From NCBI GenBank assembly GCA_965602015.1, contig OZ271918.1, positions 1,216,001 to 1,280,000 on the forward strand: 64,000 bases of DNA. Direction: 5' to 3'. This stretch comes from Salinispira sp. (lineage in GTDB: Bacteria > Spirochaetota > Spirochaetia > DSM-27196 > Salinispiraceae). Both the position numbers and the translations under genes were made by a program. This document shows, one piece after another, positions 1-64,000 of this stretch; position 1 is the first letter of the stretch; the number at the start of each line of letters is the position of its first letter. The notes beneath the pieces are model-generated. The model saw only the letters and a program-made list of their open reading frames with translations, was not told the origin of the DNA and did not search any database.

Positions 1-37
1 GCCTGAGGAGGGGAAAATCAGCTGTTTTGGGGGCACT
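1..37 (+). mobile_element. Right end (transposase stop codon plus terminal inverted repeat) of a second copy of the IS1/IS1595-like element found at 16916-18164
   Basis: GCCTGA..ATCAGCTGTTTTGGGGGCACT mirrors 18131-18164; 17-37 is the exact reverse complement of 16916-16936. Confidence 0.85.
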
Positions 38-43
38 AAACTC

Positions 44-499
44 TCATTTCATGAGATGCTTGATTTCGTCAATAAAACCCTCGAGATTAGTAAAATTTCG
101 ATACACCGACGCGAAACGGATGTAGGCGACGTGATCGATTTCGAAGAGCTTTTTTAGAACCATTTCGCCCAGGTTCTTGGTGGGAATTTCGTTGCTGACC
201 TTAGCGACTATCATGCTTTGATCTTCAATTTCATTGAGAATGTTTTCAATTTCAAGCTGACTGATTTTGCGTTTTTCCAGCGCTCTCTGCAGGCCTCGCT
301 CGAGTTTTTCCCGGTTAAAGGGTTCGCGCCGACCGTTTGATTTGACTACCATGAGGGGCTTGTCCTCAATGCGCTCATATGATGTGAAGCGGTAACCGCA
401 TATGGTGCATTCCCGTCGCCGGCGAATCGAACTTCCGTCAGCCAGGCTACGGGATTCGATTACCTTGTCATCCTTACTTCCGCAGTGGGGGCATTTCAT
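44..499 (-). CDS. nrdR: Transcriptional repressor NrdR
   Basis: MKCPHC...VIESR...IRRRREC zinc ribbon, ATP cone, AYIRFASVY motif. Confidence 0.97.
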   Translation of the reverse strand: MKCPHCGSKDDKVIESRSLADGSSIRRRRECTICGYRFTSYERIEDKPLMVVKSNGRREPFNREKLERGLQRALEKRKISQLEIENILNEIEDQSMIVAKVSNEIPTKNLGEMVLKKLFEIDHVAYIRFASVYRNFTNLEGFIDEIKHLMK

Positions 500-544
500 G
501 GGATCAATCTACTCCGGTTGAGGGCTTTGCACAATATTTTTACA

Positions 545-597
545 TAAAAAAGCCCATCCAGCAGGCGGACCAGCATAGGTCCGCCAAAAGGACGGGC
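545..597 (-). terminator. Probable intrinsic terminator after ilvC
   Basis: Minus strand: GCCCGTCC/GGATGGGC outer stem enclosing GGCGGACC/GGTCCGCC, followed by TTTTTT. Confidence 0.65.
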
Positions 598-620
598 ATC
601 TATGCTCTGAGAAGATCTTT

Positions 621-3145
<2,525 letters not shown>

Positions 3146-3883
3146 GCAGGGCCAGGACCACCCCATTTGCCTTCCAGTCTATTACAAGAGGTGCCAGGGA
3201 AAGGGGACCCGAGGGCGCCCAGGCCCTCATGAGCAGAGCTCGGGTGTATGCGCCGCTCAGGCGGTTGACTCCCGCAAGCAGGGCCAGGGAAATCCCCTTG
3301 GCGTAGCGTATCGGGTGTCGCTTCGGCGTGGCGGCCCTCATGCGAATTGCCCGGTCGGCATCAGATGCGGCATCCATCAATACCGGAACAGCGCTGAGCA
3401 TTATGCGAATCATGGTCGCCAGTTTCCACGCGAACTCCCGGTTGAGCGGACGAAGGCTCCGGAATATGCCGTCCTGCAGTTCGCTCAATGATGTGCTGCG
3501 CATCAGCACATGGGTGCTGACCAGGGCCGCCGCTAATTGCACGATAAATGCCAGGGCTTCCGCTGCGCCATCGGGGTTCCAGGAGAGCAATAGGCTTCTC
3601 CCGGGCAGCATGTCCATAGCGAGCCTCACTGTGCGGCCGCCGGAGAGGTGGGCGCGGCTGATCCAGGTAATAAGGAATATCCAGAAGAAGCCACGGATTT
3701 CCCGAAGGAACCGGGGCAAAGGATTCCTCAGGGCCAGAAAGGCCGTAAAACTGACGGTAAACATGACTATTGCGGGTATCAGGGGCAAGAAAGACAGGTA
3801 GAGATTCCACCCGAGGTATAATAAAAATTTCATTCGGGGATCGCTTCTATGAAGGAGACTATTTCCCGGCTGATGATGAAAAA

Positions 3884-4618
3884 TCAGGACCGAAGCCACG
3901 ACATGTCCTTTATCTTCATCGACGGCTTTCTCACATCGTGGTCTTCGAGAAAGGGCAGAACCCTCTCGGGCAGGGCATCGGCGATGATTCTTCCGGCTTT
4001 TATTAAGATGAGCCGGTCCGCATGGGCTAGGCATTTTTCCAGACCGTGAGTCACAATAACCACTGCGCAGTTGCGTTCACGAAGCTTTAAAATCTGTTCG
4101 AGGGTCTGGACGACCCCCGGGTAATCTAAATTTTCAAATGGCTCATCGAGCAGCACATAATTTGCCCCCATGGCAATTACCGAAGCCAGGGCGAGCCTCC
4201 GAAGTTCTCCCCCCGAGAGGGTACCGGGATTTTGGCTCCGGTGGTCGCCCAGACCGCTCCAGCCGAGGGCATCTTCAAGCCGACGGCTCTGCTCTTCCCG
4301 GGAAAGACCCAGGTTTCCCAATCCGAAGCGAATTTCCTGTTCAACGCTCTGTTCTATTATCTGCAGATCGGGTTGCTGGAACACAAGCCCCACCCGGGTA
4401 CCCAGCACATGTCCTTTACCGGGGAAATCCTCGCCGTCGAGCAGCAGCGATCCGCTATCCGCTGTCGACAGTCCTGCCAATATGGTCAGAAGCATGGTCT
4501 TTCCCGAGCCGTTCGGACCGGTGATAACCGTCACTTCCCCGGGTGGAAAGACTGCGGACACCGAATCGAGAATAGTCGTGGTTTCAATGCTGAGGTGAAG
4601 GTTCCGGGCTTCAAGCAT
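3884..4618 (-). CDS. ECF transporter ATPase
   Basis: GPNGSGKT, VFQQPD, LSGGE, LLDEP. Confidence 0.92.
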   Translation of the reverse strand: MLEARNLHLSIETTTILDSVSAVFPPGEVTVITGPNGSGKTMLLTILAGLSTADSGSLLLDGEDFPGKGHVLGTRVGLVFQQPDLQIIEQSVEQEIRFGLGNLGLSREEQSRRLEDALGWSGLGDHRSQNPGTLSGGELRRLALASVIAMGANYVLLDEPFENLDYPGVVQTLEQILKLRERNCAVVIVTHGLEKCLAHADRLILIKAGRIIADALPERVLPFLEDHDVRKPSMKIKDMSWLRS

Positions 4619-4623
4619 TGGCT

Positions 4624-5190
4624 TCACGTATTCCGGGAAAAGATTTTCCTTCTGCTCGCCGCCAAAAGCGCAGCGGCGATAATCTTCAAACCGTCTCCCG
4701 GGAGGTAGGGAAGAACGGCTCGCGCCAGTCCGATACGCCATTCCCAGCCGAGATTTACGGTAATCCACGGGTAGCCCACAGCGTAGATAATCAGCGTTCC
4801 CACCAGCAAGGCGAGTCCGTCCCGAAGCACCTGGGTCCAGCCTTCAGAATCGCCTCCTCCCCGGATAATCAGGCTGACTGCCACTGCGGCGGGCATAAAA
4901 CCGATGAGAAAACCGCCGCTCGGTCCCATAATCACCGAGAAGCCCCGGGCGCCGCCGGCGAAGACCGGCAAACCGATAATTCCTGCGAACAAATACAGGC
5001 CAACCGCCGCCAGGGCCCACAGCGGCCGCAGGAAAACCCCAGCCAGGATGACAAAGAGGGTTTGCAGGGTAATGGGAACCGGGGTAAAGGGTAGGGCTAT
5101 CTGCAAAAAGGCTCCGACGGAAATAAGCGCGGCGAACACCGCAGCCAGCACCATCGGCTGAAGTTCACGGGAAAGATCAGTACTTTTCAT
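4624..5190 (-). CDS. bioY: Biotin ECF substrate component BioY
   Basis: PVPITLQT, GLPVFAGG, GPSGGFLIGF, PGDGLK. Confidence 0.95.
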   Translation of the reverse strand: MKSTDLSRELQPMVLAAVFAALISVGAFLQIALPFTPVPITLQTLFVILAGVFLRPLWALAAVGLYLFAGIIGLPVFAGGARGFSVIMGPSGGFLIGFMPAAVAVSLIIRGGGDSEGWTQVLRDGLALLVGTLIIYAVGYPWITVNLGWEWRIGLARAVLPYLPGDGLKIIAAALLAASRRKIFSRNT

Positions 5191-5274
5191 TTTCGTTCCT
5201 ATATAAATATTCACCCGTACGGCCACAAATCGACCGCTTGGATACATGGGCATGTTCGGCTACTATACGTCAAT

Positions 5275-6648
5275 ATGCGAATAAATGTCACCTGCAGCCA
5301 TTTGACCGCCGGGCTTCCGACCCGTCTGACCACCCTGGCCGCCATCGCTCTTTTTCTGGTAGTTTCCGGGCTTCCGGCACAGAACATCGATGAACGCTAT
5401 CCGTTGGATATGAATCCCGTTGATTTGCCCGGCCAGTATGAAAGCCTGGCGGAGGCGTTTTCCCTGCCGGTTCCCCAGCTCAGAGCGCCTATCGCCCTTC
5501 TCATCGAACTGGAAACCGGAAGCGTCCTGTTCGCCAGGAATGCGAATCGGGCCTTTCCCCCCGCCAGTTTGACAAAGATCATGACGGTGTTTACAGCCCT
5601 CGAGGTGTGGGATGCCATGGATATCTCCATGGATGACAGTGCAGAATTTTCCTCGGCAGCATGGGCGGTCAACGCACCTCCTCAGTCTTCTTTGATGTTT
5701 CTGGGACCCCGGCAGCGGGCGAGCTTCGGCGACCTTATCCTCGGTCTTTTGGTCTCATCGGGCAACGATGCCGCCGTCGCCATAGCGGAGACCACGACGG
5801 GCAATATGGATGGTTTTGTGCTGCGTATGAACGAAAACGCCCGCCAACTGGGGCTGGAAAGCAGCAGGTTCGTCGAACCGTCGGGCTACAGTCGATTTAA
5901 TCAGGCCAGCGCCTATGACCTGGCTCGATTGACCCAAATATATATAGATCGATGGCCCTGGGTCATCGAGCGTTTTCATATGGTGACTGAATATACCTAT
6001 CCCCGGGAGGAGAATCTTCTTCCGGGTAACGACCGCAGCATGATCAACATTACCCAGTACAACCGAAACGGGCTGTTAAGAAGTTACCCGGGAAGCACGG
6101 GGATCAAAACCGGATACATCGATCAGTCGGGCTACAATTTGCTTGCAAGCGCAGAGCGTGACGGCATGCATCTGCTTGCGGTAGTGATGGGTATTTCGGC
6201 GTCAAACAGCATGGAGGGCAGCGCTCTGCGGGAGGCCGATGCCGGTGCCTTGCTCGATTTCGGTTTTGTGAATTTTTCAAAAATCGAGGTGCCTCTGGCG
6301 GAAAACTCGATTCCCGTCAGCCGGGGGCAGGCTGCTGCGCTTGAACTGCCCGGGATACAACTGCCCATGCTTGTTGCCAGTTCCGGCGGCGATGTTCAGG
6401 TCAGAAGCCGGACACCCAGGGGAGTCATAGCCCCGGTAAGGGAAGGTCAAATCGTCGAGCGCTACCGCTGGGTGCAGGACGGGGTAGTTGTGGGCGAGTT
6501 TTCACGGAGGGCCGAGGAGGCCGTTACCCCAAGCAGGGGTCTTATGTTCATCTGGGACAGCATCCGCCTATTTTTCTCAAGGCTGTTCGGCGGCGTGAAT
6601 CCCGTCGAAGGCGATGTAAGCGGTTTTCAAGCTATCGAGAGCGAATAA
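5275..6648 (+). CDS. D-alanyl-D-alanine carboxypeptidase (peptidase S11)
   Basis: PASLTK (SxxK), SGNDAA (SxN), GIKTGY (KTG). Confidence 0.92.
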   Translation: MRINVTCSHLTAGLPTRLTTLAAIALFLVVSGLPAQNIDERYPLDMNPVDLPGQYESLAEAFSLPVPQLRAPIALLIELETGSVLFARNANRAFPPASLTKIMTVFTALEVWDAMDISMDDSAEFSSAAWAVNAPPQSSLMFLGPRQRASFGDLILGLLVSSGNDAAVAIAETTTGNMDGFVLRMNENARQLGLESSRFVEPSGYSRFNQASAYDLARLTQIYIDRWPWVIERFHMVTEYTYPREENLLPGNDRSMINITQYNRNGLLRSYPGSTGIKTGYIDQSGYNLLASAERDGMHLLAVVMGISASNSMEGSALREADAGALLDFGFVNFSKIEVPLAENSIPVSRGQAAALELPGIQLPMLVASSGGDVQVRSRTPRGVIAPVREGQIVERYRWVQDGVVVGEFSRRAEEAVTPSRGLMFIWDSIRLFFSRLFGGVNPVEGDVSGFQAIESE

Positions 6649-6654
6649 GAAACG

Positions 6655-7029
6655 TCAGCGCTCGGCGATGGCTTCAATCTCTATCGCCACATCTTTCGGC
6701 AGCCGTGAGACTTCAACCGCAGCCCGTGCGGGGTAGGGTTCGTCCAAAAACGAGGCATATACCCGGTTCACCTCGGCAAAGTCATTCATGTCTGCCAGGA
6801 AAATCCGGCAATGCACCAGATCGCCAAAGTCCATGCCGGCGTTGGCAAGCAGCGATGAAATATTTTCCATTATGACACGGCACTGTTCCGCGGCATTTCC
6901 TCCGAGAATTTTTCCGCTGTGATGATCCATGGCGATCTGCCCCGAGATGTACAGCCGACCGTCTGAGAGAAAGGCCGGCGAATACGGGCCCACCGCGCCG
7001 GCGTCTCCGATGCTGATGACTTTTTTCAT
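6655..7029 (-). CDS. RidA/Rid family enamine deaminase
   Basis: GPYS, ISGQI, PARAAVEVSRLPKD, IEIEAIA. Confidence 0.93.
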   Translation of the reverse strand: MKKVISIGDAGAVGPYSPAFLSDGRLYISGQIAMDHHSGKILGGNAAEQCRVIMENISSLLANAGMDFGDLVHCRIFLADMNDFAEVNRVYASFLDEPYPARAAVEVSRLPKDVAIEIEAIAER

Positions 7030-8003
7030 CAGCTCACCCCGGTGAGGGCTTTGATGTACTGAAGCCGCTCGAGGTCTTCGGGGTTCTGCGAGTCCTTCTG
7101 GCTGTAGCGCCCCCGCAGTTCATTGGCCGAGGAAGCTTTTAAACCGGCAATAAGAGTATCCATTTCCGATAGCATTGCTCCTAGGATCTCCACGCTGTTG
7201 CGGTAGAATGCCGAGCAAAGCTGCACGGTGTCCGCTCCGGCGGCAATAAACTTCACTGCGGTTTCAGCGCTGTGGACTCCGGTCGAGGCCGAAAGCTGGG
7301 TGCCGGTCCGGTCGAAGAGGATAGATATCCAGCGCAGCGCCGTGCTGTAGTCTCCGTCGGCGCTGAGTCCTAGCCGTCCCTTTGGCTTCCCGTTGGCCAG
7401 ATCAATGTCGTATTGATAAAAGCGGTTAAAAAGTACCAGTGCGTCCGCACCGGCTCTCTGCAGCCGCTGGGCGAACTGGGGCAGGCTGGTAAAATATGGT
7501 CCAAGCTTTACCGCCATCGGCAGGTTCACCAAGGAGCGGATACGATCGACGGTTTCCACCAGGCGGTCTTCAAGCTCAGCGGATTGTTGGTCGAAGCGCC
7601 GGGGCATCACGCTCAGGTTTACCTCCAGGGCGTCTGCGCCGGATTCCCGCAGCTGTACAGCGTATTCCTTCCACCATTGAACATGCACGCAGTTCAAGCT
7701 TGCAATTACCGGGATATCAACTTCACTTTTTGCCCGGGAAATCAGATCGAGATAGTTTGTGGGACCCAGGCTCATGCCCGACTGATGAAGGTAATCATAG
7801 GCCTCGCTGTGGGGAAAGTCATCGGAAATCGCGTTGGTCTCTGCTTCGATCTGCTCCTCAAAGAGCGATTTGAGAACCACCGCTCCGATACCCGCGGCTG
7901 CCAGCCGTTTGATGCCTTCGATATTAGAACTCAGACTCGAGCTGGATGCGATGAGCGGGTTTTTTAGTGAAAGTCCCAGATAGCTTGTACGTAAATCCGG
8001 CAT
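7029..8003 (-). CDS. Dihydroorotate dehydrogenase-like flavoprotein
   Basis: YLGLSLKNPLIASS, AVVLKSLFEEQI, VKLGPYF, LVLFNRFYQ. Confidence 0.85.
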   Translation of the reverse strand: MPDLRTSYLGLSLKNPLIASSSSLSSNIEGIKRLAAAGIGAVVLKSLFEEQIEAETNAISDDFPHSEAYDYLHQSGMSLGPTNYLDLISRAKSEVDIPVIASLNCVHVQWWKEYAVQLRESGADALEVNLSVMPRRFDQQSAELEDRLVETVDRIRSLVNLPMAVKLGPYFTSLPQFAQRLQRAGADALVLFNRFYQYDIDLANGKPKGRLGLSADGDYSTALRWISILFDRTGTQLSASTGVHSAETAVKFIAAGADTVQLCSAFYRNSVEILGAMLSEMDTLIAGLKASSANELRGRYSQKDSQNPEDLERLQYIKALTGVS

Positions 8004-8185
8004 GTATATTCCTCTTTGGTACGGTTATGGCGCCATTATAAAACGATTCCTTCGGACTGGAAAGGAATGTTAAACGGCTTTTCTTTTGCGCTAAACATGA
8101 GTAGTTTTATAAGAAATAAGGAGCCTTCACCGCTGGTTTATACCGGTCGGGAAGGCTGGGGAGACAGGATTACACAGGAGGATTC

Positions 8186-8794
8186 ATGCCTTTTAGCACA
8201 CCGGACTTACCCTATGCGTATAATGCACTAGAGCCGCATATCGATGAGCTCACCATGCAGATACATCACGACAAGCACCATGTGGGATACACCACCAAGC
8301 TGAACAACGCCCTTGAGGGCAGCGATTTTGCCGATAAAAGCATTGAAGAACTACTCGGCGGTTTACACACCCTGCCGGCAAACCTTCAGACTGCCGTCAG
8401 GAATAACGGAGGCGGGCACTTCAACCACAGTCTATTTTGGGGAATCATGGGCCCGAATGCCGGCGGCGAGCCCGACGGCGCCCTCGCCAAGGCAATAGAC
8501 CGGGACCTGGGGAGCTTCGATAATTTCGTCAAAGAGTTTTCAGCGGCGGCCGGAGGCCGATTCGGCAGCGGATGGGCATGGCTGGCATCGGATACCGGGG
8601 GAAAATTATCGGTGGTAAGCACGGCGAACCAGGACAACCCAATTACCGACGGCCTTCATCCGGTACTCGGCCTCGATGTGTGGGAGCACGCGTATTATCT
8701 GAAATATCAAAACAGGCGGCCTGATTACGTGCAGAGCTTCTTTAAACTTATCAACTGGAACAAGGTTAAAGAGCACTATGAAAAGCTGCTTTAA
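8186..8794 (+). CDS. sodA: Superoxide dismutase, probably Mn-type
   Basis: [40 protein letters not shown]. Confidence 0.95.
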
Positions 8795-8820
8795 CGGAGT
8801 AGTGCGAAGTTAGATCGTAC

Positions 8821-8850
8821 ACGGCGTCCGTTATCGGGCGCCGTTTTTTT
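8821..8850 (+). terminator. Intrinsic terminator after sodA
   Basis: ACGGCGTCCG-TTAT-CGGGCGCCGT followed by a T tract. Confidence 0.85.
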
Positions 8851-8909
8851 ATCCCGCTGACATGCGGGGTAAGGCCGTGCTACTATTTGCCGGCTTTCAG
8901 GAGTTGTTC

Positions 8910-10136
8910 ATGGACCGTAAAAAAATACTGGCAGATTTTCCAATACTTTCTTCTTCAATGAGAGGCAAACCCTTTGTTTACCTCGATAGCGGGGCCACCA
9001 GTCTTACTCCCGAACCGGTTTTGGATGCCATGAACCGCTATCATCGGGAATACGGGGTTAACATACACCGGGGAATTTATGATTTTTCCGAAAGAGCCAC
9101 CCGGGAGTATCACGAAGTACGGGTAAAAACAGCGGATTTTCTTTCAACGGGAACTGATAGACAGGTGCTATTCACCCACGGAAGCACGGAAGGCGCCAAC
9201 CTCATCGCCTACTCCTGGGGACGGAAATTCCTCAAAGCCGGCGACGTTATACTCACCACGGAGTATGAACACCATTCATCCCTGGTTCCCTGGCACGCGG
9301 TGTGTGAAGCGACCGGGGCGACCATGGACTTTATTCCCATCGACCCAGACAGTCTCGAGCTCGACCTCGAATCATATAAAAAGAGCCTGGAACGGGGCGT
9401 TAAACTGCTGGTGATGAGCGGAATGTCCAATGTCACCGGTTATAAGCCTCCTCTAAAACAGATGATCACCCTGGCCAGGGAACACGGGGCGGTAACCGCC
9501 ATCGACGGCGCCCAGCTGGTTAGCCATCATCCGGTGAATGTCGAAGATCTTGACCCGGATTTTGTATTTTTCTCCGCCCATAAGATGCTGGGTCCCGGCG
9601 GGGTCGGAGTGCTGGTCGGCAGAACTTCGCTTCTGGAAAGCATGGATCCGTTTATGTACGGCGGCGATATGATCCTCAAGGTGAGCAAGGACCACTCCAC
9701 ATACCATCCGCTTCCCGAGAAATTCGAAGCGGGAACCCCGAACATCGCCGGGGTCATCGGATTCGGAGCCGCGCTGGACTACCTCGCCGACATCGGAATG
9801 GAAGAAATAGAAAAACGGGAAGCCGAGCTCATCGAATACGCCTCAAAGAGCTTTTCCCAGCTGCCGGGGGTGCGCACCTACCTGCCGTCTAATCCCGCAC
9901 TGCGGGGGGGAATTCTCAGCTTTAATGTCGACGGTTTGCACAGCCACGACCTTGGCGCGGTTCTCGACGCCCAGGGAATCGCCATTAGAACCGGTTTTCA
10001 TTGCGCCATGCCGTTCATGGAATGGCTGGACGTCCCTGGCACCGCCAGGGCAAGTTTTTATTTTTACAACGACACTTCCGATATCGATTCGCTGGTCGAA
10101 GGGGTCAAAAAGGCCCGAGCCGTATTCGGAGTATAG
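8910..10136 (+). CDS. sufS: Cysteine desulfurase SufS
   Basis: YLDSGATS, FSAHKMLGP (PLP lysine), FEAGTP, RTGFHCA. Confidence 0.93.
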   Translation: MDRKKILADFPILSSSMRGKPFVYLDSGATSLTPEPVLDAMNRYHREYGVNIHRGIYDFSERATREYHEVRVKTADFLSTGTDRQVLFTHGSTEGANLIAYSWGRKFLKAGDVILTTEYEHHSSLVPWHAVCEATGATMDFIPIDPDSLELDLESYKKSLERGVKLLVMSGMSNVTGYKPPLKQMITLAREHGAVTAIDGAQLVSHHPVNVEDLDPDFVFFSAHKMLGPGGVGVLVGRTSLLESMDPFMYGGDMILKVSKDHSTYHPLPEKFEAGTPNIAGVIGFGAALDYLADIGMEEIEKREAELIEYASKSFSQLPGVRTYLPSNPALRGGILSFNVDGLHSHDLGAVLDAQGIAIRTGFHCAMPFMEWLDVPGTARASFYFYNDTSDIDSLVEGVKKARAVFGV

Positions 10137-10144
10137 GCGCATAA

Positions 10145-10636
10145 ATGGACTTTAAAGCGATTATCGTCGACCATTATAAAAATCGCCGTTGGGAAGGGAC
10201 CGTGGAACACGGCCTTCAGGGGGAAATGGTCAACCGCTCCTGCGGAGATCAACTCACGCTTTATCTTAAGATTGATAACGATGACCAGATCGCCGAAGCC
10301 CGCTACACCGGGCAGGGATGCTCTATCTGCATCGCCAGCGCCGACATCCTCTGCGGAGAAATACGCGGCAGACAGGTAACCGATGCCCGGGACATTGCGG
10401 AAAACTTCCTGACCCAGTTGCAAAACCGGCCCAGGGTCCAGCAGATTCACCCACGCGAAGCTGATGATTCGCTCACACAGACGGCGTCTGCTGATTTCCC
10501 GCTCCAATCCGACAGCAGCGGGAATCCCAATGCCCTCCCGGGTGATGTTCCGGCCCTCCTGTCCCTTCGGGAATTTCCCATGCGGCAAAAATGCGCGACC
10601 ATGGGCTGGAAAATCCTTTTGGACATTACCGGCTGA
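10145..10636 (+). CDS. sufU: SufU/IscU-type Fe-S scaffold or sulfur acceptor
   Basis: NRSCGD, GCSIC, RQKCA; follows sufS. Confidence 0.85.
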   Translation: MDFKAIIVDHYKNRRWEGTVEHGLQGEMVNRSCGDQLTLYLKIDNDDQIAEARYTGQGCSICIASADILCGEIRGRQVTDARDIAENFLTQLQNRPRVQQIHPREADDSLTQTASADFPLQSDSSGNPNALPGDVPALLSLREFPMRQKCATMGWKILLDITG

Positions 10637-10708
10637 TATGGCCTAAGAACAGCGAAACCGTTATAGTGGGGCCAGACCACGAACATCACACACTCGAGGA
10701 GTTTGTTC

Positions 10709-11455
10709 ATGTACAAACTGGTACTGATCCGGCACGGCGAAAGTGTCTGGAATAAGGAAAACCGTTTCACCGGATGGACCGATGTCGATCTGTCCGAAAA
10801 AGGCGTTGCCGAAGCCAAGGCCGGCGGCGAAGTTCTGAAAAAAGAAGGCTATACTTTTGATATCGCCTACAACTCGGTACTCCTGCGGGCGATAAAAACA
10901 CTGAATATCGTTCTGGAAGAAATGGGGCTGCATTGGATTCCGGTGATAAAGAGCTGGCGCTTGAATGAGCGTCACTACGGAGCCCTGCAGGGCCTCAACA
11001 AGGCCGAGACCGCCGATAAACACGGTGAGGAGCAGGTAAAAATCTGGCGTCGGAGCTATGACGTTCCGCCTCCTGAGCTCAGCGTCGATGACGAGCGCTA
11101 CCCGGGAAACGACCCCCGTTATGCCAATTTGAGCGACAAGGACCTTCCCAAGACCGAATGCCTCAAAGATACGGTTGACCGCTTCCTGCCGCTGTGGCAC
11201 GAAGAAATTGCCCCTACCATTAAAAGTGGAAAAAAGGTGGTTATTGCGGCTCACGGCAACAGTCTGCGGGCCCTGGTCAAGTACCTCGACCAGATGAGCG
11301 AGGAAGAAATTCTCAAGCTCAATATTCCCACCGGAGTTCCCCTGGTGTACGAACTCGATGAGAACCTCAAGCCCATCAAGCATTATTACCTGGGCGATCA
11401 GGCGGCCATCGAGGCTGCAATGAGCGCCGTCGCAAACCAGGGAAAAAAAGCCTGA
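10709..11455 (+). CDS. gpmA: 2,3-bisphosphoglycerate-dependent phosphoglycerate mutase
   Basis: [40 protein letters not shown]. Confidence 0.97.
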
Positions 11456-11500
11456 TTGCATCTTTTGTCTACTCTCGGAAGTATGTTCCGAGCCAAGCTG

Positions 11501-11533
11501 ACCGGACGGCGATCGACGCCGCCCGGTTTTTTT
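11501..11533 (+). terminator. Intrinsic terminator after gpmA
   Basis: ACCGGACGGCG/CGCCGCCCGGT hairpin plus T tract. Confidence 0.75.
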
Positions 11534-11597
11534 CAATAAGAACCCTATTCGCGGTTCAAGCATTTCCGGGAAACCAACCCCGCGAGGAGTACTATCC

Positions 11598-12470
11598 ATG
11601 GCACAGCAACCCCGGGACGCCCAAAGGGCCATCCTGCTGTTTTCCTGCCCCGATACCCGGGGAATCGTCGCGCAGGTCAGCTATTTCATCAGCACCTATA
11701 ACGGCAATATTCTCGACTCCCATCAGCACTCTGACGGGGAAACGAATACGTTTTTTATGAGGGTGGAGTGGGATCTTAGCGATTTCACCATCGAAAGCGA
11801 CAAGATTGAACAGGCCTTTGAGCCCATAGCCCGAAAGTTTTCCATGGACTACCGGATAGAGTTCAGTTCCGCTGTCCATCGTATGGCCATATTTGTGAGC
11901 CAGTACGACCATTGCCTCTATGATCTCATCCTGCGAAACCGCGAGGGAGAGACCCATGCGGACATCCGCTGCGTCATCGGAAATCATCCCCAGATGGAGG
12001 AGATCGCCCGGATTTTTGACATTCCCTTTTACCATATTCCGGTGACTAAAAGCACCAAGTCCGAAGCCGAACAGAAACAGCGGGAAATTCTGGAGAAGGA
12101 GAATATCGACCTCATCGTGTTGGCCCGGTACATGCAAATCCTCAGCGACAGCTTTGTTGCCCACTACCCCGGTCAGATAATTAACATTCATCACTCCTTC
12201 CTTCCGGCTTTTGTGGGAGCCAAGCCTTATCATCAGGCATATCAGCGGGGAGTGAAGATCATCGGAGCCACGAGCCATTATGTCACTGCCGAACTGGACC
12301 AAGGTCCGATTATCGAACAGGACGTTGCGCGGATTAGCCACCGGGATTCGGTGAGCGATCTGGTGCGCACCGGCAAGAACCTGGAGAAGCTGGTATTAAC
12401 CCGGGCTGTTGCCCTGCACCTGGAACACCGGGTTCTGGTCTACGGAAACAAAACAGTAGTATTCGCCTGA
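11598..12470 (+). CDS. purU: Formyltetrahydrofolate deformylase
   Basis: ACT domain SCPDTRGIVA; LARYMQILS; INIHHSFLP; GVKIIGATSH; DQGPIIEQ. Confidence 0.96.
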   Translation: MAQQPRDAQRAILLFSCPDTRGIVAQVSYFISTYNGNILDSHQHSDGETNTFFMRVEWDLSDFTIESDKIEQAFEPIARKFSMDYRIEFSSAVHRMAIFVSQYDHCLYDLILRNREGETHADIRCVIGNHPQMEEIARIFDIPFYHIPVTKSTKSEAEQKQREILEKENIDLIVLARYMQILSDSFVAHYPGQIINIHHSFLPAFVGAKPYHQAYQRGVKIIGATSHYVTAELDQGPIIEQDVARISHRDSVSDLVRTGKNLEKLVLTRAVALHLEHRVLVYGNKTVVFA

Positions 12471-12505
12471 TATCTATGATTTAATTCTAGTTGGGGGGCG
12501 CCGCG

Positions 12506-13075
12506 GTGAACACTGAAATCGAAATGAAGGCCTGGGTTGATGACTTCGACCTCATGGACAGCCGGCTGAGGGAATGCGGCGCGGAATTCAAGCGGGACTA
12601 TTCGAAAAGCGACCGCTATCTCCATCAGTATCAGGATGGAGAATACACCCAGGAAGTGCGCATCCGCTTCGACGGAAGTGAAGCGGTGGTTACCCAAAAG
12701 CAAAAGACTGTTGAAAACGGTCTCGAGTCAAATGTGGAGCGGGAGTTCTCTGTTTCCCATGCAGAGAATTTTCTCCATCTGCTGGAAACTTCTGGCTACC
12801 GTTACTTCATTGACAAGGTCAAAATCGGTCGGGCATATATAATGGACGACTTTTTGATTGAACTGTCCCGGATTGAAGATTTAGGGGTGTTTATCGAAAT
12901 CGAAAAGGTCTTCGAAGGCCCGGTTGCTCCTCAAATCGTAAAACAAACCGAGGCCCGCATCCGCAAATGTCTGGCAATCCTGGGCATATCCGATTCAGCG
13001 ATAGAGCAGAAGGCCTATACACGAATGCTCGCTGAAAAACGGGGAGTTCGGCACCCCCTCTCAAAGCTGGGCTAA
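12506..13075 (+). CDS. CYTH domain protein (class IV adenylate cyclase/triphosphatase family)
   Basis: EIEMK (ExExK) at the N-terminus, VRIR, LGVFIEIE. Confidence 0.85.
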   Translation: MNTEIEMKAWVDDFDLMDSRLRECGAEFKRDYSKSDRYLHQYQDGEYTQEVRIRFDGSEAVVTQKQKTVENGLESNVEREFSVSHAENFLHLLETSGYRYFIDKVKIGRAYIMDDFLIELSRIEDLGVFIEIEKVFEGPVAPQIVKQTEARIRKCLAILGISDSAIEQKAYTRMLAEKRGVRHPLSKLG

Positions 13076-14068
13076 AATCTCATCGGCGGTCCGCTTGTGC
13101 TCCCTGGCGGCTTCAGACCAGCGGTAGAGCCTGCTATCCTCAAATTTACCTTTGGGCTTCCTGGGAGGGAGCTGTGAAAGGTTCAACAGCTTGCGGATCT
13201 CGTGATTGGCGACGGTGATCCTGTCGGTATTTCCCTGCCTCAGCACCGCATCATTCGGTGGTTCGGCCAGAGATTCGGTGAACCACAAGCCAGGATCAAG
13301 CTCCGGGCATTCAAGCCGCAGCCTGAATTCCAGCTGGAGGTGATGATCTTCTGCGACGCGGTTCTGCCGGGGGTATTGACTTGTATCCTGCGAACGCCCG
13401 GCTGCGGTGATTTCTTCCAATTCCCACTTAACAAGATCCCAGTCCTCAAAGTTCCGCCGGTTAAACGTCGCCAAATACTTGTAGATCTTCTCGGCCGACG
13501 CCATAAAGCGTTGGTCGTTGTCGATGATGCATTTGTTCTCCTCCAGGCGGGAATCCTGCCACTCCATAGACCAGATATCGGGATTCCGGCCGATTTGGGC
13601 GTGACCCACCGGCGGAATCGGCGAAAAGCTTTCCATTCTGTTAAAGATACTGTTCCTTCCAATGAAGTTCTGATGGGCCCAGGTATCGGCGTAGGTGTGA
13701 AGGGCAATTCCCACCCGGTAGGGATTTCTGCTTTTTAAGGCGGAAATCAGCAGTTCCTTTACCGGTGGAGAGTTCGGTCGCACCGCCAGCGGGTTATTTC
13801 GGCCATCCTTACGCGGGCTCTCGTCGGACTCACCGGAAGGAAAAAAATGAAAGGGTATCCAGACCTGATCTTCCTGGGTCTTGTCCCAGAAACCGAAGTG
13901 GTGGGTTGGAATTACCGTATAGACCGAGGCGCCGCAATCAACCTTGATGGGTATAAGGCTTCGGTCGACCAGCTGACACGAGAATGCGATGATCTCGGCG
14001 TCGTCCTGGGAGAACCCCCCTCGCAGGGCGAGGAGCTTTACGGCATAATAGTGGAAGATGGCGTTCAC
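13061..14068 (-). CDS. Uncharacterised protein, DUF6765-like (possible metal-dependent hydrolase)
   Basis: FHYY, WIPFHFFP, GIALHTYADTWAHQNF, PVGH motifs. Confidence 0.6.
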   Translation of the reverse strand: MNAIFHYYAVKLLALRGGFSQDDAEIIAFSCQLVDRSLIPIKVDCGASVYTVIPTHHFGFWDKTQEDQVWIPFHFFPSGESDESPRKDGRNNPLAVRPNSPPVKELLISALKSRNPYRVGIALHTYADTWAHQNFIGRNSIFNRMESFSPIPPVGHAQIGRNPDIWSMEWQDSRLEENKCIIDNDQRFMASAEKIYKYLATFNRRNFEDWDLVKWELEEITAAGRSQDTSQYPRQNRVAEDHHLQLEFRLRLECPELDPGLWFTESLAEPPNDAVLRQGNTDRITVANHEIRKLLNLSQLPPRKPKGKFEDSRLYRWSEAAREHKRTADEILAQL

Positions 14069-14097
14069 CCGTCAAATGTACCCACGGTGGAGTTGTT

Positions 14098-14772
14098 ATG
14101 GAAGTATTTTCCCTGCCCGAGACCGTCAGCGGTCTTTTTTTTGATATAGATGGTACGCTTTATAATCACCGGGAATATGAGGAGCACCAGTATGCCGTCC
14201 TCTACGACGCTCTGGCTTTGAGCATTGGACGGCCGGTTGATTCCCTCCGGCTGGAAATTGAGACGTGGAGGGCCGATCAAACTCCCAAGCCTTCCCTGGG
14301 TACCGCATTTGCCCGCTGGGGGGCGGAGATCCCATTAAGCGTTACATGGCGAAGCCGCTATATTACCCCTGAAGACTACCTGCATCACGATCCGCAGTTG
14401 AGGAAAACCCTGGACAGTCTTCTCATCGGACCTGCGGACGGCCCGGCACGGGTCATGGTTGCTGTGACTAACAATCCGTCGGACGTCGGCTGGCGCACCC
14501 TCCGCTGCCTCGGGGTTGAGGACTGTTTTTCCGCCGTCGTCGGATTGGACAGTGCCGGGGGCTCCAAGCCGGATTCGCGACATTTCGACATTGCCCTGGA
14601 GCTCGCCGGAGTTGAGCCCGCCGAGGGCCTGTCGGTGGGGGACCGCTACGAAATTGATATCGTTCCGGCCCTAAAACGGGGAATGGGCGGCGTACTGGTC
14701 GGCAGCATGGAAGACGTGTATACTCTTTCGGATTTACTGTCCGGTATGCGGGCAGCCTGCGATGGGCCGTAA
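14098..14772 (+). CDS. HAD family hydrolase
   Basis: FDIDGTL, VTN, KP, VGDRYEID. Confidence 0.9.
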   Translation: MEVFSLPETVSGLFFDIDGTLYNHREYEEHQYAVLYDALALSIGRPVDSLRLEIETWRADQTPKPSLGTAFARWGAEIPLSVTWRSRYITPEDYLHHDPQLRKTLDSLLIGPADGPARVMVAVTNNPSDVGWRTLRCLGVEDCFSAVVGLDSAGGSKPDSRHFDIALELAGVEPAEGLSVGDRYEIDIVPALKRGMGGVLVGSMEDVYTLSDLLSGMRAACDGP

Positions 14773-14783
14773 GGAGATGGAAA

Positions 14784-15899
14784 ATGTCGACAATCAAATA
14801 TAACTTCGAAAAACTGATAGAGATTTTTCATTCCGTCCTGTGCCGATCAAAAGCCCTCCGGGCGGACCAATGGATTTATCACCTGATAATCAACCCCGGC
14901 GCCGGAGGATTTAATTTTGAAGGCATCCGTCAAAGCTTGGGGCGCAGCGAGCCAAAAGGCATTCGCATCCTGGATGAAACCAGCCGGGCGGCCATAGCCG
15001 GTCTGGATCCTTTATACAGTGCCCAGACTGTCGATATCCGGCTTCACCTGTCGGCATATCCCGATCACGCCGGCCTTCTGGCAAAAAGCATCGCGACGGA
15101 TTTTTATTCCGATGAGCGACGCCACATGATCATCAGTATCGGGGGGGACGGTACCCATAACGAAATTATGCAGGCCCTTCATACAGGTGTGAGCCAGTCA
15201 AAGTTGGCGCTTTGCCGGGTATTTCGCTTTCCCCTGGGCTCTGGCAACGACGGAGCCGATGCCTGGAAGCCGGAGGAAGCCTGGCAGCTGTTGATTGACG
15301 GTGCGGAACAGGGAAGGGCCGGGGCTTTGGAGATAAACAGCGCCGCTGGAGAGCAGTTTCACGCCTTTAATATTGCCAGCATCGGAGTTGACGCCCATAT
15401 CGTCAAAGTGACTAATCAGCTTAAAGACCGGCTTCCCGGTGATTTTTACAAGGTGGCCGCAGACCTCTCGGTCCCCTTCTATCCCGGTTTGTATCAGGTG
15501 GGTACCGCCCGCCTTTCCGGTGTGGATTTTGACGGTGAGCAGTTGGAGCACAGTTTCCGGCTGGGGCTGATAGCATTCGGGGTGAGCGGGATTCGAACCT
15601 ATGGTCACGGGTTGTGGATTCTCCCCGATCGGGAGAACATTTGCGCCATCGAACTGCGGAACCTTCTGACCAACATAAAAATGAAAAAGGAACTCTACCG
15701 CGCGAAACATGACCGATTGCCCTATGTTTCAATGTTCAGATCGGGAGACTTCACCTTTGAGTATGATTCTGCCATACCGATGGAACTGGACGGTGAAGTA
15801 AAAATGCTCTCGGCCGAGGATTTTCCCCTGTCCATACGGGTTATCGAGACGAATATACAGATGTACAGCGGAAAGGACCTGAGCGTCTATAAATCGTAG
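14784..15899 (+). CDS. Diacylglycerol kinase family lipid kinase
   Basis: IINPGAG, GGDGT, PLGSGND, ELDGE. Confidence 0.88.
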   Translation: MSTIKYNFEKLIEIFHSVLCRSKALRADQWIYHLIINPGAGGFNFEGIRQSLGRSEPKGIRILDETSRAAIAGLDPLYSAQTVDIRLHLSAYPDHAGLLAKSIATDFYSDERRHMIISIGGDGTHNEIMQALHTGVSQSKLALCRVFRFPLGSGNDGADAWKPEEAWQLLIDGAEQGRAGALEINSAAGEQFHAFNIASIGVDAHIVKVTNQLKDRLPGDFYKVAADLSVPFYPGLYQVGTARLSGVDFDGEQLEHSFRLGLIAFGVSGIRTYGHGLWILPDRENICAIELRNLLTNIKMKKELYRAKHDRLPYVSMFRSGDFTFEYDSAIPMELDGEVKMLSAEDFPLSIRVIETNIQMYSGKDLSVYKS

Positions 15900-16759
15900 T
15901 AGTGATGCTGCTTCACAAATCCCCTGAAGCCCGCGTCCATGACCTTTGATTCGTAGTTCATGTAATTGTCCGGATAGTGCATCAAAAAGGTCTTCGCGCG
16001 GATTTCCTGATGAAGGGTGCACAGATCGTCAAAAAACGCGTGGACTCCTCCGGGAAAAAACTGCACGTCGTGAAAGATGTGTTCGATGGGGTAGGTTTCG
16101 GTGATGTTTTCAATCATTTCCCGGTCGAATCGGGTATCGCCGGTAAACAGAATCCGCTTATCGATGATCAGCCCGGTGCTATACGCGCTGCGCTTCCAGC
16201 TCGGGGCATTGTCGGGGTAATGCATGGTGCGAAACAGCACTACGTTGAACCCCTTCCAGTCAATCTCCCAGGCGTCACGGTTCAAACTGCGCAGGCTTTT
16301 GGGACGGGTAACGTTCCAGTAATCCCGGAAATTCAGGAAGCGGTTGCCCTTTGATTCATTCCAGGCAGCTCCGCCCTTGAGGCTGTCATTCCACAGCAGC
16401 TTTTCGTATTCCTTGGTGATGACGATATTCGGTTTGCGCTTGGTGACATAGCGGCCCATGAGCAGAACCTCTTCAAGTCCGCCAATGTGGTCCGCATGCG
16501 AATGGGTAATGATGAAGTTTTCTATGTCCGTTACCGGCCTGCCGAGTTTTGACATTGCCTCGGGAGTGCGTGTTCCGCAATCGAGCATTATGTGCTGATC
16601 GCCCTTTATGAGCAGGTAATTATTCTGATAATGCTTCTTAGTGAATGCACTGCCGGTCCCCACCGGAAACAGGCTGGTTTCTCCGTTATTCGTCAGGCTG
16701 AGATCAGATGTTAGTTCGCGTATGTTCAAAAACGAATCCTTCAAAAACAAGCTGCACAA
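15887..16759 (-). CDS. Metallo-beta-lactamase fold hydrolase (phosphodiesterase/RNase Z-like); exact start uncertain
   Basis: GTGSAF, LDCG, THSHADHIGG, FTGDT, LMHY. Confidence 0.85.
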   Translation of the reverse strand: MCSLFLKDSFLNIRELTSDLSLTNNGETSLFPVGTGSAFTKKHYQNNYLLIKGDQHIMLDCGTRTPEAMSKLGRPVTDIENFIITHSHADHIGGLEEVLLMGRYVTKRKPNIVITKEYEKLLWNDSLKGGAAWNESKGNRFLNFRDYWNVTRPKSLRSLNRDAWEIDWKGFNVVLFRTMHYPDNAPSWKRSAYSTGLIIDKRILFTGDTRFDREMIENITETYPIEHIFHDVQFFPGGVHAFFDDLCTLHQEIRAKTFLMHYPDNYMNYESKVMDAGFRGFVKQHHYYDL

Positions 16760-16915
16760 AGATGTTTACCGGTGCGAATTGTATACCAGTATATGTTAAA
16801 TTTATTCAATTACCCAATACTTACCGTACAGTATAACCCGAAAGCAATAAAATCCAAATAAAAACGCGTGGGTGAAAATATAGAAATTCCCAGAAGTTTT
16901 TGCAAATTTTTCGTA

Positions 16916-18164
16916 AGTGCCCCCAAAACAGCTGATCGAATCAACATAACTCTTTTGCCAGTAGTCTTCTATGACACGATTACCAGTTCATAGGAGATTA
17001 GCATGGCATTAATCCCTCGTTTCTGTCCGTACTCGGACTGTTCTCAGCATCATCGCGACAGAGAATCAAGCCGGTGCTGGTTTGTCCGAAACGGCCACTA
17101 TCACTGCCGCCGCCTCGGTTCTTCCCAGCGCTATCGCTGCAAGCATTGCCGTCGATACTTCTGCGAAAGCGCGTTCCACCTCGATTATCGCGCACATCAT
17201 CGCCTCGATTACCGGCGCATCTTCTCTTCAATCAACTCGGCCTCCGGCATTCGCGATATTGCCCGGGAGTTTTATGTCACCGACAAGGTCATTCTCAATC
17301 GGCTGAGCCGATTGTCCCGTCAGGCAATCGCTGCCATGGCCCAGTTATCGAATGATCATACAATCGATGAGGATATTGCCGTTGATGGGTTTGAAAGCTT
17401 TGTGTATAGCCAATACTGGCCGAGCAACTTCACTCTCGCGGTGGGTTCCGACAGCCAGGTTGTCTATGCGTGCGACTATGCGCAGATGCGGCGTAAAGGG
17501 CGGATGACCCCCGCACAAAAGCGCCGGCGCGATGAGCTCAATCGCCAGTATCCTATTGCAGGGGGACAAATTGCGCGATCTTTCCGGGATGTGATGAATA
17601 CCATTCTTCCCCGATGGAAGGCTTATTCATCGAAGAGGCCATGCTATCTCTTGAGCGATGAAAAACTCGAATACCGCCGTGAGCTGTGCGCTCATCGGGA
17701 CTGGGCGGCGTTGGAAAATGCAGGGCGGGTTATCCATCACCGAACCTCATCAAGGGTGGTCAGGACCACTGAGAACCCCCTGTTTCCGGTGAATTACCTG
17801 GACCGGGAGATACGAAAGGATCAATCCTGTCATGTCCGCCAGAGCGTGCAGTGGTCAAAATCGGTGAACAACAGCATGGAGCGGATGATGATTTACATCG
17901 CCTATCATAACCTGCTCAAGCCGTATCGGATAAACGGACGAAACGATATCAGCCATGGTGAGGTTGCGGGGTTTGACCGAAGGCGGGTACTCACGTTGAC
18001 AAAAAGCATGTTTACACAGCGGGCCTTCGTTCATCATCTGGTGCTGGACATCAGCCAATGGAAGACCTGGCACCGGATCTGGAAGACGCCGGTGAGTGCG
18101 CTAAAGATCGACCTACCCGATTATGCGGTGGCCTGAGGGGCGGAAATCAGCTGTTTTGGGGGCA
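16916..18164 (+). mobile_element. IS1/IS1595-like insertion sequence; right IR interrupted by the IS1111-type element, with its last bases displaced to 19470-19471
   Basis: IRL AGTGCCCCCAAAACAGCTGAT 16916-16936; IRR ATCAGCTGTTTTGGGGGCA 18146-18164; one transposase-like ORF between them. Confidence 0.85.
17003..18136 (+). CDS. Transposase with Zn finger, HTH and RNase H-like DD(D/E) domain
   Basis: CPYSDC...QRYRCKHC Zn finger, GIRDIAREF HTH, VDGFES / LSDEK / NYLDREIR; flanked by IRs. Confidence 0.75.
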   Translation: MALIPRFCPYSDCSQHHRDRESSRCWFVRNGHYHCRRLGSSQRYRCKHCRRYFCESAFHLDYRAHHRLDYRRIFSSINSASGIRDIAREFYVTDKVILNRLSRLSRQAIAAMAQLSNDHTIDEDIAVDGFESFVYSQYWPSNFTLAVGSDSQVVYACDYAQMRRKGRMTPAQKRRRDELNRQYPIAGGQIARSFRDVMNTILPRWKAYSSKRPCYLLSDEKLEYRRELCAHRDWAALENAGRVIHHRTSSRVVRTTENPLFPVNYLDREIRKDQSCHVRQSVQWSKSVNNSMERMMIYIAYHNLLKPYRINGRNDISHGEVAGFDRRRVLTLTKSMFTQRAFVHHLVLDISQWKTWHRIWKTPVSALKIDLPDYAVA

Positions 18165-18190
18165 TATCTGAAAGCGGTGCCCCCCCGCAA

Positions 18191-18339
18191 GAGTTTTCAT
18201 TGTTCTATTACAAAAATTCTGCAAATCGGTTTTGTCCGAGTCATATCTCCGCCATCCACGTGGCATGAAAATGTCCTTCCAGGGGTGTCGCAATCACTTT
18301 GCACAGCCTCGTATTCGCGCTGTAGCCCCAAAAACGCGC
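18191..18339 (-). ncRNA. Predicted bridge/seek RNA of the IS1111-type element (boundaries approximate)
   Basis: Segments matching the target (18325-18335, 18295-18300) and the circular donor junction (18261-18270, 18241-18248), in loop-and-stem order. Confidence 0.75.
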
Positions 18340-19392
18340 TTACCCCTGTCTGGACAAACCCGCTAATGCAGGATCTTTGTAATGCTGTTCTTTCTGCAAT
18401 ATCCAAAATATTGCTTCTGCTAAGTGCCGTGCCACGGCGATTATTGCAACCTTATGATTACGTTTAGTACGAACTCTCTTGTAGAGTTTTACCGTATGTC
18501 GGTTCGCCCAATTTCTTTGATTAAGACAGGTTACATTAGCTGCTTCAGTAAGTGCCCACTTCAAGTATCGATTACATGCTTTCGATGTTCGACCATAATG
18601 AGTTTTACCTCCGCTCGAGTGAACGCGCGGCGTTGTACCACAGTATGATGCAAAATGTTCAGCGGTCTTAAAGCGATGTATGTCTCCAATTTCATGCACA
18701 ATGACTGCGCTGAGAATAAATCCGATCCCGGGAATGGATTTCACCAACTTCATTTCAGCATTTTCATCAAACGCTTCATGCATTCGTTGTTCGCAGTCGG
18801 TGATAGATTGCTTAATAAACGCGAGATTATCGAGCTTGAGTTTCATCATGGTGCGGGTATGCTCGGGGAGTTTTGGCATTACCTTCTTCATGGCTTCTGT
18901 ACCTGCTTTTCCGAACAGATCGCTCACATCATTGAATCGAAACCCATATTTCTCGAACCCGGCATGAATTTGGTTCTTTTCACGTATCAACTCCTGAACG
19001 AACTGCATCCGGGTTCGATAGAGTTCTCGTTTATCACGCAATTCTCCTGGTGGAATCCACACAGTAGGCAGTGTGCCTGCTTTTTGAAGTTTATTGAGAC
19101 CTTCAGCATCGAGTTTGTCAGTTTTGTTAAACATGGCCATCATCAATTTTGACTTACCGGCATGTACCAGCAAGGGGTTCATGCCGGCCTCCTCAATCTC
19201 ATCCACAATCCAGTACCAACTTCCGATCGTTTCAAGTGCGACTTCCTGTCCCGGCTCAAATTGTTGGAGAAAATCACGAATACACCCGTGAGAATGTTCT
19301 ATGCGCTGTGAGGATTTCCTTCCATTTTCGTCCTCAATTGCAGCCACGGTATACCGTTTATGGCTGTCGAGGGATATAATAGTATTACTCAT
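18340..19392 (-). CDS. IS110 family DEDD recombinase/transposase
   Basis: SLDSHK, ALETIG, KTDKLDA, SIPGIG, SYCGTTPRVHSSGGK (catalytic Ser), IAVARHL. Confidence 0.96.
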   Translation of the reverse strand: MSNTIISLDSHKRYTVAAIEDENGRKSSQRIEHSHGCIRDFLQQFEPGQEVALETIGSWYWIVDEIEEAGMNPLLVHAGKSKLMMAMFNKTDKLDAEGLNKLQKAGTLPTVWIPPGELRDKRELYRTRMQFVQELIREKNQIHAGFEKYGFRFNDVSDLFGKAGTEAMKKVMPKLPEHTRTMMKLKLDNLAFIKQSITDCEQRMHEAFDENAEMKLVKSIPGIGFILSAVIVHEIGDIHRFKTAEHFASYCGTTPRVHSSGGKTHYGRTSKACNRYLKWALTEAANVTCLNQRNWANRHTVKLYKRVRTKRNHKVAIIAVARHLAEAIFWILQKEQHYKDPALAGLSRQG

Positions 19393-19524
19393 TTGGTTGT
19401 CCTCCTCCGGTATTTAATATAGACCCTGACTGGCAGGATCTCGGGGGAGGCACCGCTTTCATACCATCACTTTCTGATTTCTTCCCCGTTGGCGGCGCTC
19501 TTCAACCCGTGATAGCATCGCTTT

Positions 19525-19902
19525 ATGTCTACTAAATCCGAAAGCGGCGCCGAGGCCCCGCAGATCGAAGAATTCATTCAAAAGCGCGAGCGGCTCAATG
19601 ATATTGTGTTGGAGCAGGGGACTCTGGTCACCAAACGCTTTATCAATCTGGACGGTCAGGGATACAAGGCCGGTGCGCTTGATGAGAAAACAAAGGAACT
19701 CATGGGCCTGGTTGCCTCATTGGTTTTGCGATGCAACGATTGCATCTTGTATCACATTCTGCAGGCTAAAAAATGCGGAGTGACCCGGGAAGAGTTTACC
19801 GAGGCTTGTGATATCGCCCTCATCGTCGGGGGTTCCATCGTGATTCCTCATCTGAGGGAGGCCTATGGTCATTGGGAGTCGCTGGAGAGCGATGACGCAT
19901 AG
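19525..19902 (+). CDS. Carboxymuconolactone decarboxylase/AhpD family protein
   Basis: GALDEKTKELMGL, RCNDCILYH (CxxC). Confidence 0.88.
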   Translation: MSTKSESGAEAPQIEEFIQKRERLNDIVLEQGTLVTKRFINLDGQGYKAGALDEKTKELMGLVASLVLRCNDCILYHILQAKKCGVTREEFTEACDIALIVGGSIVIPHLREAYGHWESLESDDA

Positions 19903-20126
19903 GGTTCCAGGCGGATCTTTCTTACCAAGGGCTCGAGGCCGTTAGCTTTTATCTCCAAGAGGTTTTCCAGGAGAAAGCCAATGCGCCCGGCGGGAAAGCC
20001 CTTCTGCTTAAACCAAAGTATATAGGCTTCGGGCAGGTCGACAAGGTATCTGCCGGCGTACTTTCCAAAGGGCATTTTCATCGTGGCCAGATCTATGAGG
20101 ATTTTTCTCTCATCCGTATCATTCAT
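19869..20126 (-). CDS. DUF3820 family protein
   Basis: MPFGKYAGRYLVDLPEAYILWFKQKGFP...EIKANGLE. Confidence 0.88.
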   Translation of the reverse strand: MNDTDERKILIDLATMKMPFGKYAGRYLVDLPEAYILWFKQKGFPAGRIGFLLENLLEIKANGLEPLVRKIRLEPYASSLSSDSQ

Positions 20127-20155
20127 GAGGTACAATAGTAGCACAGGAGCGCAAC

Positions 20156-21418
20156 TTGGCAATAACTCGCGATCTTCAGTTCTATAAGTTCAGCATGTAC
20201 GGCTTTCTGAAGAATCTTCGTTTCTTCGATCCCTTTCTCCTATTATTTTTTCTCGAGAAAGGGATGAGCTATAGCCAGATCGGTATGCTCTACGCTATCC
20301 GACACGCTGGCATTCAGGTCCTGGAAATTCCCAGCGGGGTCGTAGCGGATTTGCTGGGACGCCGTAGGGCCATGGTTGGAAGTTTTCTGTCCTATATCAT
20401 CAGCTTTGTGCTCTACTTTTTTGGAGACGGGTTTTGGTTTTTGGCATTGGCGACGGTTTTGTTCGCGGCCGGTGAAGCCTTTCGCTCGGGAACACACAAG
20501 GCCATGATACTCGAGTACCTGCAAATCAACGGCTGGGAAGATCAGAAAAGCGAGTATTACGGACATACCCGAAGCTGGTCCCAAATGGGAAGCGCTTTGT
20601 CTTCGCTGATTGCCGGAGCTCTGGTGTTTTGGAGGGGAAGCTATGCTCCGGTTTTTCTGTTCACCCTCATACCCTATGTGCTGGAATTAGGCCTGATGAT
20701 GTCTTACCCCCGCGCCTTGGACGGAGCTCGGACTAACGAGAGGCAAAAACACGGTGTCGGTCTCAGGTCCCTTTTCGACGGCATGAAGGCAATTGCCGCC
20801 GATATTCGAACGGTGGTCCTTCAGCCCGGTGGAGCGAGGATTATGGGAAATCTTGCCCTGCACAGCGCTGTATATAAATCTTTTAAGGACTACCTACAGC
20901 CCGTCCTCCAGAATTTAGCCCTGGTACTGCCGGTGTTTTTGAGCCTCAATGAAACGAGGAGAATTTCCCTACTCAGCGCTGGAATTTATTTTGTTTTGTA
21001 CATTTTTACATCTATCTCATCCCGTCACGCAGGTGCTTTCATCGAGCGTCTCGGCGGGGAAAAGAAAAGCCTCAACATTATTATGCTGGCCGGTTGCCTG
21101 CTGGCCCTGCTCTCCGGAGGGTTTTTGGGCTTATCCTTGGCCCCGGCAGCGGTGACAGTGTTGATTCTCATTATGATTCTCGAGAATATCCGCAAACCCG
21201 CAGTTGTTGGCTTTACATCCTCCCTTGGAGCCGATGAAGGCATGGCCACACTGTTGTCAGGGGTAGGGCAGCTCGAATCGCTGTTCGCCGCGCTTTTGGG
21301 CCTTATCCTCGGTTTTGCTGCTGATCTCCTGGGACTTGGGGGAGGTCTCATGCTCACCGGCGGACTCGTGCTACTTGCGGCAGGTTTCCTGATAATCCCC
21401 TGGAACTTCGGGGATTAA
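20156..21418 (+). CDS. MFS transporter
   Basis: About 12 hydrophobic segments, EIPSGVVADLLGRR motif A, FRSGTHKAM. Confidence 0.9.
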   Translation: MAITRDLQFYKFSMYGFLKNLRFFDPFLLLFFLEKGMSYSQIGMLYAIRHAGIQVLEIPSGVVADLLGRRRAMVGSFLSYIISFVLYFFGDGFWFLALATVLFAAGEAFRSGTHKAMILEYLQINGWEDQKSEYYGHTRSWSQMGSALSSLIAGALVFWRGSYAPVFLFTLIPYVLELGLMMSYPRALDGARTNERQKHGVGLRSLFDGMKAIAADIRTVVLQPGGARIMGNLALHSAVYKSFKDYLQPVLQNLALVLPVFLSLNETRRISLLSAGIYFVLYIFTSISSRHAGAFIERLGGEKKSLNIIMLAGCLLALLSGGFLGLSLAPAAVTVLILIMILENIRKPAVVGFTSSLGADEGMATLLSGVGQLESLFAALLGLILGFAADLLGLGGGLMLTGGLVLLAAGFLIIPWNFGD

Positions 21419-21531
21419 CTCGGGTATCCGCAAAAAAGTTCAAAAAATTTGTGCAAAGACCGCCGCACCAATTAGAATTGAATACATAGTACATACCAAA
21501 ACCTCGAAAAACCGTACCACAGGGGGGATTT

Positions 21532-23796
21532 ATGAAACTTCGCTCAAAATTAATGCTGGGGTTCGGTGCTCTGCTCGCATTATTTGCCGCTGCCGTCGCC
21601 ATCTCTCTATTTGCCCTTGCCAACGCCGCCCAGGGGTTTACCCAGTACCGCGGGCTTGCCCGGGACACTAACCTGGCCGGCAGAGTGCAGGCGAACATCC
21701 TGCTCTCCCGGATGCATGTGAAAAACTTTATTATCAGTCATGATCCGGATGAAGAAGATCTCTATGCAGATTATTACCAGAGAATGCTGGGCTATCTCCA
21801 AACAGCTCAACAAGAGATCATTGATCCTGAACGGGCTGCCCTGGTCGATGACATATCAGCAAATGTGGAGCGATACAACACCAATTTCGGCGAGGCGGTG
21901 GTTCACACCCAGAACATAGACAATGCTGTTATCACCATCCTCGATGTGGTCGGTCCGCAAATTGAGAGGAATCTCACGGCGATACTCAACTCTGCCCGGG
22001 CTGACGGGGACACTGAAGCAGTGTATCACGCAGCACAGGCCACCCGCTCACTCTTGTTGGCCCGTCTGTATGTGTTCAAGTACTTAAAAGAAAATCTTGC
22101 CAGCCATGTAGACCGGGTGCGCCGGGAATTCAGTGATATGGACGGTCATTTGGAAAACCTCGACGGGGAGTTGGAGAATGCCCAGCGTCGGGAGCTGTTC
22201 TCCCGGGTGGTTGGGGAGGAACAGCGCTACCTCTCAACCTTCCTTTATGTGGTTAGTGAAACTGAAGAGCTCAACGATCTAATTGACAATCAGCTCGATG
22301 TAATCGGTCCTCGAATCGCAGATGAGGCGGAGAGTGTTAAGTTATCAGTGATGGCGGACCAGAATGAGCTTGGACCCATCCTTCAGCGAAATAATCAGCA
22401 GTCCGTCATTCTCATTCTCATCGTGTCCGGCGTTTCCTTGATCATGGTAGTCATTATCACCTTCTGGACCACCAACTCGGTTCTTCGTCAGCTCGGAGCC
22501 GATCCGGGGATTATCGAGACGGTTATGAAAAAAGTCGCTGTGGGAGACCTAAGAATTATCGCCGAAGATTTTGAGTTGCGCAGAATTGAGGGGGTGTTTG
22601 AATCGGTGATGGATATGGTCGCCTCTCTTGTAGAGAAGGCTGATAACCTTCAGACCGTGGCAGACGGGGACTTATCCGTCCGCGTGCAAGTCCTTGGGGA
22701 ACAGGATATGTTGGGAAACAGCCTGCAGAAAATGAAGGTCTCGTTAAACGAGCTTTTGAGTCAGGTCGCCGGGGCTGTTACCCAGGTCAATGCGGGAGCC
22801 GAGCAGATCAGTCTCTCCAGCCAGGACTTGAGCCAGGGAGCCACCGAGCAGGCTGCGAGCATCGAAGAAATAACCAGCGCTATTACGGAAATAAACAGTA
22901 TGTCCCGGCAAAATGCCGAGGGTTCAAAAACTGCCCATGGCTTGGCCAGGACAGCAATGGACAACGCCAATGAGGGCCGGGTGCGTATGGACGAACTTAC
23001 CGGCATCATGACCAAAATCAACGCATCGGCGGATGAAATCAACAAGGTCGTTAAGATTATCGATGACATCGCCTTCCAGATCAATCTGCTAGCCCTAAAC
23101 GCGAACGTCGAAGCTGCCCGGGCGGGTAAGTACGGCAAGGGTTTTGCGGTGGTTGCCGAAGAGGTACGCAACCTCGCCGTGCGCAGCGCCCAGGCCGTCA
23201 AGGAAACTACAAAGATGGTGGAAGAGACGGTGAGCAATATTGCCATGGGGGACCGGGCTTCAAAGGATACCAACGAGCAGCTCAATGCCATAGTCGAGGG
23301 AACCGGTAAGGTCGCCGACTTGCTGAGCGAGATTTCCTCCTCCAGTGCAGAACAGGCTCAAGGAATTGATCAGGTAAATACCGGCCTCGATCAGATTGAC
23401 CAGACAACCCAGGCAAACACCGCCAGCGCCGAACAAAGCGCTGCAGCCAGCGAAGAATTGGCGGGTCAGGCTCAACAGCTCACCGCTCTTATCGCCCAGT
23501 TCACCCTTGATGAAAGCCTCATTGCCGAACAACGCCTGCTCCCGGGTCCCCGGGGATCAGGCGCAGTAAAGACGTCTACTGCCGGTCAATTCCGGGCTGG
23601 GGACCCAAAGGCGGCAAGTACCGTAAAAACCGCCAACCCTGTCCCGACTGAAAGCCGGAAGGGTCCCGCAGCGGGTACACACAAAAAGACCGGCCAGGCA
23701 TGGGATAACGATAAATCATTCACCCAGGGGCGTCCCTCGGAAACCCTCAACCCCGCAGAAACCATTGTGCTCGACGAGGATTTCGAGGATTTCTAA
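21532..23796 (+). CDS. Methyl-accepting chemotaxis protein
   Basis: 2 TM segments, helical periplasmic domain, [41 protein letters not shown]. Confidence 0.96.
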
Positions 23797-23836
23797 GGAC
23801 TCAGGCTGTGCAATACCGTCCGGTGTGCCGGGCGTC

Positions 23837-23910
23837 AGTCTTAGAAGGGCGGTAGTCTTAGAAGGGCGGTAGTCTTAGAGAGGTGGTAGTCTTAGAGAGG
23901 TGGTAGTCTT
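23837..23910. repeat. 17-bp tandem repeat, about 4.3 copies
   Basis: AGTCTTAGAAGGGCGGT x2, AGTCTTAGAGAGGTGGT x2, then AGTCTT. Confidence 0.95.
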
Positions 23911-23966
23911 GGAGGCGAAATAAGAAGCTGCCAGGCATAGTAAGCGAAATGTAAAGCTCAGAAATA

Positions 23967-24317
23967 TCAGCCTATTTTGAAATGGAATTCCGTTCTGCCT
24001 ATGGTAATAAGATCGGTGCTGTAAAGCCTTACGTAACTGCCGGGCTCGATTGCCTCGCCGTTAACCCTGACGCCGTTGGTGCTGTCCTGATCGCAGATGA
24101 AGTAGGCTTCCTTGATTTTTTGCACTACGGCATGCTGGCGGGAGGCCAGGGTGTCCTCCAGGACGATGTCGCAGTCCTTTGACCGGCCGATGGTGATGCT
24201 GTCGGTTATCTGGGTCTTTCGCCGTCCGTGGTGCAGGTACACCGTTTCGCTGTGCCGAATCTTGCCCAGACGCTCGCCCAGATTACTGTTTCCCGCAATG
24301 GTGTCGTGTTTTGCCAT
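23967..24317 (-). CDS. FHA domain protein
   Basis: TIGRSKDCDI, ASRQHA, DSTNGVRVNG. Confidence 0.93.
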   Translation of the reverse strand: MAKHDTIAGNSNLGERLGKIRHSETVYLHHGRRKTQITDSITIGRSKDCDIVLEDTLASRQHAVVQKIKEAYFICDQDSTNGVRVNGEAIEPGSYVRLYSTDLITIGRTEFHFKIG

Positions 24318-24449
24318 GGCGTCCCCTCCCAATGACCTCCAGTATACCAGCAGGCTAATGTGGGGCCAACAAGGAAATACCAGAAGTTTTTCTTTTGCTG
24401 CTTATGCCAATGGGCCGGACAGGGTAGAATGGTCCCCGGAGGGAGACCC

Positions 24450-25706
24450 ATGGAAGCCGCCAAGGAATATATCAGCTGCCCCAATTGCGGGACAACAATA
24501 GACGTCAATGATCTGTTATATCACCAACTCGAGGAGCAAATCGAAGCTAAGCACGCGCAACAGCTTCGCCAACAGCGATCAGCCCTGTCAGAGCTCGAAC
24601 AGACCGTCAAGCGCCGGGAGCAGGAGCTGATTGCCCAGCAGAAAGAAAGCAGTCAGGCAATCGAGATGGCCGTTCAGGAGCAGGTTGCAAAAATCCGGGA
24701 GCAAACCCGGAGTGAGGCCAAACGAGCTGCCGCCGATGAGCAGGCCCAGGTTGTCCAGGAACTGCAAAAGGAACTGCAGGAAAAGATGGAGCGCCTCAAG
24801 GTTCTCAATAAAACCCGGGCCGAACTTGAGCGGGTGAAAAGGGAAAAAGACGGGCTCCGGGAAGAACTGGAACTTGAAAGTCAGCAAAAGTTCAGCGAGG
24901 CCATGAAGCTCGAACGGGAAAAAATCCAGCGCAGCGAGGCGGAAAAAAACGAGTTAAAAATCAAAGAAAAGCAGCAACTGGTTGATGACCTGAGCAAAAA
25001 ACTTCAGGAAGCCCAGAGGAAGGCCGAGCAGGGTTCGATGCAAAGTCAGGGCGAGGTGCAGGAGCTGGCCATCGAAGAGTGGCTCGTTGAACAGTTTCCC
25101 ATGGACCGCATAGAGGAAATTAAGAAAGGAGCCCAGGGTGCTGACTGTCTGCAAATCGTGAATACCCGGGCCCATGAGAACTGCGGGAGCATTTACTACG
25201 AGAGCAAAAGAACAAAGGCCTTTCAGCCTTCCTGGGTAGAGAAATTCAAGGCAGATATTCGGGAGAAATCAGCAGGCATCGGCGTATTGGTCACCAGCGC
25301 CATGCCGGCGGACTTGGACCGCATGGGCTTGTACCAGGGAATTTGGGTCTGCAGCTATGAGGAGTTCAAGGGACTTGCCGCGGTCCTCAGGCAGAGCATT
25401 ATCGCGATTTACGAGGCCGGACAGACCCAGGTCAACAAGGGCGGGAAGATGGAGATGCTTTACGACTTTCTCACGGGCAATGAGTTCCGGCAGCAGGTTG
25501 AGGCCATAGTCGAGGGCTTCACTCAGATGAAAAGCGATCTCGAATCGGAAAAACGGGCGATGAATGCCCAATGGAAAAAACGGGAAAAGCAGTTGGAAAA
25601 GGTTATTCTCAACACGACGTACATGTACTCATCAGTAAAGGGAATTGCCGGATCGGCCATCGGCGACATGCCCCTGCTCGAACTTCCCGGTGGAGAAGAT
25701 GAGTAG
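24450..25706 (+). CDS. DUF2130 coiled-coil/nuclease-fold protein
   Basis: CPNCG, long coiled coil, SMQSQGEVQELAIE, GAD, YYESKRTK. Confidence 0.88.
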   Translation: MEAAKEYISCPNCGTTIDVNDLLYHQLEEQIEAKHAQQLRQQRSALSELEQTVKRREQELIAQQKESSQAIEMAVQEQVAKIREQTRSEAKRAAADEQAQVVQELQKELQEKMERLKVLNKTRAELERVKREKDGLREELELESQQKFSEAMKLEREKIQRSEAEKNELKIKEKQQLVDDLSKKLQEAQRKAEQGSMQSQGEVQELAIEEWLVEQFPMDRIEEIKKGAQGADCLQIVNTRAHENCGSIYYESKRTKAFQPSWVEKFKADIREKSAGIGVLVTSAMPADLDRMGLYQGIWVCSYEEFKGLAAVLRQSIIAIYEAGQTQVNKGGKMEMLYDFLTGNEFRQQVEAIVEGFTQMKSDLESEKRAMNAQWKKREKQLEKVILNTTYMYSSVKGIAGSAIGDMPLLELPGGEDE

Positions 25707-25717
25707 GACGTCGGCAT

Positions 25718-25750
25718 AAAAAACCGGGAGACCCTTGCGGATCTCCCGGC
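25718..25750 (-). terminator. Intrinsic terminator of the amylase gene, possibly bidirectional
   Basis: Minus strand: GCCGGGAGATCC-GCAA-GGGTCTCCCGGT-TTTTT. Confidence 0.8.
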
Positions 25751-25777
25751 CGATGATTGTATGTGGGTCAGTTATTG

Positions 25778-27868
25778 TTACGGTCTAAAGCCGTAAACCG
25801 TCGCATCCCAGGGGAGAACATAGATTTCTCCGCCTTGAGCGCTAAAGCTGCGGTTGACCCCATCCCATGTTCCGTTCGAATTGGTGAAACAAAACATAAA
25901 TGACTGGGGAGCGTCGGGAATGCTGATCTGCCACCAGTGAGCGCCGTTGATAAATCCTTCGTAGCTCATGGGCAGTGTGCCGCTTAATCCGTCCCAGGCA
26001 TGCAAGCTATAGCTGGTTGCCGACTCGAATTCCGCATATCGGATAATCAGATCGGCGGTGCCGCCTCCGGAAACTTTTACCGCTTCAATGGCCTTGCTTT
26101 GATCGTCGAAGCTGATGCGATACTCTCCCGCTCCTTCGGTAATCAGATAGTCCTGTGCCGGATATGCCTCTGTCCAGTTATTATACCGGGTAATTTTAAA
26201 ACGCGGATTGCTGCCTGAAAAGGTTTGCGTGGTTTCCCAAAGGCCCGTATCGGCATTTCTGATCATAGCTGTGGTGCCCCATCCGTTGGGAGTTCCCCGG
26301 AAAAAGGCCTGGTCCCAGCCGCTTGGACCGCCGGATTGCCCGCTGGGAACCCAAATGGACCATCCGGTGGATTCGCTGATATTTACCGGAAAGTCCGCGT
26401 ATCCGTTTGCATCGGTGGTGACCGTGCCGTCTACATTGCCGGTGTAATCGTAGAAAACCGTATTGGGCTGATGGGAGTTGATTCTGAAACTGTCCTGGTA
26501 TCCCCAGTCCCGGCCGGAGATCAGCATGACCATCCCGCTGCCGGGAACCGAATCCAGGCCTTCTCTCACATAGGTGTATACCGCTTCGGTATTCGCCGCC
26601 TGCTCATGACCCGCTCCGTATGCGAAATAACGGCGCGCGCTGATGAGCGTGTCCAGGGTAGGCGCCATGCCGAACTCTTCATAGTCCCGGGCGAAAACCA
26701 CCGGAGTGCCCTGTTCCCGCATCAGGATGTATGCGTACGCCTGATTTTTGTAGTTGATTACCTGGGGCGTGCCGTATGGATTTCCCGCCCGGCTGGTATC
26801 GTGATTATCGACGAAGGTTACAGCCTGGGATGCCTTGGCGCTGTTTACCAGGCCTCCCCACCAGCGCATATCCTTCGAGCCGCTTGAAAGATTGACAAAA
26901 TCATCCCGCAGGCTGAAATCGAAGACCGTCATATGTCCGGTACCTACGTGATCCAGGTATCCGCCGAGGTCGCCAACCCAGGCCTCGCCGACAAAGAATA
27001 CATCCTGGGCTGTGGCCGCTTGAACGTGATTTACCCAGTCCCTGGTAAAATCCGAATCAACATGAGCGATGGCGTCCATCCGAAAGCCGTCAAATCCCAC
27101 ATCATTGATAATCCATTCGCCCCAGGCCTTCATTTCATCGACCACTTCCGGCCGATTGTGATCCACGTCGTTGCCCATAAGATAGGGCCAGTGGAAGTTG
27201 TTGCCCCAGTACTTCCCGGGGAAGAGCCGTCCGTCGATACCGTTAAACGCTGTCCAGTCCCATTCGAAGTCATGATACAGGCCGCCCCAGGCTTCGGGGG
27301 TGTAGTACACGTCCCGGCCGTGTAAGTCGAAGTTGGTCCATACATCTCCGAAACCCTGGATGAACTGGCGTGAGTCGGCGCCCATCCGGTGATTGAATAC
27401 TACGTCGTAATAGGCATCAATGCCCATGCCGTCCAGGGCTGCCAGCGCGGACTGAAGCTCGCTTCGGGTTCCATACCTGGTGGCGATGGTTCCCTTCTGG
27501 TTGAATTCACCCAGGTCCCAAAAATCGTACACGTCGTAGCCGACGCTGAATGTGCCGGAAAAACCCTTTGCCGCCGGCGGCAGCCACATGGCGTTGATGC
27601 CGGCCTCGGCCAGAGGCGCCGCCATGGCGGCAAGCTCAGTCCACAGCCCCGGGTAGGCGTCCCAATAGAATGCCTGATAAACCGTTCGGTTCACCAGTGC
27701 ATCGGGAACCGCCGGAAGGTTGGAACTGATAGCCCTGGAAGCCGGCTCTAGTTCCGGCTGGTAAAGCGGAAGCGCGCTGTTGCTGCAGGACATTGCAAAC
27801 GACAGCAGTAAAAGGCTTGCCGTGAAGACAATCGCGAATCTGAAAATTCTACGATATCTGGTATTCAT
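25778..27868 (-). CDS. Alpha-amylase (GH13), probable lipoprotein with C-terminal starch-binding-type modules
   Basis: GYDVYDFWDLGEFNQKGT, DVVFNH, GFRMDAIAH, GEAW, FVDNHD; AMSC lipobox; FRGTPNGW module. Confidence 0.93.
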   Translation of the reverse strand: MNTRYRRIFRFAIVFTASLLLLSFAMSCSNSALPLYQPELEPASRAISSNLPAVPDALVNRTVYQAFYWDAYPGLWTELAAMAAPLAEAGINAMWLPPAAKGFSGTFSVGYDVYDFWDLGEFNQKGTIATRYGTRSELQSALAALDGMGIDAYYDVVFNHRMGADSRQFIQGFGDVWTNFDLHGRDVYYTPEAWGGLYHDFEWDWTAFNGIDGRLFPGKYWGNNFHWPYLMGNDVDHNRPEVVDEMKAWGEWIINDVGFDGFRMDAIAHVDSDFTRDWVNHVQAATAQDVFFVGEAWVGDLGGYLDHVGTGHMTVFDFSLRDDFVNLSSGSKDMRWWGGLVNSAKASQAVTFVDNHDTSRAGNPYGTPQVINYKNQAYAYILMREQGTPVVFARDYEEFGMAPTLDTLISARRYFAYGAGHEQAANTEAVYTYVREGLDSVPGSGMVMLISGRDWGYQDSFRINSHQPNTVFYDYTGNVDGTVTTDANGYADFPVNISESTGWSIWVPSGQSGGPSGWDQAFFRGTPNGWGTTAMIRNADTGLWETTQTFSGSNPRFKITRYNNWTEAYPAQDYLITEGAGEYRISFDDQSKAIEAVKVSGGGTADLIIRYAEFESATSYSLHAWDGLSGTLPMSYEGFINGAHWWQISIPDAPQSFMFCFTNSNGTWDGVNRSFSAQGGEIYVLPWDATVYGFRP

Positions 27869-27903
27869 TTCTGTACCCCCTTGAAGATTCCCGGAAAACC
27901 GGG

Positions 27904-27917
27904 TGGAAAGGTTTCCA
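27904..27917. promoter_or_regulatory. LacI-family-like operator upstream of the amylase
   Basis: Near-perfect palindrome TGGAAAGGTTTCCA 36 bp upstream of the ATG. Confidence 0.6.
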
Positions 27918-28063
27918 GTTTAAAAATCGGTCCCCAAAACCGAACTGGATTCAGGTTATTGTACTATGGAACTGGATATTCGCAAGGAAAATGAAAAAAA
28001 ATACCAGATGGGCGAATATAAATACAGAATAACAAAAATCTATATTTACACCATCAAATGCTG

Positions 28064-30586
28064 CTATCGGGGGCGGGTACCGTCAGTTGCCTCTGCAGTG
28101 CGGGGATCTTCGGGCCAATAATGCTTGGGATACCGGCCGCGCAGCTCTTTCCGCACCTCCGCATAGGTAGTGGACCAAAAACTCTCAAGATCGCCGGTTA
28201 TTTGAACCGGACGTCGGGCAGGGGAGAGCAATTCAATTTCAAGCGGCTGCCCGGCTACCATCGGGCTATTTTCCATACCGAACAGTTGCTGAATTCTCGC
28301 CGATAACACCACCTTGCCGTCCCGGTATTCCAGCTGCCGCCGGCTACCAGAGGGCAGAGTAAAATACTTCGGCGCCAGACGGTCGACGGATGCCGCCAGA
28401 TTCCAGGGCAGAAGTGAGCGAAGCACCTCACTTACCGGTATCCGCTGTAAGCAATCTGCAGAGGGCCTGGGGGAGATAAATGCCGGCAGCCAGCGCTTGG
28501 CCGAGGCTGTGAGTGATTCATCGCTAAGTTCAGGCCAGTCTGCACCAAGGCGCAGGTGAAGAACAGCAAGGCGGCTTTGCAAATTTCGGTCTTCATTTGT
28601 CCAAGGCAGTATTCCGACTCCGCGGGCCTTTACCAAGGCGATTATCGCCGCCTGGGGATCGCGTAATTCGCCGAACTTCACTGGCCGTGAACCGATTTCG
28701 ATTGAGCGGTAGGTCCTGACTTCCCGTGCCAACAGCTTCCCGGAGTCATCGGCGCTGAGCTCGATTCTCGTCATGGCTCCGTCGCGTATTTCGCGCGCTA
28801 TTTCGTCGTCGGGGAAGGCTGCGGCCAGGAATATCCGTCCTCCCCGTAAGCTGCGCTTAATTTCCGCAGCCAAAATCCATTGGGGCTGGAAGCGCCGCTC
28901 GCCTTCATGAATGGCATACGTGCTGCCCCCGGCCAGCTGATACTGGCCCTCGCCCAGGTGTCGGGCAATTCTGTCGGGAAAGGCCCATGAGAGGATAGCC
29001 GCCGGAGAAGGTGAACCGTTATTCACCGGCCTGGAGTCAGGGCCTGAAGCATGGTTGAAGTTGTTTTTCCCGGCAGCCTGGCGGAACATGGCCTGTATTC
29101 CCCGGACGTCATGGTCAATGCGGTGAAGGATACTTCGGCGTACCATGCCGCTGGAAAGGCTTTGAGCCTGAAGCCTGACCTCAATATCCGCACCGAACTG
29201 GCCGGCCGCCTCCCGGGTAAGAGGGTCGCCGTTTTCCAATAGCGCCGCAAGACGAGCGGCGGTATCACGGGCTGCCGGAATATCAGAGGCCTGAATAACC
29301 ATGGCCGAGAGCCGTGGATGCAGGGGGAGCCCGGCCATTAACCGTCCCCTCCCGGTAATCCGGTCCCGGTCATCCAGCGCTCCCAGGGAAATCAACAGCT
29401 GCCGGGCATCTTCCCAGTTCCGCGGATCCGGCGTATCGGGCCACAGGTATTGGCCTGCTTCAATGCTGCCCCAGAATGCCAGCGCCAAAAGCAGGGAGCC
29501 GAGGTCTTCGCTGAGGATTTCCGGAGTCCGTCGGCTGTCCAGCACCTCCTGTTCATCCCAGAGGCGGATAACGGTCCCCGGCCCGAGACGGCCAGCCCGG
29601 CCGGCCCGCTGCTGTGCCGATGCGCGGCTAATCCTTTCGGTATTCATTCTGGTGAGTCCGATGGCCGGATCATAGCGGGGGCTGCGCTGGAGCCCTGAAT
29701 CGACCACAACCGTTACGCCTTCGATGGTCAGGCTGGTTTCGGCGACATTTGTCGCCAGTACGATTTTGCGCATACCCGTTTCCGGCGGATGTATTGCCCT
29801 GTTTTGCTCCCTTGTGCTCAAGCGGCCGTAAAGGGGCAGGATAAGCAGTCGGGAGTCATCGTTCACCGTTCGCAAATATTCTGCCGCCCGTTCTATTTCA
29901 CCCTCGCCGGGGAGAAAGACCAGGCAGCTGTCAGAGCAATCCGGCGAGCCGACCGCATGTATTGCCTGCATGGCTGCGTGTTTCCACAGCTGACGGTCTT
30001 TTGGACATGGCGCATAGGCGGTGGACACGGGAAACATCCGTCCTTCGGCAGTAATCAGCGGCAGATCCAGTTTGCCGACCAGGTCGTCATCGATGGTGGC
30101 GGACATTATGATAAGACGCAGGTCGGCACGGAGGGCCTCGACGCTCTGACGGATCATTGCGTGGTTGGCGTCGCTTAAAAGGCTTCTCTCGTGAAACTCA
30201 TCGAGGATGACCGCAGCGCAGTCCACAAGCTCGGGATCCTCCAGCAGTTTGCGCTGGAGCACCCCCTCGGTGACAATGAGAATGTCGGGCGAGCCGGGAA
30301 CACGGGAATCACCCCGGGTAATATATCCGATGCGGCAGGTCCCCCGGCTTAATTCGACGATGCGGTCATACAAGGCGCGGACGGCGGCCCGTCGGGGCTG
30401 GGTGAGAATTATGGTTTTCCCTCTACGCCAGTCAGCGTCGTGAAGCATAAAAGGGACCAGTGTCGATTTACCCGAACCGGCGGGAGCCCGGATGATGGCT
30501 CCAGCTATGGATGACCGGGTATCTTCCAGGGTCTCCCGCAGCCGCGTTCCGATACTCCGAACGGGATAGTCCGGGAGGTCGATCAC
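28064..30586 (-). CDS. hrpB: ATP-dependent DEAH helicase HrpB
   Basis: PAGSGKST, DEFHERS, MSAT, ATNVAETSLTI, QRAGRAGR, C-terminal LLSPARRP/LRGRYPKHYWPEDP; GTGA overlap start. Confidence 0.95.
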   Translation of the reverse strand: MIDLPDYPVRSIGTRLRETLEDTRSSIAGAIIRAPAGSGKSTLVPFMLHDADWRRGKTIILTQPRRAAVRALYDRIVELSRGTCRIGYITRGDSRVPGSPDILIVTEGVLQRKLLEDPELVDCAAVILDEFHERSLLSDANHAMIRQSVEALRADLRLIIMSATIDDDLVGKLDLPLITAEGRMFPVSTAYAPCPKDRQLWKHAAMQAIHAVGSPDCSDSCLVFLPGEGEIERAAEYLRTVNDDSRLLILPLYGRLSTREQNRAIHPPETGMRKIVLATNVAETSLTIEGVTVVVDSGLQRSPRYDPAIGLTRMNTERISRASAQQRAGRAGRLGPGTVIRLWDEQEVLDSRRTPEILSEDLGSLLLALAFWGSIEAGQYLWPDTPDPRNWEDARQLLISLGALDDRDRITGRGRLMAGLPLHPRLSAMVIQASDIPAARDTAARLAALLENGDPLTREAAGQFGADIEVRLQAQSLSSGMVRRSILHRIDHDVRGIQAMFRQAAGKNNFNHASGPDSRPVNNGSPSPAAILSWAFPDRIARHLGEGQYQLAGGSTYAIHEGERRFQPQWILAAEIKRSLRGGRIFLAAAFPDDEIAREIRDGAMTRIELSADDSGKLLAREVRTYRSIEIGSRPVKFGELRDPQAAIIALVKARGVGILPWTNEDRNLQSRLAVLHLRLGADWPELSDESLTASAKRWLPAFISPRPSADCLQRIPVSEVLRSLLPWNLAASVDRLAPKYFTLPSGSRRQLEYRDGKVVLSARIQQLFGMENSPMVAGQPLEIELLSPARRPVQITGDLESFWSTTYAEVRKELRGRYPKHYWPEDPRTAEATDGTRPR

Positions 30587-31092
30587 AGCCGAAATCCCCG
30601 TACCCGGTTGTGTGAAAACAGAATACGCATATTCTTTACCGCCCTGCGGATTCCGGTTTCCAAGTTTATCGGCAGCTTGTGCGCGGGAACCCAGAGAGTC
30701 TGGCATAATACCTCGCCCATGCGGACAGTGATTTGCGGCGGGCAGTCGGTAAAAATATGGAGCCCTGCAATAGAGGGGCGAAGCGAAAAGAGGGAGGGCG
30801 GGCTGAGGAGGGTAAAATCACCTGGTGCTGGAGCGGGTTTTTGGCTGTCAGACCCGGCACATGCGATATTTTCCCTCCAGTATCGGGATGCATTTTCCAG
30901 AATACTCGTTGAACCGGTGCCGGCGGTACTCCCGGGCAGTGAGTAATACCCAGCCTCATCATCCTGAGCGGAATTAGGCGCCCCGGATGAAGATTTTTTC
31001 TCTCGCACAAGGAGAACCTGTACGTTTCTGGATATATCGTAACAGCTTATGAGAAGCCGTACGTCATTGGTAAAGAACATGATTCTCAGCAT
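30583..31092 (-). CDS. Hypothetical protein, weakly NUDIX-like
   Basis: VLLVRE...YSLPGS...ENASRYWRE resembles a degenerate NUDIX box; translationally coupled to hrpB. Confidence 0.45.
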   Translation of the reverse strand: MLRIMFFTNDVRLLISCYDISRNVQVLLVREKKSSSGAPNSAQDDEAGYYSLPGSTAGTGSTSILENASRYWRENIACAGSDSQKPAPAPGDFTLLSPPSLFSLRPSIAGLHIFTDCPPQITVRMGEVLCQTLWVPAHKLPINLETGIRRAVKNMRILFSHNRVRGFRL

Positions 31093-31295
31093 ACCCCGAC
31101 CATAAAAAAACTTCGAGTAATATATCCGGGATATTTGATCGGGACATAACGAGATTTTATATTTACCCGGACAGCATACGCCGGCAAGACAAGGAGGGGG
31201 ACATCGCACTACATGAGCTCGTAAACCATCTTTGTTCCCAAGCGGCGGAATACGGGGGAAGCTGGAACATTGACCGCCTTCGCGTACTGGATCTG

Positions 31296-32069
31296 TTGGG
31301 TATCGATATCCGGGATGTCTACGTCAAGCTGGAGCGCAGTGCCAATCCTCTGATTCGCAGTGAGAGTGCCGGCTTCTCCAGCGATGGCCCCGGGGTGCTG
31401 GTGAGTTTCCTGGAAATCATAGGAATCACCGAAGCTCCCGATGCGTTCTCCCAGTCAGGTTTGTGGATATCGATAGATCAGCAGTTCGAACTGGTCCAGA
31501 GCCTGGTCAGCATTATTCGACACTCGGTGGATGAACATCGCATAGACTGCTCGAATGCCTGTGCCATGTTCGATCACTTTGGCAATCTCCCCCGGACTCT
31601 TGAGACATACATCGATGAATACTTCCCGCTGAAGAAGTTTCTCGACCCGGTCCTGGAGGCACTCGATGAGCGCTGGCCCGAGGTCGATATGAATTTTGCC
31701 GAAGGCGCTTTACGTGCCCTGGCTTATGAGCTACTCAAAAGGGGAACCGTGCCGTTTTTTCGGCTGCTTGAGCCCGTGGCAGATAAGCTCAGACGCTGCC
31801 TGATTGAGAACGATCGCATACCTGAACAGAACGACCGGGGCCATGAGAAAACCAGCGCGGCCCATACCGGCTTGTCCGAGGTCGATACGGCGTTGAGCGC
31901 GTTGGGATTTTCCCCCGCAGAGCGTCCCGACACTTCTGCCGTTAAACGGCGTTACAAGGAACTGATGAAGCGCTACCACCCGGATGTGAATCCCCGGGGT
32001 CTTGAGCGTTCAAAACAGATCAATCAGGCCCTGGGCATACTGCTCAGCATATTACGACAGCGGAATTAG
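31296..32069 (+). CDS. C-terminal J-domain protein; true start may be upstream
   Basis: VKRRYKELMKRYHPDVN...INQA. Confidence 0.85.
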   Translation: MGIDIRDVYVKLERSANPLIRSESAGFSSDGPGVLVSFLEIIGITEAPDAFSQSGLWISIDQQFELVQSLVSIIRHSVDEHRIDCSNACAMFDHFGNLPRTLETYIDEYFPLKKFLDPVLEALDERWPEVDMNFAEGALRALAYELLKRGTVPFFRLLEPVADKLRRCLIENDRIPEQNDRGHEKTSAAHTGLSEVDTALSALGFSPAERPDTSAVKRRYKELMKRYHPDVNPRGLERSKQINQALGILLSILRQRN

Positions 32070-32167
32070 GCCCTGTTACCCGCGCTAATATTGAGCCGAT
32101 TTCGTTATGACCGAGCGCCGCTGCTTGTTGGCCGCTGTCCGATGTTGGATGCCGGGCCGGCTGTGGC

Positions 32168-33082
32168 TTACTCCAGCTCAAATCCGTAGAGCCAGGCGAG
32201 AACGTGAGGAAACCGGTCTCTCCAGGCTGCCTCATTGTGGCCTGCGCCTGGATCGATCACCAGCTGCAGATCAGTCACGCCGTAGGCCGACAGCAGGTCG
32301 GCCATCTCCCGGGTGTTCTCCACATTCTCGCCGCCCTCGCCGCTGCCCATATCCAGATAAAAACGCAGTCCTGAGATGGCTGAGGGGCTTTGCTGGTAAT
32401 CTCGGAGGATCGCCCGGTCATCAACCCAGATGGACGGGCTCATGGCGATGATGCTTTCAAACTCGCCTGCGAAAATGAGCACCGAGTAAAGGGATATCAG
32501 GCCTCCCAGGCTGCTGCCGGCCAGTGAACTGTTTTCAGCCCCCGGAAGAATCCGGAACTCCCGTTCCGCCCATGGCTTAACGCTCATGACCACATCGATG
32601 AGATACGGGATTGCCGTGGTTTCCATTCCGTTGAATGATGCGGCATAGGGGCTGTACTCGGAAACCCGGCGTTCCCCTCCGTTGGCGATTCCGACAACGA
32701 TGGCGCCGTCAAATAAGCCCTTCGCCACCAGACCGTCGATGGTTTCATCCACCATCCACTCCCCGGAGTAGGCCAGATCCCGGTAAAATAGATTTTGACC
32801 GTCGTGCATGTAAATAACCGGGTAAAATTTGTCCGTCTCATAGTATCCGGGAGGGGTGTATACCCAGATGTCCCGTACAGTGCCCAACTCCGGCATGGGG
32901 AAATCGTCTATGAAGCGTACTTCACCGGGGTTTGCCCGCCCGGTGCCTTCCAGTTCTTCCATGAAGCTGGGCTCGGGTCTCTGACCCGGCGGGGGCGGCG
33001 GCAGGGGAGTGGTTACGCAGGATGCGACCAGGAGAATAGCGCTGAAAATCAGCACAATTAGTAACGTTGTGTTGTGCTTCAC
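32168..33082 (-). CDS. Alpha/beta hydrolase (esterase family) lipoprotein
   Basis: VASC lipobox, YPVIYMHDGQN, GSSLGG, HNEAAW. Confidence 0.9.
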   Translation of the reverse strand: MKHNTTLLIVLIFSAILLVASCVTTPLPPPPPGQRPEPSFMEELEGTGRANPGEVRFIDDFPMPELGTVRDIWVYTPPGYYETDKFYPVIYMHDGQNLFYRDLAYSGEWMVDETIDGLVAKGLFDGAIVVGIANGGERRVSEYSPYAASFNGMETTAIPYLIDVVMSVKPWAEREFRILPGAENSSLAGSSLGGLISLYSVLIFAGEFESIIAMSPSIWVDDRAILRDYQQSPSAISGLRFYLDMGSGEGGENVENTREMADLLSAYGVTDLQLVIDPGAGHNEAAWRDRFPHVLAWLYGFELE

Positions 33083-33197
33083 AGAATACCATCCTTTCTG
33101 CAGGCGTGAAATTGTACCATAAACCCAGCCTGATGCAAGTTCTCACCACTGATTTATTCTGTTTGTACCCGGACAAAATAATGTCTATTCTTACATT

Positions 33198-35204
33198 ATG
33201 AAGGGCACACCAGGCCGCTGGCCAATGCCCGGCCTGACCTGGCGGGTATTCCTTGCAATGACCATTCTGTTAGTAATCATGCTCGCCCTCGTCATAGGGC
33301 AAACCTACTCTGCATATCTACGGGCCCGCAGCATATACGCTGAGCGATTCGCCGTGGATCACACGCGCCTTATGACATCCGGACTTGAGGTAAAAATCAA
33401 CGGCGACCTCCTGCTTTCACAAACCCTCGCCCTTTCTCAGATAACCCGTCAATATTTCTCCGGAAATGGTGATGAAGAACTCCGCCGCCTCTTTATCTCC
33501 GAAAGCGAAAAAGTCCGGGAGCTCAGTCCCGGCAAGCGCCTTTTTTACGCACGCCTGGCTGGCGGGGAAGTGGTGATTAATGAACCGGGACTCGATCTTT
33601 CCCATGAGCCGCGGTATTTTCTCGATCCACTGAATCCCGGCGATCGCTGGTTTTTTAGACTCATCGAAGATCAGGATGAAGAATATGAGCTGAATATTGA
33701 TACCAATCGAGTGCTATCAAGCAGCAATATCTGGATAAATGTGCCGGTTGAGGGGGAGGGAACAAGACTCGGCGTACTGGGAACCGCATTCCCTCTGGCA
33801 GATTTTACTGAGACCTTTTCCGAAACCGAGGTTCCCGGGCTCATTCCCATGGTCGTTAATAATGATGCGGTGATCATCGCTCATCCGGACTCCCGCATTG
33901 TCCAGCACAATGCCGACGTAGAACTGGCTTCCGAACGCATTCTCCTCAGCGATATTCTACAGACTCCCGACAGCCTCGGGGTGAAGATAGAAACCCTTCG
34001 CAGGAGTCCCGGAGAGATTCTTATGACAAACGGAACCTCGAACGACGGTGCGTTTGTCCTTGCGATGAGTTACATGGAAGAACTGCGGTGGTTTTTGATT
34101 TCCATGGTTATTCTCAATGAGGTGCCGCTGCCAATCGGCCGGTTGGCAACCCAACTGGTACTTGTGTACAGCGCGTTTCTCCTGGTCTTCTATGCGGTAA
34201 TCTCGATAATTATCAACCGCCTCGTGCTGCGGCCCTTATCAATTCTTCAGAATTTGGCTCTGAGGGCCGCAGACGGCGAGTATCATCTCAAGATTCCCGA
34301 CGACCTCAACGACGAAATCGGCAAGCTCGCGCAGTCATTCAGCAGTTTGCTGGCAAAGATCAGGGCTCACACTGGAAGTCTCGAACAGACCATCCACAAA
34401 CGAGAACGGGAGTTGCGCCGGGTCCAGGAACATCTGGTGGAAAACCGCCAGGCGATAACCATTGGAAATCTCATTATGGGCATGTCGCAGAAAATCAACA
34501 CTCCCCTGGGCAATGCCTTAACATCGGCCGACAGTGTGAAACAAGGCCTGACGGACATCAGGAAGGCATTCGACGATCAGACGATGACCCGTTCGTACTT
34601 CGAGCAAAAACTGACAAATGCCGGCAGGCTCACGGAAATAGTCCTCAGCGACGTTCGTCAAATTATCGACTTCATGGATGTCCTCAAGACCGTCCGTCTG
34701 GATATGGATAATAGCCGGGTCGTTCCGGTAAACCTATATTCCAGCATCTACACCCTGCTTGAAACCCTGGTATCATCCATGCCTGAACGAAAAATTGCCC
34801 GGTCAATTACTATCGACGGGAATGCAGAAATACAGACCATCGACGATGCGCTGACGGAAATGATAAATATCCTGTTGACCGGCATTCTCCTGAACTCCGA
34901 GCAGGACCGGGAGTTAAACCTGAGCATATCCCTAAATGAAACCGCCACTTCCGAGCAGTACGAACTGGTGATTACTGATAACCGCCAAGCCATGAGCGCC
35001 GAGGACATTCAGCAGGCCCTTAACCCCCTCAGTTACTCAGGCGTCCAAAATCTTGACAGCGGGAGTTTCTCCATCCAGTTGTTCAGGGCAAACCTCATCC
35101 TCAAAGCAGTGCTTCAAGGCAGTATGGACATTCAGACTGCGGCGAAGGACGGCAACGTGATCCGCATCACATTGCCAAAAAAGATCAGTAAAATACCGCG
35201 CTGA
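33198..35204 (+). CDS. Cache/HAMP sensor with degenerate histidine kinase domain
   Basis: TM-Cache-TM-HAMP (DEIGKLA); H-box reads SQKINTPLGN; eroded ATP-binding boxes. Confidence 0.8.
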   Translation: MKGTPGRWPMPGLTWRVFLAMTILLVIMLALVIGQTYSAYLRARSIYAERFAVDHTRLMTSGLEVKINGDLLLSQTLALSQITRQYFSGNGDEELRRLFISESEKVRELSPGKRLFYARLAGGEVVINEPGLDLSHEPRYFLDPLNPGDRWFFRLIEDQDEEYELNIDTNRVLSSSNIWINVPVEGEGTRLGVLGTAFPLADFTETFSETEVPGLIPMVVNNDAVIIAHPDSRIVQHNADVELASERILLSDILQTPDSLGVKIETLRRSPGEILMTNGTSNDGAFVLAMSYMEELRWFLISMVILNEVPLPIGRLATQLVLVYSAFLLVFYAVISIIINRLVLRPLSILQNLALRAADGEYHLKIPDDLNDEIGKLAQSFSSLLAKIRAHTGSLEQTIHKRERELRRVQEHLVENRQAITIGNLIMGMSQKINTPLGNALTSADSVKQGLTDIRKAFDDQTMTRSYFEQKLTNAGRLTEIVLSDVRQIIDFMDVLKTVRLDMDNSRVVPVNLYSSIYTLLETLVSSMPERKIARSITIDGNAEIQTIDDALTEMINILLTGILLNSEQDRELNLSISLNETATSEQYELVITDNRQAMSAEDIQQALNPLSYSGVQNLDSGSFSIQLFRANLILKAVLQGSMDIQTAAKDGNVIRITLPKKISKIPR

Positions 35205-35231
35205 AAGACGTAAAATGACCGGGAGTCGGTT

Positions 35232-36626
35232 TTAATCAGTCAGCCGATCCGTAACGGTAAAATCAAAATCACAGATATCATCCCCGGAGGCAATGGTCTG
35301 CGGGCGCTTCATGCTGATCAACGGCTGGCGTTCCTTGAAGAATGCCCCGTCGGCCGCGCAAAACGCGGCGGCCAGTTCAGGGTGCCCGAGTACATGGCAG
35401 AGCTCGACGAATCGGCAACGGGTAACCAGGTAGCGCAGCCGGGGGTATTGCACCTTGTCCAGTACATAATCGGTATTGGGAAAACGGTCCACCATGGAGA
35501 TGACCCTTTGCCTGAGCTCCCCCTGGGGTCGGGAAAAGAAATCCGGATCCATTGGCGGAATGCTGTCGCTCAGAAAGCGCATTGCCGAGTGATATATGAT
35601 CCCCCGGATTGCCTCCAGGGCCTCTTGTTGCGGAAGGCGGCGGAGCAGTTGGCGGTACATAAGCACAGCGTCGCCGATGAGCGCCCTGGACTGTCTGTCT
35701 TTCCTGTTCTTCGGGCGAGGAAGCTTCCGCCACGGTCGGCCGAGAATCGATTGAAGGATCATGGAAAGCACGACGGGAATCCACAAGCCCGCGGATATTG
35801 CGCTCTTCCCCATGGCCTTCAAGGCGGCCAAGCGGATGCGTATCCATCGGGATGCCGATGTGAGCCGCCGCCGGTCGCCGACCCGGTCCATATTGAGCTG
35901 ACCGAGCAGGACGGAAAAAAGACCCAGGGTCATAATAATAGAAGACGCCAGGGTGAGGGCGTCCAGGGCGAAATCCCAGCCTCCGGCCCTTGATGCCTGC
36001 CGGATTCCCGTGATGAACAGTCGGAGTTGGAATGCCGAACCGTAGGCCGCCCCCTGAATAACAAGCAGAAGGGCGAGGCGGCGAAAGCCGAGAAAACTCA
36101 TTACCACAATGGGTATTGCCACCGAGAGAGCCTGGTATGTCTGCACCAGCCGCGGCCGTGCGAAAACCCTTCGCGCCAAAACAGCGCCGTCCAAAAGACC
36201 GTAATCCATGACGGCGAGAATCATCCCGACGAAAAACAGCAGGTTGATGTAGGCCAGGGTTCCGGCCCGGCGCTCAAGCGGCGGAGCCATGACAGCTTCT
36301 CCGATGTGCGGCCTGCTAAATCTCTGCATCAGCTCAAGAATAAAGCCGGTATTCATGTAGGCGAGCATTACAAACCAGCCTGCGTCGACCCAGGATATCT
36401 GAAGGAAGGCCAATACCTGCGCCCATCCCGAACCCTGGAGAAGGCGGATTCCCCGGGAGAGCATAAACAGTTCAATGACGCTATTGGCGGCCCCGGCCAG
36501 ATGGAACAGGCCAAGAGCCTTCCAGCGACCCCGGCGTATCAGGAGAATGTGCATGAGAACGACCAGCACTGTGGTTCCCACAAGTCCGTCGTAGCTGATA
36601 AGGCGGTTCATTTCTATGACATTCAT
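35232..36626 (-). CDS. Membrane protein fused to an L-2-amino-thiazoline-4-carboxylate hydrolase-like domain
   Basis: About 7 hydrophobic segments, then VTRCRF...PELAAAFCAAD...RPQTIASGDDICDF. Confidence 0.7.
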   Translation of the reverse strand: MNVIEMNRLISYDGLVGTTVLVVLMHILLIRRGRWKALGLFHLAGAANSVIELFMLSRGIRLLQGSGWAQVLAFLQISWVDAGWFVMLAYMNTGFILELMQRFSRPHIGEAVMAPPLERRAGTLAYINLLFFVGMILAVMDYGLLDGAVLARRVFARPRLVQTYQALSVAIPIVVMSFLGFRRLALLLVIQGAAYGSAFQLRLFITGIRQASRAGGWDFALDALTLASSIIMTLGLFSVLLGQLNMDRVGDRRRLTSASRWIRIRLAALKAMGKSAISAGLWIPVVLSMILQSILGRPWRKLPRPKNRKDRQSRALIGDAVLMYRQLLRRLPQQEALEAIRGIIYHSAMRFLSDSIPPMDPDFFSRPQGELRQRVISMVDRFPNTDYVLDKVQYPRLRYLVTRCRFVELCHVLGHPELAAAFCAADGAFFKERQPLISMKRPQTIASGDDICDFDFTVTDRLTD

Positions 36627-36683
36627 ACTCAGATTCTATCAGCAGGTCTTGTATGCTGGCAAAGCCAAATCAGCGTTGATGAA

Positions 36684-37145
36684 CTAATTACTTGATATTT
36701 TTCCAGCGGCCTTTTGCTCCTTTCGCCGGCGGACTATTCTCCGGTTTACCGCCTCCATCAGGTAAATGCTGAGAAGGATGGACAGGTTGGCCAGAATTAT
36801 TTCTCCAATATACAGATCGGAGGTGAGGGTGGAGTTGAGTACGCCTAAAATTATCGAAACAAAGAGGTAGGTCATTTCCTTCATCGCGATTGGGCGGGTT
36901 CTGTAACGGAGAACCGACAATACGGCAAATATTCCGAAGGCAAAGGCAGTATTCATCTGAACCTTGCTGAGAAAACTGGCGGTAAAAAAAATGACCACAT
37001 TAAACACCACAAAGCTGAAAAAACTCGTGCGCCGACGGCTGTGACGGAAAAAAATGAGAAACACCAGAACGGAAATTGCCGCGGCGTTGATTCCAAGACG
37101 CTGTAAGAGGGTGAGTATGTAGGGGTCGCTGTAAAAGCTGTTCAT
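36684..37145 (-). CDS. DUF4956 family membrane protein, short form
   Basis: AFGIFAVLSVLRYRT, KEMTYLF. Confidence 0.8.
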   Translation of the reverse strand: MNSFYSDPYILTLLQRLGINAAAISVLVFLIFFRHSRRRTSFFSFVVFNVVIFFTASFLSKVQMNTAFAFGIFAVLSVLRYRTRPIAMKEMTYLFVSIILGVLNSTLTSDLYIGEIILANLSILLSIYLMEAVNRRIVRRRKEQKAAGKISSN

Positions 37146-37266
37146 AGGGTACAAGCTCTCCTTATGTATTGTCGGGCATAAATCGTCGGTAGAGCGATGC
37201 CGGCCGCGCCCGGGCAGTCGTCCCAGGTTTTCCGCGCTGGATTGGCGGATCTCTGACCAGTGGAAG

Positions 37267-38772
37267 TCAGTCGGCGCCTGGCAGGTCGGGGTATTCCCGG
37301 GCAAGGTCTTCCCTGGCGCTTTCGATGCGGGTCTGGAAAAAGTTCACCCCCCCGTCATCCCCGCCGAAACCGAGACGGTAGTGGCGGTAGCGCGACCAGT
37401 CGGCGGTCCGGTCGGATATCTCCACATTGTCCCCAGTATCGTTTTCCACAAAGGGGAGTACGGCGTCTATCCAGGAAGTGCTGCGGTCAAGCAGGGACTC
37501 CGGCTGGTATAGTGCGTCCGGGCCGTCGATCAGCTCATAAAGAAGCTCGGCATAGCGCCTTTGAAACTCGGGCACCTGGAGGACCCGCTGGATGAGGGGC
37601 CTCGAGCCCTCTTCGACACCCTCCGGCTGGAAAACATCGACGGTTCCCGGGTCTGCCATCACCGAGGTTCCGAAACTGTTGTCCAGATCGTAGGGAATAA
37701 AATGCCACCGGTTTTCTTCATCATTGTACAGGTAGTAATTGTTCTGGTTGAGCCAGTAATCGTCCCAGCTGCCTATCATAATGCCCAGGGCGCTGGCCCT
37801 CAGCAGGGATTCCAGTTCGAGGTGGCGCCGGGCCCAGGCAGGGAACTGTTCATCGTTAACGGTATTCAACTGCCCGATAAACTCGCTGAATTCTGCAGCC
37901 GCCCGTTCCAGTTCATCTTTGTTGGTTTTTAGGTCGTACGGGAATGATATGCCGCTGTCAGGATCTTCAAGGCCCATTTTGGAACGGGGCGAATCTTCAA
38001 CCAGCGGGGAGGGCCACAGACACTTCCACAAATCGCCGTCATCGTTTCGCCCGAACCGGTCCATAAGCAGCTCCTTTTCAAAAGCTTCCATGAGCTGATA
38101 CACCCCGTGGTATGATATTCGCTCATCTCCCGATATCAATATATAGAGTCTGACATGGGTGCTCCGTTGAACCGTCTCAACGCCGAAATCCCGCATGAGG
38201 CTCAAAGCGAGCCGCTCGCGCACATAACTGGGGTCGCCGTTTGCCCGTTTGAGAATAAGACTCTCCTGCCCGAAAAACTGCCGGTCTTGCTGGTAATCGA
38301 TTTTTATCCGGTAATGAGCCTGGTTGAATTGGGGGTTAAGCGGGTCGTGGAATCGCGACTGCTCGGGACGGACCCTGCTGAATGTGTTGCCCCGCAGGCG
38401 CAGCCCCGCATTCTCCACACGCCATGACGAGTCACCTGAACGGAAGTACATGTCCCCTTGGACGTAGCGTTCGTTCATGGGGTTTTGGTCATAGTACGCG
38501 AGAAGATCGTTCCACTGATCAACATCGATTACCAAAAGAATGTCCCGCAGCTCGCCCGGATCAGTAAAGCCGCCGGTCTGAAACAGGAAGTCCGATGGAG
38601 CGTTCATAAGCTCGTCTGCAGAGCCCGGCGAAGCGCCGAGGAAGCTCCGGACCATTTCCCCAACCTCAGGGCGTTCATCGGCGTCGGTGAATCCCGTACG
38701 GGAAGCGCAGCCGGCAGAAAGATAGAGCATTGCGATAAAAATCATGTATCCCGTCAGCCTGCGGCCAGTCAT
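37267..38772 (-). CDS. CotH kinase family lipoprotein
   Basis: LSAGC lipobox, GLRLRGNTFSR, DPSYVRE, WDDYWLNQNNYYLY, IPYDLDNSFG. Confidence 0.88.
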   Translation of the reverse strand: MTGRRLTGYMIFIAMLYLSAGCASRTGFTDADERPEVGEMVRSFLGASPGSADELMNAPSDFLFQTGGFTDPGELRDILLVIDVDQWNDLLAYYDQNPMNERYVQGDMYFRSGDSSWRVENAGLRLRGNTFSRVRPEQSRFHDPLNPQFNQAHYRIKIDYQQDRQFFGQESLILKRANGDPSYVRERLALSLMRDFGVETVQRSTHVRLYILISGDERISYHGVYQLMEAFEKELLMDRFGRNDDGDLWKCLWPSPLVEDSPRSKMGLEDPDSGISFPYDLKTNKDELERAAAEFSEFIGQLNTVNDEQFPAWARRHLELESLLRASALGIMIGSWDDYWLNQNNYYLYNDEENRWHFIPYDLDNSFGTSVMADPGTVDVFQPEGVEEGSRPLIQRVLQVPEFQRRYAELLYELIDGPDALYQPESLLDRSTSWIDAVLPFVENDTGDNVEISDRTADWSRYRHYRLGFGGDDGGVNFFQTRIESAREDLAREYPDLPGAD

Positions 38773-38979
38773 AGCTTCTGCTCCTGCATGTATTGCACCC
38801 ATAGTATTATGAAACCACATCGTCAGCAACAAGGCGTTCTCCCTTAACAGCGGGACTAATCGGAAGTAGTATGCAAAACAGGAGGCCCGCCCTTTCTCAC
38901 ATTCGGGTAAAAGCGCGGGCTGTGCAGCTTTATGGATATTTCCCTGATTCTCTATTAGGCTTATGGGGAGAGGTACGCC

Positions 38980-40395
38980 ATGGATGCCACCGCCTTAGTC
39001 AAATATCCCGCAGGAGCTATCCTTTTCGCCGAAGGCGATGAATCGCGGGATCTGTATATAATACGATCGGGAAGCGTGCAGATCTTTAAAACCCAAAGCG
39101 GGAAAAATATCCCCATAGCCCGGCTGGGACCCGGCTCCATGCTGGGTGAAATGGCTTTTATCTCGGCCCTGCCCAGGTCAGCCTCGGCAAAGGCGGAAGA
39201 GGAAGTGACGGTGAGCCGCATTTCCATCGATGTTCTCGCCAGCGATGCGTTCAGCGTTAATGAATGGGCAGTCAATATAGCCCGGGTCATTGCCGACAGG
39301 ATTAGGCGTACCACCGACCTGATTTCCGATTACAAAACCCATATCCCGGAAAACAGCGACGGCGGCGACGAACGCATGGAGAACCCCGACGACTTCTCGT
39401 TAAAAGACGACATCGTCGAGAAGCGCGGCCATTTGCGATTAAAAGGCTATTTCAACGGCACCCACCTCAACCGGATGAAGGAATCATTGCGAAGCTTGTC
39501 GGTAAAGGGATGCACCCGGGTTGTCATCGACTTTGCCGAGGTTCCCGATGTTGACAAGCAGGTGCTGGATTTTCTCCATCAGCTATCCGGTGACCACCTT
39601 TTCTATAACATGGAAATATCCATCGTAAATGTTCAGCTTATCAGAAGCAAAATCCTCTCCATCGAGGGAATAGAAAAACTGGTTTACAAGGCCCAGCTTC
39701 CCCTCAAGCGGGTCGCACAGCACGATTACCTGATCCGTCAGGACGAGCCCGGTGGGGATATGTATGTGGTTAAAACCGGCGCCATGAAAATTACCCGGAC
39801 TGTGGACGACCGGGAAATCGTTCTCGGTCACGTTGAAGCCGGTGGGGTGATTGGTGAAATGAACCTCATCGATAATGGGATACGTTCGGCAAACGTCATC
39901 GCCGAGCATGTCACCGTGGTCTACCAGGTAAGCGTCGACGAGTTTTACAAGAACACCTACAATATCCCCCGCTGGTTTATGGAGATGATCAGGGTGCTGG
40001 TATTCAGGCTCCGCCAGACCAACGAGATGCTCGAACGGGCAGTGCGCCGTCAATACCGCGAGGAGCCCCAATCGGAAGTTCACGTGGACAATCCGATTTC
40101 GGTGTATATCGATACCGCAAGGCCCGGTCATATTGCCGTGTCGGGACACTTGGTGAGGGCAAACCTGGAGTATCTCTCGGGAATCGTCAATCTGCTGATA
40201 AAAAAAGGCAATCAGGTAATCAGCATCGAAATCGATGCCTGCAAATCCATCGACTACCCGTGCATTCGATACCTCCTCCAACTGTTCGTCTATTTGCAAA
40301 AACGCGGCGGGGTTCTGCAGATCCCCGGCGCCAAGAAGGAAGTCCTCCTGCTATTCAAACAGTATGATATAGATCTGCCCGAGGTCTCTAAATGA
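38980..40395 (+). CDS. Tandem (cNMP-binding + STAS) x2 protein
   Basis: GEMAF..PRSASA and GEMNL..IRSANV cNMP motifs, each followed by a STAS-like block (LKGYF..IDFAEVPDVD; VSGHL..CKSID). Confidence 0.8.
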   Translation: MDATALVKYPAGAILFAEGDESRDLYIIRSGSVQIFKTQSGKNIPIARLGPGSMLGEMAFISALPRSASAKAEEEVTVSRISIDVLASDAFSVNEWAVNIARVIADRIRRTTDLISDYKTHIPENSDGGDERMENPDDFSLKDDIVEKRGHLRLKGYFNGTHLNRMKESLRSLSVKGCTRVVIDFAEVPDVDKQVLDFLHQLSGDHLFYNMEISIVNVQLIRSKILSIEGIEKLVYKAQLPLKRVAQHDYLIRQDEPGGDMYVVKTGAMKITRTVDDREIVLGHVEAGGVIGEMNLIDNGIRSANVIAEHVTVVYQVSVDEFYKNTYNIPRWFMEMIRVLVFRLRQTNEMLERAVRRQYREEPQSEVHVDNPISVYIDTARPGHIAVSGHLVRANLEYLSGIVNLLIKKGNQVISIEIDACKSIDYPCIRYLLQLFVYLQKRGGVLQIPGAKKEVLLLFKQYDIDLPEVSK

Positions 40396-40419
40396 TGGGA
40401 AAGCTCTGATGGGTTGGGC

Positions 40420-40929
40420 TTACTGCTTACTGTAGAATCGGTATCCGAATGAAATGGGGAGGGCGATCCAATACCTGGGCAGCAGGCTGGTGCCGCCGGC
40501 TACTATTTGCCAGTATTCCACAGCTATGCCGGCATACAATCTTTGCTTTTCAAATAAGTAGTACCGTAAACCTGCCGTCGCACCTAAATATGCGCTAGAA
40601 AAAGCGGATTGGAGCAGATGGGCGTCTGTTAATATCCCCGCCCCAACCAGCTGGCTGAGCCTTCTGTTTGGTAAGAAGGTGTAAGACGCTTCTAAGGCTA
40701 TAGTCGTGGCGGGTCCGGGATTCGCGCTCCCAATGACGGCTATATTCTTAGCTTGATAGCTAAGGGCAAATCCTAATGTGCCCATGATGTCCTGCTCAGG
40801 GCCAAATCGGTCATCGAATAGAATAGTCAACCCGCTGCCCTCAAGGCCAAGCGAATATTCCGCATGTATGTAAGCAGTACTAAAAAGGACGATAAAAAAA
40901 AGTGACACCGGAGCGACTCTGCGTTTCAT
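40420..40929 (-). CDS. Hypothetical exported protein, beta-barrel-like pattern
   Basis: Signal peptide, alternating hydrophobic strands, ISFGYRF near the C-terminus. Confidence 0.55.
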   Translation of the reverse strand: MKRRVAPVSLFFIVLFSTAYIHAEYSLGLEGSGLTILFDDRFGPEQDIMGTLGFALSYQAKNIAVIGSANPGPATTIALEASYTFLPNRRLSQLVGAGILTDAHLLQSAFSSAYLGATAGLRYYLFEKQRLYAGIAVEYWQIVAGGTSLLPRYWIALPISFGYRFYSKQ

Positions 40930-40949
40930 AATTATTCTCCCGATGGAAT

Positions 40950-41936
40950 TCACCGCTCATGCGGATAGCGCACGCCGATTTGGGAACGGATTTCATCCAT
41001 GACGTTCATGACCGCTATTGTCGAAGACATGGGCCATGTGTCGCTTTCGGTTTTTCCCTCAGCGATGCAGGCTTCAGCCTCCGCCGCCTGGTATTGCATT
41101 CCGCGGCCGGAGATTTTTTCATCATAGCGCTCAATAAGATTGCCGGCGGTATCGAAGTGGTTGACCGCCGTCTGGTTGTACCAGGTTTTTTCCAGCTCCA
41201 GCCGACCGGCTTCTCCCGCGACCATCGCCCGGTTTGAACCGGCCACTTGGCTTCCGCAGTGGAGCACTGCCTGGGCTCCGCCGTGGTAGCTCAGGGTCAT
41301 AGCCGTCGAGATGTCAGTGCCAAAATCGCTGAGTTCCGCCTGGGCCATGATCTTTTTCGGACTGCCGAAGAGCATATGGGCAAAGGAGAGGGTATACACC
41401 CCCAGATCCAAAAGCGCTCCGCCCCCCAGCTCCGGCTCGTACAGCCTGGCGGCCCGCTCGTAGGGTATATGCTGATTATGCCCCGCCATGGCGACAAGCG
41501 GCGTACCAATGGCGCCCGATCGAATCTTCTCCAAGACCCATTTCATGGAGGGAAGGAATCGGCTCCACATGGCTTCCATGATAAACAACCCCCGATTGGC
41601 CGCCTGTTCTTTGAGGCTTTGAGCCTGAGCTGCATCGAGGGTAAAGGCCTTCTCCACCAGCACGTGTTTACCGTTATCAAGGGCAAGGGAGGCATGTTCG
41701 TAGTGATGCGAATGGGGGGTGGCGACATAAATGATGTCGACCTCGCTAGAGGCGCAAAGTTCCTCATAGCTTCCAAAACTGTGGGGAATGGAATACTGGG
41801 CGCAGAAGTTTTCCGATTTTTCCTTGCTGCGGGAACCCACGGCGCGCACCGATCTACCGCTTGCCATGAGGTCGCGGGTCTGCATATGGGCAATGCCCCC
41901 GGTGGCCAGGATGCCCCATCTGATTTTTGTGCTCAT
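40950..41936 (-). CDS. Gfo/Idh/MocA oxidoreductase
   Basis: WGILATGGIA, YVATPH, HVLVEK, GGGALLDLGVY. Confidence 0.93.
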   Translation of the reverse strand: MSTKIRWGILATGGIAHMQTRDLMASGRSVRAVGSRSKEKSENFCAQYSIPHSFGSYEELCASSEVDIIYVATPHSHHYEHASLALDNGKHVLVEKAFTLDAAQAQSLKEQAANRGLFIMEAMWSRFLPSMKWVLEKIRSGAIGTPLVAMAGHNQHIPYERAARLYEPELGGGALLDLGVYTLSFAHMLFGSPKKIMAQAELSDFGTDISTAMTLSYHGGAQAVLHCGSQVAGSNRAMVAGEAGRLELEKTWYNQTAVNHFDTAGNLIERYDEKISGRGMQYQAAEAEACIAEGKTESDTWPMSSTIAVMNVMDEIRSQIGVRYPHER

Positions 41937-41980
41937 ACCGGTAATTCTACACGTTCGGTGGACCGAATAGCCAGAGAAAA

Positions 41981-43573
41981 TCAGGAATCTATTGAGAACA
42001 GTTCAACCTTTTGGCTGACCCCTTTGAGGGAATGTCCACCGATGGAAATAAGGGTGCGCTCTCCCGCGTATCGCCGGGCGGTTTCGGGCCCCAGAATAAC
42101 GTATCTCCCCAGTTCTTTTCCCGCGGCCTCCATTCTCTGGGCCAGGTTTACCGCATCACCAATAACCGTGTACTCCCGCCGGTCCGCTGAACCGATGCTG
42201 CCGGCCAGCACATCACCGCTGTTCACCCCGATTCGTGTCTCAAGGCGAACCCCGGCGAAATCCCGGGTACTGGCAATTTTGCTGATTTCCCATGCGGCGT
42301 CCACCGCCCGGCTCGGGTGAAGGGGGTCATCGAGGGGAGCTCCGAACACCGCCATGACCGCGTCGCCGATGTACTTGTTTACGCTTCCCCCGTGCCTGGC
42401 GATTACATCCACGATGGTTGAGAAGTATTCGTTGAGAATGGCAACTATGTTCTCCGGGGCACGCCCCTCGGAGAGCCGGGTATACCCGGCGATGTCGGTG
42501 AACATGACGGTGACGTTTCGAATGCTTCCCGTCTCCGCCGCGTCCTGTTGGCGCATCAGCAGCTCGGCGACATCCGGTGAAACATACCTGCCGAAAAGGC
42601 GGCTAATTTGATCCTTTTCTGCCAAGCCCCGGCTCATGGAGTTCATGGCCCGGCTAAGCAGCCCCAGTTCATCGGCGGTGCGGATGGGAATGCGGTGCTG
42701 GTATTCCCCCTGCTCGATCTTTCCGGCGGCAACTTCCATGGACCGCAGAGGGAAAACCAGGCCACCGTGAAACAACAGGCCGATGATCACCGAAGCCAAA
42801 AAGAGTATGGCGCCGAGAATGAGATACCCGGTCACCGGCGCGGCAATGCCGGCTTCGGTGAGTTTGATGCTGTGTATGTAGAGGGTATAGGTATAAAAGT
42901 AGATACTGAATCCCGCGGTTCCTGCAAGCAGAATAAAAATCCGGCTCTTGAGGGAGAGCGAAAAGATCCTGGCCTCCCTGTGAATGTCGGGTTCAGGGCC
43001 GGCAAGTGCGGGAACAAGATAGCTGCGGTTGAGATAGTCCATTATATAAAAGCCGAGAATATTGAGGAAAAAAGCGATAAACAGGGTAAAGCCCAGGGAA
43101 ATAAAAAAATCCGATGCGCTATAGGTCAAACCGAGGTAGGCAAAGGCATATATGTTTACCAAAAAAGCCACGAACCAGCCGAGGGTGATAAATATGGAGA
43201 CAAAAAAGGGGGAGTCGAAAAGGTAGAAATTCCGCCGTTCTTCGCTGGTGTTTTTTATCACATACATCATTCGCAATACAAAAATAACGATTAATGGGAG
43301 GGTAACCGCGAAGGGAATAATCCGGGTAAGGGTAACCGGATCGATTCCGTGTACCAAAAGGTTTTCGCCGGTTTCGATCATGGAGTACAGCGGGTCGACC
43401 TGCCCGAACCACAGGGCGTCGGCCACCGGGCTGATTAAAAAAAACGCCACGGGGTTTAGTCCCGAGGGCACCAGAAAGTAAATAAGCCACAAAAGGGCTA
43501 TACGCTGGTTCCACCCTCGTCCATTTATCTTGTCCAAACTGGATTTGTCATGTGCGCTCATACGTGTACTCAC
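41981..43573 (-). CDS. Membrane adenylate cyclase (class III) with HAMP domain
   Basis: FTDIAGYT, NKYIGDAVMAVFG, YTVIGDAVNLAQRME. Confidence 0.93.
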   Translation of the reverse strand: MSTRMSAHDKSSLDKINGRGWNQRIALLWLIYFLVPSGLNPVAFFLISPVADALWFGQVDPLYSMIETGENLLVHGIDPVTLTRIIPFAVTLPLIVIFVLRMMYVIKNTSEERRNFYLFDSPFFVSIFITLGWFVAFLVNIYAFAYLGLTYSASDFFISLGFTLFIAFFLNILGFYIMDYLNRSYLVPALAGPEPDIHREARIFSLSLKSRIFILLAGTAGFSIYFYTYTLYIHSIKLTEAGIAAPVTGYLILGAILFLASVIIGLLFHGGLVFPLRSMEVAAGKIEQGEYQHRIPIRTADELGLLSRAMNSMSRGLAEKDQISRLFGRYVSPDVAELLMRQQDAAETGSIRNVTVMFTDIAGYTRLSEGRAPENIVAILNEYFSTIVDVIARHGGSVNKYIGDAVMAVFGAPLDDPLHPSRAVDAAWEISKIASTRDFAGVRLETRIGVNSGDVLAGSIGSADRREYTVIGDAVNLAQRMEAAGKELGRYVILGPETARRYAGERTLISIGGHSLKGVSQKVELFSIDS

Positions 43574-44898
43574 TTGTCCGTGGGATTAGCTCCTTCCACG
43601 CCCGGCACCCCAGGGTGGTTTTTTATCGGCACTGTCATGCTAATCGTGAGACCGCGGGGGAGGCGGGGCTCTGCGCTTATTGTGCCGGATAACTCATAGG
43701 AGACAATATTAAACACATTGTACAATCCGACGCCGAAGTGTCCAAGGTTCCGTTTTGTTGTGTAAAAGGGATCAAAAAAGTTGCGCACCGCCTCGGGGCT
43801 GATGAGCATTCCGTTATCATGATATTCAATCCTGAGGACTCCATCGGCCAGGGATACGTCGATTTCAATCTGATAGTCCTCTCTCCCCGCGGTAAAGCCG
43901 TATTCGAATGAATTGATCATCAGGCACTCGAAAATCTCTGTCCAGAGGGAAGCCGCCGAATGAATGGTAATGGTATCAGGTAGGCGCAAGGCCACCGGTT
44001 GGTCATTGAACTGCGATCTGATTTGGATAAATACCGTTTCTATCAGTGCGTTAAGATTCAAGTCACCGCTGGTAGGTACGCTTTCAGAGCGGGTTGCGGT
44101 TTTTAATGCATTGACCAACCGTTCAGTTCTCCCGATGCTCGATAGTATGAGGTCGGTATTATCCTTCATGCGCCCCAGCGCGGCATAAAACTTTTCCTGT
44201 GTCAGTTCTTTGGAGGCGATGGCGTCATGCAGCCCATCGATGAGGTTGAGAATGGTCGTCGCCAGGGTGATTTGGTTTCCCAGAGGCGTGTTAATTTCAT
44301 GGGCGACGGTGGAAATCATTTTCCCCAGGGATGCGAGCCGTTGAGTTGCCATGAGTTTGCGTTCGGCCTCATGCAGGTCAGCGAAGCTCCGCTCCAATTC
44401 TTCAGTCCTCCGCCGCACCTTCTGCTCAAGCTCCCGGTTGAGCTCAGTTATTTCCCGCTCAATGGCAACCCGGTGGGTAATATCCCGCAACATCAACACA
44501 AAAAACCGCCGCCTATCAAGGGTAATCTCGGTCAGACGATATTCAATCGTGCTTTCTGAATCCCCGGGGCTGATAACGTGAAATTCCTTTTGTTCTTTTT
44601 TGAGGGGAAAAACCAGCTCGGGAAACAGGTCAGCAAATGGCTTTCCCATCATGGCAGGCTCTGCAGCAGGATAATACCGGCTAACCCGGGCATTGATGTA
44701 GGTGAGAATATAGTCGGCATCAAAAATACAGATTCCTTCGGGGATTCGATCGATGATCTTTTGAAACTGCAGCAGCTCCATGTTCGTTTTGCGCAGGCTG
44801 GGGTAGTAATTTTTCCGTATGCTCGATTCACCGAGACCCATTATTTTGGACAGGTCGCGGTTCACGGGGTCCGGATTATCGGCTGAAGGCGATTTCAT
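43570..44898 (-). CDS. PAS sensor histidine kinase, ErcS-like N-terminus
   Basis: MGLGESSIRKNYYP, PAS, AHEINTPLG, DNG, FDPFYTTK, GVGL. Confidence 0.9.
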   Translation of the reverse strand: MKSPSADNPDPVNRDLSKIMGLGESSIRKNYYPSLRKTNMELLQFQKIIDRIPEGICIFDADYILTYINARVSRYYPAAEPAMMGKPFADLFPELVFPLKKEQKEFHVISPGDSESTIEYRLTEITLDRRRFFVLMLRDITHRVAIEREITELNRELEQKVRRRTEELERSFADLHEAERKLMATQRLASLGKMISTVAHEINTPLGNQITLATTILNLIDGLHDAIASKELTQEKFYAALGRMKDNTDLILSSIGRTERLVNALKTATRSESVPTSGDLNLNALIETVFIQIRSQFNDQPVALRLPDTITIHSAASLWTEIFECLMINSFEYGFTAGREDYQIEIDVSLADGVLRIEYHDNGMLISPEAVRNFFDPFYTTKRNLGHFGVGLYNVFNIVSYELSGTISAEPRLPRGLTISMTVPIKNHPGVPGVEGANPTDK

Positions 44899-46000
44899 AC
44901 AGCTCCCGGATTTCTTCAGATCCCGGTTCTCGGGGATTGGTAATGGTACAGGCGTCATTGAGGGCATTTTCGCTCAAAATCCCAAGCTCTGCTTCGGAGA
45001 GGGAAATATCCTGAGGGGGGACATGGTCCCTCAGGTTATCAATAAAATTGCTCAAGCCCTCAATGAACCCGAGGTCGCCGAACAGGCTGCCGATCTTTTC
45101 ATAGCGCTCGCTGCAGTGCGGATAATTGTATCTGCACACCGCCAAAAGCAGGGCCTCATTGCATTCGCCGTGGGGGTGATTGAGCAAACCGCCCAGGGCA
45201 TGGGCCATGGAGTGAACGAGTCCTAAACTGGCGTTGGAAAACGCAAGGCCGGCGTGCAATGAGGCATTCATCAGTTCATAGCGATGAGAGGTATCGGAAA
45301 TATGGGCTATTGCCATTGGCAGTTTTTCAGCAACTATCCTAATTGACTCCAGAGCATGAATGTCGGTAATGGGTGAGCTCGCCTTTGATACGTAGGCTTC
45401 GATACTGTGAGTCAGGGTATCCATAGAAATGGCGTACAACTGACGCGTGCTCAAACTGTCCAGGGTCTTTGGATCGACCAGGGCGACATCGGGAACCGCC
45501 GCCTTGGAGACAATGGCGATTTTCCTCCGCTCATTCTCATCGGTAATAATCGCGAATTGGCTCACGTCCGCCGAGCTGCCGCAGGTGGTGGGAATGCACA
45601 CCAGGGGGGGCATGGGCGCGTCTATTTTGTCTATGCCCTCATAGTCCAAAATATGTCCGCCGTTACTGGCGATAATGCCGATGCCCTTGGCAGCGTCGAT
45701 TACCGACCCTCCGCCGATGGCCACAATGATATCCGAGTCCGACCTGCGATATGCCTCGACCCCTGCGTGAACCTGCCCGGTTGTGGGGTTCGGCAGCACC
45801 CGGGAGTACACTGCCACCTGCAATCCGCTAGCGGTCAATAGTTCTTCTATTTCTCCGGCCCAACCGAGTTTGAGAAGCTGTTCATCGGTTACCAAGAGTA
45901 CCCGCTCGCCGCCGAGGTTTGATGCATAGCGCCCCGCCAGGAGCCTGGAATCGATGCCGCTGACGATCTCGGGCGCAAGGAATTTTCTCATATCATGCAT
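44876..46000 (-). CDS. ercA: Iron-containing alcohol dehydrogenase-like regulatory protein, ErcA type
   Basis: MRKFLAPEIV, GGGSVIDAAKGIGI, PTTCGSSADVSQF, HSMAHALGG, PHGECN; overlaps the kinase gene. Confidence 0.8.
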   Translation of the reverse strand: MHDMRKFLAPEIVSGIDSRLLAGRYASNLGGERVLLVTDEQLLKLGWAGEIEELLTASGLQVAVYSRVLPNPTTGQVHAGVEAYRRSDSDIIVAIGGGSVIDAAKGIGIIASNGGHILDYEGIDKIDAPMPPLVCIPTTCGSSADVSQFAIITDENERRKIAIVSKAAVPDVALVDPKTLDSLSTRQLYAISMDTLTHSIEAYVSKASSPITDIHALESIRIVAEKLPMAIAHISDTSHRYELMNASLHAGLAFSNASLGLVHSMAHALGGLLNHPHGECNEALLLAVCRYNYPHCSERYEKIGSLFGDLGFIEGLSNFIDNLRDHVPPQDISLSEAELGILSENALNDACTITNPREPGSEEIRELYEIAFSR

Positions 46001-46149
46001 ACACGCATCACCCTCGTTCAAACCGATAGGTAACCAATGTGGGTTGCCCTTTTCATGGCTGTTTGTGAAAACCGGTACTGTTATAAGTATATGCAATTCC
46101 ATCAGGTTTGCGAGTCAAATGCCCGAAGCATTTTTATCTGCCGGGTATT

Positions 46150-46214
46150 GCCGCCTGTTTTTGCCGCCGGGTTTAGCCGCCGGGTTTAGCCGCCGGGTTT
46201 AGCCGCCCGGTTTT
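46150..46214. repeat. 13-bp tandem repeat, 5 copies (3 perfect)
   Basis: GCCGCCGGGTTTA x3 flanked by GCCGCCTGTTTTT and GCCGCCCGGTTTT. Confidence 0.9.
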
Positions 46215-46224
46215 GCCATCAGGC

Positions 46225-48112
46225 TCAGCTGTCAAGTTGGCCACCCGTCTCGTCTGACGACGGATCAGCCTCATCCTCCAGGATGAAGCTGTCCAACTCC
46301 CTATCGAGCTGATCGCCGATTTACATGAGGCCTTTTGAAAGGTTTTCCAGCTGGGACATGGATTCGCGGATGCTCTTCATGCCGGAAGATATCTCTTCAA
46401 TTGAGCCCCTGGTCTCGGCAGAAAGCCGGGCTGAGGTGGTCATTGATTCGGCGATTCCCGAAACGGAATTCTTCATTTTGTCGGCCGATGACTCTACCAG
46501 ACCGGCGAAATCGCTTAAGCCACCTACCGATGTCAAAACTTGCCGGGTTACCCCTGAAAGGTCCATGCCGGCTTCCCGAATTGCCTTGAAGGCCGATTGC
46601 ACCTGGGAGACTACCGCCAGGATGCCGACGAAGGCTTCGCGGGTGTGGGCGCTGGACTCCCTGGTTCCCTCTATCTTGACCTTGATGCTCTTCAGGCGCT
46701 GGGAGATCCTCTTTGAACTGCCAGATGACGCCTCTGCAAGTTTTCGGATTTCATCGGCGACTACGCTGAATCCCCGCCCGGCTTCACCGGCGTGGGCTGC
46801 CTCGATGGCGGCGTTCATCGCCAACAGGTTCGTCTGATTGGCCAGTCCCTGAATAAATGCCGCCATCTCATTGATATCATCAAGAACCTCGCTGATGCCC
46901 TCTATTTCCGTCATGGTTACGGAAAAACGGCCTTCGCCTTCAGCTGTTTTTTCTGCCAGGTTTGCGGTGATTTTAGTGCTCGAATCGGTCAGCTCAGTCA
47001 CTTCGGATATCCGGTCTACCATGGCTTTGCGGCATCGACGGCGCCATTCGCGCTTGCGCTCTGCCGGGTCAGTTCATCACCGAGGCTGTTGAGTTCACGG
47101 GCAACAGTGCTTGTGGTTTCCGCGGTTTGACTGATATGCGTATCCATCTGGATGATCTTTTGAACCATCGATTGGCTGTTCGCTGCAATTTCTACGCTGG
47201 CGCTGCTGGTATCCGAAACCGCAGAACCCAAATCTTCCCGCAACAGGTGGCTTGAGTTTCTCGTATCTGCAATGTTCCTAAAACTGCCCGCAAGGGACCG
47301 GGTAAAGGTATCGAGCTGGGCTGACAGCCTGCCGATTTCGTCTGTGCCCTCCTGAGGAAATCGGACGCGCAGATCATTTGTCGACAGGGTGTGAATGCCG
47401 CCCAGCAGCTGAAAATCTGAGCGCTGAGCCGTCGGATTGTGAACCCGATAATGATTACCGTAAGGAGGATCATCACATTCACCACGCCGATGGATATCAG
47501 ATTGCTTCTGCGGGAAATGTTCTCGACCCGGTCTTGAATAATGCGCCGCTGATTCCCGAGGTTGTTCAACGAGGTCACGAGGATGTCGTCGAGAGTTATG
47601 CTCGAGCGTTGAAACTGGGCGACGGCGAACAGGAAGGGGTTGAACGCCGGATTGTCTCGAAGGACGAGACTGGTGTATCCCAAATACAGGCTGTCGAACT
47701 GCCGTCCGCCGGGCAAATCACTAAAGCGAGTGACGACTTCATTGTACGAAGCCTCGAATCGGGGATAGGTCGAGTCAAGAAGATTGGCCAGGTTTTGGAT
47801 ATTGCCCAAGGCCTCTTCAATGTTTTGGTCAAGGCCCGGCAGGATGCGCAGATTTTGAAGCTCTGCGAATCCCGCATCGAGGTCTTCTTTTGCGGCGATG
47901 AGATTCGGCTGTCCTTCATCGATTGGGCGGTAATCGAGGCTGGAGGCGCTTGCCCGCATGAGCGCCAGGGACTACTCCAGCTCCGAGAGAAGCGCAGCTT
48001 CGGTTTCAATGCGGGCAAGGCGGTTTTGGGTCAGGAGCAAGAGGCCAACGGAAAAGATCTGGGAGATAATAAAAATGACGGTTATGCTATACAGCCTGGC
48101 CTTGAAACTCAT
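46225..48112 (-). pseudogene. Methyl-accepting chemotaxis protein pseudogene
   Basis: TM-periplasmic-TM-HAMP-MCP signal ([34 protein letters not shown]) split over several frames; in-frame TAG at 47972-47974. Confidence 0.85.
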
Positions 48113-48272
48113 CGGCTCTCCTCGTTTAGGGGCTCTGTTTCACATTATCCGTGTCGCCATACTTGTTCCGGAATGGAAGGTCAGCAAAGATTTCACTCAC
48201 AAAGTAAAATTTAGTCTGTTTCCATCGGTTTTACAAATTTGATGCGGGTCACAATCTTTGTATGACGGCGGG

Positions 48273-48426
48273 TTTACCGCGGATTTGCTGTCATTGGTTT
48301 TGGCTTGATGAAGCACTTCCGGAGGTATGGCTGATGCTATTGACTGCATCGCGCGGATGTTCGCGGAAGGGCAGGAGCAGCATTATTTAATACATCCGCG
48401 TTCATCCGCGAGAACCCGCGGCGAGA
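48273..48426. repeat. Palindromic 10-bp-periodic element, copy E1
   Basis: TTTACCGCGGAT ... CGCGCGGATGTTCGCGGA ... ATCCGCGTTC ATCCGCGAGA ACCCGCGGCG. Confidence 0.8.
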
Positions 48427-48428
48427 TT

Positions 48429-48953
48429 TCAAAGAAAGTTATAGAGCGTCGCGATGGTGACGATGGTGGTAAAGCCCAGCCCGAACATCCACATCAGCTG
48501 GTTAAAGCGTTTGTCGGTAGAACTTTGGTTCTCCTCGAAGCGCTTGTCTACAGCCTCGAAGCGTTTGTCTACAGCCTCGAAGCGCTTGTCTACAGCCTCG
48601 AAGCGCTTGTCTACAGCCTCGAAGCGCTTGTCCAAATACTGGATAAGGTCATCGAAGCGTTTATCACTGGCTTCAAAGCGTTTGTCCATGTGGTGAAGTG
48701 TTTGGTCGAAGCGCCGGTCCATTTCTTCAAAACGCAATGAATGTTCGCGCAACTGGCTCTTTATTTCGTTGGACTCGGCAAGCAATTCCTGGTGGCGTTT
48801 GTCCAGGATTTCCTGTCGGCGCTGGGCTTCTTCTTTTTTCTCCATGGCATTGGTGAGAAGGACGAAGCCCTGGTGGAGGCTGTCCCGGTCACCTGTGGAG
48901 CGCCAGTTTTCGAGTTGGTTTTCTACGATTGGAAGGATATCCGACATTTCCAT
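48429..48953 (-). CDS. Heptad-repeat coiled-coil protein with C-terminal membrane anchor (Bdr/DUF1640-like), paralog 1
   Basis: DKRFEAV x4 (21-bp DNA repeat), ends LMWMFGLGFTTIVTIATLYNFL. Confidence 0.85.
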   Translation of the reverse strand: MEMSDILPIVENQLENWRSTGDRDSLHQGFVLLTNAMEKKEEAQRRQEILDKRHQELLAESNEIKSQLREHSLRFEEMDRRFDQTLHHMDKRFEASDKRFDDLIQYLDKRFEAVDKRFEAVDKRFEAVDKRFEAVDKRFEENQSSTDKRFNQLMWMFGLGFTTIVTIATLYNFL

Positions 48954-48954
48954 C

Positions 48955-48992
48955 TCCTTATAAAAATAGCCTGTTTGTACTGGTATTACAAG
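48955..48992 (-). promoter_or_regulatory. Putative sigma70 promoter and RBS repeated in front of each paralog
   Basis: TTGTAA-17 bp-TATTTT then AGGAG; near-identical blocks at about 49686-49722 and 50394-50430. Confidence 0.55.
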
Positions 48993-49029
48993 ATTTTGCA
49001 GGCTGGTGCTTCGAAAGGAAGGAGGTTGG

Positions 49030-49220
49030 TTTACCGCGGATCGGTCTCGGGTGGTGTCGACCCGGGCATGGTTCTGCCGGTGGCCTCGGGAGGATTGCGT
49101 GCTGCATTGCGCGGATGTTCGCGGAGAGGCTAGGAATAACTAATCCTTACATCCGTGTTCATCTGCGAAAATCCGCGGTGAACTCCATCCAATGGCATTA
49201 CAGGAAAATCCGCAGTTAAA
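49030..49220. repeat. Palindromic element, copy E2
   Basis: TTTACCGCGGAT 49030; right arm ATCCGTGTTC ATCTGCGAAA ATCCGCGGTGAA 49151-49182; extra ATCCGCAGTTAA. Confidence 0.85.
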
Positions 49221-49222
49221 TA

Positions 49223-49684
49223 TCAAAGAAAATTATAGAGCGTCGCGATGGTGACGATTGTGGTAAAGCCCATGCCAAACATCCACATGAGCTGGTTGAA
49301 TCTTTTGTCGGTAGAGCTTTGATTTTCCTCAAAGCGCTTGTCCATATGATGGATGAGGTCATCGAAACGTTTATCACTGGCTTCGAATCGTTTGTCCATG
49401 GCTTCGAAGCGCTTGTCCATGTGATGAAGGGTTTCGTCAAAACGCCGGTCCATCTCTTCGAAACGTATTGAGTGTTCGCGAAGCTGGCTTTTTATTTCGT
49501 TGGACTCGGCTAAGAGTTCCTGATGGCGCTTATCGAGGATTTCCTGTCTGCGCTGCGCTTCTTCTTTTTTCTCCATGGCATTGGTGAGAAGGACAAAGCC
49601 CTGGTGGAGGCTGTTCCGGTCGCCTGTGGATCGCCAGTTTTCGAGTTGGTTTTCTACGATTGGAAGGATATCGGACATTTCCAT
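49223..49684 (-). CDS. Heptad-repeat membrane-anchored protein, paralog 2
   Basis: Near-identical to paralog 1, 21 aa shorter. Confidence 0.85.
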   Translation of the reverse strand: MEMSDILPIVENQLENWRSTGDRNSLHQGFVLLTNAMEKKEEAQRRQEILDKRHQELLAESNEIKSQLREHSIRFEEMDRRFDETLHHMDKRFEAMDKRFEASDKRFDDLIHHMDKRFEENQSSTDKRFNQLMWMFGMGFTTIVTIATLYNFL

Positions 49685-49759
49685 CTCCTTAATAAAATAG
49701 CCTGTTTGTACTGGTATTACAAGATTTTGCAGGCTGGTGCTTCGATTAGGAGGGGCGGG

Positions 49760-49950
49760 TTTACCGCGGATTTGCTGTCATTGGTTTTGGCTTGATGGGG
49801 GGCTTTCGGAGTTATTTGTGACGCCATTGGTTTATTCGCGCAGATGTTCGCGGAGAGGCTGGAAATAACTCATCCTTACATCCGTGTTCATCCGCGAAAA
49901 TCCGCGGTGAAATCCATCCAATGGCATTACAGGAAAATACGCGGTGAAAA
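49760..49950. repeat. Palindromic element, copy E3
   Basis: TTTACCGCGGAT 49760; right arm 49880-49911. Confidence 0.85.
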
Positions 49951-49951
49951 T

Positions 49952-50392
49952 TCAAAGAAAGTTATAGAGCGTCGCGATGGTGACGATGGTGGTAAAGCCC
50001 AGGCCAAACATCCACATCAGCTGAGTAAATCGTTTGTCTGTAGAATTTTTATTATCTTCGAGGCGCTTGTCCATATGATAGATGAGGTCGTCGAAGCGTT
50101 TATCACTGGCTTCGAATCGTTGGTCCATGTGGCGGAGGGTTTCGTCGAACCTCCGGTCCATTTCCTGAAAGCGCAATGAGTGTTCCCGCTGTTGGGCTTT
50201 TATTTCGTTGGATTCGGCTAAGAGTTCCTGATGGCGTTTGTCCAGGATTTCCTGTCGTCGCTGGGCTTCTTCCTTTTTCTCCATGGCATTGGTGAGAAGG
50301 ACAAAGCCCTGGTGAAGACTGTCTTCGTCGTCGGTGGCTTTCCAGCGTTTGAAGTTCTGTTCCACGATTGGAAGGATATCTGACATTTCCAT
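49952..50392 (-). CDS. Heptad-repeat membrane-anchored protein, paralog 3
   Basis: Same family, 28 aa shorter than paralog 1, divergent N-terminal helix. Confidence 0.85.
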   Translation of the reverse strand: MEMSDILPIVEQNFKRWKATDDEDSLHQGFVLLTNAMEKKEEAQRRQEILDKRHQELLAESNEIKAQQREHSLRFQEMDRRFDETLRHMDQRFEASDKRFDDLIYHMDKRLEDNKNSTDKRFTQLMWMFGLGFTTIVTIATLYNFL

Positions 50393-50467
50393 CTCCTAAT
50401 AAAAATAGCCTGTTTGCATTGGTATTACAAGATTTTCTAGGCTAGTGCTTCGAATTGAGGAGGTGGG

Positions 50468-50622
50468 TTTACCGCGGATCGGGCTCGGGTGGTGTCGATC
50501 CGGGCATGGTTCTGCCGGTGGCCGCGGGAGGATTATGTGCTGCATCGCGCGGATGTTCGCGGAGAGATAGGATTATATTTACTCATGACATCCGTGTGCA
50601 TCCGCGCGTATCCGCGGTAGAA
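50468..50622. repeat. Palindromic element, copy E4
   Basis: TTTACCGCGGAT 50468; right arm ATCCGTGTGC ATCCGCGCGT ATCCGCGGTAGA 50590-50621. Confidence 0.85.
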
Positions 50623-51039
50623 ATAATGTATGAAAGATTGCGAGAATCCGAGGGGAAATTTGTTAATGAATTAATTCAGGATTCCGATTTGTATATAATA
50701 ATTTTTGCAAGAATGTAAAGAAAATTATCCTCTCGCATACTATCGCTCCCAATCTTCCTACATCTGTTGAGTGGAATATACGGCTTTTCTCTGCCTGTTC
50801 TTGGCATGGATATTGTTAAGGATAAATAGGGATGAATGGCAGGCGACAGTGAGCGGGCTGTGAAAAGGTAGAGGGTTCACCGCGCCATAGGTAGTACCGC
50901 TGGCATTTGCGTTGTTATGTAACCACGGATCAGCGCGGAATGGATAGATGGTCGGCAGCGGAAGCTACATAGTTTTTTCGTGGTACCGGGAGGACATGTG
51001 ATTTCTCCACGAGGCGGATAAAAGGACGAGGAAAAAAAC

Positions 51040-51184
51040 ATCAGTGAAAATCCGCGGTAAAAACCATCCGCGCGAATCCGCGCATATCCGCGGTAAAAAA
51101 ACCATCTATAAATACCTGCGCTAATCCGCGAATATCCGTGGTAAAGGTCCCATCCGTGAGTATCCGCGCATATCCGCGGTAAAA
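51040..51184. repeat. Four stacked right arms of the palindromic element
   Basis: Units ending ATCCGYGGTAAA at about 51061, 51097, 51145 and 51183, each preceded by one or two ATCCGC-type boxes at 10-bp spacing. Confidence 0.85.
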
Positions 51185-51300
51185 TTATCTGTCATGATGA
51201 TATACGATACTTAAAACAAAGATAAATTATTGGAGATTATGGTAGCGGTGCTGCACCGCTCATGGTACACTGCTGACAGGTAAAAACAGGAGTTTCTTCA

Positions 51301-53604
51301 TTGGCAACGAGTTTCTACATCGGCGATTTCGACCGCATACGGCGGGTCTACGGCACTGACCGGGGGCTGTTTCTTTTGGCGCTGCACTCATTTATGGAGA
51401 TGCACATGAACCGGGAAATGTGCGACTTCGCCGGCCATGTGAGCTACAACGACCGGGGCCAGTCCATAGATCTTCCGTTCTGGAAGAAGGCAAAGCTCTA
51501 CGGTGAATACCTGGCGGAGTGTTCCCTTTCGGCCCGCTATCAGTCCTTGTTCGAGGCCATCGGCCGTGAGCACCGCCAGGCCAACCGGGTGCGCCACGGC
51601 TTTGAAAACATCAGCGAGGACGAGCTGAGGGCGGCTATTTCCAACTTCCGCCGCTTTTGCCAGGCGGCGGGGCTTGAGTCTCCGGTGCTCGAGGAACTGG
51701 CCGAAAAGCTGGAGATCTGGAACGAGCGCAAGGCGGTCATCGATTACGGTGAAGAGCTGTCTGAGCTTCATCAGCTTATCGAGGTTTCCAAGAAGCAGTT
51801 TTCCATATCCGAGGCCGAGCGCAGCTGCCTGGAGAAGCAGGCCGATGAGGCCGCCGAGCTTCAGCGGCAGCTGCGGGTGAAAGATGCCCAGATCGAAAGC
51901 CTGGAGAAGACCGCCGGTCAGCGTAAAGAGAAAATAGACGAGCTTCGCCTTCTGCGCCATGAGCTGGCAGCCAAGGTGAAAGACAGCGAGAACGCCCTTG
52001 CCCGCTTTGATGAGCTTGAGAAAAGCCGACAGGCCTTGGTTCGCCTGTCGGCCCTGACAAGAAGCCGGCGGGATTTCGAGATGCATATCCTGCGCCTCAG
52101 TCAGGACCAGAGCGCCGCCTTGAAGGCCATAAAGCCCGATGAGGATTTTTTGGTCCGGGGCTCGGCGGGAAGCGGCAAGACGGTGGTGCTGCTTCAGGCC
52201 TTGAAGACTAATATCGAGGCCGCCGCGGCTCAGGGCGATTTGCTTGACCGGAATGACCGCGCTCCCTTTGCCCTGTTGACCTTTACCCGCACCCTGGTGA
52301 AGTACGACCGCTACATCTCCTCCATTTTGGACATCTCCGGGGATGAGGATTATCTGCTTATCGAGACGGTGGACCGGCATCTGCTTTCCCTTTGGAAGGG
52401 GTTTTCCCAAGGGCCGGGACGGGAGCGCTGGTTCGGCATTGAGATTATCTACTCCAAGGATCAGTTCGCCACCGCCCGGGATGAACTGGGCGATATTATG
52501 GACGAGCTGGGGGCTTTTGACCTGGGCATGGATGAGGCGGGTATGCTTCGGGAGATCGACGGGTTTTTGTGGGCCTATGGCATTTCCCGTTCTGAATACG
52601 TGGATGACATGATTCCCCGCTCCGGTCTTGAGGGGCGCCGGAGCGCTGAGCAGCGCTCTATTATATGGGATGTGGCCGAGCGCTTCGCCGAGAGGCTGGA
52701 AGAGAACGGGGGCATCACCCGGAACCTGGCCTGCCGGGTTCTTCTGGAAAACTGGGCTTCTGTGGCCGAGGGGGGCGAAGCTCGGTTTCGCACTTGCTTT
52801 ATCGATGAGGTGCAGGATCTTCCCCCTGTCCTGTTGGCGGTCATTCGGAAACAGAGCCGGCATGTGGTTTTGGCCGGTGACGGGGCTCAGACGATTTACG
52901 GGCCGGTGTCTCCCTTAATGAGGGCGGGTTTTGATGCCCGGGGCAGGAGCCGGGTTTTGAGGATGAATTTCCGCAATACGGTTCCCATGCTGGAGACCGC
53001 GGAGGCGTTCCGGGAGAAGGCGGGTATCGGGGTGTCTTCCGCGGATGACAGACCCACGGCTTTCCGTCCGGGGCCGCCGGTGGGGTTTTTTCCCTTTGAG
53101 AGTGACGGCTCGGATGTTATTCGGGAGCGGATTGGGTTTTACCGCCGGGAGCTGGGTTATGATGCGGAGAATATCTGCGTGTTGGCTCCGTCCATGAGGG
53201 TTCTTTCGGGGCTTCAGAAGGTCTTCGGCAACGGGCTTGAGTCGGTGGTGGTGCACCGGCCGGAGTGGGAGTTTGCCGAGCCTGATGGGTCGGGCAGGGT
53301 GGTTGTCGACGGGGTGAGTGAGTTTGATTTTGCGTCTTCTTCGGGGGTGAGGTTGTGTACGCTTCATTCGGCGAAGGGGCTTGATTTTCCGGTGGTGCTG
53401 GTGTTTTTGCCGCATTCGGTGAGGTTGAAGTGGATGGATATGTTGTCCCCGTCCCAGGCTGACGAGACGATGGCGTCGCTGTTGTATGTCGCCTTGACCC
53501 GGGGTTTGGATCATCTGGAGGTGGTTGCCGGGAAGGGGTTCGGGAAGGAGAGACCTGAAGCGGCGCTGCTGGAGGTGTTGGCTGAGCAGGGGCAGGGCGG
53601 CTGA
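51301..53604 (+). CDS. UvrD/SF1 helicase-like protein with N-terminal HEPN-like helical domain and coiled coil
   Basis: GSAGSGKT, IDEVQD, GDGAQTIY, NFRNT, TLHSAKGLDF, LYVALTR; N-terminal RQANRVRH; TTG start with AGGAG. Confidence 0.85.
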   Translation: MATSFYIGDFDRIRRVYGTDRGLFLLALHSFMEMHMNREMCDFAGHVSYNDRGQSIDLPFWKKAKLYGEYLAECSLSARYQSLFEAIGREHRQANRVRHGFENISEDELRAAISNFRRFCQAAGLESPVLEELAEKLEIWNERKAVIDYGEELSELHQLIEVSKKQFSISEAERSCLEKQADEAAELQRQLRVKDAQIESLEKTAGQRKEKIDELRLLRHELAAKVKDSENALARFDELEKSRQALVRLSALTRSRRDFEMHILRLSQDQSAALKAIKPDEDFLVRGSAGSGKTVVLLQALKTNIEAAAAQGDLLDRNDRAPFALLTFTRTLVKYDRYISSILDISGDEDYLLIETVDRHLLSLWKGFSQGPGRERWFGIEIIYSKDQFATARDELGDIMDELGAFDLGMDEAGMLREIDGFLWAYGISRSEYVDDMIPRSGLEGRRSAEQRSIIWDVAERFAERLEENGGITRNLACRVLLENWASVAEGGEARFRTCFIDEVQDLPPVLLAVIRKQSRHVVLAGDGAQTIYGPVSPLMRAGFDARGRSRVLRMNFRNTVPMLETAEAFREKAGIGVSSADDRPTAFRPGPPVGFFPFESDGSDVIRERIGFYRRELGYDAENICVLAPSMRVLSGLQKVFGNGLESVVVHRPEWEFAEPDGSGRVVVDGVSEFDFASSSGVRLCTLHSAKGLDFPVVLVFLPHSVRLKWMDMLSPSQADETMASLLYVALTRGLDHLEVVAGKGFGKERPEAALLEVLAEQGQGG

Positions 53605-53670
53605 AGTATAGGGTCCGGCGGAGTACCGCGGAGTTCTTTGGAGTTTGGCGGGTATTAGGGAGAGAAAAGA

Positions 53671-53778
53671 GTGTTTACGATAATTGCACTGATTTTTAGT
53701 TTGGTGGCCGGTGTTGCCCAATGGGCGATTTTATTTGTGGTTCTTGCATATGTTGCCTGGTTTCTTGGCTGGATATAG
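53671..53778 (+). CDS. Putative 35-aa hydrophobic membrane peptide
   Basis: GTG start after GGGAGAG; MFTIIALIFSLVAGVAQWAILFVVLAYVAWFLGWI. Confidence 0.35.
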   Translation: MFTIIALIFSLVAGVAQWAILFVVLAYVAWFLGWI

Positions 53779-53820
53779 GGCCACATACTGCTTTATGTAC
53801 TATTTGCTTTGATTTTTGTA

Positions 53821-53918
53821 TTACCGCGGATTTGATGGCCTTGGTTCTTGGGAAGATGGTGGTCTTTTGGTGTTTATAGGTGGTGTTAGAGGCTGCCTTG
53901 CGCGGATTCTCGCGGAAA
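53821..53918. repeat. Solo left arm of the palindromic element
   Basis: TTACCGCGGAT, about 66 nt, then TTGCGCGGATTCTCGCGGAAA; same spacing as E1-E4. Confidence 0.7.
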
Positions 53919-53987
53919 TAGTAAAGATTGTATTGTTTTGTAGACGGGGTGCGACGGTTGTGCAGGAATAAAAGGCTGGATGTGTTG

Positions 53988-54114
53988 CTCCTTCCGGGGT
54001 TTTTAATTGTAGCCTTCGGTCGCAGCTTGTAAAGGCACGCTTCGCTCTTCGCCTTCGGCTCGGCCTTGACAAGCCGCTCCCTTCACGCTCCTTCGGGGTA
54101 AAACCCGGAGGAGG
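53988..54114 (+). other. Multi-hairpin structured element directly upstream of the GxxExxY gene
   Basis: Outer stem CTCCTTCCGGGGTTTT/AAAACCCGGAGGAG, inner stem GCTTGTAAAGGC/GCCTTGACAAGC, several CTTCGG loops. Confidence 0.65.
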
Positions 54115-54119
54115 TCAGC

Positions 54120-54496
54120 ATGGGAAAGTTGCTGCATGAGTCGATGAGTTATGAGGTTGTGGGTGCGCTGTTTGAGGTGCATAAGGAGTTGGGTCCAGGG
54201 CTTTTGAGAGTGCGTATGAAGGGGCTCTTGTTATTGAGCTGCAGGACCGGGGCTTAAGTGTTGGCCGGCAGGTGGTGTACCCACTGGAGTACAAGGGCAG
54301 AACTGCCGGGGCGTACATTGCGGACCTGGTGGTTGAGGACTGCATTATTGTGGAGTTGAAGGCGGTCAGGGCGCTCAATGAGCTTATGCAGGCTCAGCTG
54401 TTGAACTACCTGCGGTTGAGCGGGTTGCAGGTTGGGTACCTGGTTAACATGGCCGGGGCTGAGGTGGTTTGGAAGCGGTTGGTTTTGTCGGGGTGA
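54120..54496 (+). pseudogene. GxxExxY protein (PD-(D/E)xK nuclease fold), frameshifted
   Basis: EVHKELGPGL|ESAYEGAL..ADLVVEDCIIVELKAV..AQLLNYLR..GYLVN; 1-nt deletion near 54205. Confidence 0.88.
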
Positions 54497-54607
54497 GGGT
54501 GGTTATACCTCAGTATTCTCAACCAAATTGTTAAATAACCGGCGGGACTTTATAAGCTTTTGAAATAGTGACCATGTGTATCACAGCGAGTGATGAAGGA
54601 GACCCAT

Positions 54608-55567
54608 ATGGAATATATAAATAACCTAAAGGCGATTCTTCACTCAAAACGGGCTAACATCTTCTATCTCGAAAAATGTAGAGTGCTAATGAAAGATGGT
54701 CGAGTTGTATATCTGACTGAAACTAAAATGGAAAATCAGTATTTCAACATACCGGTCGCAAATACAACAGTAATCCTTCTAGGAATGGGAACTTCCATAA
54801 CGCAAGCAGCAGTACGGATGCTATCATCCGCAGGCGTATTGCTAGGCTTTAGCGGGACCGGTGGTACTCCCCTCTTTATGGGTTCAGAGATAGAATGGAT
54901 GACTCCTCAAAGTGAATATCGCCCGACAGAGTATGTGCAAGGATGGTTATCCTTTTGGTTTGATGAAGACAAGCGTCTTTCAGTTGCAAAACATTTCCAA
55001 CAGGCAAGAGTAAAATTCTTATCTCAGGTTTGGAGTAAAGACCGAGATCTACAGGACCATCAGTTTTTCTGCGATGAAGACGATATACAACGAGCAATTG
55101 AAATATTTACCAACGAGATCCCAGAGGCAGGCTCAACAGAATACCTTTTGAGCAGCGAAGCACAATTTACGAAACGATTATATAAAGCTGCCGCATTACG
55201 TACCGGAAACTCTCGTTTTACAAGGGAACGATCATCTAGTGACAAGGCAAACACTTTTCTCAACCATGGGAACTACCTTGCATATGGTTTGGCTGCTACA
55301 TGTCTATGGGTCTTGGGAATACCCCACGGGTTTGCGGTAATGCATGGTAAAACTCGGCGTGGAGCTCTGGTTTTTGATGTTGCAGATATTATTAAAGACG
55401 CAATTATACTACCATGGGCATTCATTTGTGCCCAAGTCGATATGAATGATCAGGATTTCAGACAGCATTGTTTAGTCCAATTTACGAAACATAAGGCATT
55501 GGATGCAATGTTTGCCCTTATAAAAAATATTGCTGTGCACAAGGGCGATAGTGGAGCAATGGGATGA
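54608..55567 (+). CDS. cas1: Type I-F Cas1
   Basis: ILHSKRANIFYLEKCRV, NIPVANTT, SEYRPTEY, HGKTRRGALVFDVAD. Confidence 0.97.
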   Translation: MEYINNLKAILHSKRANIFYLEKCRVLMKDGRVVYLTETKMENQYFNIPVANTTVILLGMGTSITQAAVRMLSSAGVLLGFSGTGGTPLFMGSEIEWMTPQSEYRPTEYVQGWLSFWFDEDKRLSVAKHFQQARVKFLSQVWSKDRDLQDHQFFCDEDDIQRAIEIFTNEIPEAGSTEYLLSSEAQFTKRLYKAAALRTGNSRFTRERSSSDKANTFLNHGNYLAYGLAATCLWVLGIPHGFAVMHGKTRRGALVFDVADIIKDAIILPWAFICAQVDMNDQDFRQHCLVQFTKHKALDAMFALIKNIAVHKGDSGAMG

Positions 55568-58500
55568 TTGTAACCTTTATTTCCCAATGTGATAAAAAAG
55601 CATTAATCCGTACCCGACGAATTCTTGATACCTATGCATCAAGAATTGGGAGTCGTACCTGGCAAACCGTCATTACTATGGATGGATTGGCTGCAGTGAA
55701 AAAGCACCTTCGAAAATCTGCGACAAGAAATACAGCAGTCTCGTGCCATCTACTCCGTGGAAGAACCCGAACAGAATTACTCTGGGTAGTTGGTAACAGA
55801 CACAAGTTTAATTCCGAAGGTGTAGTTCCAGTGCACACAACTAAAAAGGATGTCTTTTCAGGACTATATGAAAGCGACTGGAATCTTCTACCCGTGATCA
55901 AGATTATTGCTGCTATATCTGCCTTGCTTCATGATTGGGGTAAGGCTTCTGAGCTTTTCCAATCAAAACTGCATCCAAGGACTAAAAGTAAAGAAAAACC
56001 TATTGGTGATCCGGTTCGTCACGAATGGGTGTCGTGTTACTTGTTTGCCGAATTTGTAAGAAGCTGTGGCTCAACAGATCAAGAGTGGCTCGAGGCACTG
56101 TCTGACGGTAGGTTGGATGAGAAAAAAATCATCCAGTCTGCGCAAGCCTCTAAAAAAACATTGATCGAAAAAGTAAGGCATGTTCGATCAGACCTGCCTC
56201 CTCTGGCCAGTGTCATTCTGTATATTCTGCTGACACATCATCGCCTCCCTGTGTACCGCGGAGATGGTCGATCGAAATGGAAAGGGATAAAACGATGCTC
56301 ATTTAAGGAGATGTTGCAAATAATCAGCTATGAATGGAGTTATGCAAATTATATAGAGTCAGAAGATCAACAATGTAGATTGCCCCTCTGTTTTTCATTC
56401 CCACATGGTATATGTGCGGATTCACCAGTATGGATGAAGCAAATTAAAAAGTGGTCGCAAAGAGCACTGGAAAGATACGCATCATTTGCAGAAACAATCA
56501 ATTCGCCAGGATTTCGCAATATCATTCATTTTTCGAGATTGGCTGTTATGTTGGGTGATCATATCTATTCATCGCAACAGGCAGATTCCACGTGGATAAC
56601 CGACACCCCCTTGTACGCGAATACTGAAAAAGACAACAGTTTAAAGCAGAAGCTTGATGAGCATTTAGTGGGTGTTATGAAGCAGGCACTCAAAATAGCA
56701 CACTTGCTACCAAGACTTGAGTCGTCGATAGACGCAGCCCATGATGTCCAGAGCCTAAAGGCCTCTGCAAGACCTGGAACAAAATTTTACTGGCAGGATA
56801 AAGCAGTAGAGAAGATTTCCTCATGGAGAACTGAACAGGCGGATTTACTCAAGAAGCAGGATCAGTCGTTCGGCTTCTTCACAGTGAATATGGCGAGTAC
56901 AGGGTGCGGCAAAACAATTGCTAACGCGAAAGCAATGCAAGCCTTGTCCCGAGATCGCGATAGCTTACAGTACACACTGGCATTAGGTCTGCGAACATTA
57001 ACTTTACAGACCGGTGATGAATACAAAGAACGTTTAGGACTGGATGAAACCGAGCTTGCGGTTTTGATTGGATCCAAAGCTATTACAACACTACACCGTG
57101 AATGGCACAACGAACAGCACAACGAAGAGAGTGAAGACACGGATTACATGAGTTCAGAATCTGCGGAATCACTGCTGGAAGACCATATTGACTTTGCCTG
57201 TGACATCCCTGAAGGTGATTTTCACACACTTCTCAAAACAGAGAAAGATCGTCAAATGCTGTTTGCTCCCGTGTTGTCCTGTACAATCGATCACATGATG
57301 GCTGCCACCGAAACCACTCGGGGTGGAAGATGGATATTGCCGTTTATGCGCCTAATGACCAGCGACCTTGTGATAGACGAGATCGATGATTTTAGCGGCA
57401 CAGATATAATCGCGGTTGGGCGTCTAGTGTTTCTGGCAGGGATGTTAGGCCGAAAGGTAATGATCTCTTCGGCGACAATAACACCCGATATCGCCGAGGG
57501 CTATTTCCATACTTATCATCAGGGATGGACTACATACTCAGCATCAAGAAACGTAAATGAAACTATCGGTTGTTGCTGGATCGATGAATTCAGAACAGTG
57601 ACATCGACAGTACAGGATTCCAACTCAATCAGTGCATCGCGCACATATGCAAATCAACATAAAAATTTCATTGAAAAGCGGGTTCGTAGCCTTCGTGCTA
57701 GCAGGAACCAGAAAGGAGCTCGTAGAATTGGGCAGTTAGTTCAATGCAAAGATCTTTTAGAAATTGAATCCGAACAAGAACGGGAAGAAGCTTTTTTTAT
57801 GCGTTCTACTCAATCCATATTGAGTCTTCATCAAGACAACTGCCATATCGATCCGACGACCGGAAAAATGGTTTCCTTTGGCTGTATGCGGATGGCAAAC
57901 ATTGATCCTTGCGTTTCCATGACAAAATACCTGCTTAACCGTGAATGGCCTGAAGATGTTTGTGTGTATGCAATGGCATATCATTCCCGTCAGGTTCTGC
58001 TGTTACGGAATGAGCAAGAGCGGCACCTGGACAGTGTACTAAAGTGCAAAACCGAGGAACCCCGAAGTGAAGCATTCAGCAACCCGGTAATTCGAAATCA
58101 AATAGAAAAAAGTGCTGCTGCGAATGTTGTATTCGTGCTTGTAGCAACACCGGTAGAAGAGGTCGGCAGAGATCATGATTTTGATTGGGCGGTTATCGAG
58201 CCTTCTTCGTATCGGTCAATTATTCAGTTAGCAGGGCGGGTAATGCGTCATCGCAGCGATGTTGTACAGAAACCAAACATTGCTATTCTGGAATTCAACC
58301 GAAATGGTCTGCTTTCTAAAAAAGCTCAGCCTGTATTTACCCGTCCTGGATTCGAAACCGACAATATGCTATTGAACTCTCATTCCATGGCTAGTTTGGT
58401 CAATATACGAGATATGGAAAAAGGGATCGATGCGGTTCCCAGAATCAGCAGGAATCCGGAACTGAAACCGAATGATTCTTTGGTCGATCTGGAACACTAC

Positions 58501-58950
58501 AGTATACACACCAGTTTGACAAATTATGAGCTAGTACCTGGACCTGAAACGATAAATGGCTGGTTCAATAACAACTACTGGTGGCTGACCGGCCAGGCAC
58601 AACAATATAAGTACGCACCCTTTCGCGAAGGAGAACCCCAGATTGAAATATGCGACATTCACAGTGAAAACAGAAGATACTTTAGTGAATGGGAACAAGG
58701 CCACAAGAAATGGCTCGATCGTGAACAGGTATACAGAATAGATAGGGAACAAGATGAAGATATAAGATCTGAACGATTATGGTTTAAGCGTGACTATCGT
58801 GATTTACTGTACAGGAGAGAAGAACTGTATGGGCAACCACCGGACAAAGCATCTGAGATATTTGGACGCTTGACATTTCCCAAAAGATTCGAAGGTAACA
58901 AACTACTATATTCCGAACAGTTTGGTTTAGTTGAGGACAGGCGAGAATGA
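55564..58950 (+). CDS. cas3: Type I-F Cas2-Cas3 fusion helicase-nuclease
   Basis: N-terminal Cas2 (ISQCDKKAL..RTWQT), HD (LLHDWGK), MASTGCGKT, DEID, EVGRDHDFDW. Confidence 0.97.
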   Translation: MIVTFISQCDKKALIRTRRILDTYASRIGSRTWQTVITMDGLAAVKKHLRKSATRNTAVSCHLLRGRTRTELLWVVGNRHKFNSEGVVPVHTTKKDVFSGLYESDWNLLPVIKIIAAISALLHDWGKASELFQSKLHPRTKSKEKPIGDPVRHEWVSCYLFAEFVRSCGSTDQEWLEALSDGRLDEKKIIQSAQASKKTLIEKVRHVRSDLPPLASVILYILLTHHRLPVYRGDGRSKWKGIKRCSFKEMLQIISYEWSYANYIESEDQQCRLPLCFSFPHGICADSPVWMKQIKKWSQRALERYASFAETINSPGFRNIIHFSRLAVMLGDHIYSSQQADSTWITDTPLYANTEKDNSLKQKLDEHLVGVMKQALKIAHLLPRLESSIDAAHDVQSLKASARPGTKFYWQDKAVEKISSWRTEQADLLKKQDQSFGFFTVNMASTGCGKTIANAKAMQALSRDRDSLQYTLALGLRTLTLQTGDEYKERLGLDETELAVLIGSKAITTLHREWHNEQHNEESEDTDYMSSESAESLLEDHIDFACDIPEGDFHTLLKTEKDRQMLFAPVLSCTIDHMMAATETTRGGRWILPFMRLMTSDLVIDEIDDFSGTDIIAVGRLVFLAGMLGRKVMISSATITPDIAEGYFHTYHQGWTTYSASRNVNETIGCCWIDEFRTVTSTVQDSNSISASRTYANQHKNFIEKRVRSLRASRNQKGARRIGQLVQCKDLLEIESEQEREEAFFMRSTQSILSLHQDNCHIDPTTGKMVSFGCMRMANIDPCVSMTKYLLNREWPEDVCVYAMAYHSRQVLLLRNEQERHLDSVLKCKTEEPRSEAFSNPVIRNQIEKSAAANVVFVLVATPVEEVGRDHDFDWAVIEPSSYRSIIQLAGRVMRHRSDVVQKPNIAILEFNRNGLLSKKAQPVFTRPGFETDNMLLNSHSMASLVNIRDMEKGIDAVPRISRNPELKPNDSLVDLEHYSIHTSLTNYELVPGPETINGWFNNNYWWLTGQAQQYKYAPFREGEPQIEICDIHSENRRYFSEWEQGHKKWLDREQVYRIDREQDEDIRSERLWFKRDYRDLLYRREELYGQPPDKASEIFGRLTFPKRFEGNKLLYSEQFGLVEDRRE

Positions 58951-58962
58951 AAAGGAGGGCGT

Positions 58963-60216
58963 ATGAGTGAAGAAATCCGTAGGTTCTTTGCGGAAAGGCG
59001 GAAGTCGTGGTTAAATAGCCCGGATCAGCGAAAAAAAGTCAAAAACGGGGTTTTACAAGAGGAACTAGAACAAGAGGCAGATGAAAAATTTGATCCAGCT
59101 GAGTGGTGTGCAGAAAATGCTCGGAGGGCAAAGTCGCTTAGTTTGGTAACTCATAACCCCAAGTTTTCACATCCCGATATAAAGATTAAAGATGTAAATG
59201 TGATACAGGTCACAGCTCAGCAGAAAGACGATGGTTATTTGCGTACAGGAAATTGTGAGTATAAGTCCGATGCCTATGGAGATGCAGCATCACTAGCAGT
59301 ATTAAAATTCTTGCAGCTTGAGATGGTAGATGGGAAAACTATTTTGGAACACTTTGAACGTAATTCTGAGGAATTACGTAGGGTACTAGGGATATCGACG
59401 AATCAATTCACAGAGTTACGGGAACAGTTTCTAAAGATTAAATTACCCAAAAGCAATGACACAACGAGCGATCTCCTAAAGCAGGTCTATTTCCCGGTAG
59501 GAGACGGTTATCATTTACTGTCATTGATTACACCAGGAGGCCTGGTTTCGGTTCAAAAGCAACGACTTGATGATCTGCGATTCGGAGAGGATGTGAAAGA
59601 AGTCAGAGAACTAAAGAGAAAAGGGAATTATAGTGATTCTGGTTATGCGGACATCCCAAACCTGACTGTCATTGGTTATGGTGGAACAAAAGCTCAGAAC
59701 ATAGGTCAATTAAACAACGAGAATGGTGGTAAAGCAACTATGCTTATGACTTTGCCCCCTGCTCTGCAAAACAGGAAGGTACATCCACCGCGAAGGAATT
59801 TCTTTCAGAACTGCTTACACCTTAATACGTTTGAGGAGTTTTTTGACTCATTAGATCACTTGAGAGCAACAGATTATAACAACGCCTCAATACGGAGCGC
59901 AATTGAGCACTGGTACAAGAAGATTATTGACCAAATAGTTGCGCATGCATGGGACATTCGTCGAGAATATACCGGCTGGTCGTATGATGAGCGTTATTCT
60001 GCTGTTCCAATGCATCAAAAAATCTGGCTCGATGATGAAAGACACGGTGAGGGGAACTTGAGCGAAGATTGGCGGCGAGAAGTAATTGAAGAATTAGTTC
60101 GCTGGATACAAAAAACGTACGAAAAGCGCAAGAACTTGAAGGGTCCCAAATTTGATAGTAGCGAGATTCAATTTATGACCAGGCTGGTCAGTGAAAGTAA
60201 GGAGGGGCTGGTATGA
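58963..60216 (+). CDS. csy1: Csy1 (Cas8f)
   Basis: THNPKFSHPD, KQVYFPV, YHLL, GGTKAQNI. Confidence 0.95.
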   Translation: MSEEIRRFFAERRKSWLNSPDQRKKVKNGVLQEELEQEADEKFDPAEWCAENARRAKSLSLVTHNPKFSHPDIKIKDVNVIQVTAQQKDDGYLRTGNCEYKSDAYGDAASLAVLKFLQLEMVDGKTILEHFERNSEELRRVLGISTNQFTELREQFLKIKLPKSNDTTSDLLKQVYFPVGDGYHLLSLITPGGLVSVQKQRLDDLRFGEDVKEVRELKRKGNYSDSGYADIPNLTVIGYGGTKAQNIGQLNNENGGKATMLMTLPPALQNRKVHPPRRNFFQNCLHLNTFEEFFDSLDHLRATDYNNASIRSAIEHWYKKIIDQIVAHAWDIRREYTGWSYDERYSAVPMHQKIWLDDERHGEGNLSEDWRREVIEELVRWIQKTYEKRKNLKGPKFDSSEIQFMTRLVSESKEGLV

Positions 60217-61094
60217 AACGGTTACTAATTATCCCTCACTTATTTGTTCAGAATGCGAACGCACAGTCGAGCCCGTATACAATCGGATTCCCTGCCATGA
60301 CAGCCTTTCTTGGGGCTACCCATGCTTTCCAACGGATATTATCAAAGCGATACCCTGAGTTCCGGGTAATATCCACAGGTGTAGTTTGTCATAGCATGGA
60401 GTTGCATACACACAAGGGATATGGAGATTTTGTGCATTCCGTGATCAATACGGCCAATCCGATAAAGAAAGATGGCACGCGGCCATCATTTATAGAAGAG
60501 CCCAAATGCTCCCTGGATATTTCTTTGATTATGGAAATAGCCGGCATGCCATTTGGTATTGAAGAGCAAAAGTTCCTACAGATTGCTTCGTCTACGCTCG
60601 ACTCGAAAATGCGTATTGCAGGAGGTGACATCCTCGGGTATCAGTCGCTCATGTATGAATCGGTCGATCCGGGGGATGTTGCTTCATTTGCCAGGTTCAA
60701 GCAACTGTTGATGCCAGGATATGCATTGGTTGAACGTCGAGACCTTATGATCCAAGAAATGAAGGATGGTCATGATGCCTTGGATGCGCTGTTGAACTGC
60801 ATGAAGATATATCATACCTGTGATCAATCCGAGGACGGAACCGTTGAATGGCAGAGTAAACGGAAATATCCCGGATGGCTTGTTCCGGTTGCTGTGGGCT
60901 ACCAGGGTATATCTGAACTTGGAGAGGTGAGTCGACAACGAGAACCAACAGTACCTCATCGTTTCGCGGAGGCAATAGTTACACTTGGCGAATTCGTTAT
61001 GCCGTACAGATTGAAAGAAGTTGACAAGTTATTATGGCACTATGAAGTTGATCAAGAAAACGTTTTATATCTTTGTAGACAACAAAATAACTAG
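60213..61094 (+). CDS. csy2: Csy2 (Cas5f)
   Basis: VQNANAQSSPYTIGFP, RIAGG, GWLVPVAVGY, HRFAE. Confidence 0.95.
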   Translation: MKRLLIIPHLFVQNANAQSSPYTIGFPAMTAFLGATHAFQRILSKRYPEFRVISTGVVCHSMELHTHKGYGDFVHSVINTANPIKKDGTRPSFIEEPKCSLDISLIMEIAGMPFGIEEQKFLQIASSTLDSKMRIAGGDILGYQSLMYESVDPGDVASFARFKQLLMPGYALVERRDLMIQEMKDGHDALDALLNCMKIYHTCDQSEDGTVEWQSKRKYPGWLVPVAVGYQGISELGEVSRQREPTVPHRFAEAIVTLGEFVMPYRLKEVDKLLWHYEVDQENVLYLCRQQNN

Positions 61095-61112
61095 ATCTAA
61101 CAGGAGAACGAA

Positions 61113-62144
61113 ATGGCGAAATCAAAAGAAGCAATGGCATCTGTATTAGCGTATGAGAAGAAAATAGTACCTTCGGATGCTCGCATGTATGGCACAATCT
61201 GGGAAGCAAGACATTCAGAAAGGAAGCCGTTGAATATTATTGAAAAATCAGTTCGTGGCACAATTTCGAACAGGTTAAGTGCAGCTCAGAAAAATGATCC
61301 ATCGAAAATAGATGCTGAAGTGGAGAAGGCAAATCTCCAAAAGGTTGACAGTTGTGGTCTATCGATGGAGCAGGATACTCTCTGCGTTGAATTTACATTG
61401 AAAATTCTAAGCGGTGTAGAACATCCATCAGCATGCAACAGTGTGCAATTTCTGGAAACATATCAGTTGGCTGCACAGGATTACATTCGCAGAGAGAAAT
61501 TTTCCGAGCTTGGAAAACGGTATGCAGTTAATATTGCAAACGGACGTTTCCTGTGGCGAAATCGCTTTGGGGCAGATTCAGTCGAAATCAAAGTGGAGCA
61601 CATTGGGAGCAATGAGCATGAAGAGTCGGTGATCTTCAATGCTTTCTCATATTCCGTAAAGAGTTTCGATACAGATGACACCGATGTACTAAAGCTGGGA
61701 AATGAAATCGCAGAGGTACTATCGGGAAAGGTGTCACACAAAATGTTTAAAATTTCTGCATATGCAAAGGTGGGTTTGGGGCAAGAGGTTTACCCAAGCG
61801 AAGAACTTGTTTTAGATAAAGGAAAGGGGAAAAAAGGGAAAGTACTATTTGATATCAACGGGGTTGCCGGAATGCACTCTCAAAAGATTGGTAACGCAGT
61901 ACGAACCATTGACACCTGGTATCCTGAGTATGCGGATTCAACCGTAGGGCCTATTGCGGTAGAACCTTACGGAGCAGTCACAACTCTGGGGAAAGCGTTT
62001 CGTACACCGAAAAACAAGTCAGATTTCTATACACTGTTTGACAGCTTTGCTAGAGGAGGAAAGCTATCAGGTATAGAGGAAGAGCATTATGTAATGGCGG
62101 TCCTGGTGCGAGGTGGTGTATTCGGGGAGAGCTCTAAGGAGTAA
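61113..62144 (+). CDS. csy3: Csy3 (Cas7f)
   Basis: SVLAYEKK, KSVRGTISN, NGRFLWRNR, HSQKIGNAVRTIDTWY, RGGVFG. Confidence 0.97.
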   Translation: MAKSKEAMASVLAYEKKIVPSDARMYGTIWEARHSERKPLNIIEKSVRGTISNRLSAAQKNDPSKIDAEVEKANLQKVDSCGLSMEQDTLCVEFTLKILSGVEHPSACNSVQFLETYQLAAQDYIRREKFSELGKRYAVNIANGRFLWRNRFGADSVEIKVEHIGSNEHEESVIFNAFSYSVKSFDTDDTDVLKLGNEIAEVLSGKVSHKMFKISAYAKVGLGQEVYPSEELVLDKGKGKKGKVLFDINGVAGMHSQKIGNAVRTIDTWYPEYADSTVGPIAVEPYGAVTTLGKAFRTPKNKSDFYTLFDSFARGGKLSGIEEEHYVMAVLVRGGVFGESSKE

Positions 62145-62147
62145 TAT

Positions 62148-62729
62148 ATGAATTTCTATGTAGAAATAACTTTACTTCCGGGAGCTGATATCGGATTGTA
62201 TCAATTGTGGAGCAAAGTATTCACCCAACTTCATTTGAGAATGGTGAATACAAAAGAATCTACTGGTACTGTTCCAATTGGAATAGACTGGCCAGAATAT
62301 GTGAAAGATGAACAATCACTGGGCACCAAGATACGCTTGTTTTCTATGACTCAAGAAGCTTTGAATAACCTGAATGTTCACTCAGCACTTTCGAGTTTCA
62401 GTGATTATGTGAAGATTAGTAGTATTCGTAATGTGCCCCAAAAAATTAGCACATATGTGTGGTATAAACGTATTCAAAAGAAACAAAACCCAGAAAGGAT
62501 TGCTAGAAGAAAAGCACGACGAAAAAACATTAGTTTTTCTGTTGCATTGAAACAGGTTCTTCTCAAAAATCCGCCCCAAATAAGCTGTCCCTACATTCAG
62601 CTAAAAAGTTTGAGCTCTAAACGAAAATATTCTCTGTTCCTGGAAAAACATTTCTCTGATTCGCCAACTGAAAGCTTTAAATTTAATTCATTTGGTATAA
62701 GCAGAATAAGTAGAGTGCCCTCATTTTAA
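62148..62729 (+). CDS. csy4: Csy4 (Cas6f) crRNA endonuclease
   Basis: YVEITLLP, QLH (catalytic His), Arg/Lys-rich helix, LKSLSS, FNSFGIS..VPSF. Confidence 0.93.
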   Translation: MNFYVEITLLPGADIGLYQLWSKVFTQLHLRMVNTKESTGTVPIGIDWPEYVKDEQSLGTKIRLFSMTQEALNNLNVHSALSSFSDYVKISSIRNVPQKISTYVWYKRIQKKQNPERIARRKARRKNISFSVALKQVLLKNPPQISCPYIQLKSLSSKRKYSLFLEKHFSDSPTESFKFNSFGISRISRVPSF

Positions 62730-62833
62730 AATGATCCACGATCTTTGACATCTTGAGAGAAGGAAAACATGGTAAAATTCACAATAATCACATAGACTCT
62801 TGCTGTTAAACGCTTTATTTAAGGGGAGTCACA
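62730..62833 (+). promoter_or_regulatory. CRISPR leader
   Basis: AT-rich non-coding stretch between cas6f and the first repeat. Confidence 0.7.
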
Positions 62834-63221
62834 GTTACCTGCCGCATAGGCAGCTTAGAAAAGTTACTCTGCTGCTTTAGAATGTTTTCCGGGGTTACCT
62901 GCCGCATAGGCAGCTTAGAAAAAAACCGCGTGTCACACATCGGGATGCATTGCGTTACCTGCCGCATAGGCAGCTTAGAAAGCGAGCGCAATGGGGTGTA
63001 CCGGGACAACTACGTTACCTGCCGCATAGGCAGCTTAGAAATTGAAGAGGCCGTTATGCGGATATATGACGACGTTACCTGCCGCATAGGCAGCTTAGAA
63101 AAAGACAGTTTGCCCATGAAAGTCAGAGGTGTTGTTACCTGCCGCATAGGCAGCTTAGAAAAGTCTGATCATTTTGTGTCACATAATCAGAAAGTTACCT
63201 GCCGCATAGGCAGCTTAGAAA
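62834..63221 (+). CRISPR. Type I-F CRISPR array: 7 repeats, 6 complete spacers, cut by IS66
   Basis: GTTACCTGCCGCATAGGCAGCTTAGAAA (28 bp, all identical) at 60-bp period; 32-bp spacers; CTGCC/GGCAG hairpin. Confidence 0.99.
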
Positions 63222-63225
63222 AAAA

Positions 63226-64000
63226 GTAAGCGTCAATTTAAGCCTGCACGATTGACTTCAGCTCCAGTAATTCGTCTTTGATGTTCCAGGGCAGCAGATC
63301 TTCCCAGTTCCCGGAATCCCCAATCTCTGGCGCTTTGGTGAAGACATGCACCAGATACCCATAGGGATTCAGTCCGTTCTGTCGGGCTGTCTCGATAAGC
63401 GAAAACATAAAACAGGAGCTTTCAGCGCCTCCCGGGCTTCCCGAGAACAGCCAGTTCTTTCGGCCGAGAACAAAAGGACGGATTGCATTCTCCGCGCCAT
63501 TGTTGTCCGGGGTCAGATGCGGACTCTCTACATATTTCATGACCTTATCCCATTGCGACAGGGCGTAGGTCACCGCCTGCCCGACAGCGCTTGATGGACG
63601 AACGCTTAGCGCTTTCTTTTCGAGCCAGGCTTTGAATCTCTCTGCTACCGGGGCAATGCGGGCTTTGCGCTTCTGGGCAAACTCATCATCACTCAGGTTT
63701 TGGCTACGCAGCTCTTTCTCAATGCGGTAGAACTCGGCGATCTTCGATATGGCCTCATGAGCGCTTCCGGCTTTCTTTGAGGATTTGCCCGCTTCAAAGA
63801 ATTTCCGGCGGACATGGGCCATACACCCCACGTGAATAATGTCAGGCCGGTCCTTCAATGTCGTTTCATACCCCACATAGCCATCGGTTTGCAGGTAGCC
63901 TGAAAAACCTGAGAGATAGGCTTTCGCATACTCCGATCCGCGGCTTCGGTGGTAGGCATAATCCACCACCGGTTTCCCAGGCGGACCTCCCCGGGCAAGC
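63226..64000 (-). mobile_element. IS66 family element, right part; continues beyond the window
   Basis: Terminus GTAAGCG at 63226, adjacent to the tnpC stop. Confidence 0.9.
63238..64000 (-). CDS. tnpC: IS66 transposase TnpC, 5' end outside the window
   Basis: YLQTDGY, GCMAHVRRKF, DNNGAENAIRPFVLGRKNWLF, SLIETARQNG, LLPWN. Confidence 0.95.
   Translation of the reverse strand, partial: LARGGPPGKPVVDYAYHRSRGSEYAKAYLSGFSGYLQTDGYVGYETTLKDRPDIIHVGCMAHVRRKFFEAGKSSKKAGSAHEAISKIAEFYRIEKELRSQNLSDDEFAQKRKARIAPVAERFKAWLEKKALSVRPSSAVGQAVTYALSQWDKVMKYVESPHLTPDNNGAENAIRPFVLGRKNWLFSGSPGGAESSCFMFSLIETARQNGLNPYGYLVHVFTKAPEIGDSGNWEDLLPWNIKDELLELKSIVQA

Follow-up and report, generated by a model that had tools for sequence, protein, structure and literature searches.

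The window analysed here, a stretch of 64,000 nucleotides of a Salinispira genome (G000), contains two nested insertion sequences, an outer host IS related to IS1 and an inner element of the IS110 family inserted within a terminal repeat of its host. Our results indicate that the inner IS110 is very probably RNA-guided, its downstream guide RNA being programmed for the terminal repeat of the IS1-related element and of about 100 short derivatives.

The original prediction of a precise insertion into the end of another IS is borne out by the junctions. In silico excision of 18165-19469 joins ...ATCAGCTGTTTTGGGGGCA to CTTTCTG..., which matches the reverse complement of 16915-16936 at 22 of 22 positions, and a CA core is found on both junctions (18163-18164 and 19468-19469). 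The right inverted repeat of the 1.26-kb host IS is thus split as proposed, 5 bp from its tip, but the tips themselves had been placed two bases too far inwards and lie at 16913 and 19474; the two outermost bases of this host copy are mismatched between its ends. The features are collected in the table. Window positions 1-35 are the right end of another host IS copy; the left end of that copy lies just beyond the window and is likewise occupied by an inner IS110. Directly upstream of the nested elements lies a gene with a metallo-beta-lactamase fold (15887-16759), which scores 114 bits with the Pfam anti-Pycsar Apyc1 model (cut-off 50).

Table. Features of the nested elements, in positions of the window.
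Feature	Position	Strand	Remarks
Host IS, IS1-related, left tip to insertion point	16913..18164	+	tip placed by target duplications in other copies
Host IS left inverted repeat, 24 bp	16913..16936	+	inner 19 bp near-invariant, outer 3 bp vary among copies
Host transposase, 377 aa	17003..18136	+	Zn ribbon, HTH, integrase-type core with D128, D219, N264
Inner 19 bp of host IS right inverted repeat	18146..18164	+	CA core at end
Inner IS110-family element, IS1111-type build	18165..19469	-	1,305 bp (one core counted)
Inner IS110 right subterminal inverted repeat	18169..18186	-	18 nt, 94% complementary
Predicted bridge/seek RNA	18228..18360	-	starts within last codons of transposase gene
Predicted left donor guide AGATATGA	18241..18248	-	8/8 match to predicted circle junction
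Predicted right donor guide ACATTTTCA	18266..18274	-	imperfect: 5 Watson-Crick + 2 G-U pairs of 9 with left end (by eye); register from covariation
Predicted left target guide AAAG + core TG	18295..18300	-	
Predicted right target guide GTTTTTGGGGC	18325..18335	-	pairs with host-side flank; U faces C/G-variable host-repeat position
IS110-family DEDD recombinase, 350 aa, intact	18340..19392	-	NF033542, 227 bits, cut-off 140
Inner IS110 left subterminal inverted repeat	19444..19461	-	
Displaced 5-bp tip (CTTTC) of host IS right inverted repeat	19470..19474	+	

The genome, a single contig, contains 10 copies of the inner IS110 at nine independent sites. The motif GTTTT[G/C]GGGGCA lies beside one end in 8/10 copies and CT beside the other end in 10/10, so that the insertion site in the window is not a matter of chance; of the remaining two copies, one occupies a sister-family repeat and the other is the second unit of a tandem duplication. 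This duplication, at C1:3.40 Mb, comprises two copies that are identical at all 24 variable sites and have the same outer flank, and therefore counts as one insertion followed by duplication; it fits the one-sided boundary reuse described in the available text of bioRxiv 10.64898/2026.08.14.744561. Unrelated flanks would have spoken against a specific target, but alignment of the flanks of all genomic copies gave an inner flank GGGGCA and an outer flank CT at each of the nine independent sites, with the same insertion position and orientation and without added bases. The uninterrupted target is seen in empty repeats elsewhere in the genome. Three of the sites are ends of full-length host IS copies (two left, one right), four belong to derivatives that are short or unpaired, one is the sister-family repeat, whose partner repeat lies 110 bp away, and one (C1:331372) is a partial match with only 12 bp of the repeat. 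In two instances, identical inner IS110 alleles at the 24 variable sites are common to a host IS end and a short-element end. One inner IS110 copy is split by another multicopy element of 1.31 kb with TG...CA ends, present in 7 copies (G000:C1:1707043-1708352; 2613098), and a further copy of this element lies within a host-family repeat. Neither a circle nor an empty-site joint of the inner IS110 was found in the contigs of four sequencing runs of one sample, which is no evidence either way.

The recombinase belongs to the IS110 family: besides the match given in the table, PF01548 and PF02371 score above cut-off, and residues D9, E54, D92, D95 and the SSG motif are present. The behaviour of the element also agrees with this family, through one target, one orientation and a short common core at all nine sites, and through a predicted non-coding RNA with target and donor guides, which is supported by covariation and a consensus fold. 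An IS1111-type build had been proposed as well, and it stands. The subterminal inverted repeats are longer than the minimum for the IS1111 group (about 11-13 bp or more), perfect subterminal runs of 9-13 bp being found in 60/74 elements of the clade, the non-coding region is longer downstream than upstream of the gene (175 vs 77 bp), and the guide matching the top strand precedes that matching the bottom strand. The terminal extensions measure 8 and 4 bases to the first perfect pair; comparison with IS4321 suggests that the outermost pair is a mismatch, in which case they would measure 7 and 3. The IS1111 motif GL-P----S(t)G is absent from the recombinase, which has GTTPRVHSSG at this place (clade consensus GTTPRVHASG). 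We file the element as an IS1111-like member of the IS110 family, which would work like IS1111, but do not assign it to the core IS1111 clade. A promoter is predicted across its joined ends (TTGCGG-18-TATGAT, with a weak -35 box), and a TTGA/TTG(A/C)C hexamer occupies the junction -35 position in 80/83 relatives.

These relatives came from an alignment query, which fetched 160 loci at 47-56% identity; scans of genome and metagenome collections with the single protein returned none. No close relative of the inner IS110 was detected in 7 genomes of the same family, and 6/98 genomes of the order contain one at about 50-54% identity. The closest relatives of the recombinase, available as protein only, reach 60%. 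Among plasmids, haloarchaeal IS110 proteins match best, at about 31%, and a haloarchaeal IS110 protein scores 229 bits as compared with 90 bits for IS4321. A host-family gene adjoins the relative at 0/163 loci (the G000 locus being excluded), so the target appears peculiar to the lineage of the inner IS110 among the fetched relatives. Most relatives (loci L045-L203, from many phyla) target one class of repeat, (G/C)(C/G)AA-TG-AC, frequently where a hairpin repeat ends, and a few are reprogrammed onto unrelated targets.

The relatives also allowed the guides to be placed by covariation. A parsable RNA was obtained from 126 of 164 loci (the 160 and four further ones; the 38 without one were dropped), giving 95 distinct guide sets, or 94 without that of the inner IS110. 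In 80 elements, the four bases ahead of a conserved TGA agree with the left flank in 79, 72, 75 and 69 cases, respectively. In total, the left guide shows 354 matches to the left flank in these 80 relatives (permuted, 213+-8) and the right guide 328 matches to the right flank in 75 relatives (permuted, 228+-9), totals that were reached by 0/10,000 permutations. Because the relatives are kin and mostly have one target class, these permutation counts overstate independence, and the stronger evidence comes from the 13 relatives with atypical targets, in 12 of which both bases after the core match; the first two bases are identical in 96/111 parsed right flanks. As for the donor guides, the left one matches the element end at its variable position in 83/83 relatives, and the right one gives 310 matches vs 237+-7 on permutation. 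The sequence TTTCATGCCA was considered as right donor guide and rejected, its register not covarying. A consensus fold built from 46 of the 95 distinct RNAs shows two-sided changes in 19/27 pairs and places the guides within loops. The RNA of the inner IS110 alone folds no better than its shuffles (z=-0.8), and Rfam gave no match to it.

Read at the covariation-defined positions, which spell AAAG-TG-CCCC(A)AAAAC, the guides GTTTTTGGGGC (18335-18325) and AAAG-TG (18300-18295) predict the target AAAG-TG-CCCCAAAAAC on the sense strand of the inner element. The right guide matches 9/10 positions at 8 of the nine independent sites, where the sole miss is a position with C or G in the host repeats and U in the RNA, and 6/10 at the sister-family site. 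Over the nine sites the element's own guide matches 80/99 positions; the guides of 93 others reach at most 54, with a mean of 29. Unlike in most relatives, this right guide has no A to pair with the first core base, a variant found in 5/94, and the right donor guide pairs imperfectly. The predicted 16-mer has no perfect match anywhere in the genome, and 26 of the 29 sites within two mismatches of it lie in the host-family repeat. Repeats in which the left guide matches 3-4 of 4 bases are occupied more often than the rest (6/33 vs 1/90, p=0.0015; the threshold was set after the data were seen, and within CT ends p=0.028).

The pool of available targets is far wider than the host IS. The inner 19 bp of the repeat are found in 123 genomic copies, 44 inverted pairs and 35 unpaired repeats, and only 23 of them are full-length host IS ends, one more such end being a one-base variant missed by the repeat pattern. 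Of the pairs, 11 delimit full-length elements, 29 delimit elements of 133-145 bp and four form palindromes of 42-47 bp. Occupied and empty repeats were counted, as the original prediction had suggested for the host inverted repeats: 7/74 repeats followed by CT are occupied as compared with 0/49 others (p=0.025), and among CT-ending repeats full-length ends (3/23) and short ones (4/51) do not differ (p=0.67). The proposed specialisation on the ends of the resident family therefore holds as targeting of the terminal repeat but does not hold as a preference limited to full-length copies, since six of the nine independent insertions are elsewhere and only three are at full-length ends; it extends beyond the autonomous copies. 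The suggestion of a multicopy safe landing site is supported, 117/123 repeat cores lying outside ORFs of at least 150 aa, which cover 88% of the genome.

The short elements deserve a description of their own. They fold as long hairpins and show no 3-base periodicity. In 28 elements of 141-145 bp (e.g. G000:C1 34348-34490 and 277915-278057) the 19-bp ends are near-invariant, and the interiors, of about 105 bp, show no resemblance to that of the full-length host and have a median pairwise identity of 47%. The four near-perfect palindromes consist of two abutted host repeats (G000:C1:201919-201960, 400647-400688, 2356764-2356810 and 2681483-2681524), and near target duplications flank two of them. 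A sister host-family element, 35% identical and with related repeats, lies at G000:C1:2757300-2760735, where it is interrupted by a 2.2-kb element present at three other places in the genome; the sister family has about 22 repeats in the genome. Another genome of the genus (G001) contains 63 matches to the 19-bp repeat, mostly of the G variant, and a host transposase that is 60% identical; a PF02371 search detected no IS110 in this genome, which is 83% complete.

The host IS is present in 12 full-length copies, whose 12 genes all match the 377-aa protein over its full length. Target duplications of 8-10 bp (at most one mismatch), located 5 bp outside TG...CA, were found at 8/44 paired ends vs 0.33 expected, a number reached by 0/2000 permutations; exact-match tests gave almost none, and the duplications appeared once one mismatch at offset 5 was allowed. 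Given this offset and the alignment of the ends with those of a fetched IS1A, the host repeat is 24 bp long, and the inner IS110 severs its outer 5 bp. The outer 3 bp are variable, and even copies with target duplications on either side differ in them from one end to the other (in the 23 full-length ends of G000 and in loci L222-L229 of the genome G002), and the tip variants CTTCA (7 times) and CTTTC (7 times) each occur at left and right ends alike. Shuffling of flanks between host IS copies was considered and is not supported.

The label "IS1-like" given to this host was right as to relatedness and too generous as to membership, the score being far below the cut-off of the IS1 family (35 vs 100 bits). 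No Pfam match to the host protein was above cut-off, and the element falls below every IS family cut-off tested. The IS1 model matches 92/109 host homologues weakly at E<=0.001 (best E 1.4e-11), and in a two-sequence search the host-family profile recovers E. coli InsA (E=5e-11), but InsB gave no significant match. The host IS resembles the IS1 family in its Zn ribbon and HTH, which are N-terminal and homologous to InsA, in its short terminal repeats, in its ends, in its integrase-type fold and in its target duplication in AT-rich DNA, which was seen at the 8/44 paired ends only. Target duplications in the IS1 family range from 8 to 11 bp. Its single 377-aa frame, the variable outer 3 bp and the residue N264, at the presumed place of the third acidic residue, set it apart from that family. 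The predicted structure (pLDDT 92.7) compares equally in Z score with the ISCth4 transposase (Z 11.5, rmsd 6.7, 229 aligned) and with RSV integrase (Z 11.5, rmsd 3.0, 148 aligned). D128 and D219 are invariant among the 109 homologues, N264 and D267 are conserved in at least 90%, and the helix with N264 and D267 has no conserved glutamate; judged by spacing, N264 would take the place of the expected third acidic residue. Some transposases of the IS1595 family have N as third residue. The host family is present in 30/61 genomes searched, that of the window included; the few homologues named by NCBI are from spirochaetes, and none was found among 72,556 plasmids.

By analogy with studied members, the inner IS110 would be excised as a circle, its guide RNA would be transcribed from the joined ends of that circle, and pairing of the RNA with both DNA strands would precede recombination at the TG core. 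The gain for the element would be an abundant site outside genes. An occupied host end is severed from its outer 5 bp and probably unusable meanwhile, which would be a side effect and would not serve to control the host family. Since cleavage by DDE transposases takes place at the tip of their element, immobilisation of the occupied host copies is plausible.

A more far-reaching possibility is that the inner IS110 is a dedicated parasite of the autonomous host IS, with a guide taken from and tuned to the full-length tip, which acts as a brake on the spread of the family. We consider this unlikely, even though the insertion does part the host tip from the inner repeat and a perfect left-guide match (4/4) occurs at 7/23 full-length ends vs 0/100 short-element ends. 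Only 3/12 full-length copies are occupied, each at a single end and all with intact genes; well-matching ends are occupied at 3/20 in full-length elements and at 3/13 in short ones; and the relatives' loci show no adjoining host-family gene, as described above. Moreover, the block on the host end may be reversible, as IS621 rejoined its site upon excision, at a low rate (PMC13626964, in the text available), although no rejoined site was detected after excision of ISEc11 (PMC11187229, likewise).

It is still less probable that recognition of the repeat, or of its hairpin, lies with the recombinase protein itself, or that host transposase already bound there recruits this protein, the RNA match being secondary. 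The full 19-bp repeat, which extends beyond the reach of the guide, is present at 7/9 sites, and the hairpins of the short elements would suit such recognition. Against it, all 65 genomic AGTGCCCCNAAAA sites lie within the repeat, so that the guide alone accounts for the clustering; two sites lack the inner part of the repeat; guide and target covary across the clade; and RNA was required in the members studied in the available part of PMC11187229. That a single ancient insertion was carried along with its host as a composite, or that the copies are assembly artefacts, can hardly be maintained: two host copies do carry a left-end insertion with similar outer flanks, but the three occupied host copies are 37-60 bases apart and hold three different inner alleles, in contradiction with such spread by the allele table, six sites are outside full-length hosts, and the outer junction with the window's flank is present in contigs of public runs (one sample, which may be the source).

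We thus retain the reading of an RNA-guided element programmed for the terminal repeat, which agrees with the proposed site-specific insertion, the uniform junctions and the covarying guides. A broader version of it can be put forward only tentatively, and we doubt that all its parts hold together: the guide would derive from a captured tip sequence of the autonomous host, with a single U opposite C/G covering both alleles of the repeat as well as the sister family; the host would be an undescribed IS1-related family with a D-D-N core and with no constraint on its outermost bases; the bridge RNA would have been reprogrammed recently from the usual repeat of the clade; and the result would be a natural, reversible, RNA-guided off-switch on a transposon family.

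This case reveals no new mechanism. Its value lies in a natural bridge-RNA system, cleanly decoded, whose recombinase belongs to a clade for which no close named member was found; all four guides are placed by covariation, and the nine independent insertions reveal the tolerated mismatches. It also draws attention to an IS1-related family that is widespread and unnamed and has unusual ends. In the literature searched (subscription papers, ISFinder and some supplements being outside its scope), we found no description of the target of the inner IS110 and no immobilisation test. No close named relative of the element was found, and 4/5 clade motifs are absent from the source-data file available with PMC11187229.

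Among known systems, one close in habit is IS1383, an IS1111-family element for which IS1384 inverted repeats serve as target in Pseudomonas putida (Muller et al. 2001, cited in PMC11208160). Compared by description only, both are IS1111-type elements with the inverted repeat of another insertion sequence as specific target; they differ in that the inner IS110 has as its host an IS1-related family that is unnamed and includes about 100 ends of short derivatives. IS4321 and IS5075 target the terminal repeats of the Tn21 family (Partridge and Hall 2003, cited in PMC11208160) and likewise have subterminal repeats, a long downstream non-coding region and the end of a mobile element as site. The fetched IS4321 copy has the same 7+3-base end geometry if the outermost repeat pair of the inner IS110 is a mismatch, but the recombinases are only about 24% identical, with GTTP...SSG in the inner IS110 and GLVP...STG in IS4321, and the target is another. 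ISEc21 targets genes of the IS3 family (PMC11187229). In the parts available, the order with the top-strand match first is described for IS1111 elements in PMC11187229 and their donor guides in a multi-loop in PMC11208160. The predicted RNA resembles the seekRNA of ISEc11, ISKpn4 and ISPa11 (PMC11187229) and the bridge RNA of IS621 (PMC11208160) in its downstream location, in the top-strand match ahead of the bottom-strand match and in the donor guides within a multi-loop; ISPa11 and IS621 also target repeats outside genes (PMC11187229, PMC11208160). Targeting of mobile-element ends by IS1111-type elements is thus already in print, with IS4321/IS5075 and IS1383, and the inner IS110 is a further case in which RNA-guided IS elements exploit the ends of other mobile elements as renewable, gene-free sites; what is new here is that the target belongs to an IS1-related family, unnamed and variable at its tips, and that the guide is fully readable.

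Follow-up and report, generated by a model that had tools for sequence, protein, structure and literature searches.

Bridge and seek RNA systems were described in 2024 (PMC11208160, PMC11187229). The bridge RNA of IS621 is encoded upstream of the recombinase gene and has two loops with four guides that abut a 2-bp CT core, and its targets are repeat sequences (PMC11208160, PMC11208158). The IS1111-group seekRNA elements ISEc11, ISPa11, ISKpn4 and ISPst6 have subterminal repeats, a long downstream non-coding region, a junction promoter and a fixed orientation, and in their RNAs the match to the top strand lies 5' of the match to the bottom strand (PMC11187229). The use of a donor-binding loop in elements with subterminal repeats and a downstream RNA is unsettled, as one group has presented three examples judged by eye and the other found an RNA with target guides only to be sufficient; ISEc11 transposes with such a short RNA (PMC11187229).

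Here we describe an IS110-family element in a window of 64,000 nucleotides, by which we mean the whole stretch of Salinispira sp. DNA that was analysed. By every feature tested the element is an IS110-family bridge recombinase, and it is well supported that we are dealing with a new member of a known mechanism and not with a new system. We put the probability at roughly 0.86 that its 3' non-coding end encodes a two-loop bridge RNA acting like the RNAs of IS621 and the IS1111 group, a reading drawn from sequence comparisons. A bridge or seek RNA downstream of the recombinase gene had been proposed in a preliminary description of the locus, and this predicted layout is backed by covariation and by three conserved stems.

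The element shares with the IS1111-group elements all of the traits named above, the junction promoter as a prediction, and with IS621 the two predicted loops, the four guides next to a 2-bp core and the repeat-sequence targets. It differs from IS621 in the downstream position of the RNA, in its CA core and in its long subterminal repeats, and the similarity between the two proteins is confined to the C-terminal domain (E about 1e-11). Unlike in the IS1111 group, the spacing of the perfect repeats over the junction is 12 bp (8+4 instead of 7+3), and the protein carries GTTP rather than GL-P. The locus is of value as a clean test case for donor-loop use in elements with subterminal repeats and a downstream RNA, as a compact recombinase with a CA core, distant from IS621 and ISCro4, and as a case of a mobile element that occupies the ends of another family, its nine natural sites charting the tolerance to mismatches.

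Ten copies of the element are present in the genome, two of them in tandem at one site, which gives 9 independent insertion sites. Nine copies are 1,305 bp long; the tenth carries an insertion of another IS and has lost part of its sequence. The 10 left and 10 right ends are each invariant exactly up to a TG dinucleotide, which is found at both boundaries in 10/10 copies. Because the flanking sequence outside the TG varies, we take TG (CA in the RNA sense) to be the core, and the core and both junctions thereby stand as first described. In gene orientation all copies start with TG-ATGGTA followed by an 18-bp subterminal repeat, and finish with the repeat followed by GATA-TG. The repeats are perfect (18/18) in 8 of the 10 copies, and the terminal extensions measure 8 and 4 bp from the perfect repeat, or 7 and 3 bp only when one mismatched outer pair is counted. 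The non-coding regions are about 175 bp (3') and about 75 bp (5') long. Between the tandem copies (C1:3399400-3402680) lies a duplication of 263 bp, the start of which coincides with an off-target TG that is joined to the right end of the element. The IS that interrupts one copy is 1.31 kb in size (C1:1707042-1708353), has 6 further copies and is also found next to the ends of two miniature elements, close to 1300104 and 2613098. At E<=1e-60 the IS110 element was not found in 57 of 60 relatives, both congeners included, one of which (G001) is only 83% complete. We searched the two congeners for an orthologous empty site; the neighbouring gene is split across contigs in G001, with no insertion context, and was not found in G002.

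The protein matches PF01548 at 40.7 bits (cut-off 29), PF02371 above its cut-off and NF033542 at 227 bits (cut-off 140). Residues D9, E54, D92 and D95 are invariant in 54/54 aligned homologues and S260 in 53/54, and the segment of the C-terminal Tnp domain with the catalytic serine aligns with IS621. With all three models above cut-off and the catalytic residues kept, the earlier assignment to the IS110-family recombinases holds. In its subterminal repeats, downstream RNA and guide order the element appears to work like an IS1111-group member; for this comparison we used subterminal inverted repeats of about 11-17 bp with extensions of 7 and 3 (or 6 and 3) bp. We have not filed it in that group because its protein lacks the GL-P motif and is 24% identical to that of IS4321, and because its ends are spaced 8+4. 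Where IS4321 has the L of the GL-P----S(T)G motif, 43 of the 54 proteins have T and 11 have V. The best plasmid matches (31-32% identity) are to unnamed haloarchaeal IS110s, and a quick tree placed the protein on a long unplaced branch. A search of the literature, with ISfinder, figures and supplements outside its scope, found no report of this clade, of a bridge system with a CA/TG core or of a structure of the IS1111 type; those sources may list the clade. The features of the locus are listed in Table 1.

Table 1. Features of the IS110-family element, its predicted RNA and the surrounding host element (positions in the window).
Feature	Position	Strand	Remarks
Host element	16916..18164	+	about 1.25 kb; 21-bp terminal repeats; 12 copies
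Host protein ORF, 377-aa zinc-finger/HTH/DDE-fold	17003-18136
Target left half	18153..18162	+	inner part of the right terminal repeat of the host element
Right core dinucleotide CA	18163..18164	+
IS110-family element	18165..19469	-	1,305 bp with one core copy counted; intact; 10 genome copies
Right subterminal inverted repeat	18169..18186	-	17/18 in this copy; 4-bp extension 18165-18168
-35-like hexamer TTGCGG	18185..18190	-	predicted junction promoter; 18-nt spacer and TATGAT -10 only across joined ends
Predicted hairpin 3' of donor guides	18226..18239	-	single-sequence folds; not recovered in consensus fold
Right donor guide and handshake	18240..18248	-	guide AGATA-TG 18248-18242; handshake AC 18241-18240
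Donor-loop inner stem-loop GCCA/TGGC	18251..18264	-	5' arm previously taken as guide
Left donor guide, corrected register	18266..18274	-	ends on core CA; here 5 Watson-Crick and 2 wobble pairs of 9
Target-binding loop	18289..18338	-	outer stem 18338-18335/18292-18289, inner stem 18324-18319/18307-18302; RNAalifold and pair counts, 44 RNAs
Right target guide and handshake	18293..18300	-	guide AAAG-TG 18300-18295; handshake AT 18294-18293
Left target guide	18325..18334	-	ends on core C, without core A; -1 to -6 covary
DEDD recombinase, 350 aa	18340..19392	-	PF01548, PF02371, NF033542; D9, E54, D92, D95, S260 intact
Left subterminal inverted repeat, 18 bp	19444..19461	-	6-bp extension 19462-19467
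Left core dinucleotide CA (TG in gene orientation)	19468..19469	+
Target right half	19470..19473	+	CT = displaced outer tip of host repeat

To quantify covariation between the RNA and the DNA, we gathered 161 homologous loci with 45-58% identity. Of the 162 loci obtained with the window included, 145 contained the complete gene and sufficient flank. Both end motifs were present in 117, the RNA motifs allowed 113 to be anchored, and the last set formed 46 clusters at 80% protein identity (45 with the query left out). The end motifs used to choose the homologues were modelled on this element (117/145 kept), so the conservation of the core is partly by construction; an unbiased repeat search recovered the same ends in most homologous loci. 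Shuffled pairings of RNA and flanks served as the control, and all guide positions listed here as covarying had p<=0.001. The same pattern was observed for 23 clusters at 70% identity, with p about 0.01-0.03 at the weakest positions. As a check on independence, we examined 21 disjoint nearest pairs and counted a difference as followed when the RNA tracked the DNA in both members. The preliminary description had named covariation as a check on its guides; it bore out both target guides and the right donor guide, and not the segment proposed as left donor guide.

Positions -1 to -6 of the left target guide equalled the element's own flank in 45/45, 41/45, 39/45, 31/44, 25/43 and 21/43 clusters (0.25-0.62 in shuffled pairings), and positions -7 and -8 showed no covariation in the homologues. 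The pairing first described, of 18335-18325 with 18153-18163 at 10/11, is retained and covaries, except that G18335, then counted as part of the guide, is a conserved stem base. The core A is missing from this guide also in 6/45 other clusters. For the right target guide, positions -1 to -4 were matched in 44, 42, 44 and 41 of the 45 clusters (shuffled 0.28-0.51). Its placement as AAAGTG at 18300-18295 was correct and it covaries, but the full 6-nt match occurs in this copy only, with AG+TG alone invariant over the 9 sites. In the nearest pairs, RNA followed DNA in both members at 34/41 right-target and 39/75 left-target differences. The guide with the top-strand match (18334-18325) lies 5' of the one with the bottom-strand match (18300-18295).

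A handshake in the target loop had been suggested from the identity of 18293-18300 with 19466-19473, and this segment indeed tracks the flanks of each homologue. The second handshake base of the target loop matched the donor in 33/45 clusters (shuffled 0.57) and the first handshake base of the donor loop matched the target in 36/45 (shuffled 0.63), with only 2/14 donor-loop handshake differences followed in both members of nearest pairs. In this element the number of handshake pairs rises from 1 to 3 upon exchange, as has been reported for IS621 (PMC13626964), and pairing after exchange exceeded that before it in 43/46 clusters.

The sole variable base of the right donor guide matched the element's own end in 45/45 clusters (shuffled 0.66), and all 3 differences in nearest pairs were followed in both members; the segment AGATATGA at 18248-18241 had been quoted correctly and covaries with that end. 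The left donor guide gives the weakest signal of the four. In the register that ends on the core, positions -2 to -5 matched in 25, 30, 30 and 39 of 45 clusters (shuffled 0.40, 0.31, 0.32 and 0.72), and among 19 differences in nearest pairs 4 were followed in both members, 10 showed other changes and 5 were unchanged. The guide of this element is among the two poorest of the 46.

These data bear on the possibility that only the target loop guides insertion, that the protein binds the subterminal repeats at the donor and that the donor-like segments are vestigial or structural. A short seekRNA sufficed for ISEc11 (PMC11187229), long subterminal repeats are conserved across the clade, and the signal of the left donor guide in the independent pairs is weak, all of which would fit. 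Vestigial segments would not track the ends of the element, however, and here the right donor base agrees with its own end in every cluster and in each independent switch, and positions -2 to -5 of the left donor guide covary; we consider this possibility unlikely. In the alignments both donor guides and the handshake bases covary position by position, whereas ISEc11 transposes with its short RNA (PMC11187229). With such data from the clade, the donor-loop question comes down to a simple mutate-and-rescue assay.

The left donor guide had initially been placed elsewhere, as TTTCATGCCA at 18270-18261, which does match 19457-19466 at 9/10. This register does not covary: TGCCA at 18265-18261 matched in 3/45, 10/45, 15/45 and 2/45 clusters, equal to the shuffles, and the RNA was unchanged at 17/19 donor differences in independent pairs. 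Instead, GCCA pairs with TGGC (18254-18251) in 44/44 aligned RNAs, an alignment that omits two clusters with long inserts; all 4 pairs are 100% paired, with 13 compensatory changes at the fourth. With wobble pairs allowed, the core register scored 2.89 against 1.95 of 4 and the initial register 2.20 against 2.09 (p=0.007), a small excess that may stem from relatedness. By the homologue comparison, the covarying left donor guide is 18274-18266 and not 18270-18261.

The initial segment could still serve a second mode, in which 18270-18261 would open the inner stem and read either the left end, at a point three bases inward of the core, or off-target sites, with CA at 18262-18261 as the core. The 9/10 match in this element compares with 3-7/10 in the other 45 clusters, and the sole aberrant junction in the genome (the tandem copies with the 263-bp duplication and TG start) matches the segment at 6/8, a score that 0.4% of genomic CA sites attain; its match to the core-register guide is only 1/8 and that to the left target guide 4/8. 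Set against this, the junction is single, was noticed after the fact and was compared with three guide segments; the segment shows no covariation in homologues, and a compensatory A-U pair preserves the inner stem in this element. A best off-register match of at least 9/10 occurs in about 0.3% of non-cognate RNA-donor pairs, which for 46 elements gives an expectation of about 0.14 chance outliers, and a circle closed at the inner CA predicts a left end 3 bp shorter, which was seen in 0/10 copies. A second mode of this kind is improbable. Core recombination with incomplete pairing, as in the half-match or direct-transfer off-target events reported for IS621 and CazIS110, could also give an aberrant tandem junction, although the junction here matches neither canonical left guide (bioRxiv 10.64898/2026.08.31.748434; bioRxiv 10.1101/2025.10.25.684509). 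We likewise give little credence to a broader version, of a divergent and widespread IS110 clade with an IS1111-like layout and a donor loop under selection, living on an unnamed DDE family that leaves no target duplication, in which the donor loop would have two usable registers and the second, exposed by the open inner stem, would close on an off-target CA and capture flanking DNA, with the 263-bp duplication as its footprint.

The three stems of the two-loop form together had 98% of cells paired, a value reached in 0/500 shuffles, and slid controls gave 21-40%. On its own, the single sequence does not fold into this form (z=-0.82), and the fold energy is -50.5 kcal/mol when free compared to -39.7 kcal/mol with the guides held open; since the RNA alone does not reach the two-loop fold, protein binding or trimming is assumed. 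A closing stem of the donor loop was not established, with p=0.02 in one of four windows and 0.08-0.55 in the others. When the full-length end is folded in silico, the left donor guide is sequestered by a complementary segment of the 3' tail (18194-18201), in which base 18200 differs between the 10 copies. A search of Rfam gave no match at E<=1 within 16700-19700. The weak folding of the single sequence would fit guides that are chance matches in a non-coding tail, with the sites found by protein-DNA recognition, but concerted changes of guides and flanks are seen in many lineages, among them sister pairs whose targets differ, and we regard chance as very improbable.

Under the preferred two-loop reading, and by analogy with other systems, the ends would join at the TG/CA core into a circle, which would create a sigma70-type promoter across the junction, and a transcript through the recombinase gene would yield the RNA. 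The predicted motif scores 8/12 in this element, with the -10 spanning the core. In 46/46 clusters the best -10 overlaps the core or the left extension, in most of them together with TTGAC as the -35 (the scan covered the junction region). A scan for promoters and terminators in the linear element gave results at chance level, and no circle-junction joint was found in four runs of one sample, possibly the one from which this genome came, kept as contigs, which drop rare forms. A synaptic complex with strand exchange at the core would then form, as proposed from work on IS621 and the IS1111 group, in which, to judge from the covariation, the target loop would pair with both target strands around the core and the donor loop with the joined ends through its two guides. 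The gain in handshake pairs upon strand exchange would favour insertion. The excision step is uncertain for the whole IS110 family because recent preprints argue for copy-out and half-match routes.

The target is the terminal repeat AG-TG-CCCC(C/G)AAAAC, which is borne by a DDE transposon family and by miniature elements derived from it and is used in a single orientation. All 9 independent sites read AG-TG-CCCC in one orientation, and repeat ends are occupied in 8 of them. With up to 2 mismatches, the motif TGCCCC(C/G)AAAACAGCTGAT was found 126 times in the genome; it bounds the 12-copy, 1.25-kb host element and 30 elements of 133-145 bp, and also occurs in 4 short palindromes and on its own. 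The 21-bp end is common to the DDE element with its 12 copies and to about 100 derivatives, miniature or solo, and among 60 relatives the repeat was found in one, a congener. The 9 sites comprise 3 host-element ends, 3 miniature-element ends, 1 solo end, 1 end of a 110-bp element of a second subfamily and 1 degenerate end. There was no preference for the autonomous host IS, as 3/23 host-IS ends compared to 4/51 other AG-preceded ends were occupied (Fisher p=0.67). The earlier statement that the RNA is programmed against the host IS end is true insofar as such ends are hit, but is too narrow, the target being a repeat end present 126 times.

The AG before the core was present in 7/7 occupied canonical repeat ends versus 67/116 empty ends (Fisher p=0.04). 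Beyond the AG, A was found at -3 in 4/9 sites and at -4 in 4/9, not above the empty sites (p=0.44 and 0.20). The right target guide selects AG-tipped ends and tolerates mismatches at its outer two bases. The genome contains no perfect target; the base opposite the guide U at -5 is G at 4 sites, C (wobble) at 4 and A at 1. About 70 landing sites, mostly non-genic, would be left, and the tip of an occupied host end is presumably damaged.

Insertion into the terminal repeat of another transposon has precedent in the IS110 superfamily, as IS4321 and IS5075 are said, in work by Partridge and Hall from 2003, to target the terminal repeats of Tn21-family transposons. The present element differs from these two in protein sequence (24% and 23% identity) and in that its host is an unnamed DDE element with most sites in non-autonomous derivatives. 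Judged by eye, most other homologous clusters target REP-like CTCGCAATGAC/CTCGGAATGAC repeats, and one cluster (L026, L041, L064, L147, L153 and L156) lies in tRNA T-arm/anticodon-like sequence with GGTTCGAATCCC and GGATTTGAACC flanks.

In the predicted model (pLDDT 92), the host protein has an RNase H-like integrase/transposase (DDE) fold, with Z 11.4 to ISCth4 (rmsd 6.8, 234 aligned) and Z 11.1 to the MMTV integrase core (rmsd 3.1, 155 aligned). It has no match in Pfam and scores below the cut-off of the IS1 transposase model (NF033558 at 35 bits, cut-off 100). Most of its 127 homologues are unnamed, and the named ones come from spirochaetes. No target-site duplication was detected, the longest direct repeat being 0-1 bp in 11/11 paired copies at four boundary offsets. 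The host element is possibly an undescribed IS family. Its flanks are A/T-rich and often mirror each other.

The 30 miniature pairs (e.g. C1:34348-34490, 296121-296263 and 2669033-2669175) are 141-145 bp long, with one of 133 bp, and have near-perfect 21-bp ends and interiors that are only 42% alike at the median. Palindromes of 42-47 bp and 35 solo ends are also present, and comparable miniature pairs occur in congener G001. A second host subfamily with ends TGCCCCNAAGCTTGTT (C1:1709279-1709388, 2757300-2760735) consists of one interrupted autonomous copy, miniatures of about 110 bp and solo ends, and one of its ends is occupied by the IS110 element. Adjoining the host element in the window is a metallo-beta-lactamase-fold gene (15887-16759, minus strand) that scores above the cut-off for the Apyc1 anti-Pycsar family (114 bits).
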